Shown: positions 1-32,000 of the stretch, piece after piece
Numbering within the stretch: position 1 is the stretch's first letter
Layout of the letters: each line of letters begins with the position of its first letter
Assembly: GCF_000829315.1 (NCBI RefSeq)
Contig: NZ_AP013028.1
Span: 450,001 to 482,000 of the forward strand
Length of the DNA stretch: 32,000 bases
Direction of reading: 5' to 3'
Origin: Wolbachia endosymbiont of Cimex lectularius
GTDB taxonomy: Bacteria; Pseudomonadota; Alphaproteobacteria; Rickettsiales; Anaplasmataceae
Notes under the pieces: model-generated
What the model saw: the letters and a program-made list of their open reading frames with translations, nothing else
Told to the model about the DNA's origin: nothing
Database searches by the model: none
Program-made: the position numbers and the translations under genes

Positions 1-226
1 CTATATTTACACGATAGATAAGACGGTAACCACCAGCTTCCAATCTTCTATATCCTAATAACTTACCACATAATGGTTTACCAGCTTTAATTGGATCAAC
101 TTTGAGTTCTGTTTCTATCGCTTTTTCAAAACTCTTTCTTACTTTTTCTGGTAAAGCTCGAAAATCTTTCTTACATTTCTTTAAGAATTCAATTTCATAT
201 ACTTTACCCTTGTTTGAAATCTTCAT
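1..226 (-). CDS. RelE/ParE-family type II toxin, copy 1 (C-terminus runs off the window edge)
   Basis: Hand translation of the minus strand from the ATG at 226 gives MKISNKGKVYEIEFLKKCKKDFRALPEKVRKSFEKAIETELKVDPIKAGKPLCGKLLGYRRLEAGGYRLIYRVNI... The GxYRxxY core is typical of RelE/ParE. The start overlaps the 3' end of the upstream antitoxin ORF by 23 nt. It is absent from the ORF track because it is truncated by the window. Confidence 0.65.
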   Translation of the reverse strand, partial: MKISNKGKVYEIEFLKKCKKDFRALPEKVRKSFEKAIETELKVDPIKAGKPLCGKLLGYRRLEAGGYRLIYRVNI

Positions 227-425
227 ATTTAATCGTTTCCGCACCTGGAGTATCACGCTCCTTAATAACATCAGCCAGTGCAATTTCTTCTATCTTACAT
301 TCAATCCCGTCTTCAATTAGCTGTTTTACAAGCTCTTGAACGGACTCCTTAGTCACTTCAGCTAGCCTAGTAAGCCGATGTGAAGTTTCTGGGTCAAAAG
401 TTACACTAATTCCTGAATCTGCCAT
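204..425 (-). CDS. Small RHH-type (RelB/DinJ/ParD-like) antitoxin, copy 1
   Basis: A 73-77 aa acidic protein sits directly upstream of, and overlapping, a RelE/ParE toxin. N-terminal beta-strand-like ISVTFDPE is followed by helices. The ORF track starts at TTG 437; the ATG at 425 (MADSGISVTF) seems the more likely start. Confidence 0.6.
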   Translation of the reverse strand: MADSGISVTFDPETSHRLTRLAEVTKESVQELVKQLIEDGIECKIEEIALADVIKERDTPGAETIKYEDFKQG

Positions 426-454
426 AAATTTTACCAAAGTCTACAACTATAACT

Positions 455-514
455 AGTATACAACATTTTTCTGAATTTTTCAATAAATTAGTGTATGCTG
501 AAACTAGTTTAAAG
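455..514 (-). promoter_or_regulatory. Putative TA promoter/operator, copy 1
   Basis: On the minus strand: TTGAAA (483..478), 17 nt, TATACT (460..455). A 10-bp palindrome AAACTAGTTT lies at 501-510. ACTAGT and tandem TAGTT motifs overlap the -10. The segment is almost identical to 1068-1127. Confidence 0.5.
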
Positions 515-525
515 AATAAGGGAAG

Positions 526-816
526 TCAAACCGACTTTATTTTTTTCTTGTAAACATCCTTTCTATATTTTATTGAGACAACAGTCACTAGATATTGTAT
601 AACATTTATTTGGTATACGACACGACACTTACCTACTTTTAATCTTCTATATCCTTTTAATCCATAACGTAATGCTTCACCACGGTTGGCAGGATCGGTT
701 TTGAGACGTTCTGCTATAGCTTTTTTGATTGTTTCCCTTTCCTTTTTTGGGATCCTTGGTAAGTCCTTTTTATCAACACTTTCTAGGAATTTAATCTTGT
801 ATTCCTTTGGTTCCAC
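526..816 (-). CDS. RelE/ParE-family type II toxin, copy 2
   Basis: The 96 aa ORF contains ...LKGYRRLKVGKCRVVYQI...YRKDVYKK, a RelE/ParE-like core. Its ATG directly abuts the stop of the upstream antitoxin ORF. Confidence 0.7.
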   Translation of the reverse strand: MEPKEYKIKFLESVDKKDLPRIPKKERETIKKAIAERLKTDPANRGEALRYGLKGYRRLKVGKCRVVYQINVIQYLVTVVSIKYRKDVYKKKIKSV

Positions 817-1038
817 TTATTGGTCCCACTTGACATCTTCAAAATCAATTGTTTTTGCATCTGGAGTATGAAGTTTAGCAGCGCGCTCAATTAATATTCT
901 ATCTTCCTCATTTTCAATCGCTTCTTCCATGAGCTTTTCTGCTAGTTCTTTAACAGATTTGTTTCTTATTTCAGCTAGACCAACAAGGCACTCTGAAATT
1001 TCATCACTAAAGGTTATACTAATTTTTGAATCTGCCAT
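817..1038 (-). CDS. Small RHH-type antitoxin, copy 2
   Basis: Paralog of 204-425; roughly half the residues are identical by eye (MADSKISITFSDEISECL...). It sits directly upstream of the toxin at 526-816. The ORF-track TTG start is at 1050; the ATG at 1038 is more likely. Confidence 0.6.
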   Translation of the reverse strand: MADSKISITFSDEISECLVGLAEIRNKSVKELAEKLMEEAIENEEDRILIERAAKLHTPDAKTIDFEDVKWDQ

Positions 1039-1067
1039 AAGTTTTACCAAAGTCTACAACTATAACT

Positions 1068-1127
1068 AGTATACAACATTTTTCTGAATTTTTCAATAAA
1101 TTAGTGTATGCTAAAACTAGTTTAAAG
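1068..1127 (-). promoter_or_regulatory. Putative TA promoter/operator, copy 2
   Basis: Same TTGAAA-17-TATACT arrangement (1096..1091 and 1073..1068) and the same AAACTAGTTT palindrome as copy 1, offset by exactly 613 bp. Confidence 0.5.
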
Positions 1128-1135
1128 GATGAAAA

Positions 1136-2144
1136 ATGCTATCTCAAAAGGACATTATTTTATGCCGTAAAGATTTTGGCTTCTTTGCCTTTCAAGGCAT
1201 GCTGCGGGTATTTAATATCAAATTAAATTTAAAAAGAGAAGACGGCAGTAAAAATTATTTATGGGTACTGTTTAATAGCATCAACCGATTGGTTTTTGAA
1301 AAAGCACATAATCAATGGTGGAATATGCCACCGCACTGTGCTAAGACAACATTGGGTTTTATATTTCATGTAGCGTTTGCTTTTGGTAATAACCCAAGGG
1401 CAAAATTTATGTATATCACGCATCAGAGGGATTTGATGCGTGAAAAAATAAACGAATTACATATGGTGCTTGAATCTCCATTTTATCGCCAAGTTTTTCC
1501 AAACGTAAAAGTAGTTGGTCGCAGAAGTACGCGAGTAATCAAAACGAAAGAAGATGGTTTTGTTAATGGCTTTTCAATATCAGGACATGTGACAGGTCCA
1601 TGGAGCTGGAGATAGTTCTTTTGATGTTGATGAGATTCGTAAATACGGTGGCTGTATTATCCTTGATGATTTACATGATGCGAGCTGTGCTTATAGCCGA
1701 GTATCCCTCGTTAACGCCTGTCAAAAATTTGAACAGTGTATAACTTCAAGGCGCAATACTTCCGATACACCATTTTTAGTAATTGGTCAAAGGATCAGTG
1801 TTTATGACATATTTTGCTATTTAGATAAAAAATCAGAGCGACAGTTTGAGAAGACCATAATACCTGCAGTACTGGAAAATGGAACAAGTATTGATGAAGA
1901 TAGATTGCCTCTGCAAGAGCTGAGGATCAAGGAAAAAGCAGAGCCTTATGTTTTTCAATCGTAATACATGCAAGATCCACTAGAGCCAAAATGGCGAATA
2001 TTCCGTGAGAAAGACTTTAAGAAAATCGATTTTACTTATAAGACAATTGGCGATAAAGATCTGATAGCTTTTATAGATCTAAACAGCGGTTCACTCAACA
2101 CTCTCGATAGGACGGCAGTGGGAGTATTTCGGCCATTTTTTGTG
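1136..2144 (+). pseudogene. Phage/GTA-type terminase large subunit, decayed
   Basis: Terminase ATPase motifs are spread over two frames: a degenerate Walker A (NMPPHCAKTT), Walker B-like GGCIILDDLHD, LVIGQRISVYDI and FQS*YMQDP. There is a frameshift near 1590-1615 and an in-frame TAA at 1962-1964 where the YQQ-type motif expects Gln. The C-terminal nuclease half is missing and the reading frame runs straight into the IS inverted repeat at 2145. Confidence 0.7.
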
Positions 2145-3008
2145 AGAACCTGTTTAAAATCTTGGAAATGTGAGGTAAAGTAAGCATAGATTAATAATGA
2201 GGTGTCTATGCAGAAAAGTTATCCAAGTAATATAAGTCAAGAGCAGTTTGAAAAAATCAGGCCAATTTTGGAGAGTAGCAAGCAGAAAACAAAACCAAGA
2301 AAACTTGATTTGTATGACGTATTTTGTGGGGTGTTGTACGTCTTAAAAAGTGGTTGTCAGTGGAGGATGTTACCAAAGGGTTTTCCAAGATGGGAAAGCG
2401 TATATTACTATTTTCGAGTGTGGAGTAAAAAGAATGGAGAAGAGCCAAGCTTGTTGGAATTAGTCTTAAAAAAAATTAGTTGGAGAGGTCCGTATCAGCA
2501 ATGGTCGGAAAGAGAAAACTAGCTTTTGTATAATTGATTCTCAAAGCGTTAAAAACGCAGATACTGCTGAAAAAAAAAAGGCTATGATGCAGGTAAAAAG
2601 ATTTCAGGGATAAAGCGCCATATTGCAGTTGATACACAAGGTTTGCCACATGCAATTTATGTAACAACGGCAGAAGCAACTGACCGTAGCAGTGCTGTGA
2701 AAATGGTCGAAAATGCTAAAGCAAACCTCTCTGAAGTTAAAAACATACTGGTTGATGCTGGCTACACAGGAGAAAATTTTGCAACACAAATAAAAGCTAT
2801 CATTGGTGCGACTGTTGAAGTAATAAAGCGAAGTGAGTTACACACTTTCGTCGTATTGCCAAAAAGATGGGTTGTTGAACGCTCTTTTGCCTGGTTAGAA
2901 AAGTGCAGGCGATTGTGGAAAAATTGCGAGCGGAAGCTCAACACTAGCTTACAGATGATAGTCCTCTCCTTCATTTCTCTCCTGTTACGAAGATTTTAAA
3001 CAGGTTCT
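2145..3008 (+). mobile_element. IS5-family insertion sequence (IS1031/ISWpi-like), 864 bp
   Basis: Perfect 19-bp terminal inverted repeats: AGAACCTGTTTAAAATCTT at 2145-2163 and its reverse complement at 2990-3008. The interior encodes a DDE transposase. No flanking direct repeat is visible. Confidence 0.85.
2202..2999 (+). pseudogene. IS5-family DDE transposase split over three frame segments
   Basis: Segment 1 is 2202-2474 (N-terminal HTH part, ...CQWRMLP...). Segment 2 is 2476-2577 in the +1 frame (LVGEVRISNGRKEKTSFCIIDSQSVKNADTAEKK). Segment 3 is 2580-2999 (GYDAGKKISGIKRHIAVDTQGLPHAI...VDAGYTG...VVERSFAWLEKCRRL). The frame changes fall in an A8 run (2468-2475) and an A10 run (2570-2579). 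Confidence 0.75.
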
Positions 3009-3076
3009 AAATAAGAAAATTGGTATCTCGGTGAGAGGCAAGGAAGAAAACTTTAACTTGTCTTGACCGTAATGCT

Positions 3077-4015
3077 TTATACTTTATGAGCAAGAAGATT
3101 CTGTTCTTGTTGTGCGTTAGTTTCTTCTAGTTTACTTGATACTGCATATGTAATACCACCAGCAACAAGCCCAACTAACGAGGCAGCAGCTACAATTATG
3201 CCAGCTATAGCCAATATTGGTAATGCAACACCGGTAGCAAAACATCCAACACCAACTGCCAATCCAGTTACAACACCGAAAGCAATACCAATTTTTATTG
3301 CTTTACTAACTGCCATCCTAGTTTCAACTTGAAGAATTTTTTTTAGCATATCCTGATTTCCAGCCTCTTTTAAAAGACCTTTAATTTTCTCACGCTCATC
3401 TTCTTCTATAGCAACAAAAACTTCTTTTAACATGCCAAGACTTTCAGCTGCATCTAAAACGATTTTAATGCTTTCCTGTCCGTTCTGAAAAGCCATAGCA
3501 TAGGTAAGCGGTGTCTCAGTGTATTCTTCACGATTTTGGAGCTTTATGGTTGCCGGAGTATTAAAAACTTTTTTTAATATATTTTGCTCTCCTTTAACTG
3601 CATGTAAAATAGTTTTAATGCTTTCCTGATGATCATTAAAACTTATAGTAGAAAGACTTATAGCAAGGGCAAACGGTGTGGAAGTATGTTCTTCATCATC
3701 TGGAAACTTTGAATGTACATTCGTAGTAGTAAGAATGTCTTCTAATATACTTAGATTTTTAGCTGCACGTAGAATAGCTTCAACAGCTTTATAGCGGTTA
3801 TAAGAAATAGCAAAGGCAAGCAGTGTCTCAGTACGTTCTTGATTAACATCTTCAAACTTTTCAAATGTATTTACAGCAGTAAGAAACGCTATCAAATCAT
3901 TGTCTGAAACTTCTTTAAAAGAATTAAGGAATTGATCCTGATCTACTTTTATTTCTGCCTCTAACTTTTCATACAACTTCTGTTGTGTGTCTGTTAAACT
4001 TGTGTTATTAGGCAT
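3077..4015 (-). CDS. Degenerate ankyrin-like repeat protein with a C-terminal Gly/Ala-rich transmembrane region
   Basis: The 312 aa ORF has three to four roughly 45-aa repeats of the type TPLTYAMAFQNGQESIKIVLDAA / TPFALAISLS..HQESIKTILHAV / TLLAFAISYNRYKAVEAILRAA. A hydrophobic block of about 60 aa follows (IGIAFGVVTGLAVGVGCFATGVALPILAIAGIIVAAASLVGLVAGGITYAV). Confidence 0.6.
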   Translation of the reverse strand: MPNNTSLTDTQQKLYEKLEAEIKVDQDQFLNSFKEVSDNDLIAFLTAVNTFEKFEDVNQERTETLLAFAISYNRYKAVEAILRAAKNLSILEDILTTTNVHSKFPDDEEHTSTPFALAISLSTISFNDHQESIKTILHAVKGEQNILKKVFNTPATIKLQNREEYTETPLTYAMAFQNGQESIKIVLDAAESLGMLKEVFVAIEEDEREKIKGLLKEAGNQDMLKKILQVETRMAVSKAIKIGIAFGVVTGLAVGVGCFATGVALPILAIAGIIVAAASLVGLVAGGITYAVSSKLEETNAQQEQNLLAHKV

Positions 4016-4318
4016 ATTAAATCCTCCTGTTAAAAATAATAATATAATTTAATTATTAACTATTTTGATATAAAAGTCAAGAAAAAAATTAAGAAAAAGT
4101 TAAGAAATGGACAAGATATCAATAATCACACACACTCAAATAAGCAAAAGGTGCCCGTGCTCAAGCAAACATATCAAATTGCGCAATTAACAGAGCCATA
4201 AATTCATTGACCAGCAGTTGATGGCGAGTAGTTTCTAAGTCTGAAGTATGAGTTAATGGATTATTATGATTTTTACTAAAATATTAATATAGTTAAGCTT
4301 TAATAGTGAGGTATTAAA

Positions 4319-5734
4319 ATGGGAAAATGTAATAACACATGGTTCAATAAGCATGATTGTACAAACGATGGCACCTGCGGTCAATCTATACAAAATTATA
4401 AGGTTGGTAATTCTAATATTTCTTTCTATGACAGCTATGGAAAAACGATTGCACAGATACCTAAGTTGCCTAACGGAAACTCTATTACATACTATAATAA
4501 TTTATACAAAACTGCAGAATCAAAAAATTTTGCTGGTAGGTCAGCAGAATATGTAGGAATTCAGGATGTATTGCCTAATCAATTTAATTTCAAATATGGA
4601 AAGTTAAATTGCGTGATACATTATGATAATGTATCACAAGAGGAGCAAGAGCAAATAAAGCTTGATATTCAAAACGCTTATGAGGCATACAAAGCGAAGT
4701 TTTGTATTGCCGGTACCCAAGGTACTGTGCACACCTATATTTTTAATAATGAAAATGACTATAAGAAATACGGCACTAAGGTTCCTGGGTTTTCAAAGTA
4801 TCAAGATATGGTTAATAAGTCTGCTGGAATGACAGATGGAAGAAGCGTATCGCTCTATAAAAATGCTTATATGGATAACGTTTTAGCACATGAAATGGGT
4901 CACGTGTTCCAATTTAGGTTTTCCATGGCAGAAGTAGAAGCATTAGACCGTGTAAATTCTCAGTTAATGGCAAATGCCATTGGGCTAGAAGTAGAAGAAA
5001 AAAATTATAAAGCTATTTGTGAACAAAAAGACATAAATGAATACAAAAAGTTTAATGACAAAATTTTTGAGTTTGAGTACAAAGGCACCCTGTATCAAGT
5101 ATGGGGTAAGGTACGTCAAAATCTTTCAGGAGAGGAGAAAGTTCAATTTATTAAAGACATTAAGAGCTCTCATGAATCGCTTACTAGTGAGTGTTATAGA
5201 TTAGGTGGTGAAAGTGCAACTTTAAAAGTTCACATTTATGTTGGTGAAAATAAAGACATAGATAAAGTGTTTTTTTATAACCCCAACAAGAACTTATCTA
5301 AATGGTTGGATAAGACACTTATAAGCAGAAGTAACCCTGAAGAAGAGGTAAATACAGAGAAAAGTCAAGAGGAACAAGAGTCAAATGAGGTGAATTCAAG
5401 ATCAGGGAAAGAAAAATCCTGGAGTCAGGAAGAGTTGAATAAAGTAGAACATACAGGCTCAAAGGAAGAACAAAGTAAGATAGAAGAGAGCCAGCAAGGC
5501 ACTCAGCAACCCAGTGACTCGTCACCTAATGTTATTTTTCAAGCGCTTGACTACATTATTGGTTCCATTTCATCATTCTTTTCATGGTTATTTGGTTCTA
5601 AAGAGAAAGAACAACCTGCTCAACAATCTGACGATAGCTTTTCTTTATTTGAGTTTGATGCGAGCGGGCTAGATCACGATATTGGAGATCACTTGTCAGA
5701 CAATCATTATCACTCATCTGATGAGCTAATATAA
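4319..5734 (+). CDS. Large HEXXH zinc-metalloprotease-like protein with an acidic/Ser-rich C-terminal tail
   Basis: The 471 aa ORF is preceded by GTGAGG. The HEMGH motif is at aa 191-195 (nt 4889-4903). Its context, VHTYIFNNENDYKKYG...GMTDGRSVSLY...LAHEMGHVFQFRF, resembles the M9 collagenase catalytic core layout. There is no obvious signal peptide. The C-terminal ~130 aa are low-complexity E/S/Q-rich plus a hydrophobic segment, VIFQALDYIIGSISSFFSWLFG. Confidence 0.6.
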   Translation: MGKCNNTWFNKHDCTNDGTCGQSIQNYKVGNSNISFYDSYGKTIAQIPKLPNGNSITYYNNLYKTAESKNFAGRSAEYVGIQDVLPNQFNFKYGKLNCVIHYDNVSQEEQEQIKLDIQNAYEAYKAKFCIAGTQGTVHTYIFNNENDYKKYGTKVPGFSKYQDMVNKSAGMTDGRSVSLYKNAYMDNVLAHEMGHVFQFRFSMAEVEALDRVNSQLMANAIGLEVEEKNYKAICEQKDINEYKKFNDKIFEFEYKGTLYQVWGKVRQNLSGEEKVQFIKDIKSSHESLTSECYRLGGESATLKVHIYVGENKDIDKVFFYNPNKNLSKWLDKTLISRSNPEEEVNTEKSQEEQESNEVNSRSGKEKSWSQEELNKVEHTGSKEEQSKIEESQQGTQQPSDSSPNVIFQALDYIIGSISSFFSWLFGSKEKEQPAQQSDDSFSLFEFDASGLDHDIGDHLSDNHYHSSDELI

Positions 5735-6021
5735 CAACTCCCCTCCCCTTTTTAGTTATGTCTATAGCCTTTCAAATATGGGGAGGTAGTTATTTAAACA
5801 ATTAAATGAAAAATTAAGTAAATCATCCTGAAATTCCTGCTTTTTGTTGCGCAAAGAGATGACTTTTATTTCATTTGCATTATGGTTTAGGAGAAACGCA
5901 GATGAGCATAGCAAAATACCTGAAGTACCTCAGCCGCTAACACATAGCGGAATGACGGTTTTTCGAATCTTTAGGGTGTCATCCAAGTAGCCCCTTCTCC
6001 TGTCGTTCCAGTGCCTTCTTC

Positions 6022-6291
6022 TTGTCATTCCAGCGCGTGACGCACATCTGTACGAACATTGCAATTAGCAGGTAATTTGCGTAACAGATGGTGTCATCCC
6101 AGTGCTCCGACACTGGGATCCAACCTTTCCATAATCATTAAAACGCCGTATTTTAACATAAAACAGCTACTTTTATACTCACCAACTTAATAAAATTCCT
6201 GGATGCCAGTGTCAGCTACTTGCATAACACCCTAGTGGTAGGCTCAAATCACAATGTTCGTACAGATGTGCGTCACGCGCTGGAATGACAA
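6022..6291. repeat. Perfect 40-bp inverted repeat flanking 190 bp, inside copy A
   Basis: 6022-6061 (TTGTCATTCCAGCGCGTGACGCACATCTGTACGAACATTG) is the exact reverse complement of 6252-6291. Confidence 0.9.
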
Positions 6292-6747
6292 CATTTGTTG
6301 TAAAAACAAATGTTCGTTCATGAATTGCAACTAGCTATAAATATTAAGAAATTTATCAAATGAGAAAAAAAGCAAAAGAAACCCTGGTCGGTGGCTAATT
6401 ATTTATATGTACCTCAAATATCGGCGTTTTTATTCTCAGCGCTACGATTCAGCTACTTTTAAATGCAAATAACCAAAACTGTAAACGTTAAGAAATTTAC
6501 TAAACAGGAAAAAGGGCAAAAAAACTCTAGGGCAGCTAGTATTCAAATTCTCCCTTGTCTATTTGACGTTCTACACTATCTTAAACGACTTATAAGCGCG
6601 TTTCAGCTTGTATAGATAAAAACCCGAAGTTTTAAAAAGACGTGAGGTGCACATAGTGCAAAAATTTAAACATGAGACGCCAAATACCCTAAGTTTTTTG
6701 TCATTAACCTGCACAGATTGCGAAGATAAATAAATAGCTTCAGTATC

Positions 6748-6776
6748 ATTATAAGGGGGTTGGCGAAGGTTGTCAA
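6748..6776 (-). promoter_or_regulatory. Perfect consensus sigma70 promoter at the edge of repeat copy A
   Basis: The minus strand reads TTGACA (6776..6771), exactly 17 nt (ACCTTCGCCAACCCCCT), then TATAAT (6753..6748). It is directed into the repeat and away from the adjacent gene 6803-9706. Confidence 0.6.
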
Positions 6777-6802
6777 GTTTCTATGAATGGCGTGTTATAT
6801 GC

Positions 6803-9706
6803 CTAGCGCGCTGCCATTTTTGTCATAGCACGGTCAAACACTCCCAATAACCTCTTAAATAGGCTTGGAGTTAGCAAAGAGATAGGATTAACAGATACGT
6901 TACTGTTTTTATCATCCCCATTTGCTTTGTAGTCTATTGAAATAATCCCCCTACTTTTCCCACCAGTGAGAAGTTTTCCGATTATAGGGATTTTTGACAA
7001 AGATTTGTTAATTGAGTATGCTGGTATTACTTGTCCTTCGACCTGGAACTTATAATCCTTGATATCAAGCCTACCTCTAGTGCTAATGCCCAGTTCCGCC
7101 CCTTCAAGCCAAGATTCTTCAATTTCAACAGTGCCGTCTTTATATGAAAAAGGTGCATTACACTTATAAAAGTATACACCTTCGTTCTTTATAGCATTTA
7201 CAATACCAGGCAGTGAAGACATCGATAGTAAAGTAGTAAGCAGTGAAGCATCTTTGATATAGAAATTGCTGATAGATAACATGCCGTAATGTTCCCCATT
7301 TTCTCTCTGAGAAGAGAGATAAAAAGATAATTTGCCGTTTTTCACTGATTTACCAATGCCTAAAGAACGCAAAAGCATACCTGAATTATCCGCATATATT
7401 TCGAGCCCTATTCCACTGTATTCCGCTGATATTTTGCTGTTGTCTTCCAAAAACTGTCCTGCAAATTTACTTCCATTACAATCACCTTTAGTGCAGGTTA
7501 CATGTAGCTTGGCGTTTTTGACAACAATGCCTTCTTTCATCATTAAATTGTCAACATTCATACTTACTTCTATGTCATTGTTGAATCCACCACTGTTTTT
7601 GCCAAGCAACCCTAAAATATCACTTAAATTAATTTTCTCACCATAAAGAGTTATGGCATTTTTTTCTTTGCCTAACTCAACTTCTACATTAAGGTCATTA
7701 TCCGGCAATTCAAATTTGCCAGAGCTCAAATACAAATTCCCATTCTCTACTTTTCCGCTAAATTTTATATCTAGGTCATTTCCTACAACGTCTAATTTGT
7801 CTATTAACAACTCACCTGCTCCTTTTAGCCTTGTAGAAAACGAAATTTTATTGTGGTCTTCAAAGCGATTCCTCCACCCTAAGTAGCTTGAACGTGACTC
7901 AAGCTCTGACAAATCTATATTACCACTAACATATCCCGTCTTATCTTGATTTATCACTGACTCTATACTCGTGTTGACGTAACCACCATCAAAATTAAGT
8001 ATTTGAGCAGGTAAATCCCCAGTTAAATTCCAGGCAAAACTTTCATTTTTGTTGCTACTTTTCAAGTCGAATAATAGTTGTGTATTATTCACCATACCAC
8101 TGCCATTTAAATCAATAAAGTCTCTGCCAAAATCAAGTTTAATATCATGCTTACTAAGACTTGCACCATAGACAACTAGATCGTCAATTTTGGAATGGAA
8201 ATTTGCTAAGAAGTCTACTTTTTTATCGTCGACATTCAGGTTAAAAATGCGAAAACTGAATACAGATTTTGCTATTCCACCAATCTTGTCTCTTGTAACC
8301 TGAATCATGTCATCCAGCTTAAATTTTATAGGCTCATATAACCCGTAAGCATCGCTTGTGGCCTTACCATTGATGACTAGAACTGATTCTTTCTTATCGA
8401 GAAAGTTCATTTCAATACTACCACCATCAATAGTGAAATTCTGAAATTTAGCGCTATTTACAGCAATTGTGAGGTTGTTATTTTTGAGAGTTAAATCACC
8501 GTTTAATTCTTTCACTTGCTCAAAATCTTCATCAAATCTGACACTGCAGTTTTCTATATCAGCAACAATTACAACGTCTGATAGATCATCATTAACTAAG
8601 CTATTAATTTTGCCGTTGAAACTTATGATTGTATTTACAATATCCCCATCGATATTATCACAATACCATTTTTTAAATCTATTCTTCACTATACCATCTG
8701 GTACATAAGTACATAAATCCTTCGCGGCAAACTTACTAATGTTGACCCTAAGCAGAGTATGATTTGTACTAAAGTTCATTTTACCAATCAAAGAAAGGTA
8801 CATACCATTTAACTTAAAATGAAAGTTTTTTACGCTGATGATTTCATCACTATATGTCAAATTCACATTTACATTAGTCAAGGCTAAGTTTTTACTCGAG
8901 TGATTCTCTGTATTTAATACGTATATGTTTCCATCTACAACTTCATCCTTTCCATTAATTCTCATTGAAAAGTTTCCTTTGAATCCTATTTCTTTGTCCA
9001 AATTGTAACTTTTAACTAGTGTGGAAAACTCGTTAAATAGCTCCAACTTTAGGTTATAGAATGTTCCATACAAATTTAGTAAATTATTGCGGTTTTTTAT
9101 CGTAATGGATAAATCATCTAGAAATCCTTTACCTTCTTTTGTATGGACACGGATATCCAAAACATTGAAATCTTCCCCCTTCCCTGCATATACTTTATCA
9201 ATGAAAAATTCACCTTCCGTGCTTTTATTGATAGCAATGTTAGTAATTTCAATTTTTGAACTTGCATTTAGGTCAAAAAAGAATTTCCTCACTGCTTTCA
9301 AAAAATTTTTCGAATAAAAATCAACTGCTTTGAAGTCATCTTTTTCCTGGTTGATACACACATGCACATTATCAGCCGAGACTTGAGAAAAATTTATACT
9401 GGTTTTTAGCAAAGAACTGAACTTAAAATGCACAAAAAGGTTAGGAACTTTTATAGTAAAGCCAGGATTCACTATTTTTAAATCTGTAATGACTAGATAT
9501 GGATCTGTGCCATCTCTTTGCCAAATAACTGAAGTACTCTCCATATTGACATTTGAGTTGGCAAACGTTTTCGATATCTTATTCTTTAAGTAAAAATTGA
9601 TATAACTAATATTAACTCCCAAGGGACTTTTATCTTTGAAAAAGACAAAGAAGCAGAGCATAAATAATAAAACTATAGAAAATAATATAGTGATTTTTTT
9701 AAGCAT
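6803..9706 (-). CDS. AsmA/YhdP/TamB-like large envelope protein
   Basis: The 967 aa ORF has an N-terminal TM helix (ITILFSIVLLFMLCFFVFF) and a long Asn/Lys-rich, beta-prone body. The C-terminal block, ...QVEGQVIPAYSINKSLSKIPIIGKLLTGGKSRGIISIDYKANGDDKNSNVSVNPISLLTP, is typical of the AsmA-family C-terminus. Its start overlaps the rnhA stop by 8 nt. Confidence 0.6.
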   Translation of the reverse strand: MLKKITILFSIVLLFMLCFFVFFKDKSPLGVNISYINFYLKNKISKTFANSNVNMESTSVIWQRDGTDPYLVITDLKIVNPGFTIKVPNLFVHFKFSSLLKTSINFSQVSADNVHVCINQEKDDFKAVDFYSKNFLKAVRKFFFDLNASSKIEITNIAINKSTEGEFFIDKVYAGKGEDFNVLDIRVHTKEGKGFLDDLSITIKNRNNLLNLYGTFYNLKLELFNEFSTLVKSYNLDKEIGFKGNFSMRINGKDEVVDGNIYVLNTENHSSKNLALTNVNVNLTYSDEIISVKNFHFKLNGMYLSLIGKMNFSTNHTLLRVNISKFAAKDLCTYVPDGIVKNRFKKWYCDNIDGDIVNTIISFNGKINSLVNDDLSDVVIVADIENCSVRFDEDFEQVKELNGDLTLKNNNLTIAVNSAKFQNFTIDGGSIEMNFLDKKESVLVINGKATSDAYGLYEPIKFKLDDMIQVTRDKIGGIAKSVFSFRIFNLNVDDKKVDFLANFHSKIDDLVVYGASLSKHDIKLDFGRDFIDLNGSGMVNNTQLLFDLKSSNKNESFAWNLTGDLPAQILNFDGGYVNTSIESVINQDKTGYVSGNIDLSELESRSSYLGWRNRFEDHNKISFSTRLKGAGELLIDKLDVVGNDLDIKFSGKVENGNLYLSSGKFELPDNDLNVEVELGKEKNAITLYGEKINLSDILGLLGKNSGGFNNDIEVSMNVDNLMMKEGIVVKNAKLHVTCTKGDCNGSKFAGQFLEDNSKISAEYSGIGLEIYADNSGMLLRSLGIGKSVKNGKLSFYLSSQRENGEHYGMLSISNFYIKDASLLTTLLSMSSLPGIVNAIKNEGVYFYKCNAPFSYKDGTVEIEESWLEGAELGISTRGRLDIKDYKFQVEGQVIPAYSINKSLSKIPIIGKLLTGGKSRGIISIDYKANGDDKNSNVSVNPISLLTPSLFKRLLGVFDRAMTKMAAR

Positions 9707-10136
9707 CGATTATTGCTTTTCTTGCTAAACTATCGGCCTCCTCATTATATTTATCGCCATTGTGAGCTTTAACCCACCTCCAATTAATCTTGTGTTGTGA
9801 AGCGATGTCATCCAATTCTTTCCACAACTCCATATTTTTTACTGATTTTTTATTACTTGTCTTCCAGCCATTCACTTTCCACTTATTTATCCACTCTGTT
9901 ATACCATGTTTGACATAGAGACTATCCGTATATAAATTAATATTACAAGAAAATTTTAACGCCTTCAGTCCATTGATCACTGCTGTTAACTCCATTTTAT
10001 TGTTTGTAGTATTTTCTTCCCTACCATAAACATCCTTTCTATGATTTTGAAATAGTATAATTGCCGCCCATCCTCCTGCTCCAGGATTATCAAGGCACGC
10101 TCCATCCGTGTATATTATCACTTCCTTTTTATTCAT
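9699..10136 (-). CDS. rnhA: Ribonuclease HI
   Basis: The 145 aa ORF shows IYTDGACLDNPGAGGWAAI...TNNKMELTAVINGL...LYTDSLYV...WKTS...VKNMELW...WVKAHNGDKYNEEAD, matching the canonical RNase H DEDD layout. Confidence 0.9.
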   Translation of the reverse strand: MNKKEVIIYTDGACLDNPGAGGWAAIILFQNHRKDVYGREENTTNNKMELTAVINGLKALKFSCNINLYTDSLYVKHGITEWINKWKVNGWKTSNKKSVKNMELWKELDDIASQHKINWRWVKAHNGDKYNEEADSLARKAIIDA

Positions 10137-10326
10137 CCTTAATTATATGAATTAATAAAGTATATAGTTGCTTTTATGAAAGCACAATTTCAATGAGACA
10201 CATGGACACAAGGCGTTTAAGCTGTACCCTTAAATTTTATTATAGAAACAAAGAAAAGCGCAACAACGAACAATATTAGAAGGAAAAACAAAAAATAGTT
10301 TTTATGTTTCTGCCGTTCTTTCATAG

Positions 10327-11214
10327 CTAAAGCAAATCAGTAGAACAAAAAATAACACTAGTAAACAGGAAAAATAGATAAGAAATTGAATAAGAAAACA
10401 TTTTTTTCTGTGAGCTATGATTCTTGAGCTTTATAATAGATACAGCATACCAAATAAAAATGCAACCCTCAAGGGTTGCCAGACTTAGGTAAAATAGAGC
10501 ATTTTTCAAAAACAGTGCTGGAAGTAAGCTAGTTAGCACCAGCAACACACTGTAAATTAATATATGTTTTCTTGTTTTCTCTGGGCCATAAACAACGTTG
10601 AACATTGGAATCGACGCTTTTACATAGTCCTCGGACTTATTTAAGGATAAAGCCCAAAAGTGCGGTGGGGTCCACATGAAAATTATTAGGAATAGAATGA
10701 AACTTTCCCAACTTACGGAGTTAGTCACAATTGCCCAACCAATCATTGGAGGAAAAGCACCTGATGCACCGCCAATAACAATATTTTGCGGAGTGCGTCT
10801 TTTGAGCCAAATTGTGTATATGAAAACGTAAAATAATATGCTGACTGCAAGTAAAGCGGCGGAAATATAGTTCACTGCTATTGCCATAATAAATACTGAC
10901 AATACTCCAAGGGTTATACCAAATTCGAGCGCACTTTCTGCAGAAACTCTACCTGAAGGTATAGGACGATCTTTTGTTCTTTTCATGAGAAGATCTATGT
11001 CCCTATCATACCACATATTTATGGCACCTGCGGATCCTGAACCAAGAGCAACACATACAAGAGATATTAGTGCAAGAAAAGGATGAATACTACCTGGTGC
11101 AGCAACCATTCCAGCAACTGCAGTAAATACTACAAGGTACATTATCCTTGGCTTTAGCAAACGCCAAAAATCCAGTATTGTTGATTCAACATTTAACAAA
11201 GCACTTGTGTACAT
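10327..11214 (-). CDS. ctaB: Protoheme IX farnesyltransferase (heme O synthase)
   Basis: The 295 aa polytopic UbiA-family protein has [24 protein letters not shown]. It lies directly downstream of coxA with a 1-nt gap. Confidence 0.9.
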
Positions 11215-11215
11215 T

Positions 11216-12766
11216 CTATTTTACCACTGGCGGTTTTTCGAAAGTATGAAAAGGTGGTGGTGAAGATATTGTCCACTCCAAGGTATCACCTCCCCAAGGG
11301 TTATTTCCAGCTTTCTTGCCCCATTTGAAGAGGTGTACAACTATAAACACAAAAAGCATAACTGAAATGAAGGACATATATGAACCAATTGAGGACACAT
11401 AATTCCAAGGAATGAATGCATCTGGATAGTCGGGTATACGCCTTGGCATACCAGCTAATCCCAGAAAATGCTGAGGTAAGAAAGTGATATTGGTACTAAT
11501 AAAAGTAAGCCAAAAATGTATTTTTCCCAGGCACTCATTATACTGTTTACCCGACATTTTACCTATCCAATAATAAAAGCCAGCGAAGGCTCCAAATATT
11601 GCAGCAAGTGACATGACATAGTGAAAGTGAGCAACAACATAATAGGTATCGTGCAAAAGCTTATCTATTCCACCTTGAGACAGAATTATTCCGGTTGTAC
11701 CACCACCAACAAACATGAAAATAAAACCTAGTGCAAATAGCATAGGGGTTTTAAGTTCAATTGCTCCACCCCACATAGTTGCAATCCAGCTAAAGACTTT
11801 AACACCAGTTATAACACCAATGAAAATTGTGCTGGTGCTAAAAAATATGGCAGCATCTCCACTAAGCCCAACAGTAAACATATGGTGAGCCCAAACCATA
11901 AAACCAAATACTGCTATGCCTATCATTGCATAAACCATTCCCATATAACCAAATATCGGCCTATGAGAAAAAGTTGACACGATTTGGCTTATGATACCAA
12001 ACGCAGGAAAAATAATTATGTAAACTTCTGGATGACCAAAAAACCAAAATAGATGTTGAAACAATACAGGGTCGCCACCCCCAACAGGATCAAAAAAGGA
12101 AGTGCCAATATTACGATCAGTAAGCAGCATAGTTATAGCACCAGCGAGCACCGGTAAAGCGACAATTAACATGAATGACGTTAATAAAACAGACCAAACA
12201 AATAGTGGCATCTTAGTTAATGACATGCCCTTTGCACGCATGTTAAATATAGTAACTATAAAATTGACCGCTCCAACAATCGATGACATACCAGCAATAT
12301 GGAGTGCAAGTATGGCAAGGTCAACTCCTGCACTTGGATGGGACATGACTTGCGACAGAGGTGGGTATAAAGTCCAACCTGTTCCAGGACCTTCGCCAGC
12401 AAATACTGAAAGGACAAGCAAAATAAAAGATGATACTAGCAACCAAAAACTTAAATTATTCATACGGGGAAATGCCATGTCTGGCGCGCCAATCATAAGA
12501 GGCACAAACCAATTACCAAACCCTCCCATTAGTGCTGGCATTATCATAAAAAACACCATTATTACCGCATGCCCTGTAACCATTACGTTATATAATTGAT
12601 AGTTATTGTTAAGTATATTAATGTGCATTAGTTGAGTACGAATAACCACTGATAACAATCCACCAATAATTCCAGCTAGTATGGAAAAAATAATGTACAG
12701 TGTTCCTATATCTTTATGATTAGTAGAAAATAGCCAACGCTTTATACCTTTTGGTACATCACTCAT
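11216..12766 (-). CDS. coxA: Cytochrome c oxidase subunit I
   Basis: 516 aa with [14 protein letters not shown] and other heme-copper oxidase subunit I signatures. Confidence 0.95.
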
Positions 12767-12781
12767 GTCTATACTCCCAAT

Positions 12782-13546
12782 TTAACTCACTAATTTTTTA
12801 TTTTCGATCCACTTATTAAAATCTTTTTTACTTACTGCCTCAACAACAATTGGCATAAACCCATGACCTTGACCACACAACTCATAACATTGCCCATAAT
12901 AAATACCAGGCTTTTTGACATTAAACCATGCTTCATTTAGTCTTCCTGGTATTGCATCAATTTTTACACCGAAAGCTGGTATTCCCCAACTGTGTATCAC
13001 ATCTCCTGCCGTCACTTGTAAACGAACGTTAGTATTGATAGGCAAAACCACGTTATTATCAACAGAGAATAGTTTCAAATCTCCTTCGCTAAAGTCATCT
13101 TTCCCCTTAATATAGCTGTCAAACGACACGCCTTGATATTCTGGATATTGATAGCTCCAATACCATTGATGACCAATAACCTTCAGTGTTATATCAGCCT
13201 TTGGTACCTTTTCCTGTAGCTTAATTAATTCAGCATTTTTAAAGGCCAATATTCCAACAATAATCGTGGGTATAACAAACCAGACGATTTCTAAAAGGAT
13301 ATTATGACTTGTCTTACTTATATTCTTCACTTTGCTCTTACGAAAGCGAAATACTACATAAGCAAGCAGTGCCCATACGAGAAACATTATTGCAACCATT
13401 ATACTCATCACAAATGAATGTGACTTAACTACAACTTCCATTATCTCAGTTGCAGGAGAAGGAAATCCAAATTGCCAGGAGGTAGGAGCAGAAGCAACTG
13501 ATGTACTCGAGTAAAACATTATCAATAATACAAATAACTTCACCAT
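12782..13546 (-). CDS. coxB: Cytochrome c oxidase subunit II
   Basis: 254 aa with two N-terminal TM helices and the CuA site VIHSW...CYELCGQGHGFM. Confidence 0.95.
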   Translation of the reverse strand: MVKLFVLLIMFYSSTSVASAPTSWQFGFPSPATEIMEVVVKSHSFVMSIMVAIMFLVWALLAYVVFRFRKSKVKNISKTSHNILLEIVWFVIPTIIVGILAFKNAELIKLQEKVPKADITLKVIGHQWYWSYQYPEYQGVSFDSYIKGKDDFSEGDLKLFSVDNNVVLPINTNVRLQVTAGDVIHSWGIPAFGVKIDAIPGRLNEAWFNVKKPGIYYGQCYELCGQGHGFMPIVVEAVSKKDFNKWIENKKLVS

Positions 13547-13761
13547 ATTTGTTTGCTGTAAAACTAAGTGACATACCGTATAATAGTATATAGAAACTTA
13601 CTATGCAAACAGAGATTAGCAATGATTAATAATTTTTTAGCGTTTAATAGGTATAATAATATAGTACTAATTTAGGGGAAAAAGCATTTACATGAATCTA
13701 TTTTAAGTTAAAATATTATAATATTTTTAGTTAAGTATTTACTTTAAGTAAATTCTATAAT

Positions 13762-13837
13762 AAGTTTAATAGTGTCTGTTACTGCTAATAACCCTCTAGC
13801 CTCACATCTAAAAGCAGTAACAGACACTATTAAACTT
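13762..13837. repeat. Perfect 24-bp inverted repeat with a 28-nt spacer
   Basis: AAGTTTAATAGTGTCTGTTACTGC (13762-13785) is the exact reverse complement of 13814-13837. It lies about 220-290 bp upstream of the coxB start. Confidence 0.9.
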
Positions 13838-14224
13838 TATGACAAATTTACTCATCTGTAAGTATAAAGGCCTGCCTCATATTTTATATAATACACTATA
13901 CTTTATTAACTAACTTTTAATGTCTGTAGCAGCATACATGATTTACGTATTATAGAAAATAATCATAAAGTATACTACTTGTAACCAACATAAAATTTTT
14001 TATTCAGCACCATTTCTATTATTTTCGGGTGTTAAAGCACTTGAAACTTGAAGCAAATGCACCTCGGCTTTCCGCAAGGAATAACTGAGTTATTAAGCTC
14101 TGTAAACAAAATTTTTAGAGAAGTCAATAAAATCTTATAACAAATTTCAATGGTAAATTAAAAAGTTTCCCTACGATGAGAGATTTAGCGAATTTATTAT
14201 GTATCTTGTTTGATAACGAAAGTT

Positions 14225-14690
14225 GGTGTAACCTTTATGCTTAAGAAATTTACCAAATGGAGAAAAAAGCAAAAGAAACCCCGTGGTAGCTAGCTATTTA
14301 CTTTTGTGTCGAAATGTTGGCGTTTCTTTATCCTAAACGCTTAATAAGTGCGACTTAGCTGCTTTTTAATGCAACTAACCTTAGCCATAAACATTTAAGA
14401 AATTCACTAAGCAGAAAAAAAGCAAAAGAAACCCCGAGTAGCTAGTTATTCACTATCTATCTTATGATATTGGCGTTTTTGATGTCTTAAACGACTTATA
14501 AGCGCGTTTGAGCTTGTATAGGTAAAAAAACAGAAGTTTTAAAAAGACATGCAGTGCACATAGTGCGAAAAATTAAACATGAGACGCGAAATATGTTAAG
14601 TTTTTTTGTCATTTAATCTGCACAGACTGAAGATAAATAATAGCTTCAACTCTATAATAACAGGGTTAGCGAAGGTTGTCAAGTAGTTTT
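14225..14690 (-). repeat. Composite intergenic repeat, copy B (lacks the palindrome/intron-site half)
   Basis: Contains the promoter block, the unique block and two ~154-bp tandem sub-repeats (14243-14396, 14397-~14545), all homologous to copy A. Confidence 0.8.
14654..14682 (-). promoter_or_regulatory. Near-consensus sigma70 promoter of repeat copy B
   Basis: The minus strand reads TTGACA (14682..14677), 17 nt, then TATTAT (14659..14654). It points toward the coxB operon. Confidence 0.5.
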
Positions 14691-14718
14691 TTTGTTTCCA
14701 TTCACTTTAACAAGTGAA

Positions 14719-16239
14719 CTACCTTTCTATAAAAGACCTATCAACTGTTGCAATTATAGGCGTAAACAAAAATGACAAAAGAGTACGGGATTGAGTAACT
14801 ATATATACTTCTACTGGCATACCGGGATATAGGTATACATTTTTGAACTGAGCAAGCTCTGACTTTGGTATCACCACGCGTACTGAATAATAACGCCCTA
14901 ACCTTGGATCATCGAGAGCATCAGGAGAAATATGGCTTACTATACCGTTAATTAAGCTTAAACGACGTGCGCTGTAAGCACTCAGCCTTACTTTCACCTT
15001 TAGCCCTTCCAATCCGTCAATAGAGACTATATTGCTATCTTTTTTTTGTGCTGACAGTATCTCCTCTATATTTCTAGTCTGAATTTTAGCGTCTATTATT
15101 AAATCATCATTAGATGGCACTACGCTCATAATCGGCACACCAGACTGTATAACACCACCTTCTGTATGGTACCGTATATCCGTAACTATTCCGTTTTGAG
15201 GCGATCTAATAACTGTGCGTGCTAACGCATCTTCTGCAACCATCAACCTCTCTCTCAAGTCAGCAATAGACGTGCTAACTTCCTTAAGCTCAATGTTTGC
15301 TCTCTCTTGAGCGTCATTCTTCACATTTATGATTTCTAACTCGTTTTCTCCAATTTTTTGTTGCACTTGAGATATTGCAGCACGGTAATGACCAACTCTA
15401 CCTTCAATTTCAGCAAACTGCTTTTCCAAAGTCAAAATGTGTGGCTTACCTATGTGACCACCGCTAAGAAGTTGCCTTTTTGTTTCTAACTCCTCAGCTA
15501 TTAAGTCATATTGCTTGAGAGCTGCATCCAGTTGAGAATTCAGTCCTACTAGCTCATCATGTAACTGTCTTATACGCTGTTGCAGTATGTCAGTTTTGCC
15601 TAATATACTCTTGTGCTGGGAATCAAATAATCTTATCTGATTTTTCATTACTTTGCTTGCAAGATTGCCATCAGATAATTCTTTGACTTCATCAGGAAAT
15701 TCAATTGTGTCTAAGCCTCCCCTAATAGCAATAAGCCTTGCTTCAGTTGCCAAAAGTGATAAGAGTTTTTCTTTGATTATACTCAAATTTGCCTTCTCGT
15801 TAACATCACTTAACAAAACTAAAGGCTCGTCTTTTTTGACTGCTTGGCCCTCTTTGACCAAAATTTTACTTATTATTCCTCCACCCAAATGTTGAACTAT
15901 TTTCCTGTTTGAAGATACAATAACTTCTCCACTTGCATGCACTGCCCCATCAATTGGAGCTATAGCTGACCAAATACCACCTATTCCAAAAAAAATGAGT
16001 ATCACTATCAGACCAAAAAACAGTGGTCCCCATGTCACTCTCAGAACCTCATTTACGTTACTACCTTCGCGCTTTAAAATAAAACTTACCACTGCATCAA
16101 TCAATGCGAACGTTTTATCCAAAAATTTTGGGTACTTCTTCTTTTTATTTTTTGTTCCTTGCATGTTTATATTATCACTATGGCCAAGTAGGCCTGTCAA
16201 AGAGAATCCAGCGCTAAGTTTTTTTAACTTACTTATCAT
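14719..16239 (-). CDS. HlyD-family type I secretion membrane-fusion (periplasmic adaptor) protein
   Basis: 506 aa with a single N-terminal TM helix, a lipoyl/barrel-sandwich segment (GEVIVSSNRKIVQHLGGGIISKILVKEGQAVKKDEPLV), a long coiled-coil and a C-terminal beta domain. Confidence 0.85.
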   Translation of the reverse strand: MISKLKKLSAGFSLTGLLGHSDNINMQGTKNKKKKYPKFLDKTFALIDAVVSFILKREGSNVNEVLRVTWGPLFFGLIVILIFFGIGGIWSAIAPIDGAVHASGEVIVSSNRKIVQHLGGGIISKILVKEGQAVKKDEPLVLLSDVNEKANLSIIKEKLLSLLATEARLIAIRGGLDTIEFPDEVKELSDGNLASKVMKNQIRLFDSQHKSILGKTDILQQRIRQLHDELVGLNSQLDAALKQYDLIAEELETKRQLLSGGHIGKPHILTLEKQFAEIEGRVGHYRAAISQVQQKIGENELEIINVKNDAQERANIELKEVSTSIADLRERLMVAEDALARTVIRSPQNGIVTDIRYHTEGGVIQSGVPIMSVVPSNDDLIIDAKIQTRNIEEILSAQKKDSNIVSIDGLEGLKVKVRLSAYSARRLSLINGIVSHISPDALDDPRLGRYYSVRVVIPKSELAQFKNVYLYPGMPVEVYIVTQSRTLLSFLFTPIIATVDRSFIER

Positions 16240-16466
16240 GTATTACTGTGAACTCGCGTTAATGTTAAGATAATATACAAAAACAAAGAATCCATGACTT
16301 ATACACTTCATTTGGACTGCAAAACACCAGAATAAACTATTTAGTAACAATTCTTGCATATCTTAATCTGACTTAGCTGTCATAGATCTAAGCTGCTTAT
16401 GTCGTGCAAAAAATCTATTGCCAACTAGGCAATGCTATGTTAGTAATCGGATAAAGTGAGGTTATT

Positions 16467-17201
16467 ATGTTTCGATTAGAAGGCAGAAAGTTCCTGATTA
16501 CTGGTGCATCAGGTGGAATAGGGCAGGCAATTGTAAAAACTATGCATAAAGCCGGAGCAATTCTATGTATTTCTGGTACAAAAAAAGAAGCCCTAGAAGA
16601 AGTTGCTAAACTATATGAAAAAAATATTTATATACTTCCTTGTAACTTATTAAACGTCGAGGAAGTACACCAGCTAATAAATAGAGCAAGTGAGTTGATG
16701 GAAGGTTTCGACGGGCTCGTATGTAATGCAGGCATTACACAAGATAGTTTATTGCTGAGAATGACAGATGAAGCATGGCAAAAAGTAATTGATATTAACT
16801 TGAGTTCTACGTTTAAACTAAATAGAGAAGCATGCAGGAAACTAATTAAGAATAACTGGGGGAGGATTATAAATATTTCTTCAATAGTAGGGTTAACAGG
16901 AAATGCTGGGCAGGCAAATTATGCAGCATCAAAAGCTGGAATAATAGCCATGAGTAAATCCATAGCAAAAGAAGTTGCAAGCAGCAATATAACAGTAAAT
17001 TGTATTGCTCCTGGGTTTATAGATACTAAAATGACCGAAGTTTTAACTGAAGAACAGAAGAGAAAAATACTAGATAATATTCCAATGAAAAAAATGGGAA
17101 CGGGAGAAGAAATAGCAGCGGGAGTTCTGTTTTTAGCAAGTGATGAAGCAAAATATATCACAGGACATGTGCTGAACATTAACGGCGGTTTATTTATGTA
17201 G
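16467..17201 (+). CDS. fabG: 3-oxoacyl-[ACP] reductase
   Basis: A 244 aa SDR with TGASGGIGQAI, NAG, and S...YAASKAG catalytic motifs. Confidence 0.9.
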   Translation: MFRLEGRKFLITGASGGIGQAIVKTMHKAGAILCISGTKKEALEEVAKLYEKNIYILPCNLLNVEEVHQLINRASELMEGFDGLVCNAGITQDSLLLRMTDEAWQKVIDINLSSTFKLNREACRKLIKNNWGRIINISSIVGLTGNAGQANYAASKAGIIAMSKSIAKEVASSNITVNCIAPGFIDTKMTEVLTEEQKRKILDNIPMKKMGTGEEIAAGVLFLASDEAKYITGHVLNINGGLFM

Positions 17202-17250
17202 TGATACCTTATTTGTGGACAAGCCATAAATTTTACTTTAAAATAAATAT

Positions 17251-17290
17251 GTGTAATAAAATTGTTCTTATTACACTAGTTTATTATTTA
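17251..17290 (+). terminator. Likely intrinsic terminator after fabG
   Basis: Stem GTGTAATAA (17251-17259) pairs with TTATTACAC (17268-17276), followed by the T-rich TAGTTTATTATTT. Confidence 0.45.
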
Positions 17291-17300
17291 GAGGCAAAAA

Positions 17301-17651
17301 ATGAGCTCTACAATAAAAAAGTTTTTTAATGTTTTATGTTTGGTGTTGTTTTTATCAGGCAATGCAGATGCCTCTAGCGCTGGTAGTGCTGGTATCAATG
17401 ACACAACTGCCCAAGTAATATGTAATATTATTGGTTATGTCTGGGGGATAGGTGGTCCACTCATGACAGTAGTAATAATTGGTGCATCCTTGCTTGCAAT
17501 ATTTGGCAGAATGCCTTGGCCAGCTCTCTTTGCTTTAGGTATGTTTTGTGGTGTATTTTTTGGCGCTAAGACGATCATAATGAACATTATACCCAATGTA
17601 AGCAATGAAGTCAAAAAAATGTTGGACCAGTGTGGACAGAATGGCCCTTAA
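17301..17651 (+). CDS. virB2: TrbC/VirB2-family T4SS pilin paralog 1
   Basis: 116 aa with a signal peptide and two hydrophobic helices. The core is IGGPLMTVVIIGASLLAIFGRMPWPALFALGMFCGVFFGAKTI, the VirB2 layout. Confidence 0.75.
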   Translation: MSSTIKKFFNVLCLVLFLSGNADASSAGSAGINDTTAQVICNIIGYVWGIGGPLMTVVIIGASLLAIFGRMPWPALFALGMFCGVFFGAKTIIMNIIPNVSNEVKKMLDQCGQNGP

Positions 17652-17676
17652 AAGTGATGGTGTAAAATGCTTTTTG

Positions 17677-18957
17677 TTATCCATTAAATCGTTTCATATC
17701 TTCAATTTGCAACAAGTAAGGGCTGTTTTTTGGTAAAGTTTTAACAGCTAACTCAGCATATTTCATAAATTGTTTTAAATTGCCTTCAATACAAGCCTTT
17801 TTCATTAAAGCAAAATAATGCATTGCTGTATCAGCATTACGTTTATATGCAATACTTAAGTATTTCCAAACGAAGGCATTATTTGGTTCCACACTTGCGA
17901 TCTGTTCCAGGTAAAAAATTGCTTTCTTTGCATCACCGTACAACAATAAAGTATGGGATAATGTAAGTTTCACCAAATAACTGTCTTTCTCAGATAAATA
18001 CCTAAGCGATTCTTCGTACATTTTTATTGCTTCACCTAAATTCCCCGCCTTGTACAGCATTCCTGCTCTTAATTCATATAAGTATGGGTCATTGCGTGAC
18101 TTTTGAACTAATGAATCAACTATAGCAATAGCCTCTTCCATCTTTCCTTGCCTATAATGGATTATAGCATTTACGTACTCAGAATTACCTTCATATTTAT
18201 TGGATAACACATGTATAGGAGAAAAGAAGGAATCTAGCTTTGTAACCATACGCTTAAACCTTAGTAACTTATCTGCAAGAATTGGTTTCACATTGTTTTT
18301 AACCTTATAATTTTGTACAGCAAATATGCGCTTATCACTAAGTGGATGAGTGCGGAAATACCCTTCAGTATTTTCATGTTCGATACTTTTAAAGTAGTCA
18401 AAGACCTCTTTCATACCTGAATTATCATAGCCAGATTCATCAAGGTACCTTAAAGCATAACTATCTGCTACACTTTCTTGCTCTTGAGAATAGTTAAAAA
18501 ACAGCCTTGAGCTAAGTGCTACGCCGCTTAGCAAAATTGCACTAGCGACCTGGGGATTAATAATAATAGTAGAAACCAATCCTACCACGTAACTGATCAT
18601 TGCTATTGATTGAAAATAACCCACAGCACCACTTAGCTGCAATACATGACCAGCAGATATATGAGCAATCTCATGTGCTAATATGCCAAGCAGAATGTAA
18701 GGCTCAGTTGAATGTTGCAAAAGTCCTAAGTGAATGAAAATGCTATTATTATCAATTACGAAAGCATTAATAGAATTATCATTAATTATGAAAACTTTTA
18801 TTCGATCACTATCGATGCCTGCAGCAGAAAATAAGGGTTGTGCTAGTTCTTTTACCACTGCCTCCACCTCACTATCTCTAATAACGTTAACAGAGTAAGC
18901 GCTACTGCAATATATAAAAAAGAGCAATAAGGTAAAAAACTTAGCGATTTTAAACAT
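17677..18957 (-). CDS. M48-family Zn metalloprotease with C-terminal TPR domain (BepA/YfgC-like)
   Basis: 426 aa with a signal peptide and the HEIAHISAGH motif. The C-terminal half is built of TPR-like repeats. Confidence 0.8.
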   Translation of the reverse strand: MFKIAKFFTLLLFFIYCSSAYSVNVIRDSEVEAVVKELAQPLFSAAGIDSDRIKVFIINDNSINAFVIDNNSIFIHLGLLQHSTEPYILLGILAHEIAHISAGHVLQLSGAVGYFQSIAMISYVVGLVSTIIINPQVASAILLSGVALSSRLFFNYSQEQESVADSYALRYLDESGYDNSGMKEVFDYFKSIEHENTEGYFRTHPLSDKRIFAVQNYKVKNNVKPILADKLLRFKRMVTKLDSFFSPIHVLSNKYEGNSEYVNAIIHYRQGKMEEAIAIVDSLVQKSRNDPYLYELRAGMLYKAGNLGEAIKMYEESLRYLSEKDSYLVKLTLSHTLLLYGDAKKAIFYLEQIASVEPNNAFVWKYLSIAYKRNADTAMHYFALMKKACIEGNLKQFMKYAELAVKTLPKNSPYLLQIEDMKRFNG

Positions 18958-19028
18958 GAAAATTCCGTATTTGTATAATTTTTAGGAATTTTACATTTTA
19001 ACACTTAAATTATACAAATTTATAAACG

Positions 19029-19682
19029 TTAGCTTAACTTTTTAACGTAGCTAACAAGTTTATCGATGGTAGTTAACTTAATCTTATGTTGTTCAGCAAA
19101 TTTAAGCAACTGAGGTAAGCGCATCATAGAGCCATCATCGTTCACTAATTCACACCCTACAGCCGCGTGATTAAGGCCAACTAACTTTGCTATTTCAACA
19201 CTTGCTTCAGTATGACCATTGCGTACCAAGACCCCACCATCGTTTGCAATAATGGGAAAAACATGACCGGGAGTGATAATATCATCTTTAGTGCTCTTTT
19301 CATCAACAGCGGTAAGTATTGTGTGCGTTCTATCATGAGCAGAAACACCTGTTGTAATACCATAACGTGCATCAATTGATGTAGTAAATGCAGTGTGAGG
19401 AATAAGCTTTTCATCTACATTACTTTTCCTCATAAACTCAAGGCCTAGCCTACTCATATGAGGTCTTGTCATAGCTAAAAATACAATGCCAGTGCCATAT
19501 CTAACCATAAAAGCTACATGTTTTGGCTCTAGTTTTTCAGCTAAGACAATCAGATCACCTTCATTTTCTCTATCCTCATCATCAACTAAAATAAATAACT
19601 TACCAGAACGGGCATCCTCTAACACATCTTCCACAGGAGAAATGTTAGATAGACTCATTGATGCATAAGTGGCCTGTACCAT
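19029..19682 (-). CDS. ribB: 3,4-dihydroxy-2-butanone-4-phosphate synthase (monofunctional)
   Basis: 217 aa with DDEDRENEGDLI...TAFTTSIDA...GHVFPI...VRNGHTEASV. Confidence 0.9.
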   Translation of the reverse strand: MVQATYASMSLSNISPVEDVLEDARSGKLFILVDDEDRENEGDLIVLAEKLEPKHVAFMVRYGTGIVFLAMTRPHMSRLGLEFMRKSNVDEKLIPHTAFTTSIDARYGITTGVSAHDRTHTILTAVDEKSTKDDIITPGHVFPIIANDGGVLVRNGHTEASVEIAKLVGLNHAAVGCELVNDDGSMMRLPQLLKFAEQHKIKLTTIDKLVSYVKKLS

Positions 19683-19685
19683 AAT

Positions 19686-20189
19686 TTATTTAAATTCAAT
19701 CTTAACTACTTTATATAACTTCTCTCCGCTTGGCACTACCACTTCCACGTATTCGCCAACTTTTTTGCCAATTAAAGCACTACCTAAAGGTGAACTAGTA
19801 GATATCAACTGTTTTGAAACATCAGCTTCATACTCACCTACAATTTTATAAATATATTCTGCTTCACTACCATCATCACTGAGCATGCTTAATGTCACGG
19901 TTGCACCAAACATTACTGAATCGCCAGACAAGCTTTTCACTTCTATTACTTCTGCATGTGAAATCTTGTTTTCTAACTCCATTATACGTTCTTCGATAAA
20001 ACCTAATCTTTCTCGTGCAGCATGATACTCCGCGTTTTCGGATAAATCACCTTGATCACGTGCATCAGAAATAGCTTGTATAATGGAAGGCTTTTCTTCC
20101 TTTAATTTCTCAAGCTCGGCTTGCATATGTTCAAAACCTTCCCTTGTCATAGGAAACTTATTAACAATTGATGAAGCCATAACCACCAC
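19686..20189 (-). CDS. greA: Transcription elongation factor GreA
   Basis: 167 aa with an N-terminal coiled coil containing DLSENAEYHAARE and a C-terminal FKBP-like domain. Confidence 0.9.
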   Translation of the reverse strand: MVVMASSIVNKFPMTREGFEHMQAELEKLKEEKPSIIQAISDARDQGDLSENAEYHAARERLGFIEERIMELENKISHAEVIEVKSLSGDSVMFGATVTLSMLSDDGSEAEYIYKIVGEYEADVSKQLISTSSPLGSALIGKKVGEYVEVVVPSGEKLYKVVKIEFK

Positions 20190-21737
20190 CTAAACGTAAT
20201 TAAATTGAGTAATAAAATTACTCACAATATTGAAAATATCGTCTTTTATAACATCATTCATGCTGTTTGACAACTTTTTTAAAACTCCGGGGTGCACAGC
20301 ATGAAAATAATTGATAAGATCATATTCAAATTTATTGACATCGCTTATTTGTACCTTGCTTAACTGATCATACAGATTAGAAAAGACGTACATCAACGCC
20401 ACTTGCTCTTCTATTGGCATAGGTGAATGCTGCCTTTGCTTTAATAACTCAACAAGATATTTACCCTTGTTTAAGGACAGTTGAACACTAGCATCGAGAT
20501 CAGAACCAAATTTTGCGAAATCTTCTAACTCTCTATATTGAGCCAAACTTAGCTTTATAGAACCAGCAACTTTTTTCACGGATTTCAATTGCGCGGCAGA
20601 GCCAACCCGAGAAACTGATAAACCTATATTTACCGCAGGACGAAATCCTTTATGAAATAATTCAGACTCGAGGAAGATTTGTCCATCGGTAATCGAAATT
20701 ACGTTAGTTGGAACATATGCAGATACATCACCAGCTTGAGTTTCGATAATTGGCAAAGCAGTTAGAGACCCCTGCCCTTTTTCATCAGACATTTTAGCAG
20801 CTCTTTCAAGTAAACGGGAATGTACATAGAATATATCTCCAGGATAAGCTTCACGGCCAGGAGGACGCCTCAATAATAAGGACATCTGCCTATATGCCAC
20901 GGCGTGCTTAGATAAATCATCATACACCACCAAGCAATGCATTCCATTATCACGGAAAAATTCTCCAATAGTGCAACCAGCGTAAGGTGCTAAAAATTGC
21001 ATAGGCGCGCAGTCAGATGCACTAGCCACAACTACAGTTGTATACTCCAGTGCCCCACTTTCTTTCAGCTTATTTACCACTTTTGCCACTGTTGAAATCT
21101 TTTGTCCAATAGCAACATAAACACAGTAAACTTTTTGGTTTTCGTCCACTTCATCATTAATTTTCTTCTGATTAATGATGGTATCAAGTGCAATAGTAGT
21201 TTTACCGATTTGTCTATCGCCAATAATTAATTCACGCTGTCCCCTGCCTATTGGAATTAGTAAGTCTACAATCTTAATTCCGGTCTGCAGAGGCTCATGC
21301 ACAGATTTACGATCAATAATGCCTGGCGCCTTAGATTCCATGTCCATTTTGTTTTTGGTTCTAATTTCCCCGCCGTTGTCTATAGGGTAGCCTAATGCGT
21401 TTACGACTCTTCCCAATAATTCATGCCCTACAGGAACCTGCACAACATCACCACTGCATTTTACAATATCCCCTTCTTTGACATCACGATCATTACCAAG
21501 TACCACTATCCCAGCTAAATCATGATCTAAATCAAAAACTATTCCTTCTATACCACTTGCAAAGAATACCTTTTCACCAAATTTTGCTTTTTTGAGTCCG
21601 TAAACCAATGCAATACCATCAGTTACTGAAATCACTTCACCTATATTTTCTCGCTTTACAGGATTATCAAACACCTCAACTTTTTCTTTTATTATGTTTA
21701 CTACCTCAGAAGCATTTATACCATTTTTCATACACAA
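20190..21737 (-). CDS. atpA: F1 ATP synthase alpha subunit
   Basis: 515 aa with Walker A GDRQIGKT plus [14 protein letters not shown] and [10 protein letters not shown]. Confidence 0.95.
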
Positions 21738-22288
21738 TTCCTTATTTTCAATATTTCCATTTTACTCAAATCAACCAATCTATCTAAGTAACTTTTCAGC
21801 GAAGCATCAATCAAATTAAAACCATACTTCACCACAAAACCGCCCAGTATAGAAGGGTCAACCACGTTACTTACCTTTATTATTTTACCAAGAAAGTTCA
21901 GAGATTCAGTAATTATTTTTATATCTGGTTCCTTCAAAGCCTCTGCTGACTTTATAATAATCTCCAATTCGTTTTCATTTTCTCTCACAAAATTTAAGAA
22001 TTTTTCTAATATCAGGATTAACAAATTAGAACGCCTGTTTGCAGATACAACCATAATAAATTTTACTAAGCTCTCACTTAAGTTTTCATTTATAGAGAGT
22101 ATCACTTCTTTTTTGCGTGCAAGGGAAATCATAGGATGAGATAGGTATATAAAAATATCACGTTGATTTTTAAAAAAATCCAACAAAAATTCTACTTCTT
22201 TTCTTATAGTACCTAGTTTATCTTCTGAGATATAAAACAGCGCTCTAGCATAAGATGAAACTAAATTATTGTATTGGGTCCTTTTCAT
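21728..22288 (-). CDS. atpH: F1 ATP synthase delta (OSCP) subunit
   Basis: 186 aa, directly upstream of and overlapping atpA. The helical OSCP-like sequence ends in [20 protein letters not shown]. Confidence 0.8.
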
Positions 22289-22580
22289 ATTAAATTACTT
22301 ATATATAGCCGTGGCTTGACCACAAAATCCAGCCTAAAAAATTTAGATTCCAGCGGGCTTTGTTGCGTAAAAAAACTACTGACAAATTCATTATAAAATA
22401 ACTATCAAGGGAAAAATATTCTAGAAACAATAAAAATCAGTAATTAAACTGAATATAACAGATTTCTCAGAGAAAGGGAAGTATTTTTTTATTATCAATG
22501 AAGCAATTTGGATCAGAAGTGCAAAGCAGCAACTATCAGTTGCAGAGTGTATAACGAAAGCAATTTATTGGCAAAAAGAT

Positions 22581-22931
22581 TTATTTCTTTTCTTCCGCTC
22601 CACACTTGTCCATAATGGAAGTATTTCCAGTACCACCTACACCACCGATTACTTTTGTCACAATAGCTTTTGCACCAAAAAACACAACGCAAAATACACC
22701 GAGTGCAAAAAGTGCCGGCCAGGGCATTTTACCGAATATTGCAAGCAAAGCCGCACCTATTATTACTATAGTCATAAGAGGTCCACCTATTCCCCAAACG
22801 TATTTAATAATATTGCATATTACTTTGGTAGTTGCATCAAGATCACTATCAGCAGCACTGCTCATATGAGAAAAGGAAATAAATAATATTATAAGAAAAA
22901 CACTAAAAACTTTCCTAATTGTAGGGTTCAT
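22581..22931 (-). CDS. virB2: TrbC/VirB2-family T4SS pilin paralog 2
   Basis: 116 aa with core IGGPLMTIVIIGAALLAIFGKMPWPALFALGVFCVVFFGAKAI, nearly identical to paralog 1. Confidence 0.75.
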   Translation of the reverse strand: MNPTIRKVFSVFLIILFISFSHMSSAADSDLDATTKVICNIIKYVWGIGGPLMTIVIIGAALLAIFGKMPWPALFALGVFCVVFFGAKAIVTKVIGGVGGTGNTSIMDKCGAEEKK

Positions 22932-23084
22932 CCCTATACCTTAAATTTAGACATTGTAATTATATCTAAAATAGTATAATTTTTGGTAAAGCTAGCATAA
23001 AGATTAAAAAGGTTCAAGCATCAGGAGACAATGGAGGACGGCTAGAGAATAATTAACTGCCTTTGATATCACTGAGCAAACTTC

Positions 23085-24203
23085 CTATTTTTTTTTTACT
23101 TTACTAAAAAACCCTTCAGATTGCCGTTGCATGTTTGCACTTTCTTCTGCTTCAAATGTTTTCAACAGCTCAATTTGTTTTTCAGTTAAGTTTTTTGGAT
23201 TTAAAGTCTCAACTATTACCTGCACATACAAATCACCACGTACATTTGAGTTCATATATGGCATACCCTTTTCTCTACAGCGTAGTTTGGTACCAGTTTG
23301 AGTGCCTTCAGGAACCTTTAATTTTATTTTAGCCCCATCAATTGACTGGACATCGATTTCACCACCAAGCACTGCTAATGTCATTCTTATGGGCACCTTG
23401 CAATGTAAATCTGCTTTATCTCGAGTAAAGATCTTGTGTGGAGCGATTTTAACATATACATATAAATCTCCGCTTTTTCCACCTCTTACTCCAGCTTCCC
23501 CTTTACCGCTTACCCTTACCTTAGCGCCTTTCTCTATACCTTTTGGAATTGAAACTGATATATTTACTTCATCTCTTCTGCGTCCATTTCCACCACATTT
23601 TTTGCATTTATTCTGTATTATTTCTCCTTCCCCATAACATGTGGTACATGTTCTCTCGATTGTAAAAAAGCCCTGCTGGGTCCTGATCCTACCGCTTCCT
23701 TGACACATGTGACACTGAACTGGTTTGATCGTTCCTTCGCTACCTGTACCTTGACACGTGTCACATTTTACATTTGTAACGTAATGTATAGGCACTTGTA
23801 TTCCTTTAAATGCGTCTTCTAAGGTAATTTCAAGATCATAACGCAAGTCCGACCCAGGAACTCTCGTTGTGCTTCTCTTTGCCCTACTTGACCCTCCAAA
23901 TCCTCCGCCAAAAAAGTCGTTGAATATGTCACTAAAATCTCCCGCAGCCTGGCCAAAATCAAATCCACCAAAACCACCATCTTCATGTCCGTAACGATCA
24001 TAGCCTGCCTTTTTTTCAGGGTCAGACAGAACTTCATACGCAGCCGTTATTTCTTTAAATTTTTCCTCTGCTTCTTTATTACCAGGATTTCTATCTGGAT
24101 GATACTTTAACGCTAATTTCTTATATGCTTTTTTTATCTCATCAACACTGGCATTTCTGTCTACTTCCAGCAGTTCATAATAGTCTTTTGTGCTCATATA
24201 CAA
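23085..24203 (-). CDS. dnaJ: Chaperone DnaJ
   Basis: 372 aa with a J domain (KYHPDRN), a G/F region, and four CxxCxGxG zinc-finger repeats. Confidence 0.95.
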
Positions 24204-24290
24204 TAGTTCAGTATTTAACCTTTAAAGATAGGTACTTCATATATCGATTTCAAGTGAGGCCTCTGTTTTCTTCGTAGACTAAAAACATTG

Positions 24291-24365
24291 TGCACCCTGA
24301 GCGACTCGAACGCCCGACCTTTTGATCCGTAGTCAAATGCTCTAATCCAACTGAGCTAAGGGTGC
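24291..24365 (-). tRNA. tRNA-Arg (anticodon ACG)
   Basis: The minus strand reads GCACCCTTAGCTCAGTTGGATTAGAGCATTTGACTACGGATCAAAAGGTCGGGCGTTCGAGTCGCTCAGGGTGCA. It folds by hand into a cloverleaf with a 7-bp acceptor stem, D arm GCTC/GAGC, anticodon stem TTTGA/TCAAA with loop CTACGGA, and T arm GGGCG/CGCTC with TTCGAGT. CCA is not encoded. Confidence 0.9.
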
Positions 24366-24531
24366 CTTTGATAAAATCAACTTTAACAGATTTTACAGCT
24401 TGATTCAATTGGTTTGGCTAAAAATAAAATAGCACCAAAGTTAAATTGATAGTATGATAAATTTACTAATACTCTTAACTTAAATTTAATAAATGCAAAG
24501 GAAAATCTAGCATAAAATTATTGGAGACATA

Positions 24532-24861
24532 ATGAAAAATTTTCTTCTACTTATAGCTTTAATCCTCTCTTTTGCATTTGATGCAAATGCTGCTAAGCAG
24601 AGTAAAACTCAAGGTGATGAAACATCAGAAGTGATATGCAGCATAGTAAAATATACCCAAAGCATAGGTGGGCCGATGATCACAGTAGTAATAATAGGTG
24701 CAGCTCTGCTTGCAATATTCGGAAGAATGCCTTGGCCTGCTCTTTTTGCACTCGGAGCATTTACTGCTGTGTTTTTTGGTGCTCCTATAGTTGTTTCAAA
24801 AATAATGCCAAACGCTGGTGTGGCTTGTAAAGATGGTACAGTACAGAAAGTGACTCCGTAA
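24532..24861 (+). CDS. virB2: TrbC/VirB2-family T4SS pilin paralog 3
   Basis: 109 aa with a signal peptide and core IGGPMITVVIIGAALLAIFGRMPWPALFALGAFTAVFFGAPIV. Confidence 0.75.
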   Translation: MKNFLLLIALILSFAFDANAAKQSKTQGDETSEVICSIVKYTQSIGGPMITVVIIGAALLAIFGRMPWPALFALGAFTAVFFGAPIVVSKIMPNAGVACKDGTVQKVTP

Positions 24862-24974
24862 AATAGAAATAATTGGAAGCATTGTGATTTGTAAAAATGG
24901 TAAGGTTGAATTGCTCTGCTAGTTAAACATGGCAAGGCGGAAGATGCCTCTTTCAATGGGTGCCACAATTTCGG

Positions 24975-25018
24975 AAAAACACCAAGTAATGGTGCTTCTT
25001 AAAAAAGCACCATTACTT
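24975..25018 (-). terminator. Strong hairpin, intrinsic-terminator-like on the minus strand
   Basis: A perfect 14-bp stem, AAGTAATGGTGCTT (24984-24997) pairing with AAGCACCATTACTT (25005-25018), has a 7-nt loop. On the minus strand it is followed by GGTGTTTTT. No T-run follows it on the plus strand. Confidence 0.5.
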
Positions 25019-25146
25019 CACAACTATTGTGAGCAATCTCTGCCAAGAGAGTGTTACCCTAGTAACCCATTTCTTGTCATCCCAGCGCGCGACGCTGGGA
25101 TCTCATTTCACCTTATGACGGTGCCATAAAAGTAGCCCCCTTCCTG

Positions 25147-25781
25147 GTCGAGTAGGCCGGTGGAACTTCCCCACCAGCCCCTCACAGAACTGTGCATGAA
25201 CCTCTCGATTCACACAGCTCTTGTCATTTTTAGCCTTTACATCAAAGACCTACCTTAATTATTTGCTCCTCCCATTTCGGTTGACAAATAACTAAAACCC
25301 AAATGACTTAGTCCCTTCGCTCCATCTCCATTACAGAGACTTCTTCACTACTACGAACTAATCCGCCCCTGTTTTCCGCATCGATACTCTCATCCTCGAA
25401 GTTTAGCTTCTTGGATTTCTCCCTTATTATCGAAACGACAGGTTCCCGCAGTTCTACACAATAGCCCAAAATAGATTCGCGCCACCTCTATGCCGGACGC
25501 CACTACCCAATAAACAAGTTTCCGGTAGATTTATCCCAGGTTAGGATGAAACCCCTGGTTTTGACGTCATCTAAGGCCTTTCGACACTTCTTCAGTGGTT
25601 CATTTTCATTCCCCTCTCTATTTCACACATGACGCATAATTGCGCCTTTTCCATAACGCTCACTACCTTGGCTCTTTACCAAAGCAGCTTATGGTTGTTT
25701 GAAGCCTGCTCTTGTAAACCGGCTCCGAGGGGCCCACCCTCATCTATTGTGCAGCTTCAGCTTACCGCTTCTACGGCACAC
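25147..25781 (-). mobile_element. ORF-less group II intron (ribozyme only, ~635 nt)
   Basis: The minus strand starts with GTGTG (25781..25777). Domain V at 25220..25187, GAGCUGUGUGAAUCGAGAGGUUCAUGCACAGUUC, folds as a 9-bp stem with the AGC triad, a 5-bp stem, a GAGA tetraloop and a 2-nt AU bulge. Domain VI is a hairpin with a bulged A (25153) 7 nt from a ...CGAC 3' end. No coherent ORF is present and the segment is visibly more GC-rich than its flanks. The boundaries match the intron-less paralogous site at 6002/6003. Confidence 0.8.
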
Positions 25782-26267
25782 TCATTCCAGTGCCTCCTCT
25801 TTTGTCATTCCAGTGCTCGACACTAGAATCCAGGAAAGTTTGCTTGTTCACAAGCAAACTGATTCGGTGATCATGGAAAGTAGCTAATCTTGTGCTAAAA
25901 ACGTTCTTGGTGAGGTTGCATGGGAAGCTGGATTCCAGCGTCACGCGCTGGAATGACACCACTTGCTGTAAAAATAAATGTTCGTTCATGAATTGCTTTA
26001 ATATTTAAGAAATTTACTAAATAGAGAAAAAGGCAAAGAAATCCCGAGTGGCGAGTTTTGACTCTATAATACTTTAAATTGGCGCTATAATAATTTGCTG
26101 ACGCTTAGTTCAAGCGCGATTTGGCTGAATGTAGAAAAAATGAAAAAGACATGCAGCCGCTATAATTTGATACAATCCGCCAAAAAATACCCTGAGTTTT
26201 TTACTGAATTTTGTCATTGAGCCTGCAGATCAAAAACAAGTTTTGATTTAGAAACACCCTTGCTGTT

Positions 26268-26296
26268 ATGGTAACGGGTTTGGCGAAAGTTGTCAA
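26268..26296 (-). promoter_or_regulatory. Degenerate copy of the repeat-borne promoter (copy C)
   Basis: The minus strand reads TTGACA (26296..26291), 17 nt, then TACCAT (26273..26268). It is in the same orientation as the intron. Confidence 0.35.
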
Positions 26297-26407
26297 GTAG
26301 TTTTTTCGCATATACCAAAAGCTGTTTTTTATGCGAGAAGTCCACTTTCAGAAATTTGTTTATTTAGATAATATTTAGTCTATACTTTATTTTGACCAAA
26401 AAAACCT

Positions 26408-27151
26408 ATGTATAAAACTTTAATCACGTGTTTTGTTCTTCTGATTTGCTCTTTTGCGCAATCTTATGCGAATGATGATGTTCATCTTGAAAAAAGTGAA
26501 ACTGAGCTATATGAGGAGGTAGTTAAGCTTTTTGACCAGAAAAAATATAAACAAGCCATCAGAGCATTTCAAAAAATTGAAGATTTGTACCCCTTCTCTT
26601 ATTGGGCGATGAAAGCAAAATTATTATCTGGTATTTCTCACTACAATATGGGCAACTACAGCAGTGCTGCAAGTGATATGGACGATTACACACAGATTTA
26701 TTCAAATGGTGAAGACTTACCGTATGTGTACTACCTAAGGGTATTATCTCATTATATGCAAATCAATAAAGTACAACTCGGGCAACAAACGGCATATAAA
26801 GCTTTAGAGCTAGCTGCTGAGTACATCAATCTCTTCCCAGGCAGTGAACATACAGAAGAGATAAAGGAAAAAGTAAAGCTAGTTACTGAACATATATTAG
26901 CGAAAGAATATTCTATCGGTAGGTTCTACATAAGGCGTGGTGAATATCTAGCAGCAATTAAGCGTTTTCAAAATGTAATAAGCAGCAAGGATTCTAGCTA
27001 CTTTCCTAGATCTGTTAACTATCTAATAGCAGCTCATTCAGCCCTTGGCCTTGATCTGGAAGCTCAGCAGTATGAAAGTATGCTAGCAGGAACCCTCAAA
27101 AGGAAAGACGAAGTTCCATGTGAGAACAGCAAACTTGAAAATTCGCTTTAG
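26408..27151 (+). CDS. bamD: Outer membrane protein assembly factor BamD (YfiO/ComL-like TPR lipoprotein)
   Basis: 247 aa with a signal peptide and a BamD-like TPR pattern (YEEVVKLFDQKKYKQAIRAFQKIEDLYPFSYWAMKAKL...IGRFYIRRGEYLAAIKRFQNV). Confidence 0.8.
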   Translation: MYKTLITCFVLLICSFAQSYANDDVHLEKSETELYEEVVKLFDQKKYKQAIRAFQKIEDLYPFSYWAMKAKLLSGISHYNMGNYSSAASDMDDYTQIYSNGEDLPYVYYLRVLSHYMQINKVQLGQQTAYKALELAAEYINLFPGSEHTEEIKEKVKLVTEHILAKEYSIGRFYIRRGEYLAAIKRFQNVISSKDSSYFPRSVNYLIAAHSALGLDLEAQQYESMLAGTLKRKDEVPCENSKLENSL

Positions 27152-27198
27152 TTTTCTCTATGCTTTGATATATAATTTAAGTTTGTAACTATTTGAAT

Positions 27199-27948
27199 AT
27201 GGCTGGTCATTCACAATTTTCAAATATAAAACACCGGAAAGGCGCTCAGGATGCAAAGCGCTCTCAAAAATTTACGAAGCTCATTAGAGAAATAACAGTT
27301 GCTGCAAAGCAAGGGCTGCCTGATCCTGAACTCAATCCACGTCTTCGTTCTGCTATATTTGCTGCACGTAAGGAAAATTTGCCAAAAGATAAAATAGAAG
27401 CAGCAATAAAAAACGCAACTGGTAGTGTTGCAGGAGAAAATTATGAGGAAATACAATATGAGGGCTATGGACCTTCTGGCACTGCACTTATTGTTCATGC
27501 TCTAACGAATAACCGCAACCGAACTGCTTCTGAGGTGCGTTATATATTCTCTCGCAAGGGTGGAAATTCGGGAGAAACAGGAAGTGTTAGCTATCTTTTT
27601 GATCATGTAGGCTTAATCGTCTATAAAGCAGAGGGCGCAAACTTTGAAGATTTGTTTGATTACGGAATCGAATTAGAAGTATTGAATGTTGAGGAAAATA
27701 ACAAAGAAGAATTGTATGTTATAACCTGTGAAGTAAAGAATTTTGGTAAAGTGCGTGATGCTTTTTATGCAAAATTTGGGGAGCCAGAACTTGCTCGTCT
27801 TTCATGGCAACCAAAGGATCTGATTGAAGTTAGCGATAAGGAATTAATTGATAAATTATCTGCATTGGTCGAAGAGCTCGAAGATAATGATGATGTACAA
27901 TACGTTGAAGGTAATTTTACTTTTGCTGGTGATAATTTTGCCGCTTAA
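27199..27948 (+). CDS. YebC/PmpR-family transcriptional regulator
   Basis: MAGHSQFSNIKHRKGAQDAKRSQKFTKLIREITVAAK... is the canonical YebC N-terminus. The ORF track starts two codons earlier, at TTG 27193. Confidence 0.9.
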   Translation: MAGHSQFSNIKHRKGAQDAKRSQKFTKLIREITVAAKQGLPDPELNPRLRSAIFAARKENLPKDKIEAAIKNATGSVAGENYEEIQYEGYGPSGTALIVHALTNNRNRTASEVRYIFSRKGGNSGETGSVSYLFDHVGLIVYKAEGANFEDLFDYGIELEVLNVEENNKEELYVITCEVKNFGKVRDAFYAKFGEPELARLSWQPKDLIEVSDKELIDKLSALVEELEDNDDVQYVEGNFTFAGDNFAA

Positions 27949-27951
27949 GTT

Positions 27952-28941
27952 ATGAAACTAATCGTATTCATACTACTTTTTATTTTACCGCTGCACACCA
28001 TTGAGGCATCCGCAGATCTCTCAGTATCATTCCAGCACGGAATCAGGAAAAAAAAAGTCATAGATTCAAGTAGTCAAGCTGTTCTGATAAAAGAAAGCAA
28101 CGTAGGAAACTTAGTACATGATAAAAGGTTGTTATTCATATCTAGTAACATAAAATCTTCCTTTTTCGCCACAGGAATTGAACAAGGTTTGGCGCAAAAT
28201 ACAGTAATGAGATTAATCGACATATATAAAGATTTTGGTATAGACTTTAAAAAAGATATCATGCCAGAGAGTAAATTGGAGGTTCTTTTTGAGGGATTGC
28301 CTAATAATCAGAAGACTGAAGAAAAAATTTTATACACCTCACTGACAACAAACAAAAAAGCTACTCGTCTATATCATTATAAGTCACAAAACGGTCAAGA
28401 GGGATATTTTGATAAAGAGGGAATAAGCCTAAGAGGTAGCAAATCTTTTACAAATCCTTTGAGTGGAGATTATCGTATATCTTCGAAATTTGGGAATAGA
28501 AAGCATCCTATTTGCGGTAAGGTTGTTTTTCACAAAGGAGTAGACTATGCGGCTAAATTTGGTACTCCTATATACGCTGCTGCAGAAGGTGTAATAGAAT
28601 ATATAGGAAATAACGGAGGATATGGTAAGTACATCAAAATAAAACATAAAAATGGTTATTCAACCTGCTACGCACATATGAGTAAATTTAGTAGTGATGT
28701 GAAATTAGGCTCCAAAGTAAAGCAGGGACAGGTTATCGCTTATGTTGGTAGCACTGGTGTTGCCACAGGACCCCATTTACATTACGAGATTATATATAAC
28801 GGCAAACACGTTGATCCGCTTACAATAGCGCATAAAAACAAAGTGATGCTACTTGATCACGGATTAAGAGAGTTTAAACTATTTGTAAATAAGATAGATA
28901 AAACGGTCAACAGGGAGAGTTTAGGTGAAAAAGAAGTTTAA
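27952..28941 (+). CDS. M23-family (LytM-type) peptidoglycan endopeptidase
   Basis: 329 aa with a signal peptide and the motifs HKGVDYAA...GTPIYAAAEG...GYGKYIKIKH...STGVATGPHLHYEI. Confidence 0.9.
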   Translation: MKLIVFILLFILPLHTIEASADLSVSFQHGIRKKKVIDSSSQAVLIKESNVGNLVHDKRLLFISSNIKSSFFATGIEQGLAQNTVMRLIDIYKDFGIDFKKDIMPESKLEVLFEGLPNNQKTEEKILYTSLTTNKKATRLYHYKSQNGQEGYFDKEGISLRGSKSFTNPLSGDYRISSKFGNRKHPICGKVVFHKGVDYAAKFGTPIYAAAEGVIEYIGNNGGYGKYIKIKHKNGYSTCYAHMSKFSSDVKLGSKVKQGQVIAYVGSTGVATGPHLHYEIIYNGKHVDPLTIAHKNKVMLLDHGLREFKLFVNKIDKTVNRESLGEKEV

Positions 28942-29794
28942 AGACAATATTGATAAGAATACGATAAATGATAGAAATTTAAGTCAACTCCGGGTTTTTC
29001 CCGTACTAATAGTGCTAGGATTAATTTTATCGGTACTTTTTGTAGCATATGACAGTACAATTGCACTTGGAATTGCTGCTATTTCAGTGTTGTTTTTTTC
29101 TCAAGGGTTTTTCATCAATAACCCCAATGAAGCGAGGGTGGTAGAATTTCTTGGTCGTTATATTGGAACTTATTTTAAACCTGGGATGTTTATTACGCTG
29201 CCATTTTCAACAAAACATGCTGTTTCTCTGAAATTTCAGAATATCAACACAGAAAAAATTAAAGTAAATGATGCAAATGGAAGCCCTATAGAGATTTCAG
29301 TAGTGATTGTTTGGAGGGTAAGCAGCCCCGCAAAGGCATATTATAATGTGAATAATTATTATGAGTTTGTTTTCGTGCAAAGTGACTCAGTAATTAGAGA
29401 ATTGGCGAGCAATTACCCGTACGACAGCGAAAGCGATGAGGAATCTTTACGTAAAAATTCTGATAAAATTTCAGGTGAATTGCGTTCAATGTTACAACAA
29501 AGACTGGATATTGCGGGAATTGAAGTTACAGAAGCGAGAATATCGCATTTAGCGTATTCTTCTGAGATTGCACAAGCAATGCTGAGGCGTCAACAAGCAC
29601 ATGCTATTACCTCTGCAAGAAAGCATATAGTGCAAAATGCAATAGGAATTATCGAGGAGGTAATAGCCCATTTTGAAAAGAATAAAAGCATACAATTGGA
29701 TGGAAAGCAAAAGGTTCAACTGATAAATAACCTGCTAGTTGCCCTTATTTCCGAACAAGATGCACAACCAACAATTAGCTTAGATAATAATTAG
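28925..29794 (+). CDS. SPFH/band-7 domain membrane protein
   Basis: 289 aa with an N-terminal TM pair followed by an SPFH-like domain (EARVVEFLGRYIGTYFKPGMFITLPF...VNDANGSPIEISVVIVWRV...AQAMLRRQQA). The GTG start overlaps the M23 gene by 17 nt. Confidence 0.75.
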   Translation: MKKKFKDNIDKNTINDRNLSQLRVFPVLIVLGLILSVLFVAYDSTIALGIAAISVLFFSQGFFINNPNEARVVEFLGRYIGTYFKPGMFITLPFSTKHAVSLKFQNINTEKIKVNDANGSPIEISVVIVWRVSSPAKAYYNVNNYYEFVFVQSDSVIRELASNYPYDSESDEESLRKNSDKISGELRSMLQQRLDIAGIEVTEARISHLAYSSEIAQAMLRRQQAHAITSARKHIVQNAIGIIEEVIAHFEKNKSIQLDGKQKVQLINNLLVALISEQDAQPTISLDNN

Positions 29795-29814
29795 TACAGA
29801 AGCTCAACGAAAAG

Positions 29815-30455
29815 TTTACTTGACAACCTTCGCCGTCACCCTTATAATGATACTGGAGTTATTTGTTTAACTTCCCAATCTGTGCAGGTTAAAATGACAA
29901 GAAAACTTGTATTTGGCGTACTATGTGCACTGCATGTCTTTTTAAAAACTTCGGGTTTTTACCCATACAAGCTGAAACGCGCTTATAAGTCGTTTAAGAC
30001 ATCACCCAACGCCGGATTTTAAAATAGAGAGTGGAATAACTAGCTACCTCGGGGTTTTATTGTCCTTTTTTTCTGCCTGGTAAATTTCTTAAATATTATA
30101 GCTTAGACTAGTTGCGTTTAAGGCATAAAAACGCCAATACTAAAAATAAATACCGACCAGGGTTTCTTTTGCTTTTTTCTCTGTTTAGTAAATTTTTTAA
30201 ATATTTATAGCTAATTGCAATTTATGAACGAATATTTGTTTTTACAACAAATGGTGTCATTCCAGCGCGTGACGCTGGAATCCAGGAACTTTATTAGGCT
30301 AGTGAGCATAAAAGTTATGTTAAAATGCACCATTTTTATGGAAAACTGGATCCCAGTGTCGGAGCACTTGGATGCACCCTCTTGGCAGCACAATGTTTGT
30401 ACGCTCTTCCTGAGTATTCCCATCTGCGTTTCTCCTCAAAATTTTTTACCATAAA
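29815..30455 (+). repeat. Composite intergenic repeat, copy D (sense strand is plus)
   Basis: Contains the promoter block, the unique block, two shortened sub-repeats (ending ~30092 and ~30200), hairpins at 30259-30281 and 30350-30374, and a far-end block CATCTGCGTTTCTCCT (30421-30436). Confidence 0.8.
29820..29848 (+). promoter_or_regulatory. Perfect consensus sigma70 promoter at the edge of repeat copy D
   Basis: TTGACA (29820-29825), exactly 17 nt (ACCTTCGCCGTCACCCT), then TATAAT (29843-29848). It begins 26 nt after the stop of the SPFH gene. Confidence 0.6.
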
Positions 30456-30464
30456 TTAATTATG

Positions 30465-31043
30465 CTAGAGATCTAATGCTAATTTAAAAGGTGTCTTATT
30501 ATCATTGTTTCTAGCATTAATATCAGCTCCTTCTTTTATGAGAAGCTCAATTAGATCTAAATTACCTTCCTTAGCAGCATAGTGTAGTAATGTATTACCG
30601 CTATTACCCTTTGCTACAGCAAGAAAAGTTACCACCTCTCCTTGTGCAATCTCGAAAGGTGCCTTGTTTTTATTGTTTCTAGCTCTAATATTAGCTCCTT
30701 TACTTATAAGTAGTTCAGCTACATCCTCTGCATCAAAGAAAGCAGCTGTGTGTAATGGCGTCCAGTCAATATTGTCCCGAGCATCAACATCAGCACCATT
30801 GTCTACAAGGAATTCAGCTACATCTTTTGCATTAGAGATAGCAGCCGCATGCAGCGGTGTCAGGTCTTCATTGTCTTTAGTATTAACATCAACATCTTCT
30901 TTTACAAGAAGCCTAGCTAGATATAAATTACCTTCTTGAACAGCGTAGTACAGCAATGTATTACCGCTGCTATCCTTTGCTGCAGCAAGAATTCTTGCAA
31001 TTTTGTCATCATATGTTTTAATATCAGCAGTGTGCTTTTTCAT
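30465..31043 (-). CDS. Ankyrin repeat protein
   Basis: 192 aa with four or five canonical ANK repeats (GNTLLYYAVQEGNLYLARLLVKEDVDVNTKD, LTPLHAAAISNAKDVAEFLVDNGADVDARD, WTPLHTAAFFDAEDVAELLISKGANIRARN, GNTLLHYAAKEGNLDLIELLIKEGADINARN). The frame stays open upstream to ~31199, see findings. Confidence 0.9.
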   Translation of the reverse strand: MKKHTADIKTYDDKIARILAAAKDSSGNTLLYYAVQEGNLYLARLLVKEDVDVNTKDNEDLTPLHAAAISNAKDVAEFLVDNGADVDARDNIDWTPLHTAAFFDAEDVAELLISKGANIRARNNKNKAPFEIAQGEVVTFLAVAKGNSGNTLLHYAAKEGNLDLIELLIKEGADINARNNDNKTPFKLALDL

Positions 31044-31495
31044 GAAAGCTTCAATTGCTGCTGGCCGTTTTTTTGGTACATCGCCTAAAGTATATTGTTG
31101 ATCACTAACGGTCTTTATGATTTTGTCATTGTGTTTTTGAATATCAGCAGCTTGTTTATAACTGTTAATTTGTTCTAGAAAATCTTCATCTGTTTCCTTT
31201 CATAAAAAGCATTATTAGATTTCTTCAGCTCCATAATTTTTACCTCTGTCAATTAACCTTGGTTTTTCTTTGGCATTCTAAAACGCATCACTACTAACTT
31301 AACAATACATACCATTATTATTTAGATAATACAACCATTTTGAGCAACAAAAACCTAAAGAAAGGGTAGAGAACAGGAAAAGTGGCTGCTTGGAGACACT
31401 ACTCGTTTTACGCAGTAACATGTTGGCATAAATTTTTTACTTCGGTAGTTTTTTCATTGTCACTATAATTATAGTAGTAATTAAGTTGGATAGGT

Positions 31496-31822
31496 ATGAA
31501 AGCTTTTGCAAAAAACCTTAAGAGTAAGGAAAAAAAGCTGGAGGAATTCAATGAAGAAATTGAAGATATAACCACCTTAGCTCAAGATAAATTTGCGCAT
31601 GAACTTGAAAATATTGCATACGATAGCATGCAAAAATTTCGCAGTTTGCTTACTCAAGAGTTAAACACCATCTTCAACAATATCCATTCTCAAAATGTTA
31701 ACTCGCTGAAATCCAGCCTAGTTGAATATGCTATAAGTTCAAATTTTATCAATAAAAAGGGAGAAACAGCTTTAATACGCTCTCTCCTCAATGTAGTAGA
31801 ACATACGATAAAGAACTTATAG
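31496..31822 (+). CDS. Hypothetical small helical protein
   Basis: A 108 aa ORF with a charged, coiled-coil-like N-terminus. No recognisable motif; supported only by ORF length and position. Confidence 0.35.
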   Translation: MKAFAKNLKSKEKKLEEFNEEIEDITTLAQDKFAHELENIAYDSMQKFRSLLTQELNTIFNNIHSQNVNSLKSSLVEYAISSNFINKKGETALIRSLLNVVEHTIKNL

Positions 31823-31982
31823 CAAATCAAGAGTTTCAAGCACTTAGGGTTGCTACATGCAGATTTAACTTAATATTAAATGCGAGAAATTTAGCTAAGA
31901 TGAGTTTACCTGTGATTTATTTACAGCATAGATCCAGCGGTTGGGATAACGAGTTTTAGTCATACATAAACGGGAGGTTATT

Positions 31983-32000
31983 ATGTCTACTTCACCAAAA
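31983..32000 (+). CDS. Possible 5' end of a CDS running off the window
   Basis: ATG at 31983 is preceded by GGGAGG at a suitable spacing. Only 6 codons (MSTSPK) are visible. Confidence 0.25.

Follow-up and report, generated by a model that had tools for sequence, protein, structure and literature searches.

An ORF-less group II intron in a repeat motif of the Wolbachia of Cimex lectularius and the intron-less paralog that marks its ends

The locus described here raises the question of whether a short, uninterrupted intergenic sequence is an empty target of a group II intron, a site from which such an intron has been lost, or a copy that was never invaded. The window, which is the whole stretch of DNA analysed, comprises 32,000 nt of the genome of the Wolbachia endosymbiont of Cimex lectularius (wCle; contig NZ_AP013028.1, positions 450,001 to 482,000) and contains two related sites approximately 19 kb apart, referred to as site A and site C. 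Site C carries an insert and site A does not. The initial annotation interpreted the insert as a group II intron, site A as its unoccupied (or precisely vacated) homing site, and the repeat family as the natural target of the intron.

On the plus strand, positions 5985-6030 of site A read AAGTAGCCCCTTCTCCTG/TCGTTCCAGTGCC..., where the slash marks the junction, and the flanks of site C read ...AAGTAGCCCCCTTCCTG up to 25146 and TCATTCCAGTGCCTCCTCTTTTGTCATTCCAG from 25782 on. The sequences quoted for both sites in the initial annotation were found to be correct on re-reading. The two segments compared are the following.

5975 to 6036, minus strand: site A, paralogous to the site C flanks and free of the intron, with the junction equivalent at 6002/6003 (alignment and boundary scan)
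25120 to 25146, minus strand: 3' exon module at site C, CAGGAAGGGGGCUACUU..., which aligns to 5975-6002 of site A

Local alignment of region 5900-6140 with the joined flanks of site C revealed that a 62-nt join (25120-25146 plus 25782-25816) paired unbroken over the junction with positions 5975-6036 of site A, giving a score of 73, whereas only the right half was aligned, with a score of 44, when the insert was retained in site C. The joined flanks reproduced site A with few changes, as had been proposed; the similarity near the junction is limited to 62 nt with three small indels, and site A was the single best match to the joined flank on both strands of the 32-kb window, the next independent locus scoring 26. 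One difference, TCGTTCC in A versus TCATTCC in C, is A to G as read on the plus strand, or U to C in the sense of the intron, and falls within the exon sequence that is base-paired by the intron. In a boundary scan, in which either end was shifted by -3 to +3 nt, the score peaked at 73 at 25146/25147 and 25781/25782, and all other combinations gave 68 or less. The break points of similarity in the pairwise alignment therefore matched the proposed boundaries, with the junction at 6002/6003. The same boundaries coincide with the ribozyme ends defined by Rfam, in agreement with the GUGUG 5' end and the CGAC 3' end that had been predicted from the ribozyme domains: the last position of the D5-D6 model RF00029 falls on 25147, and GUGUGCC begins at 25781.

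Short repeats are abundant in this intergenic DNA and the match covers only 62 nt with three indels, as might be expected if low-complexity, repeat-rich sequences resembled each other by chance. This reading is refuted by the shuffled controls, the best of which reached 26 in 1000 trials (mean 15) against the real score of 73, by the equally low score of 26 elsewhere in the window, and by the sharp peak at the Rfam-supported boundaries; its probability is practically nil. Sites A and C are paralogs, and A corresponds to the ligated exons of C exactly at the splice junction. The comparison is one of paralogs and not of alleles; no truly empty orthologue of site C was found among the relatives' loci recovered, and the boundaries are thus paralog-based. 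If site A is a never-invaded copy of the C module, it follows that the C flanks joined in silico reproduce A and give the intron ends to the nucleotide.

The insert itself was characterized by covariance models, folding and direct reading, which gave the following parts.

25147 to 25781, minus strand: ORF-less group II intron of 635 nt (Rfam, fold and homology to the wStri introns)
25777 to 25781, minus strand: intron 5' end GUGUG (direct reading; peak of the boundary scan)
25628 to 25741, minus strand: domain I core, Rfam RF01999 group-II-D1D4-2 (108.9 bits versus a gathering score of 36)
25187 to 25220, minus strand: domain V with the AGC triad intact (RF00029 alignment; identical to D5 of the full-length wStri introns)
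25153, minus strand: bulged A of domain VI, 7 nt from the 3' end, putative branch point (RF00029 alignment and fold)

Group II introns are typically recognized by a GUGYG 5' end, an AY 3' end and a bulged A in domain VI located 7-8 nt from the 3' end. The minus strand of the insert starts with GUGUGCC at 25781 and ends with ...CUCGAC at 25147. In the sense orientation the locus reads ...GGCACUGGAAUGA/GUGUGCC...CCUACUCGAC/CAGGAAGGGGGCUACUU, and the ligated-exon junction predicted from these boundaries is CUGGAAUGA/CAGGAAGG. The RF01999 match (D1-D4) covered the full-length model with no non-canonical pairs flagged, and RF00029 (D5-D6) matched 25222-25147 on the minus strand over the full model with 59.8 bits (gathering score 40), model position 77/77 lying on 25147, again with no non-canonical pairs. 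The folding z-score was -6.9 versus shuffled controls, and the minimum free energy (MFE) fold showed separate domains D1, D2 and D3, a short D4, and D5 and D6. The G+C content of the intron is 46.9% versus 35.8% for the window. The ribozyme thus has GUGYG and AY ends, the D5 AGC triad together with the D6 bulged A, the D1-D4 architecture and an EBS1-IBS1 pairing, whereas the RT/maturase ORF that a retroelement carries in domain IV is missing: there is no ORF within the 635 nt, D4 is reduced to a stub, and no RT gene was found within the 32-kb window, which holds one copy of the intron. The insert is a group II intron with an IIB-like ribozyme, and the element is a non-autonomous ORF-less derivative of group II introns. 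With GUGUG, the D5 AGC triad and the D6 bulged A all intact-looking, residual self-splicing or function of the window copy is conceivable. A promoter-like site (26296-26268) and a terminator-like hairpin (25018-24984) were noted on the minus strand, both in scans that did not rise above chance.

Both arms of the intron's D5 were used to scan 185,579 species-representative genomes for relatives, which yielded 106 loci. Eight of these are full-length introns in Wolbachia wStri with a 408-aa ORF in D4, which encodes a group II RT/maturase (TIGR04416, 406 bits; RVT_1 plus GIIM) and in which the profile matches revealed no endonuclease (HNH/En) domain. The window intron is 87% identical to the wStri introns over D1-D3 and has an identical D5; they are the closest IEP-encoding relatives found. 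More than 40 environmental group II introns are 70-77% identical to the window intron over D1-D3. The window element therefore belongs, as an ORF-less deletion derivative, to a Wolbachia intron family whose protein lacks the endonuclease domain.

The D4 deletion junction (...AAGGUAGGUCUUUGAUGUAAAGGCUAAAAAUGACAAGAGCUG) is common to the window copy, the copies in wTis and a copy in a Rickettsiales MAG (L040), which indicates one ORF-less lineage shared between distinct Wolbachia. Two ORF-less copies in WOLB0025 (L068 and L089) have different D4 remnants, and the ORF has therefore been lost at least twice. In wTis, at least six ORF-less copies with at least four distinct 3' flanks carry the same D4 deletion and are 92-98% identical to the window copy. 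Near-identical ORF-less copies at several sites are thus seen in wTis; the window has its one copy, inherited vertically with its relatives. No match was obtained in viral contigs scanned with the first 22 nt of the intron or in metagenome contigs scanned with its 5' end (R at position 8), and a metagenome scan with a conserved D1 20-mer gave 103 loci, all of them distant environmental introns of at most 77% identity and none a Wolbachia copy. The wTis contigs all break inside the intron; no 5' exons of other copies of the ORF-less lineage were recovered from them, and the 3' exons were used.

The initial annotation suggested looking for exon-binding sites complementary to the 5' exon ...GGCACUGGAAUGA. 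Alignment of the window intron with the copies in wStri, wTis and L068 revealed two short variable segments in conserved surroundings, and these were located together with their partners as follows.

25544 to 25549, minus strand: EBS1 5'-UCAUCC-3', intron nt 233-238, in a hairpin loop (position from covariation)
25573 to 25577, minus strand: proposed EBS2 5'-GCCUU-3', intron nt 205-209, a variable segment directly after the conserved GUCGAAA
25782 to 25796, minus strand: 5' exon target at site C, with IBS1 GAAUGA (25782-25787) and proposed IBS2 GAGGC (25792-25796) (sequence and pairing)
6003 to 6008, minus strand: IBS1-equivalent GAACGA of site A (read from the sequence)
6013 to 6017, minus strand: IBS2-equivalent AAGGC of site A (read from the sequence)

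The EBS1 hairpin spans intron nt 225-246. In wStri its loop reads CUUGAA, and the 5' exons end in UUCAAG in four of the six readable copies (UUUCAG and UCAAAG in the other two); in the L125-type environmental introns the EBS1 positions read AGUCGU and the exons end in ACGACU; and in L068, GGCGUC faces the exon sequence GACGUA with five of six pairs. Such covariation in three lineages fixes the position of the EBS1 loop on comparative grounds. The perfect partner of the window EBS1 is GGAUGA; at site C five of six positions pair, with an A.C mismatch at -5, and at site A, where the sequence is altered at -3 relative to C, four of six pair. UUGUUU in the loop of nt 259-274 had been considered as EBS1 and was rejected, since the wStri covariation places EBS1 in the nt 225-246 hairpin.

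The assignment of EBS2 is probable. The segment reads GGCCUU in the window, and GCCUU can pair with GAGGC at positions -15 to -11 of site C and with AAGGC at site A, where the pairing is slightly better, being Watson-Crick throughout. In L125 (GCGUAG/CUAUGC), L185 and L068 (ACACA/UGUGU), this segment has a complement in the 5' exon, some 9-14 nt before the junction. The window pairing comprises 5 bp in a register 1 nt off that of the L125-type introns, and could have arisen by chance. In the MFE fold the EBS2 segment pairs with AGGU (nt 295-298), which was dismissed as spurious since AGGU is invariant across the class and the EBS2 segment varies freely. Throughout the ORF-less lineage the 3' exon begins with C, as against U or C in wStri; a C at this position is compatible with a G as EBS3. 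The complementarity that was looked for is thus present, for EBS1 at five of six positions at site C and probably for EBS2.

Compared with the full-length wStri introns, the window copy shares the GUGUGCC 5' end, the EBS1 hairpin, the proposed EBS2 segment and the host genus, but its first stem is shorter and the 408-aa ORF is missing. With UCAUCC in place of CUUGAA as its EBS1, it has a target that differs accordingly from that of wStri. Introns of class C (IIC) have a small ribozyme, an IBS1 of 3-4 nt and no EBS2, and insert directly after the stem-loop of a terminator or attC site. Similarly, the window insertion adjoins palindromic, hairpin-forming intergenic repeats, and the associated protein has no endonuclease domain; however, the window ribozyme, a match to RF01999, measures about 600 nt and combines an EBS1 of 6 nt with a proposed EBS2 segment, and the insertion lies 20 nt from the nearest hairpin, inside a sequence motif and not after a stem. 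Hairpin-directed insertion of the IIC type was rejected on the basis of ribozyme size, the RF01999 match, the 6-nt EBS1 and this distance.

The plus-strand sequence into which the intron is inserted is TG/TCATTCCAGTG. The 13-nt target motif is TG/TCATYCCAGYG, or CRCUGGRAUGA/CA in the sense orientation, and the motif TGTCATYCCAGYG occurs with at most one mismatch in nine further copies in the window versus 0.05 expected, an excess of approximately 180-fold. Copies of the motif, and the hairpin whose arms it forms, include the following.

6092 to 6104, plus strand: empty motif copy with perfect IBS1, GGAUGA/CA (motif scan and pairing)
25075 to 25087, plus strand: another unoccupied motif copy with perfect IBS1, 60 nt away from the intron-bearing site (motif scan and pairing)
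6023 to 6035, plus strand: empty motif copy TGTCATYCCAGYG (motif scan)
4822 to 4834, minus strand: motif copy (motif scan)
6278 to 6290, minus strand: motif copy (motif scan)
25803 to 25815, plus strand: motif copy (motif scan)
25946 to 25958, minus strand: motif copy (motif scan)
30255 to 30267, plus strand: motif copy (motif scan)
25792 to 25976, plus strand: WsnRNA46-like long hairpin with the target motif as its arms (Rfam RF02625, 67.8 bits versus a gathering score of 65.3)

Site A is one such motif copy, mutated at -3. EBS1 pairs at six of six positions with the copies at 6092 and 25075 and at five of six, as at C, with six copies, and an AGGC able to pair with the proposed EBS2 is found, among the motif copies, in A and C only. 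The long intergenic regions of the window are filled with palindromic repeats whose arm is the motif; four composite intergenic repeats were recognized in the window. The RF02625 match begins at a distance of 10 nt from the 5' splice junction; it lies on the strand opposite to the 5' exon and shares positions with it, among them the proposed IBS2. The Wolbachia palindromic repeats of the WsnRNA46 type are therefore related to the intron through their hairpin arm TGTCATYCCAGYG, which equals the target motif; they are a target and not part of the intron, and the RF02625 match is barely above threshold and on the other strand.

The 3' exons of the ORF-less lineage all start with CA (8/8), and six of the eight lie in recognisable modules of the same repeat. 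In L023 and L106 (both wTis) and L040 (the MAG), the 3' exon is the CAGRAGRRGGGGCUACUUGGAUGA module as at A and C, followed by complete divergence after about 28 nt. In L059 and L086 (wTis), the 3' exon CACC-GCAAAUUACCUGCUAAUUGCAAU... corresponds to the sequence left of the motif at 6092; the insertion is at the equivalent of 6093/6094 or within about 9 nt of it, as a 9-nt indel abuts the junction and the 5' exons were not seen. L086 continues into an empty equivalent of site A. If the motif is the target and EBS1 is perfectly matched, the 5' exons of the wTis copies are expected to end in ...CACUGGGAUGA. The wStri copies follow ...UUCAAG and lie outside the palindromic motif.

These flanks also bear on the possibility that the intron is a passenger, copied within its repeat unit by a MITE-like element or segmental duplication, in which case the common flanks would reflect duplication and not targeting. 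Palindromic modules are indeed variably present (the A module is absent from the relative L120), and the window contains the four composite repeats mentioned above. However, the flanks common to the intron copies extend for only about 28 nt on the 3' side before diverging completely, the copies occupy at least two positions of the repeat mosaic (the site-C type and the equivalent of window position 6093 in L059 and L086), and the exon complements the EBS1 loop right at the junction, as reverse splicing predicts. We regard passive copying as quite improbable; insertion at two or more positions of the same mosaic argues for target choice rather than co-duplication. Judged from the 3' exons together with site C, the real target appears to be the 13-nt motif and not the 62-nt A/C module as such. 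The view of the repeat family as the natural target thus held in that the repeat is a recurrent target of the ORF-less lineage, as seen in the 3' exons of wTis and of one MAG, and had to be revised as to the unit, which would be the motif instead of the module shared by A and C.

Next, the age of the insertion was assessed at orthologous loci in relatives, which were reached via BamD for site C and via YhdP for site A. The BamD of the window is identical to wCle BAO99788.1, and its cluster holds wMoz, wMhie and other supergroup-F strains. Site C was recovered in four collinear relatives.

L107, 99.96% identity to the window: site C occupied
L225, approximately 97.5% identity to the window: site C occupied
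L110, approximately 94.6% identity to the window: site C occupied
L111, approximately 80% identity to the window: site C with a remnant only

Elsewhere in the BamD cluster, the contigs of L108, L109 and wMoz (L226) end before the site, and the upstream DNA of L227 is unrelated. The remnant in L111 consists of intron nt 1-384; a rearrangement has severed it, and with its decay the G+C content has fallen to 30%. For the arrangement in L111 and L120, an A/C inversion was considered and was dropped, L120 being collinear with the window past A and the breakpoint lying inside the intron. The identity of the intron equals that of the flanking intergenic DNA (94.6% versus 94.9 and 95.1% in L110; 97.5% versus 97.7 and 97.2% in L225), which indicates neutral drift, and in L110 the catalytic triad of D5 has changed from AGC to AUC. 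For site A, L117 (96% identity) has an unoccupied orthologue whose junction is identical, and in the more distant L120 the whole module is missing; no intron was present at a site A orthologue in any genome examined. Of the neighbours of site A, the 471-aa one, from a multi-copy family that evolves fast, was of no use for establishing orthology, and the YhdP neighbour served instead.

The survey of occupied and empty sites proposed in the initial annotation therefore gave a partial answer: C is occupied in all four collinear relatives (truncated in L111), with no presence/absence polymorphism among them, and A is empty in the one orthologue recovered. Had an intron at site A been cleanly lost, for example by recombination with the cDNA of a spliced transcript, the scar-free sequence now observed, equal to the ligated exons of C, would be what remained, but a never-occupied site would look identical. 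The empty orthologue in L117, the missing module in L120 and the lack of an intron at A in every genome examined speak against such a loss, as do the difference from C at -3, which lies within IBS1 and weakens the EBS1 pairing, and the fact that no IEP that could make the cDNA is reported in wCle. We consider a precise loss very unlikely. Site A is indeed unoccupied, like its orthologue in L117, and "precisely vacated" found no support.

It is likewise improbable that site A is a live empty homing site of an intron that is currently mobilised in trans and invading further members of the repeat family. With its six or more wTis copies in at least four 3' flanks at 92-98% identity, the ORF-less lineage must have been mobile somewhere, the core motifs are kept in the window copy, and the all-Watson-Crick AAGGC gives A the better IBS2. 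Nevertheless, the window contains one copy of the intron despite nine further target motifs, two of them with a perfect IBS1; the insertion at C is fixed and old, it diverges neutrally, and L110 no longer has the catalytic triad; wCle is reported without an IEP; and A has two mismatches to EBS1. As a homing site, A was not borne out: its four of six EBS1 pairs compare with five at C, and the copies at 6092 and 25075 pair at all six. The ORF-less state, the neutral divergence and the lack of a reported IEP in wCle make the intron look like a relic, an old and apparently decaying insertion, rather than an element now choosing its targets, and we infer that it is immobile at present.

In summary, the locus is likely to be an old ORF-less group II insertion in a repeat motif, which has been inherited vertically and has drifted neutrally, with site A most likely never invaded. 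As to how it arose, we infer that an ORF-less member of the endonuclease-minus family, helped in trans by a related RT/maturase then present, would have entered the palindromic-repeat arm motif CRCUGGRAUGA/CA by reverse splicing and reverse transcription. The target would have been recognized through EBS1 (UCAUCC) with IBS1 (GAAUGA, 5/6) and probably through EBS2 (GCCUU) with GAGGC about 10 nt upstream. The insertion took place long ago in an ancestor of a supergroup-F subclade including wCle, and since then the intron has persisted as a vertically inherited, neutrally evolving passenger; the helper would have been lost later or never have been resident. Site A is a paralog of the 62-nt repeat module of site C, most likely one into which no intron ever inserted; it is a ruler for the intron ends and not evidence of current homing or excision.

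A study by Leclercq, Giraud and Cordaux in 2011 (Mol Biol Evol 28:685) reportedly surveyed full-length Wolbachia group II introns. The wCle genome has been reported to contain no group II intron gene or pseudogene (PMC10195089); the counts in that report rest on the protein gene, by which an ORF-less copy would be overlooked. ORF-less group II introns of bacteria are described as rare and as almost always accompanied by a related IEP (PMC4424553). Those of Thermosynechococcus elongatus are mobilised or spliced in trans by the protein of a related intron (Mohr et al. 2010, PMC2882425; PMC4424553), and C.te.I1 of Clostridium tetani is an ORF-less group II intron in a genome without any IEP (PMC4424553). 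The Thermosynechococcus introns are similar in being deletion derivatives that keep the ribozyme and occur in several copies at different sites of one genome, as in wTis; the window, in contrast, has one old, neutrally drifting copy, no IEP is reported for wCle, and mobilisation in trans is here only an analogy. C.te.I1 and the window intron both have an intact-looking core and no ORF, and the host genome is in each case reported to be free of an IEP, whereas the comparative data for wCle point to decay and not to maintenance. The nearest precedents are therefore the trans-complemented introns of Thermosynechococcus and, if wCle truly has no IEP, C.te.I1. The mechanism is that of standard group II intron biology; what is mildly new is that the target lies in a repeat arm and that a genome listed as intron-free contains a ribozyme.

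The paralog comparison provides nucleotide-exact intron ends for annotation. Surveys of Wolbachia based on the protein gene miss ORF-less copies, as illustrated by wCle, which is listed with none and yet carries a full ribozyme, and the ORF-less lineage adds several examples to a rare class, possibly including one without a partner IEP. The position of the intron target in the WsnRNA46-forming repeat arms links two classes of Wolbachia repeats, and the association may help to explain why assemblies break at such loci. As a more speculative proposal, which we hold to be possible but rather doubtful, a protein-less mini-intron lineage descended from a single D4 deletion may specifically parasitise the WsnRNA46-type arm motif, having multiplied in wTis and having been carried into, or persisted in, wCle with an intact-looking catalytic core and no cognate protein. 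If true, this would represent a non-autonomous retroelement living on a REP-like repeat family, and the second bacterial ORF-less intron in an IEP-free genome.

The BamD protein encoded in the window was identical to BAO99788.1 of wCle, the Wolbachia endosymbiont of Cimex lectularius, and the window DNA shared 99.96% identity with the MAG GCA_051710345.1. In published surveys, wCle is listed without group II introns (PMC10195089), because these surveys count the protein gene, and the intron of the window (25147-25781, minus strand) is ORF-less.

Apart from the intron and its intron-less paralogous site (site A, 5975-6036), the window includes the following ORFs:
4319-5734 (+), 471-aa ORF
17301-17651 (+), small ORF
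22581-22931 (-), small ORF
24532-24861 (+), small ORF adjoining the intron

The three small ORFs (109-116 aa) are connected by repeats of 119-171 nt (I1, I2, and D5; 78-83% identity), and the one adjoining the intron has a TrbC/VirB2 Pfam match in the public annotation; all three therefore resemble type IV pilin-like genes and seem to be paralogs. No Pfam domain was found in the 471-aa ORF, which belongs to a large, multi-copy, fast-evolving, Wolbachia-restricted family (40-87% identity, 270-700 aa) and within which the target motif of the intron, the 13-nt arm of Wolbachia palindromic repeats, occurs once, at 4822-4834 (-).

The repeats and signal-like elements of the window are as follows:
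5979-6045, three tandem units of ~22 nt at site A, each opened by the target motif
5975-6800, 14234-14700, 25783-26300, and 29800-30375 (inverted), a composite intergenic repeat, present four times
25792-25976 (+), Rfam match to WsnRNA46 (RF02625), 67.8 bits, barely over the threshold of 65.3
26296-26268 (-), promoter-like site, TTGACA-17-TACCAT
25018-24984 (-), strong terminator-like hairpin, 128 nt beyond the intron

The tandem units at site A start with TGTCATCCAAGTAG..., TGTCGTTCCAGTGCC..., and TGTCATTCCAGCGCG..., respectively, and the middle unit of the corresponding array at the intron-bearing site is the intron position. Ordered modules, such as GCGTCACGCGCTGGAATGACA...TGTTCGTTCATGAATTGC and TTAAGAAATTTAC...AAAAAGCAAAAGAAACCC, are common to the four composite copies, all of which have GGCGAAGGTTGTCAAGT as the terminal module. 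The promoter-like site is the opposite-strand reading of this module and is oriented toward the intron, in sense; together with the terminator-like hairpin, it could delimit a predicted non-coding minus-strand transcript. The long WsnRNA46-like hairpin, with the target motif as its arms, lies on the strand opposite the intron and begins at a distance of 10 nt from the 5' splice junction. A large share of the WsnRNA46 'sRNA family' may be just the palindromic repeat.

Orthologous introns were found in relatives. The copy in the 95%-identical relative GCA_051710465.1 (L110) carries AUC in place of the AGC catalytic triad of D5 (orthologue of window 25218), and is therefore almost certainly inactive, to judge from this substitution. 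In the more distant relative GCA_051710485.1 (L111, 1988-2476, and L120, 8556-8874), the orthologous site holds the intron as an AT-decayed fossil with a G+C content of 30%. A rearrangement has truncated this fossil at intron nt 384, joining the bamD side to DNA beyond the 471-aa gene adjoining site A.

Eight full-length relatives were found in wStri (L001, L015, L019, L043, L046, L092, L098, and L104), each of ~1.8 kb and encoding a 408-aa RT/maturase without an En domain. Their EBS1, the loop pairing with the 5' exon end, is CUUGAA, and UUCAAG closes the 5' exon in four of the six copies for which this exon could be read. The 3' exons bear no relation to one another; L043 and L104 have common flanks and thus represent one duplicated locus. 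Two more ORF-less copies, 77-84% identical, occur in the uncultured Wolbachia WOLB0025 (L068 and L089). Their D4 remnants differ from those of the window lineage, a pattern that implies independent losses of the intron ORF within Wolbachia.

Follow-up and report, generated by a model that had tools for sequence, protein, structure and literature searches.

Four intergenic regions share a promoter-headed unit

Four intergenic regions of the 32-kb stretch of Wolbachia DNA analysed here (the window) resemble one another, and the question they raise is whether they are copies of one element and, if so, whether that element is a gene, a mobile element or a source of RNA. An earlier note, made from the sequence alone, had located them at 5870–6780, 14225–14690 and 24960–26300 on the minus strand and at 29815–30455 on the plus strand. 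All four were found at these positions and in these orientations (hereafter copies A to D), and together they occupy about 10% of the window, in agreement with the 3 kb or so attributed to the repeat. A search for the 14-mer TTGACAACYTTCGC allowing up to two mismatches returned only four sites, all of them exact (6776−, 14682−, 26296− and 29820+); 0.36 sites were expected by chance, and none of 100 shuffled sequences reached four. A profile was made for the unit at the head of the repeat, named the P-unit, using copies from the window and from other genomes but leaving out copy C. It produced exactly four full-length matches in the window:

6778–6454, minus strand: copy A, E=6e-88
14684–14360, minus strand: copy B, E=8e-84
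26298–25993, minus strand: copy C, E=2.5e-22
29818–30121, plus strand: copy D, E=5e-86

Since copy C was absent from the profile, its match is independent. Over the first ~290 nt, identity was 81% between copies A and B, 77% between B and D, and 75% between A and D; copy C was 62–65% identical to the other three, and the closest relative of its P-unit was found at another locus (L084).

The P-unit (~290 nt) consists, in this order, of an A-tract, TTGACA, a 17-nt spacer, a TATAAT-like box, the blocks a, b and c, and a T-rich end. It is followed by tandem periods, 0 to n in the family and no more than one extra in the window, then by a hairpin block and by clusters of CGTC-type REP or WsnRNA46-like palindromes. 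The partial matches obtained in the profile search identify the extra period as a duplicate of the 3′ half of the P-unit. The features of the four copies are as follows:

6748–6778, minus: copy A promoter; −35 TTGACA 6776–6771, 17-nt spacer, −10 TATAAT 6753–6748; 12/12 consensus
6741, minus: copy A predicted start site, a G; wMel RACE clones IGR-1047 and IGR-1021 have their mapped 5′ end at the homologous G
6488–6741, minus: copy A transcribed core of the P-unit; a 6719–6704, b 6660–6647, c 6613–6579, T-run 6529–6506, AAATTTCTTAA 6501–6488
6344–6487, minus: copy A extra period; V block 6473–6451, hairpin 6443–6420, T-run 2 6386–6363, second AAATTTCTTAA 6357–6344
6292–6331, minus: copy A E block, TTGCAATTCATGAACGAACATTTGTTTTTACAACAAATG, with an 8-bp hairpin inside (direct repeat D10)
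6022–6291, no strand: copy A nested palindromic unit; 45-nt inverted arms 6022–6066 and 6247–6291 (I10), 96% complementary
6107–6135, plus: promoter-like site in this palindromic unit; CCGACA, 17 nt, CATAAT; 9/12 consensus; faces the P promoter
5987–6005, minus: copy A group II intron 3′-end remnant, 19 nt, CGACAGGAGAAGGGGCTAC; matches the copy C intron end 25151–25132
5890–5906, minus: copy A far-end block, CTCATCTGCGTTTCTCC, reverse complement of GGAGAAACGCAGATG (I24); common to copy D only
6797–6815, minus: module upstream of copy A, GGCAGCGCGCTAGGCATAT; overlaps the end of the yhdP-like ORF; recurs upstream of P-units elsewhere
14654–14684, minus: copy B promoter; TTGACA 14682–14677, TATTAT 14659–14654, TG extension; 11/12 consensus; predicted start 14647
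14395–14647, minus: copy B P-unit core; a 14628–14613, b 14567–14554, c 14519–14484, T-run 14436–14413, R 14408–14395
14241–14394, minus: copy B extra period; V block begins TGGCTAAGGTTAGTTGCAT; partial profile match, E=7e-17
26268–26298, minus: copy C promoter; TTGACA 26296–26291, TACCAT 26273–26268; 10/12 consensus
26005–26261, minus: copy C diverged P-unit core; T-run 26047–26023, R 26018–26005; without extra period
25960–25999, minus: copy C E block (D10, 93%)
25792–25976, plus: copy C WsnRNA46-family palindromic unit (RF02625); REP arms 25959–25932 and 25832–25803
25132–25741, minus: copy C group II intron remnant without ORF, in the same orientation as the P promoter
24984–25018, minus: copy C far-end terminator-like site; 16-bp hairpin, then GGTGTTTTT
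29818–29848, plus: copy D promoter; TTGACA 29820–29825, TATAAT 29843–29848; 12/12 consensus; predicted start 29855
29855–30092, plus: copy D P-unit core; a 29877–29892, b 29917–29930, c 29965–30000, T-run 30050–30074, R 30079–30092
30093–30200, plus: copy D extra period, 108 nt; hairpin GCGTTTAAGGCATAAAAACGC
30214–30253, plus: copy D E block, from the block map
30239–30394, no strand: copy D REP/WsnRNA46-like palindromic unit; REP matches; ncrwmel01-like interior antisense to P
30419–30435, plus: copy D far-end block, CCCATCTGCGTTTCTCC (I24)

That these regions form a genuine multi-copy composite, its blocks in a conserved order, is borne out by the profile and the block map. The order was, however, shared less completely than had been proposed: the head is present in all four copies, but the tail in only two or three. 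The promoter block occurs in all four. The GCACTATGTGCAC and GCGCTTATAAGTCGTTTAAG blocks are present in copies A, B and D and diverged in copy C, and the unit formed by the T-run and AAATTTCTTAA is found twice in A, B and D (spacings of 143, 153 and 108 nt, respectively) and once in C. Copies A, C and D contain the ATGAACGAACATTTGTTTTTACAACAAATG block, missing from B, as well as hairpins, while the GGAGAAACGCAGATG far-end block is restricted to A and D and did not recur among about 180 fetched loci. This last block was considered as the start of a gene family and rejected, as it is confined to two copies and no conserved ORF follows it. Copy B has neither E block nor REP tail, and copy D shows a deletion of ~20 nt before block b. 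The extra period of copy A (repeat families D3/D4) matched positions 206–312 of the profile. The sub-repeats escape Tandem Repeats Finder, since they amount to less than two full periods and have diverged. Instead of one single element, the composite is a mosaic of separable modules in which the P-unit head alone is common to all four copies. Nor is the similarity limited to the short hairpins, since its best-conserved part contains none.

The tails contain modules of several kinds. In copy A, CGTC-type REP hairpins flank a WsnRNA46-like or ncrwmel01-like interior; positions 6074–6248 gave a sub-threshold WsnRNA46 match (43.6 bits, E=4e-6), and 6148–6205 match the RACE insert of wMel IGR-60 (ncrwmel01). 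By comparison with this insert, the predicted start of the promoter-like site at 6107–6135 (about 6142) corresponds to the ncrwmel01 5′ end in wMel. The palindromic unit of copy C scored 67.8 bits as WsnRNA46 over 25792–25976, above the gathering score of 65.3, and that of copy D gave sub-threshold RF02625 matches (37.9 bits, E=1.5e-4). The nested insertions by which the copies had been said to differ were identified as group II intron remnants, lying within copies A and C; that of copy C was recognized by Rfam as RF01999 (25741–25628, 108.9 bits) and RF00029 (25222–25147, 59.8 bits).

The P-unit promoter and its transcripts

The P-unit is a self-contained transcription unit, with a near-consensus sigma-70 promoter and an RNA start at a G located 7 nt after the −10 box. 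A promoter had been predicted in the terminal block, and the matches to consensus agree with this (12/12 in copies A and D, 11/12 in B, 10/12 in C). The family consensus comprises an A-rich tract, CTACTTGACAA, a 17-nt spacer and TAtnAT. When copies were retrieved by means of block c alone, CTACTTGACAA was found to be kept in 34 of 37; mean per-position identity among copies so retrieved fell from 0.98 in the −35 box and 0.88 in the −10 box to 0.72 in the spacer. The 5′ RACE inserts of two wMel intergenic regions, IGR-1047 and IGR-1021 (PMC4349823, S1 File Table C), align to the P-unit family, and their 5′ ends, at GAAGCTATT and GAGGCATTC, lie exactly 7 nt past the −10 box, as predicted. The hexamer spacing and these two mapped ends are those of a sigma-70 promoter heading an independent transcription unit. 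In addition, the primers of six other highly transcribed wMel intergenic regions (IG-446, 1049, 292, 921, 1035 and 151) match family blocks. These data indicate that the promoter is functional and under selection, the expression evidence coming from the wMel paralogues and not from the bed-bug strain of the window.

The RACE product of IGR-1047 runs beyond the T-run into the V block, and the IGR-1021 transcript continues into the downstream CDS in wMel. No credible terminator turned up when the transcribed strand within copies A, B and D was scanned. A hairpin followed by T5 between blocks b and c was considered as a general terminator and discarded: only one subfamily has it in good form (CCTAGACTTCTAGGTTTTT, −7 kcal/mol), and in the copies of the window it is weak. 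The orientation of neighbouring genes showed no bias, with 12 downstream neighbours co-oriented vs 14 convergent and 30 vs 21 upstream.

The most probable reading of the four copies is that of a Wolbachia-specific mosaic repeat dispersed between genes, which carries an active promoter of its own and yields non-coding, 5′-UTR or antisense RNA.

The repeat in other Wolbachia genomes

The family had been described as having four copies. This holds for the window, but across Wolbachia there are tens of copies per genome. The head motif and the blocks downstream of it were present in wTis, wPaur, wMoz, isolate C61_2 and three 'Rickettsiales' MAGs, in one of which the gene flanking the repeat is 96% identical to that flanking it in the window. 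The fetched loci contained 97–101 P-units in total, one MAG accounting for at least 17 of them and wPaur for at least 14. Block c was detected in 51 metagenome contigs and was absent from the viral contigs searched. Many contigs terminate within the repeat; one from the same strain (L124) spans copy C to copy D. Copies were found at equal positions in different strains, downstream of the yhdP-like gene, and the subfamily structure is common to several strains. Block c (~34 nt), a conserved imperfect palindrome, is nearly invariant across subfamilies that are otherwise 62–80% identical. Such very high conservation of an internal block suggests a specific function and counts against the explanation favoured above.

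That the window is Wolbachia DNA is supported by its WsnRNA46 and group II intron matches, by a WD_0033-family protein and by a BamD with 96% identity to Wolbachia proteins. The synteny of BamD differs in the wCin genome (L121) and in a Logan contig (L126). A search with FtsQ returned only wMel-like contigs of 1.9 kb, ending in the repeat.

RNA structure and possible regulatory roles

The conservation of the promoter boxes and internal blocks, far above that of the remaining unit, and the wMel paralogues being among the most highly transcribed intergenic regions, could also be read as the mark of a multi-copy family of regulatory RNA genes, with blocks b and c as seed or protein-binding sequences acting in trans and the promoter kept because the RNA is needed; the targets would be Wolbachia mRNAs, or the host, as proposed for the WsnRNAs. 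The structure and transcript data make this reading rather unlikely. No convincing consensus fold emerged from single folds, RNAalifold or pair counting: the consensus fold energy was −5.4 kcal/mol when 29 copies were aligned and −1.4 when 58 were, the z-scores of a single-copy fold on the two strands were −0.96 and +0.38, and Rfam, at gathering and E-value thresholds, had no match for the P-unit. Pair counting did reveal some two-sided changes in a long-range closing helix formed by UUUGGCGU and ACGCCAAA and in the block-c hairpin; these are weak hints that the P-unit RNA may be structured. A small structured RNA gene would be expected to have a conserved fold, backed by covariation, and a discrete 3′ end. 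Neither a convincing fold nor an internal terminator was found; the RNA lacks a discrete 3′ end, the RACE product passes the T-run, in wMel the transcripts of at least one copy run on into downstream genes, and no target was identified.

An unlikely but broader proposal is that the P-unit is a dispersed, selected regulatory cassette in which tens of near-consensus promoters and a constrained RNA or DNA segment (block c) are jointly controlled or act together. If so, it could be a multi-copy sRNA or antisense family setting the expression of neighbours, or else a set of binding sites for one regulator or an RNA polymerase sink, in a bacterium with very few transcription factors; the number of VNTR periods would then tune RNA length or dose, which might connect with the reported correlation of VNTR size with the strength of cytoplasmic incompatibility.

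Mobile-element and coding tests

The repeat had been said to fit neither a classical MITE, an IS nor a gene, and this judgement holds, as end repeats, a transposase ORF and a coding signal were all missing. No terminal inverted repeat joins the two ends in any of the four composites, as a MITE would require; inverted arms are limited to the nested 270-bp unit of copy A (45 nt). No ORF of 80 or more amino acids, as expected of an IS, was found inside copies A, B and D, and the sole coding-type remnant in the copies is the ORF-less group II intron fragment of copy C. These results bear on the possibility that the P-unit is a non-autonomous transposable element, either a decayed IS end or a MITE/PATE-like element that a Wolbachia transposase or RAYT mobilizes in trans; its promoter would then once have served the transposase. 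Tens of dispersed intergenic copies, often directly after stop codons, would suit such an origin, as would the association with REP hairpins, the inverted E-like module (CATGAACATTGCAAT) found upstream of the head in some copies of other genomes, and the inverted arms in copy A. It is very unlikely all the same: besides the absence of end repeats from the window copies, the composite boundaries are fuzzy at both the 5′ and the 3′ end, no transposase-like ORF or remnant adjoins any P-unit in the window, and the same-position copies after the yhdP-like gene and the subfamilies shared across strains suggest old, stable insertions.

The absence of a conserved ORF was likewise substantiated: there is no codon periodicity, reading frames are inconsistent and no protein homologue was found, so that a decayed coding gene with a conserved frame is rejected by frame, codon-position and protein tests alike. 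Summed minor-allele counts were 108, 140 and 76 at codon positions 1, 2 and 3, showing no excess of third-position substitutions, P-unit subfamilies are separated by frameshifting indels, and the 42-aa ORF of copy D had no homologue among 5.8 billion protein sequences; what defines a protein-coding gene or a type I toxin was not found. A small basic peptide of 27–47 aa ending ...YKLKRAYKSFKT..., perhaps a type I toxin countered by a convergent ncrwmel01-like antisense RNA, is accordingly scarcely credible and largely refuted, for although the frame through block c is open for 15–50 codons in almost all copies, with an in-frame ATG in about two thirds, and a promoter-like site faces the P promoter ~600 nt downstream in copy A while copy D has the same interior antisense to P, the N-terminal part is frameshifted between subfamilies, several copies lack a start codon, the ATG as read from the sequence has no Shine-Dalgarno before it, no predicted protein shares words with the peptide, its hydrophobic part is not long enough to make a membrane helix, and an antisense unit is missing from copy B and was not identified in copy C.

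Proposed working and significance

For the reading preferred here, a promoter-bearing intergenic mosaic, the following course is proposed. RNA started at the P-unit passes through blocks a, b and c and the T-rich block, and would be a non-coding transcript of no fixed structure. In copies B and C it would form a long 5′ leader of the next gene, and in A and D an antisense or convergent read-through. The number of periods may shift through slipped-strand mispairing and recombination. The cluster of REP/WsnRNA46-like palindromes has attracted group II intron insertions. In a genome where selection is weak, copies would persist and recombination would partly homogenize them; selection on transcription or on the RNA or DNA sequence would retain the promoter and blocks b and c.

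Several practical points follow. Surveys of sRNAs or transcription start sites that drop multi-mapping reads will miss or split the P-unit family, candidate sRNAs from family regions are paralogues and not unique genes, and short-read assemblies break at P-unit composites. The length of the VNTR marker probably alters the length of an actual transcript. With few regulators in the genome, gene expression could be influenced by tens of near-consensus promoters that fire into neighbouring genes or against them.

Comparison with known systems

The sub-repeats resemble the Wolbachia VNTR-141 and VNTR-105 typing loci, intergenic tandem arrays with periods of 105–141 bp, a 108-bp core and an internal hairpin (Riegler et al., PMC3287509). 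The period of copy D (108 nt) equals the core period reported there, and the period spacings in the window (108, 143 and 153 nt) each include a hairpin. The VNTR-141 reverse primer corresponds to the start of the V block (TGGCTAAGGTTAGTTGCAT, copy B) except for one mismatch, one insertion and one deletion. In wMel-like contigs the forward primer is found exactly, within the 3′ end of ftsQ, and after it come REP and intron-remnant modules characteristic of the tail of the composite. No VNTR primer had an ungapped match within three mismatches in the window, the VNTR-141 reverse primer had no exact match in metagenome contigs, and the VNTR-105 primers were found nowhere in the sequences searched. 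The sub-repeats appear to be of VNTR-141 type, a link drawn from primers, period length and flanking modules and not from array sequence. The window strain differs in having at most one extra period. What the VNTR papers deal with is copy-number variation at two single loci; neither dispersal as a family nor a promoter or conserved head is described in them.

Of the wMel intergenic transcripts and sRNA candidates described by Woolfit et al. (2015), IGR-1021 and IGR-1047 represent paralogues of the P-unit and start where predicted, and the sRNA candidate ncrwmel01, together with WsnRNA46 (RF02625), corresponds to the palindromic tail module of the composite. IGR-1021, IGR-1047, IGR-1049, IGR-446, ncrwmel01 and WsnRNA46 were treated as separate loci, their repetitiveness being noted only as an obstacle to primer design. 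The first two were set aside because they might be 5′ UTRs, and neither a family nor a promoter consensus or block architecture was described (PMC4349823). Likenesses by eye to IS110 bridge RNA, dif, parS and CtrA boxes were set aside, the defining motifs or structure being missing.

Only the hairpin block corresponds to the CGTC-4 REP/BIME sequences of Di Nocera et al. (2013), i.e. CGTC-tagged extragenic palindromes of 20–40 bp arranged as head-to-head dimers or in clusters; hairpins of the TGTCATTCCAGCGCGTGACGCTGGAATGACA type occur as four direct and several inverted copies (D9, I10, I25). Their assignment to the CGTC-4 REPs follows the text of PMC3733652, not its consensus figure. REP hairpins are moved by RAYT-type enzymes, and the dRS3 repeats (CGTC-1) and the Wolbachia hairpins (CGTC-4) are both reported to be clustered (PMC3733652). 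Neisseria intergenic mosaic elements (NIMEs), in which RS units are flanked by dRS3, are likewise intergenic arrays of short modules in recurring order, and NIMEs and the Wolbachia composite are both sites of nested insertion and recombination, although they share no sequence similarity. The correspondence to such modular mosaics (ordered modules in variable number, intergenic, multi-copy and without ORF) is one of organisation, not of homology. One conserved near-consensus promoter heading a conserved transcribed unit of ~250 nt is not known from NIMEs.

Correia elements of Neisseria, and other small repeats that carry promoters, are likewise scattered between genes, where they supply promoter activity and change the transcription of neighbours. 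Correia elements are, however, MITEs of about 100–150 bp that have terminal inverted repeats and duplicate a TA target; the P-unit has no such inverted repeats and probably no such duplication. Pneumococcal BOX elements (boxA-(boxB)n-boxC) share with the composite a constant head, a variable tandem middle, a tail, the lack of an ORF and a possible effect on the expression of neighbouring genes. They are about 100–300 nt long, form a stable stem-loop and are not known to have a consensus −35/−10 promoter at the head, and they differ further in that the middle units of the Wolbachia repeat duplicate the 3′ half of the head. Most of its modules have already been described under other names, and the composite is a useful unification, not a new kind of element: one promoter-headed architecture unites VNTR-141-type periods, highly transcribed intergenic regions, ncrwmel01, WsnRNA46 and CGTC-4 REPs.

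A composite repeat in four intergenic regions

Four intergenic regions of the window carry copies of a composite repeat. Each starts with a head of ∼290 nt, the P-unit, comprising a promoter (P), blocks a, b and c, a T-run and block R. The tails are assembled from V (the start of an extra period), E (a small hairpin block), REP (a CGTC-type palindrome) and a far-end block. Block mapping gave the following order.

Block order in the four copies
Copy A, 5870–6780, minus strand: promoter-a-b-c-T-run-R, V-T-run-R, E, REP cluster, intron-end remnant, far-end block
Copy B, 14225–14690, minus strand: as copy A through the second R, where it ends
Copy C, 24960–26300, minus strand: promoter, diverged core, T-run, R, E, REP/WsnRNA46, group II intron remnant, REP, terminator
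Copy D, 29815–30455, plus strand: as copy A, with a period of 108 nt and without the intron remnant

The 14-mer TTGACAACYTTCGC occurs four times in the window (0.36 occurrences expected), repeat finding recovered the blocks common to the copies in these orientations, and a multiple alignment showed the similarity to be collinear across the first ∼520 columns. A profile HMM of the head, made from copies of this and other genomes with copy C left out, gave exactly four full-length matches in the window, with E-values of ∼1e-84 to 1e-88 for A, B and D and of 2.5e-22 for C. The four copies, and the orientations assigned to them in the earlier note, are therefore real. Pairwise identity of the heads was 75–81% within A, B and D, and 62–65% between C and the others; block c, itself an imperfect palindrome (positions ∼+130 to +165), was near-invariant. 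The claim that all four share the same ordered blocks holds for the head but not for the tail, since copy B stops after the second R and the far-end block (GGAGAAACGCAGATG) is common to copies A and D only; this block was absent from ∼180 other fetched loci.

A further module, GGCAGCGCGCTAGGCATAT, overlaps the final codons of the yhdP-like ORF (6797–6815, minus strand). As many other genomes also have it immediately in front of their P-units, the yhdP-like stop region appears to lie inside repeat-derived sequence.

The head contains a conserved promoter whose start site is mapped in wMel

The promoter hexamers match the sigma-70 consensus at 12 of 12 positions in copies A and D, 11 in B and 10 in C. 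To avoid circularity, conservation was assessed in copies retrieved by block c alone: CTACTTGACAA was kept in 34 of the 37, and mean identity per position was 0.98 in the -35 box and 0.88 in the -10 box, with 0.72 in the spacer and 0.69 in the upstream flank. Conserved hexamers around a diverging spacer are what selection on promoter function predicts.

5′ RACE inserts are available for the wMel intergenic regions IGR-1047 and IGR-1021 (Woolfit et al. 2015, PMC4349823). Both align over their full length to the P-unit, and start directly past the RNA adaptor, at GAAGCTATT for IGR-1047 and GAGGCATTC for IGR-1021; the mapped 5′ end is the G located 7 nt downstream of the -10 box. The promoter that the earlier note placed in the terminal block is thus borne out by both its hexamers and a mapped start. 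The IGR-1047 product extends into the V block, indicating that transcription is not stopped by the T-run, and in wMel IGR-1021 shares a transcript with the CDS that follows it (PMC4349823). The primers used in that work for IGR-446, -1049, -292, -921, -1035 and -151 also match blocks of the family, so a large share of the wMel ‘highly transcribed intergenic regions’ are copies of this repeat; their repetitiveness was mentioned there solely as a technical obstacle.

A subfamily absent from the window (loci L003, L020, L039, L082 and similar ones) carries a 12–16-nt insertion ∼140–160 nt past the -35 box. The insertion creates a good hairpin and T-run between blocks b and c (CCTAGACTTCTAGGTTTTT, -7 kcal/mol), which could be a subfamily-specific attenuator yielding an RNA of roughly 100–125 nt.

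The P-unit transcript appears to be non-coding

A coding function was considered and rejected. Most copies have an open frame through block c (…YKLKRAYKSFKT…), but its upstream part shifts frame between subfamilies and the start codon is missing in one third of the copies. No third-position excess of substitutions was found among P-unit copies, and no predicted protein in a collection of 5.8 billion sequences shared words with the block c peptide. These results agree with the absence of a conserved ORF noted earlier.

Nor is the transcript a clearly structured RNA, given fold z-scores of -0.96 (sense strand) and +0.38 (antisense strand) and consensus fold energies of -5.4 kcal/mol with 29 copies and -1.4 with 58. 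Pair counts for a possible closing helix and for hairpins in blocks b and c gave 94% pairing and some two-sided changes, but the structure had been drawn from the same related sequences, which limits what these counts can show. No known Rfam family matches the P-unit.

Tail modules correspond to known elements, and the tandem periods probably to VNTR-141

The tandem sub-repeats proposed earlier are present in copies A, B and D: each extra period duplicates part of the P-unit's 3′ half (profile positions ∼170–205 to ∼300–315). With lengths of 108, 143 and 153 nt and an internal hairpin, they agree with the description of VNTR-141, a Wolbachia typing locus with a 141-bp period and a 108-bp core (PMC3287509). 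In copy B and many other copies, the V block begins with the VNTR-141 reverse primer sequence, differing from it by one mismatch, an insertion and a deletion. In wMel-like contigs, an exact match to the forward primer falls within the 3′ end of ftsQ, and the modules that come after it there, REPs and intron remnants, are typical of the tail. This suggests a wMel arrangement of promoter and head, reverse primer site, array, tail and ftsQ end, which would account for the absence of the head from the typing amplicon.

The tail hairpins are of the CGTC-tagged REP type, which has been described from wMel and wRi as CGTC-4 and is reported to occur there in clusters and close dimers (PMC3733652). REP hairpins plus spacer form units similar to WsnRNA46 (RF02625), that of copy C exceeding the Rfam threshold and those of A (E=4e-6) and D (1.5e-4) falling below it. 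The interior of the copy A unit matches a RACE clone of the wMel sRNA candidate ncrwmel01. On the opposite strand it carries a separate promoter-like site (CCGACA, 17 nt, CATAAT) that faces P. Three further features were located:

25132–25741, minus strand: ORF-less group II intron remnant (∼610 nt) in copy C
5987–6005, minus strand: 19-nt intron remnant (3′ end), at the corresponding position in copy A
24984–25018, minus strand: 16-bp hairpin, then a T-run (GGTGTTTTT), at the end of copy C, between it and a virB2 paralogue

Both intron remnants are co-oriented with P and occupy equivalent positions, so introns may home to the REP cluster as a site transcribed from P. The 24984–25018 hairpin and T-run look like a terminator for the copy C transcript; the hairpin is also just downstream of the convergent virB2 gene, on whose strand it has no T-run.

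Genes and other repeats around the copies

Rfam matches in the window comprise one WsnRNA46 unit, a group II intron (in two parts) and tRNA-Arg(ACG). One ORF belongs to the WD_0033/WD_0034 family, and BamD shows 96% identity to its Wolbachia counterpart, with identical proteins encoded in two Wolbachia assemblies. These matches identify the window as Wolbachia DNA. Housekeeping genes border the four copies (yhdP-like, coxB operon, hlyD, dnaJ, bamD, a Band-7 gene, an ankyrin gene). Copy B is aimed at coxB and copy C at tRNA-Arg/dnaJ, with a putative terminator in between; copies A and D are directed against a convergent ORF (4319–5734) and the ankyrin gene, respectively. Among the collected copies, the nearest upstream gene was co-oriented with the P-unit in 30 cases and divergent in 21, and the nearest downstream gene co-oriented in 12 and convergent in 14, so the P-unit is not a dedicated promoter for a particular gene class.

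Three paralogous ORFs of 109–116 aa are VirB2/TrbC pilin genes (Pfam PF04956, E 2e-17 to 3e-14; 78–83% nucleotide identity), one of them adjoining the far end of copy C:

17301–17651, plus strand: virB2 paralogue
22581–22931, minus strand: virB2 paralogue
24532–24861, plus strand: virB2 paralogue

A 229-nt direct repeat near the window start (289–517 and 902–1130, 80% identity), part of whose 29-nt core is found a third time at 17208–17236, is unrelated to the P-unit family. The ∼680-nt AT-rich spacer separating copy B from coxB contains a 40-nt inverted repeat (13747–13786/13813–13852, 85% complementary, arms 26 nt apart) that may be another small palindromic element. The ankyrin-repeat gene (30465–31043) contains three 136-nt units (30490–30991; 60–78% identity, spacing 168 and 198 nt), which is the expected ANK repeat periodicity.

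The family extends across Wolbachia

A head-motif scan of one genome per species revealed, among the matches listed, many copies in wTis, wPaur, wMoz, isolate C61_2 and three ‘Rickettsiales’ MAGs. One of these MAGs has a yhdP-like gene 96% identical to that of the window, with a P-unit at the same place. Matches in other phyla lacked the -10 box and any downstream block, and were therefore attributed to chance. Scanning metagenome contigs for block c yielded 51 contigs, many terminating within the repeat. In total, ∼100 P-units were collected, of which one MAG contributed at least 17 and wPaur at least 14; the earlier count of four was correct for the window but missed this genome-wide and genus-wide extent. 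The usual layout elsewhere was promoter at 0, a at ∼60, b at ∼118, c at ∼172, T-run at ∼255 and R at ∼280 nt, followed, as in the window, by V-T-R periods and, in a subset, by E and REP hairpins.

A 3,896-bp contig of the same strain (GCA_902636555.1, CACPSN010000118.1), corresponding to window positions ∼26300–29830, begins in copy C and finishes in copy D, showing that short-read assemblies break at the repeat. Many other Wolbachia contigs terminate in the P-unit, several exactly 143 nt in; the repeat is a systematic assembly breakpoint.

A mosaic repeat with a transcribed head

The best-supported interpretation is that of an intergenic mosaic repeat, specific to Wolbachia, in which the head forms an active sigma-70 transcription unit that is under selection and makes a non-coding RNA. 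The number of periods would change through slippage, while the tail would serve as a landing zone for REPs and introns. The earlier note was right to exclude a classical MITE, an IS and a gene, but missed that most modules are known under other names. No description of the P-unit family as such was found in the searchable literature, an incomplete set; what is new is the unification of the modules and the promoter-bearing head. In organisation, the repeat resembles the NIMEs of Neisseria and the pneumococcal BOX elements, but neither of these is known to share its conserved near-consensus promoter or its transcribed core, which is constrained in sequence.

Follow-up and report, generated by a model that had tools for sequence, protein, structure and literature searches.

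A structurally intact ORF-less group II intron in Wolbachia, probably a class D derivative that moved in trans in the past

The minus strand of a 32,000-nt stretch of the genome of the Wolbachia endosymbiont of Cimex lectularius (the window) carries, from 25781 to 25147, a complete and structurally intact ORF-less group II intron of 635 nt, situated in the intergenic space between two Wolbachia genes. The explanation that we consider probable is that this element is a non-autonomous derivative of a class D (RmInt1-like) intron, that it arose through one ORF deletion, and that in the past it moved with the help of an intron protein (IEP) provided in trans.

Group II introns are recognised by a domain V of about 34 nt with an AGC or CGC triad, a 2-nt bulge and a GNRA-type loop, by the termini 5' GUGYG and 3' AY, and by a bulged A in domain VI at 7-8 nt from the 3' splice site. 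The window element begins with GUGUG (25781-25777) and ends with GAC (25149-25147), fitting these termini, and its domain V combines a 9-bp lower stem containing the AGC, an AU bulge, a 5-bp upper stem and a GAGA loop. The candidate branch point A25153 is the seventh nucleotide from the 3' end (...CUCGAC, 25147) and is unpaired both in the Rfam alignment and in our consensus structure. Scored at their gathering thresholds, the Rfam covariance models RF00029 (Intron_gpII) and RF01999 (group-II-D1D4-2) both match significantly, the former at 25222-25147 of the minus strand (59.8 bits, cut-off 40, E 1.5e-9) and the latter within domain I (108.9 bits, cut-off 36, E 7.9e-22); this check bears out the identification as an ORF-less group II intron proposed in an earlier, sequence-only reading of the same DNA, and the features on which that reading drew (GUGUG, domain V, and the bulged A25153) were all recovered at the same positions. 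The boundaries (Table 1) are corroborated by the divergence of the flanks among copies: in alignment, those of the full-length copies in wStri diverge exactly at GTGTG and ...CTCGAC, and the homology shared by the ORF-less copies ends at the intron 3' end. The element is richer in G+C than its flanks (0.44-0.48 versus 0.29-0.37) and its longest ORF on the intron strand amounts to 53 aa, so that two further remarks of the earlier reading, a GC-rich region and the lack of a coherent ORF, hold as well. A tblastn search of the 32-kb window for a related intron protein gave no match, and hence no IEP gene there.

Table 1. Features of the ORF-less intron and its surroundings (positions in the window, with intron numbering in brackets)
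Feature	Position	Strand	Remarks
Splice sites	5' between 25782 and 25781; 3' between 25147 and 25146	-	
Domain I	25454..25781 (intron 1-328)	-	5' GUGUG; holds RF01999 match 25741-25628; compensatory changes
EBS1 UCAUCCU	25543..25549	-	same alignment columns as RmInt1 EBS1 and wStri CUUGAAU
Candidate EBS2 GCCUU	25573..25577	-	predicted to pair with exon GAGGC 25796-25792 (-15..-11), 5 bp
Domain II	25368..25442 (intron 340-414)	-	consensus structure, compensatory changes
Domain III	25308..25361 (intron 421-474)	-	consensus structure, compensatory changes
Domain IV stub	25222..25307 (intron 475-560)	-	~85 nt; from alignment to the wStri full-length intron
Domain IV hairpin	25298-25252	-	conserved; compensatory changes across relatives (helices 23-25)
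SD GGAGG in domain IV stub	25272-25268	-	
Remnant of IEP codons 1-8	25263-25241	-	ATG now ATA
Domain V	25187..25220	-	GAGCUGUGUGAAUCGAGAGGUUCAUGCACAGUUC, 34 nt; AGC triad 25219-25217
Domain VI	25150..25183	-	hairpin with bulged candidate branch-point A25153
IBS1 GGAAUGA	25782..25788	-	last 7 nt of 5' exon; with C25146 gives CTGGAATGA^C
IBS3, +1 C of 3' exon	25146	-	C in all ORF-less copies
Target sequence with insertion point			GAGGCACTGGAATGA^CAGG
Predicted ligated-exon junction		-	...GGCACUGGAAUGA joined to CAGGAAGGGGGCUAC
Palindromic repeat scored WsnRNA46 (RF02625)	25792..25976	+	arms 25803-25833 and 25928-25958; outside the intron, gives upstream context
Terminator-like hairpin	24984..25018	-	16 bp and T-run, ~130 nt downstream of 3' splice site; consensus match only

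The whole 635 nt fold at -215.6 kcal/mol (z = -6.9 against dinucleotide shuffles). The window copy forms 171 of the 174 consensus base pairs, bona fide full-length relatives forming 158-173, and the helix pairs of domain V are all present (15/15). Of the cells of the consensus structure 96.4% are paired, versus 81% in shuffles and 39-47% in slid controls; compensatory changes occur at 106 of the 174 consensus pairs, versus 58 in shuffles, and the six-domain consensus structure is strongly supported by this covariation. At intron position 170, a C-to-G change specific to the window copy has cost domain I one consensus pair. Separately, the 5'-proximal stem of the window intron is short; a second deletion in this domain I stem was considered and rejected, a similarly short stem being present in the full-length relative L131.

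Judging from the alignments, the window intron derives by internal deletion from the common RT-encoding Wolbachia intron of about 1.86 kb. Its identity to the 1864-nt intron of wStri is 87% over domains I-III and 97% over domains V-VI, and the wStri intron has about 1.2 kb extra within domain IV, coding for a 408-aa protein with RVT_1 and GIIM but without an endonuclease domain. A single clean deletion has removed the coding sequence between about codon 9 and about the stop codon, while all six ribozyme domains persist, as do the base of domain IV, the ribosome-binding site, the start region, and the domain IV hairpin; the internal deletion of a full-length Wolbachia intron that the sequence-only reading had envisaged is thus seen in the alignment as a clean loss of ORF. 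That reading had also described a domain IV stub with a GGAGG motif in place of an RT/maturase ORF, which is borne out, the stub measuring about 85 nt (about 60 nt in that reading). In the introns that have been studied, the intron protein binds primarily at the base of domain IV.

Class D IEPs lack the D/En domain and bear a characteristic C-terminal extension, while class D ribozymes are of the IIB type with EBS1 in a terminal loop and EBS2 in an internal loop of domain I. The IEP of wStri is 48% identical to an RmInt1-type IEP and 49% to an E. coli IEP (typed as class D in Table S3 of PMC8919778), versus 25% to a class E IEP, and it shares with class D IEPs the C-terminal ENPxxFxHW tail. 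The ribozyme itself can be aligned with RmInt1 at the nucleotide level and has BLASTN-level similarity to the E. coli class D intron as well; a full-length alignment (A1) with class D ribozymes reveals a shared structure. Some Wolbachia introns, those of wInc, have been typed as class E (PMC8919778); for the present family class E was rejected on the identities just given, and we therefore assign it to bacterial class D (IIB3), a typing by pairwise identity that was made on the IEP encoded by the closest full-length relative.

Six of the seven EBS1-IBS1 positions pair, one of them as G.U, and a C.A mismatch falls at -5; in wStri, the sequence in the EBS1 columns (CUUGAAU) is the exact complement of the (A)UUCAAG 5' exons in most copies. 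In alignment A1 the candidate EBS2 falls in the same internal loop as the EBS2 of RmInt1 (AUGAA), its pairing register being offset by 2 nt from that of RmInt1 (-13..-9, PMC4075523). The EBS1 of RmInt1 is UUUCGUC and its wild-type EBS3-IBS3 pair is G-C (PMC4075523); the +1 C of the window intron is consistent with a putative EBS3 = G. The target motif is not unique to this site: CTGGAATGA^C occurs 12 times in the window (1.3 expected) and the motif CTGGAATGAC is enriched there about 9-fold. An unoccupied copy of the exact target CAGGAAGGGGGCTACTT was found in none of the Wolbachia loci examined.

The flanking palindromic repeat is dispersed, with partial copies elsewhere in the window. Its match to WsnRNA46 is marginal (67.8 bits versus a cut-off of 65.3), contains a 45-nt insertion, and lies on the strand opposite to that of the intron. 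Where the sequence-only reading spoke of a promoter-bearing repeat, the dispersed repeat in the flanks is real and the promoter is not upheld, as promoter-like matches in the region do not exceed chance (5 versus 2.9 +/- 1.6 expected). An interrupted gene at the insertion was also considered and rejected: the ligated exons have no credible ORF, and their longest open segment (88 aa) is unsupported.

The same deletion is present elsewhere in Wolbachia. The domain IV deletion junction is identical in L117, L023, L040, L050, L059, L069, L087 and L107, and in other Wolbachia assemblies it occurs at no fewer than seven (at least 7) unrelated loci; except for the orthologous pair of the window copy and L117, the 1.5-kb 3' flanks of the ORF-less copies are mutually unrelated. 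Since one junction is found at so many unrelated loci, the ORF-less lineage moved after losing its ORF, presumably by way of a protein acting in trans. This agrees with the dependence on such a protein that the sequence-only reading had put forward, the supply in trans being itself something we infer. Related IEPs are common across Wolbachia: they occur widely in supergroups A and B, and also in Candidatus Wolbachia massiliensis. Exact-pattern scans of metagenome contigs and viral contigs for the 5' end and the domain IV junction of the ORF-less lineage found neither. In the course of events that we propose, the ORF-less element would be transcribed; a related RT/maturase made elsewhere in the cell would bind the RNA and promote lariat splicing; the RNP would reverse-splice into DNA matching EBS1, EBS2 and EBS3, in this case ...CTGGAATGA^C... 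within the dispersed palindromic repeat; and cDNA synthesis would probably be primed at replication forks, as for RmInt1, because the IEP family has no endonuclease.

Two other accounts of this spread have to be weighed. Instead of reverse splicing and reverse transcription, the copies might owe their spread to events at the DNA level in which copies of the palindromic repeat recombined or underwent gene conversion, as could be suggested by the target motif belonging to a dispersed repeat, by similarities of 15-45 nt among several of the 3' flanks, and by an 8-nt domain III deletion, probably crippling for the ribozyme, that is common to two distinct copies (L050 and L107) in wTis, from Tettigetta isshikii. 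From this last deletion it follows that some of the increase in copy number may indeed have taken place at the DNA level. As a general account we find it unlikely: in L069, L059 and L087 the homology ends at the intron 3' end plus two nucleotides (CA), with 1.5-kb flanks that are otherwise unrelated, such precise ends being a signature of intron insertion, and the full-length wStri copies, with their EBS1-complementary 5' exons, behave likewise. Still less probable is an intron that splices by itself in vivo with no help from a maturase, as C.te.I1 does. In its favour are a compact, intact ribozyme and the self-splicing of RmInt1-ΔORF in vitro (PMC1802570); against it, the genomic ΔORF copies in S. 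meliloti required the IEP for mobility (PMC1802570), reaching at least 7 loci requires a reverse transcriptase, and the retention of a domain IV hairpin of the IEP-binding type suggests dependence on a protein.

Returning to the window copy of this presumably trans-mobilised lineage, comparison with related strains indicates that it is an old, vertically inherited, intergenic insertion, its age following from the orthologous copies that two sister strains carry at this locus. The first ortholog (L117), 5% away, has 14 broken helix pairs and an AGC to AUC change in domain V; of the second (L118) only the degraded 5' 380 nt are left. With both orthologs decaying, no constraint at the level of the host is evident at this locus. 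Substitutions in the intron were polarised with the paralogs wStri, L068 and wTis; L118 was rejected as an outgroup, being heavily decayed toward A+T, with parallel G-to-A changes common with L117. On this polarisation the 635 nt have acquired 5 derived changes in the window copy versus 25 in L117, an asymmetry with p = 0.003 against the flanking coding DNA and p = 0.14 against the flanking intergenic DNA (9:17). Five independent assemblies run uninterrupted through the window copy (100% identity), their breaks being confined to the neighbouring repeat, and the intron appears to be single-copy in this strain.

Whether such an old copy is still active is a separate matter. That it is an inert fossil, dating from an ancient insertion and now neither transcribed nor spliced nor mobilised, which looks intact only because few mutations have occurred in its lineage, has in our estimation a chance just short of even. 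Its vertical inheritance beside decaying orthologs would agree with this, as would its intergenic and apparently single-copy state without a coding exon junction, the lack of an IEP in the 32-kb window, a substitution asymmetry that is not significant against the intergenic baseline, and the small blemishes already mentioned (one EBS1-IBS1 mismatch and one lost domain I pair). Against it, the window copy keeps all catalytic hallmarks and nearly all consensus pairs, whereas L117 has lost 14 pairs and the triad, and it has accumulated only a fifth as many derived changes. The fossil account bears on present activity only; the identity of the element and its past mobility are both compatible with it. 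Intactness despite age could alternatively reflect domestication, the RNA being kept for a host function, for example a cis-regulatory or small-RNA-related one beside the WsnRNA46-like repeat; the intron does adjoin a match to an Rfam sRNA family, and a comparable speculation was made earlier for the RmInt1-like fragment FRE652 (PMC5894124). We regard this as very improbable, as L117 and L118 are decaying or truncated, with no conserved constraint at the locus, and the WsnRNA46 match is marginal and on the opposite strand.

Beyond this single copy, the presumably trans-mobilised derivative may exemplify something more general, a proposal that we make tentatively and hold to be somewhat less probable than its opposite: the ORF-less lineage would consist of miniature non-autonomous retroelements specialised on the CTGGAATGA^C repeat motif and amplified in trans by class D IEPs, with recurrent, independent loss of the ORF. 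Candidate cases of independent loss with the same domain IV base would then be the lineage of the window and wTis, L068 in another Wolbachia, and further copies in Methylomonas, Caballeronia and Mesorhizobium. If true, miniaturisation would seem to be a regular and successful route for class D introns and not a dead end. More immediately, surveys of introns based on RT ORFs would miss ORF-less copies, which affects the annotation of mobile elements in Wolbachia, and short-read assemblies break at such copies, wTis being an example. With one ortholog intact, one point-mutated and one truncated, the locus provides a small natural series for the decay of group II introns. The understanding of group II intron biology is unchanged by this element, the family being already well known. 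Abundant group II introns of Wolbachia were reportedly described by Leclercq et al. in 2011; in the literature searched, no publication describing this ORF-less Wolbachia lineage was found. The novelty implied in the sequence-only reading was nevertheless overstated: ORF-less introns have been described (review PMC4424553), and experiments have mobilised a class D ΔORF intron in trans (PMC1802570).

The closest experimental parallel is RmInt1 of Sinorhizobium meliloti, which has the same ribozyme architecture, EBS1 in the same loop, EBS2 in the loop of the Wolbachia candidate, a G-C EBS3-IBS3 pair that the +1 C of the window intron would match, and an IEP to which that of the closest full-length Wolbachia relative is 48% identical. 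The genomic RmInt1-ΔORF is immobile alone, and with the IEP provided in trans its mobilisation reaches wild-type levels (PMC1802570). Its engineered deletion (pKGEMA4) removes nt 611-1759 (PMC1802570), and the Wolbachia deletion takes almost the same segment; the window intron can thus be seen as a natural counterpart of that system, differing in that its deletion is natural and known here from sequence alone. The nucleotide identity to RmInt1 over domains I-III is only about 65%, and RmInt1 targets ISRm2011-2 whereas the window intron targets a motif of the palindromic repeat. Much nearer in sequence are the full-length Wolbachia introns (wStri L001, L043, L093, L099 and L105; 'Ca. W. massiliensis' L125), with 87-90% identity over domains I-III, up to 97% over domains V-VI, and the same 5' GUGUG and 3' CUCGAC ends. 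They carry an ORF of 408-417 aa that the window intron lacks, the latter retaining the ribosome-binding site and the recognisable first 8 codons; their EBS1 and EBS2 sequences are unlike those of the window intron, and therefore the target differs.

ORF-less bacterial introns are known from genomes that harbour related full-length introns (Simon et al. 2008, as related in PMC4424553). Like the window intron, the described cases (Simon et al. 2008; Dai & Zimmerly 2003; both as given in that review) consist of the ribozyme only and stand beside related IEP-encoding introns, and in both the several copies imply trans-mobilisation. In the Thermosynechococcus family the IEP acts in trans. Compared with the ORF-less introns presented there, the present one resides in an obligate intracellular symbiont and belongs, by the typing above, to class D. 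FRE652 (Toro et al. 2014, as cited in PMC5894124) is likewise derived from a class D intron, is vertically inherited, and lacks most of the IEP-coding sequence; it comprises domains I-III and part of domain IV without domains V and VI, whereas the window intron keeps all catalytic domains, and L118 is closer to FRE652 than the window copy is. By analogy only, the same logic applies to MITEs, in which the protein gene is deleted, the parts recognised by the protein are kept, and amplification proceeds in trans; MITEs, however, derive from DNA transposons, and the window intron is a ribozyme retroelement whose movement would be mediated by RNA.

On the minus strand, positions 25781-25147, opening with GUGUG and closing with CUCGAC, are an ORF-less class D group II intron that is structurally intact by predicted consensus pairing. 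Searching the full 32 kb with Rfam models at their curated cut-offs gave four matches, of which two define the intron (RF01999 and RF00029), in agreement with the group II assignment of the sequence-only reading. Its 34-nt domain V with AGC triad, 2-nt bulge and GAGA loop and its bulged A at 25153 were borne out exactly; likewise, the longest ORF inside the element on the intron strand has 53 aa, consistent with the claimed lack of a coherent ORF, and G+C is indeed raised (0.44-0.48 versus 0.29-0.37 in the flanks). The predicted folding energy of the 635-nt RNA is -215.6 kcal/mol (z = -6.9 versus shuffles). We aligned the intron with nine relatives, some of them full-length introns from which the ORF had been excised and the others naturally ORF-less; their sources were Wolbachia, Sinorhizobium, Aquicella, Bradyrhizobium, Methylomonas, Mesorhizobium and two proteobacterial MAGs. 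RNAalifold returned the six-domain arrangement with 174 predicted pairs, 106 of them with compensatory changes; by an independent count 96.4% of the alignment cells are paired, versus 81% after column shuffling and 39-47% after sliding the partners by 1-3 columns. Of the 174 consensus pairs, 171 are present in the window copy and 158-173 in bona fide full-length introns. The domain IV stub is a hairpin backed by its own compensatory changes (helices 23-25). In Ll.LtrB the intron protein binds primarily to the equivalent DIVa hairpin, in which the ribosome-binding site and start codon lie. In RmInt1, the class D (IIB3) intron of Sinorhizobium meliloti, larger deletions into DIVb lower homing from about 40% to below 2% (PMC1802570).

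Features of the intron and its surroundings (window positions)
Feature	Position	Strand	Remarks
group-II-D1D4-2 (RF01999)	25741-25628	-	Rfam 108.9 bits, E 7.9e-22
Intron_gpII (RF00029, domains V-VI)	25222-25147	-	Rfam 59.8 bits, E 1.5e-9
EBS1 (putative) UCAUCCU	25549-25543	-	homologous to wStri loop / RmInt1 EBS1
EBS2 candidate GCCUU	25577-25573	-	pairs with GAGGC at -15..-11; 2 nt off RmInt1 register
Palindromic repeat beside intron	25792-25976	+	31-nt arms 25803-25833 and 25928-25958
WsnRNA46 match	25792-25976	+ (opposite to intron)	Rfam 67.8 bits vs cut-off 65.3; 45-nt insertion
Related repeat pieces (partial)	30160-30285, 30038-30102, 6270-6384, 6488-6524, 14241-14447		

Relatives were collected with a degenerate domain V pattern in one genome per bacterial species (107 loci), followed by BLASTN with the intron. 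Among these loci, wStri, the Wolbachia of Laodelphax striatellus, carries at least five full-length copies (L001, L043, L093, L099, L105), 87% identical to the window copy over intron positions 25-527 and 97% over 562-635, and between these blocks they hold about 1.2 kb extra, coding for a protein of 408 aa in which a domain search found RVT_1 and GIIM and no endonuclease domain. Pairwise alignment with the wStri introns answers the question of an internal deletion raised earlier: the window copy has a single clean one. It retains the GGAGG ribosome-binding site and degraded codons 1-8 (ATG now ATA; 25272-25241), and homology restarts close to the stop codon, some 25 nt ahead of domain V. The overall interpretation as an ORF-less derivative of a full-length Wolbachia intron was essentially right.

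We assign the family to bacterial class D (IIB3) on protein identities, the C-terminal tail and ribozyme similarity. Over its full length the wStri protein shares 48% identity with the 419-aa RmInt1-type protein of S. meliloti; identity is 49% with an Escherichia coli protein typed as class D and only 25% with a protein typed as class E (both typings from PMC8919778 Table S3). The tail of the wStri protein is class-D-like (...ENPNTFYHWRL, cf. ...ENPGLFVHWK and ...SPQLFAHWRL), and the ribozyme can be aligned by BLASTN with RmInt1 and the E. coli class D intron. Related proteins (78-100% identity) are annotated in many Wolbachia from supergroups A and B and in 'Ca. W. massiliensis', so the parent family is widespread in the genus. 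The beetle Euwallacea similis has, on a 5.35-Mb contig, a protein with 99% identity to the wStri intron RT (P0047, annotated as 'protein YkfC-like'), probably through Wolbachia-to-host transfer or contamination. In GCA_026768255.1 (L131; JAPTGF010000037.1, 477-2330) a full-length class D-type intron apparently splits a second reverse-transcriptase gene within the part that encodes YADD (…GCAGATGACA|GTGCGCC), leaving RVT_N/RVT_1 upstream of the intron and GIIM downstream of it, an arrangement that looks like a twintron.

The D1 terminal loop of the wStri introns, CUUGAAU, is exactly complementary to the (A)UUCAAG that ends most of their 5' exons, and shares its alignment columns with the EBS1 established by experiment in RmInt1, UUUCGUC, which pairs with GAUGAGA (PMC4075523). 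The homologous sequence of the window copy, its putative EBS1, would pair with the 5' exon GGAAUGA (25788-25782) at six of seven positions, with a C.A mismatch at -5. All ORF-less copies have C as the first base of the 3' exon (IBS3), like RmInt1 with its G-C EBS3-IBS3 pair. With at most one mismatch, the window has 12 copies of the predicted target CTGGAATGA^C, versus 1.3 expected. The motif belongs to a dispersed palindromic intergenic repeat, so the intron adjoins this repeat family and would target one of its motifs. Of these 12 sites of the motif CTGGAATGAC, IBS1 plus the +1 C (e.g. 4824, 6024, 6280, 25804, 25948, 30256), the intron occupies only one. The match to the WsnRNA46 'sRNA' family may simply mark the repeat family. 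The repeat had been described as promoter-bearing; promoter-like matches around the intron are not above chance. About 130 nt beyond the 3' splice site, the intron strand has a terminator-like hairpin.

A trbC-like gene (24532-24861, +) and bamD (26408-27151, +) border the intron, which is antisense to both and interrupts no gene. dnaJ and tRNA-Arg(ACG) (24290-24365, -) lie between two TrbC-family paralogs (22581-22931, -, and 24532-24861, +; 83% identity over 119 nt); the matching contig (L108) has a phage-tail gene fragment near its far end. Five other assemblies match the intron region at 100% identity, with breaks confined to the repeat next to it; the intron is thus probably single-copy in this strain. 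A sister strain (L117, GCA_051710465.1; bamD 96% identical) has it at the same locus with 94.3% identity, close to the 95% of the flanking intergenic DNA. Polarised with paralogs, the 36 differences fall mostly on the L117 branch (about 25, versus 5 on the window branch); in the L117 copy 14 helix pairs are broken and the domain V AGC has become AUC. In a third strain (L118, GCA_051710485.1; bamD 87% identical) the orthologous position, about 2988-3375, holds only a truncated, heavily A+T-decayed 5' 380 nt of the intron; upstream synteny is broken there, an ankyrin gene and yhdP replacing trbC/dnaJ. These orthologs show that the insertion is old and vertically inherited, and their decay that the intron is unprotected at this locus in these two strains. 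The slower change of the window copy reaches significance in comparison with flanking coding DNA (15:12, Fisher p = 0.003) but not with upstream intergenic DNA (9:17, p = 0.14), and is suggestive only.

Contiguous ORF-less copies with 92-99% identity occur in wTis, the Wolbachia of the cicada Tettigetta isshikii (L023, L050, L059, L069, L087, L107), and in a Rickettsiales MAG (L040), the majority at contig ends. The deletion junction is nucleotide-identical in the window copy, all wTis copies, L040 and the L117 ortholog. Homology among copies stops at the intron 3' nucleotide plus CA, and the 1.5-kb downstream flanks are mutually unrelated, except for the window/L117 pair and a 43-nt stretch common to L059 and L087. 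A common junction with unrelated flanks argues for one deletion event followed by insertion at at least seven loci, and as these copies have no RT gene of their own, movement would require reverse transcriptase from elsewhere. On these comparisons the window intron is part of a non-autonomous lineage that would have spread in Wolbachia after ORF loss. Some duplication may have been at the DNA level, because the distinct copies L050 and L107 have the same 8-nt deletion (GAUUAGUU) at the domain III base, which suggests such duplication or tolerance of the defect. The phage WO record HQ906664.1 (WOVitA4; L128, 341-586) ends inside a family copy with a long 5' stem, 94% identical over intron positions 25-210, so that the record boundary probably falls within a repeat.

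A further Wolbachia MAG (L068, WOLB0025) has an ORF-less copy, 84% identical, whose junction differs from that of the window and is closer to the wStri sequence, pointing to independent ORF loss. Outside Wolbachia, ORF-less relatives occur on a Methylomonas plasmid (L111, CP157007.1, 3001-3608), in a Mesorhizobium MAG (L042) and on a Caballeronia plasmid (L119). In the first two, both part of the structural alignment, and in L068, the stretch with GGAGG and the start is retained, as are the final nucleotides ahead of domain V; these copies from unrelated bacteria appear to be independent derivatives, and ORF loss recurrent in this intron class. On the Caballeronia plasmid (sp. SBC2, pSBC2-3) the relative (2501-3131, 631 nt, 68% identical) lies directly upstream of two ltrA genes (3540-4784 and from 5336), both encoding full-length group II intron RTs, which would be a natural set-up for protein supply in trans.

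The novelty implied by the sequence-only reading is overstated, as both ORF-less bacterial group II introns (PMC4424553) and their trans-mobilisation (PMC1802570) have been described. Genomic RmInt1-ΔORF copies (nt 611-1759 deleted) are immobile alone and regain wild-type efficiency with the intron-encoded protein in trans (PMC1802570); this engineered derivative shows by experiment the behaviour deduced here for the ORF-less copies of Wolbachia.

Follow-up and report, generated by a model that had tools for sequence, protein, structure and literature searches.

The window analysed here, a stretch of 32,000 nucleotides from the genome of the Wolbachia endosymbiont of Cimex lectularius, carries near its end, in the intergenic sequence around position 29820, a promoter-like site that reproduces the sigma-70 consensus exactly. 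What such a site transcribes, and whether it is kept by selection, is the question that this locus raises in an organism that, to our knowledge, can be neither cultured nor genetically manipulated, and of whose promoters and regulatory RNAs little is known to us.

Four promoter copies and the repeat that carries them

A search of the window for the exact pattern TTGACA-N17-TATAAT returned two sites only, in the copies designated D and A, against a mean of 0.00 in 100 dinucleotide-preserving shuffles. The extended block CTTGACAACYTTCGCY-N7-TTAYHAT matched exactly four copies in the window, A to D (0.00 expected). The promoters identified are the following:

29820..29848, plus strand: copy D promoter, TTGACA-17-TATAAT; predicted start site G at 29855, inferred from the wMel homologues
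6748..6776, minus strand: copy A promoter, TTGACA-17-TATAAT; predicted start site G at 6741, where position 1 of the wMel IGR-1047/IGR-1021 5'RACE products aligns
14654..14682, minus strand: copy B promoter, TTGACA-17-TATTAT; predicted start site G at 14647
26268..26296, minus strand: copy C promoter, TTGACA-17-TACCAT; predicted start site A at 26261

Copies A and D match the sigma-70 consensus at 12/12 positions, copy B at 11/12 and copy C at 10/12, and the spacer is 17 bp in all four. The gap between the stop codon of the flanking gene and the -35 hexamer measures 25 nt in copy D, 26 nt in A and 36 nt in B, and 111 nt separate the -35 hexamer of copy C from the start of the divergent bamD. 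An earlier note on this DNA had claimed perfect consensus promoters in D and A that would be rare by chance, had read the hexamers of B and C as given above, and had placed the promoters 23-37 nt past a stop codon in A, B and D and about 110 nt from bamD in C; these claims are borne out, and B and C fall within the block common to A-D. Its further claim, that the promoter sits at the extreme edge of the element and points into it, stands in part: in each copy the promoter lies at one edge of a common repeat and is directed inward, but family alignments put the start of the element about 20-25 nt upstream of the -35 hexamer. This 5' edge is an A-rich tract with the consensus ..AGAAACAAAAAAACTAC, which is intact in copy B, diverged in copy D and largely deleted in copy A. 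According to the same alignments, the repeat element is about 450 bp long, reaching from about 60 nt upstream to about 400 nt downstream of the start site (-60 to +400). Its copies in the window comprise:

29803..30238, plus strand: copy D, type-1 repeat core with A-rich 5' edge, promoter and modules, delimited from repeat pairs I3-I17, the four-copy alignment and the family boundaries
about 29855-30035, plus strand: module 1 of copy D
about 30035-30103 and 30145-30210, plus strand: the two module-2 sub-repeats of copy D
6292..6784, minus strand: copy A, type-1 repeat core with a 17-nt deletion of the A-tract and an orthologous copy in Wolbachia locus L082
14232..14700, minus strand: copy B, type-1 repeat core; A-tract intact, module 2 present twice
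26005..26307, minus strand: copy C, type-2 variant that shares the promoter block and has another module 1 and a single module 2

Copy C shares 82% identity over 304 nt with Wolbachia locus L012:3392-3675 and 82.6% identity with the wMel sequence oTSS_+_1247436. Terminal inverted repeats are absent, the 5' end (AGAAACAAAAAAACTAC..) and the 3' end (..TAAATTTCTTAA-TATTTATAGCTAAA) not being complementary, and no inverted pair spanning a copy was found among the repeat pairs of the window. The internal sub-repeats of about 144-153 nt are too diverged to have been reported by Tandem Repeats Finder, and may possibly be linked to the published VNTR-141 and VNTR-105 loci.

Beyond the 3' ends of three copies lie palindromic elements of a different kind, followed after copy C by an intron remnant:

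30239..30394, no strand assigned: palindrome of the WsnRNA46/ncrwmel01 type, directly adjoining copy D at its 3' end; below the threshold of Rfam RF02625 on both strands
6020..6291, no strand assigned: palindrome of the WsnRNA46/ncrwmel01 type, directly adjoining copy A at its 3' end and containing the inverted repeat I10 (45 nt, 96%)
25785..25976, no strand assigned: palindromic WsnRNA46 element downstream of copy C; sole Rfam match above the gathering score
25147..25741, minus strand: ORF-less group II intron remnant (RF01999 and RF00029), in the same orientation as the copy C promoter

The palindrome next to copy D is a separate module with its own promoter-like site, which faces the repeat promoter, and the ncrwmel01 RACE clone aligns to it at 30313-30255(-). 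Within the palindrome of copy A, the Rfam match covers 6074-6248, the same RACE clone has 90.7% identity to 6140-6214(+), and the promoter-like site reads CCGACA-17-CATAAT at 6107-6135(+). At 25792-25976(+), RF02625 scored 67.8 bits versus a gathering score of 65.3; the minus strand gave 41 bits. The repeat core itself has no Rfam match in any copy, at either gathering or permissive thresholds, all Rfam matches corresponding to the WsnRNA46 palindrome, pieces of the group II intron and a tRNA; ncrwmel02 has no match in the window. Identity of the repeat itself with WsnRNA46 (RF02625) was rejected on the grounds that the only above-threshold match is to the separate palindrome downstream of copy C, outside the promoter-bearing core. 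The intron remnant likewise lies outside the repeat (copy C ends at 26005), some 520 nt past the start site and on the far side of the large palindrome, and its transcription from the copy C promoter, which the earlier note had proposed, is only geometrically possible.

A sigma-70 promoter conserved selectively across the family

Copies of the repeat in other Wolbachia genomes were collected by a genome scan seeded with an internal 19-mer located at about +140 (some 140 nt 3' of the start site), so that the promoter itself was not selected for. At least 99 distinct copies with enough upstream sequence, from many Wolbachia genomes, were obtained among the matches listed. The sample covers part of the Wolbachia genomes in the collection, and copies within one genome are related and exchange sequence, so that alignment columns are not independent samples. 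Among these 99 listed copies, the -35 hexamer is TTGACA in 92 and the spacer is 17 nt in every one, and the -10 hexamer is most often TATCAT (62 copies), followed by TATTAT (12) and TATAAT (11). Positions 1, 2, 3, 5 and 6 of the -10 are kept in 91-96 of the 99, while position 4 varies freely (C in 69, T in 17, A in 12). The perfect TATAAT of copies D and A is therefore a minority variant, the usual -10 of the family being TATCAT.

Across the same 99 listed copies, column identity is 97% in the -35 hexamer and 91% in the -10; the spacer reaches 74%, the discriminator 66% and the upstream flank 36%. An intact -35 hexamer occurs in 93% of these copies versus a median of 43% over all 226 six-base windows. 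Conservation thus tracks the functional positions of the promoter, in copies that are not phylogenetically independent. The promoter and the sequence that it transcribes also occur together: CTTGACA-N17-TAYHAT has 99 occurrences in 815 kb of Wolbachia loci, followed by module 1 in 95 cases and by the type-2 module in 2, and about 200 nt of the transcribed sequence are conserved at 80-90% in the copies among the matches listed. Two complete genomes have at least 16-17 seed matches each. Promoter-bearing copies are kept at orthologous sites, after a YhdP-like gene (loci L082 and L063) and after hlyD (L077), and all of the orthologous sites examined are occupied by the repeat; the orthologous repeat in L082 is only 74-86% identical, versus 93% at third codon positions of the adjacent gene. 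In the literature that could be searched, no description of a promoter at the level of this family was found.

Start sites and transcripts of the wMel homologues

Published data for wMel offer a second and independent line of evidence. The 5'RACE clones IGR-1047 and IGR-1021 begin GAAGCTATT.. and GAAGGCATT.. (Woolfit 2015, PMC4349823 S1 File), and position 1 of both aligns to window position 6741. The Cappable-seq start sites at 131390, 713865, 528421, 1067756 and 1247436 (2025, PMC12558409 Table S1) all have CTTGACA-17-TATYAT directly upstream, the start being the 7th base after the -10. With both methods combined, at least seven homologous wMel copies have RNA 5' ends on this 7th base, which corresponds to 29855, 6741, 14647 and 26261 in the window, and the wMel start-site sequences share 77-92% identity with the window copies. 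Starts had been predicted near these four positions in the earlier note, and the aligned wMel homologues support them. That the copies are active in the Cimex lectularius Wolbachia genome is an extrapolation from wMel and wMelPop-CLA. The Woolfit candidates IGR-1021, IGR-1047, IGR-446 and IGR-1049 are themselves copies of the promoter-bearing repeat.

Most wMel copies yielded 34-69 CPM, and one, the start at 1,247,436 that is homologous to copy C, 720 CPM, as compared with a median of 111 CPM for primary gene start sites in the same study, which dropped multi-mapping reads, so that the values for repeat copies are to be read accordingly (PMC12558409). The earlier proposal of a conserved promoter of maximal strength hence holds for conservation, the hexamers and their spacing being the best-kept features among the 99 copies listed. 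Maximal strength is not supported by these values, most wMel signals being moderate in a count that left out multi-mapping reads, and TATAAT is present in only 11 of the copies listed.

The transcripts are long. The IGR-1047 clone runs for 293 nt, through the module-2 T-run (published sequence, PMC4349823), so that one wMel copy gives rise to an RNA at least about 290 nt long; IGR-1021 and the gene downstream of it were amplified together, showing read-through from another copy (Woolfit 2015, PMC4349823). On the sense strand of the repeat, no intrinsic terminator, that is, no hairpin with a T-run, was found, and transcription probably does not terminate inside the element. On the strand opposite to copy D, a weak terminator-like hairpin is present at 29965-29952.

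Evidence for RNA structure is weak. The whole transcript folds with z = -1.6 relative to shuffled sequence, the RNAalifold consensus reaches only -6.3 kcal/mol, module 2 folds no better than shuffled sequence (z of -0.7 to +1.5), and the 5' hairpin is not stable above shuffled sequence. A hand-built model of four short helices has 92.5% of its cells paired, versus 24-42% with the partners slid, but only 2 pairs change on both sides, and it scores 0.137 for covariation, where shuffles average 0.121. A classical trans-acting small-RNA gene, with its own promoter and an intrinsic terminator that together define a discrete RNA, does not fit the repeat: a promoter is present, but no intrinsic terminator was found, the wMel RACE product passes the T-run, and module 2 is unstructured.

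The genes downstream of the repeat are of unrelated kinds and, in the 49 assessable copies among the matches listed, co-directional in 22 and convergent in 27, with co-directional ORFs at 242 to 1101 nt. In the window, copies B and C have co-directional genes downstream (coxB, about 690 nt from copy B and on the same strand; tRNA-Arg and dnaJ), and copies A and D face convergent genes. A cis-regulatory 5' leader of one specific gene is not supported, there being no constant downstream gene in the same orientation and the distances being variable. Of the earlier suggestion that the repeat is a transcription unit, either a non-coding RNA or a 5' leader, the transcription unit is thus supported by conservation and by the wMel 5' ends, and the 5' leader is disfavoured by the ratio of orientations.

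Possible roles of the repeat RNA and alternative readings

Since family conservation and the published wMel 5' ends are independent lines that both identify the repeat as a sigma-70-driven transcription unit, we consider it likely that each copy is a self-contained non-coding transcription unit of a Wolbachia-wide family of dispersed intergenic repeats, the RNA of which may have some role. The housekeeping RNA polymerase (sigma-70, RpoD) would recognize the A-rich tract, TTGACA, the fixed 17-bp spacer and TAT-N-AT, and would start at a purine 7 nt past the -10. The transcript would comprise the conserved module 1 (about 190 nt) and then one or two U-rich module-2 units and, with no intrinsic terminator, would therefore exceed 300 nt and enter the downstream DNA. 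Read-through would reach the WsnRNA46/ncrwmel01-type palindrome in A, C and D, would extend into the co-directional genes of B and C, and would be antisense to the convergent genes of A and D. Selection would maintain the promoter, and recombination between paralogues would homogenize or swap copies.

An alternative, which we regard as unlikely though worth weighing, treats the repeat as a portable promoter or 5' leader supplying whichever gene lies downstream, for instance after rearrangements have parted genes from their promoters, its RNA being functionless. The RNA of wMel IGR-1021, contiguous with the downstream gene, fits this reading, as do the type-2 copy of L012, about 130 nt upstream of a transporter-like ORF, the wMel type-2 start (720 CPM), which is listed against the downstream sucA, about 1 kb away (PMC12558409), the co-directional genes downstream of copies B and C, and the failure to find an intrinsic terminator. 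The orientations argue against it, with 22 of 49 assessable copies among the matches listed being co-directional, which is no enrichment, and A and D facing convergent genes; the distances to co-directional ORFs in that set are also widely spread, and a bare promoter would not need some 200 nt of transcribed sequence conserved at 80-90%. Less probable still is a selfish or neutral repeat, either MITE-like or spread by recombination, in which the promoter is incidental and looks conserved since the copies are young or gene-converted. High copy number (two complete genomes with 16-17 seed matches or more apiece), draft assemblies that break within the element, and different subtypes at orthologous sites, pointing to conversion or replacement, are all compatible with it, and the wMel genome paper lists uncharacterized multi-copy repeat families, one with 45 copies. 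Homogenization, however, would keep every column to the same degree, whereas the hexamers stand at 91-97%, well above the spacer (74%) and the discriminator (66%), with position 4 of the -10 free to vary; the spacer never changes length, in an element that otherwise has frequent indels; terminal inverted repeats are lacking; a sensitive blastn search of phage and plasmid collections returned no match; and the same loci are occupied in strains whose flanking proteins are only 89-97% identical. The blastn result also led us to reject carriage by prophage WO or a plasmid, and RNA-mediated (retro) spread was rejected by reasoning, the promoter lying upstream of the start site yet within the repeated unit.

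A small-protein or type I toxin gene, encoding a peptide of about 37-46 aa such as MFNFLHYVHLMSLLISPRLLGFSLYKLKRAYKSFKTV or the product of the 46-aa ORF at 29882-30022, appears very improbable. An ATG-started ORF of 25-55 aa ending ..YKLKRAYKSFKT is present in 42 of the 99 copies among the matches listed, in a frame that stays open for a median of 36 codons. The other 57 of these copies lack an ATG-started ORF in this sole recurrent open frame. Further, N-termini begin at different ATGs and differ by subtype, the start codon of the copy D ORF is ACG or GAC in most listed copies, the recurrent ATG is not preceded by a Shine-Dalgarno sequence, and frame-shifting indels, not multiples of three, are common.

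The non-coding transcription unit favoured here resembles several known systems in part. The Correia elements of Neisseria are about 100-155 bp long, with terminal inverted repeats, TA target duplication and outward-facing promoters. They share with the Wolbachia element its nature as a non-coding, multi-copy intergenic repeat with built-in sigma-70 promoters, a transcribed repeat RNA and a possible effect on neighbouring transcription, but the latter is about 450 bp long, lacks inverted termini, has tandem internal sub-repeats and transcribes itself from a single edge promoter. Listeria LhrC1-5 constitute a multi-copy small-RNA gene family in which each member has a conserved promoter and transcribed sequence. 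The likeness lies in several paralogous non-coding loci per genome, each with its own conserved promoter; in contrast, the Wolbachia repeat has at least 16 copies per genome and an RNA upward of about 290 nt, with no intrinsic terminator found, weak covariation and a modular, variable 3' part. Putative mobile promoters are homologous promoter segments found upstream of unrelated genes. Here, too, one promoter block with a semi-conserved spacer occurs at many unrelated loci and with at least two downstream modules (type 1 and type 2), but the Wolbachia promoter is accompanied by some 400 nt of conserved transcribed sequence and has no preference for sites upstream of genes. Closest by origin are ncrwmel01, ncrwmel02 and WsnRNA-46 (Woolfit 2015; RF02625), likewise from highly transcribed intergenic regions of Wolbachia, with palindromes of this type abutting three of the four copies; ncrwmel01 and WsnRNA46 nevertheless match the neighbouring palindromic module only, not the promoter-bearing core.

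Among the 'highly transcribed intergenic regions' and the 'orphan start sites' published for wMel, many represent one repeat family with one conserved promoter, and such lists need re-reading; the orientation of the repeat also explains several failed 5'RACE attempts, the primers having had the same sense as the RNA. Standard pipelines drop multi-mapping reads, so that the non-coding transcription of the family, possibly yielding antisense or precursor RNA, is under-counted. For transformation attempts and heterologous reporters, the family offers a compact native promoter of about 60 bp, the natural -10 variants of which (TATAAT, TATCAT, TATTAT and TACCAT) could form a graded expression set. 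Should the RNA prove dispensable, selection on the promoter itself would still need explaining.

The adjoining palindromes suggest one further, speculative reading to which we give little weight, namely that the repeat and the WsnRNA46/ncrwmel01-type palindrome form one dispersed module generating sense and antisense RNA. In A and D, the promoter-like site of the palindrome faces back towards the repeat; the repeat promoter would drive a long hairpin precursor, and convergent transcription would produce double-stranded RNA and, from it, WsnRNA-46-type small RNAs. Small Wolbachia RNAs of this type reportedly act on host genes, and the repeat promoters would in that case be control points of cross-kingdom small-RNA output.

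Promoters and anatomy of the window copies

An exact TTGACA-N17-TATAAT occurs at two sites in the 32-kb window, 29820-29848(+) in copy D and 6748-6776(-) in copy A of the intergenic repeat, against a mean of 0.00 in 100 dinucleotide-preserving shuffles of the window, as the earlier note had claimed. The weaker matches that it ascribed to copies B and C were recovered in a search allowing up to two mismatches. In all four window copies the promoter lies, as described, at one edge of the repeat and is oriented into it. Similarity among the four promoters extends past the hexamers, in the form CTTGACAACYTTCGCY-N7-TTAYHAT, whose window matches are these promoters only (0.00 expected).

Promoters of the four repeat copies in the window
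6748-6776, minus strand: copy A, TTGACA-17-TATAAT, exact
14654-14682, minus strand: copy B, TTGACA-17-TATTAT
26268-26296, minus strand: copy C, TTGACA-17-TACCAT
29820-29848, plus strand: copy D, TTGACA-17-TATAAT, exact

Distances to neighbouring genes agree with the expected 23-37 nt after a stop codon for copies A, B and D and about 110 nt for copy C: the -35 hexamer follows the stop codon of a YhdP-like gene by 26 nt (copy A), of an HlyD-family gene by 36 nt (copy B) and of a Band_7/HflC-like gene by 25 nt (copy D), and lies 111 nt from the start of the divergent bamD in copy C.

An Rfam WsnRNA46 match, together with the presence of identical proteins in Wolbachia assemblies, identifies the window as Wolbachia DNA. 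Two types of element were distinguished. Type 1 (copies A, B and D) opens with a 5' tract rich in A, followed by the promoter, by module 1 (conserved, about 190 nt) and by a U-rich module 2 (..GGGTTTCTTTTGCTTTTTTCT..TAAATTTCTTAA..) that is present once or twice. Type 2 (copy C, spanning 26307-26005 only) has the same promoter block, another module 1 and a single module 2. No terminal inverted repeats of the element were found, which rules out a typical MITE; phage or plasmid DNA was ruled out by a search of phage and plasmid collections, which gave no match, and in an Rfam search no family matched the promoter-bearing core. In copy A, a 17-nt stretch, the A-rich tract, is deleted (6777-6790(-)) that is present at the orthologous site in L082, a stretch of another Wolbachia genome; the loss of this tract together with exact hexamers may mean that the core promoter compensates for a missing UP-like tract. 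On the strand opposite the repeat RNA, module 1 of copy D contains a weak terminator-like hairpin with a T-run (29952-29965(-)), which could stop transcripts arriving from the convergent side.

Conservation of the promoter across Wolbachia genomes

The genome collection was scanned with an internal 19-mer, AACGCGCTTATAARKCGTT, located at about +140 from the start site, so that the promoter itself was not selected for. The scan returned at least 120 stretches, with at least 16-17 seed matches in each of two complete genomes; among the matches listed, the Wolbachia hosts include Psylliodes, Cantharis, Tettigetta, Penenirmus and Mansonella ozzardi, besides several MAGs. Removing chance matches and requiring at least 230 nt of upstream sequence left 99 distinct copies for analysis among the matches listed. 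The sequence common to the family extends over roughly -60 to +400 (mode 370-420).

Promoter conservation in the 99 copies, among the matches listed
-35 hexamer: TTGACA in 92/99; mean column identity 97%
Spacer: 17 nt in 99/99; mean column identity 74%
-10 hexamer: TATCAT 62, TATTAT 12, TATAAT 11, TACCAT 3, of 99; mean column identity 91%
-10 positions 1, 2, 3, 5 and 6: kept in 91-96/99
-10 position 4: free (C 69, T 17, A 12, of 99)
Flank 5' of the A-tract: mean column identity 36%
A-tract: mean column identity 65%
Discriminator: mean column identity 66%
Transcribed module 1: mean column identity 81-90%

Among the matches listed, 93% of copies keep the -35 hexamer intact, which places it near the top of 226 six-base windows (median 43%, 90th percentile 72%). 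A search of 815 kb of Wolbachia loci gave 99 occurrences of CTTGACA-N17-TAYHAT among the matches listed, followed by module 1 in 95 cases and by a type-2 module in two. The retention of the hexamers above the spacer and discriminator is as predicted by selection on promoter function, and uniform homogenisation of copies would not give it. Of the conserved maximal-strength promoter proposed in the earlier note, the hexamers and the 17-nt spacing are well kept in the family, whereas the exact consensus of copies A and D is found in only a minority of its members.

Start sites in wMel homologues and the nature of the RNA

Woolfit et al. 2015 applied 5'RACE to tobacco acid pyrophosphatase-treated RNA of wMel-infected flies, targeting intergenic regions picked for high transcription (PMC4349823). 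Two of the inserts, IGR-1047 (5' end at wMel 1,216,539) and IGR-1021 (1,190,012), are copies of the repeat, and position 1 of both aligns to window 6741, the start predicted for copy A, the RACE 5' base being uncertain by a few nucleotides because the adaptor ends in GAAGAAA. Five further homologues, 77-92% identical to the window copies, are found in a Cappable-seq study (Microb Genom 2025, PMC12558409), whose Table S1 lists each start site with its flanking sequence (50 nt upstream, 100 nt downstream).

wMel Cappable-seq start sites in repeat copies (PMC12558409)
131390: 40 CPM, type 1
528421: 34 CPM, type 1
713865: 69 CPM, type 1
1067756: 45 CPM, type 1
1247436: 720 CPM, type 2, like copy C

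In all five, CTTGACA-17-TATYAT lies directly upstream and the start is at the seventh base past the -10 hexamer; a type-2 start site is also listed for wAlbB, at 1119165. The signal of repeats is under-counted in that study, since only uniquely mapped reads were kept. Transferred to the window, the wMel sites would place starts at 29855(+), 6741(-), 14647(-) and 26261(-), exactly where they had been predicted. The RT primers used by Woolfit et al. for IGR-446 and IGR-1049, regions homologous to window 6640-6700(-), are in the sense orientation of the repeat RNA and could not prime on it, which explains their failed RACE; for IGR-446 a start site was later found by Cappable-seq on the other strand (oTSS_-_528421).

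The best-supported explanation is that the repeat copies form a Wolbachia-wide family of non-coding transcription units, each with its own promoter, and that this promoter is under selection. The earlier proposal that the repeat is a transcription unit is supported both by promoter conservation in the family and by the homologous wMel starts, and we regard the promoter as very probably functional. What selection acts upon is more evenly poised: the RNA itself, rather than transcription of whatever follows, has about an even chance of being the selected product. The wMel IGR-1047 clone shows an RNA of at least 293 nt, reaching through the first module-2 T-run. For module 2, predicted folding is no more stable than in shuffled sequence (z = +0.8, +1.5, -0.7, +1.0), the whole-transcript fold has z = -1.6, and 26 diverse copies share only a weak consensus fold (-6.3 kcal/mol). 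Four short helices are 92.5% paired, versus 24-42% with slid partners; many of their changes are G-C to G-U, and both sides changed in two pairs only.

A portable promoter serving downstream genes is unlikely. In its favour, the wMel IGR-1021 RNA is contiguous with the downstream gene, and no intrinsic terminator was found on the sense strand. The element is not a leader of one particular gene, and the 5'-leader option of the earlier note is not supported: among the matches listed, the first long downstream ORF runs in the same direction as the repeat in 22 copies and towards it in 27, its distance being variable. Less probable still, given the preferential retention of the hexamers, is that the repeat is selfish or neutral and carries its promoter incidentally, a reading with which dispersal in many copies would agree. 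That the repeat is a small-protein gene is scarcely credible: among the matches listed, the 46-aa ORF of copy D lacks conservation, with ACG or GAC at the position of its start codon in most copies, and for the recurrent frame ending ..YKLKRAYKSFKT an ATG-started ORF is absent in 57/99, other copies starting variously.

The element can be classed as a dispersed repeat that bears a promoter, or as a non-coding RNA locus present in many copies. Repeats of wMel were catalogued in 2004 and individual start sites are in published tables; the searchable text of neither PMC4349823 nor PMC12558409 assigns these sites to a single repeat family or ascribes a common promoter to them, and no description of the family-level promoter and element anatomy was found in the searchable literature. 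The family corrects the reading of published 'orphan' transcripts and provides a native Wolbachia promoter set.

Neighbouring elements and genomic context

A large palindromic element lies downstream of copies A, C and D and matches Rfam WsnRNA46 on both strands, above the gathering score only beside copy C.

Features downstream of the repeat copies
6107-6214, plus strand: ncrwmel01-like unit beside copy A; 6140-6214 is 90.7% identical to the wMel ncrwmel01 RACE clone (IGR-60), with CCGACA-17-CATAAT just 5' of the match
30255-30345, minus strand: ncrwmel01-like unit beside copy D; 30313-30255 is 84.7% identical to the same clone, the equivalent site being CCGACA-17-CATAAA
25741-25147, minus strand: group II intron remnant
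25018-24984, minus strand: strong terminator-like hairpin after the remnant

Because the clone matches fall within WsnRNA46-type palindromes, ncrwmel01 and WsnRNA46 appear to be one palindromic element family. The palindrome motif is found downstream in about 40% of family copies among the matches listed. In copies A and D the ncrwmel01-like unit faces the repeat promoter, 470-600 nt apart, so that overlapping sense and antisense transcripts between repeat and palindrome are conceivable, if speculative.

The intron remnant, which the earlier note had placed within copy C, lies past the palindrome and outside the repeat. Its signatures D1-D4 and D5-D6 are about 600 nt apart without a reverse-transcriptase ORF between them, and it is an ORF-less or degraded group II intron; by geometry, the copy C promoter may possibly drive it.

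On its upstream side, among the matches listed, the repeat adjoins the end of a gene read in the same direction in 47 copies, with a median of about 57 nt separating the stop codon from the -35; in 31 copies a divergent gene starts 70-211 nt away, and in 10 there is no long ORF nearby. Distant strains carry the repeat at the same loci: L082 and L063 have it after a YhdP-like gene, and L077 has it after hlyD (all stretches of other Wolbachia genomes). The adjacent gene in L082 is 96.4% identical to that of the window (92.9% at third codon positions), whereas the repeat is only 74-86% identical and nearer to copy B than to copy A, which indicates either that paralogous copies have exchanged sequence or that the repeat was replaced at a favoured site. 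Draft Wolbachia assemblies (L001-L005 and many of L006-L125) frequently have contig ends inside the repeat or within about 100-250 nt of it, so that it often causes contigs to break and probably serves as a substrate for recombination.

Between copy B and coxB, a 40-nt inverted repeat (13747-13852) is 85% complementary around a 26-nt loop. Other repeats in the window, unrelated to the promoter-bearing one, are a 229-nt direct pair with 80% identity (289-517 and 902-1130) and three copies of 120-171 nt in mixed orientation (17399-17569, 22669-22839 and 24664-24782).
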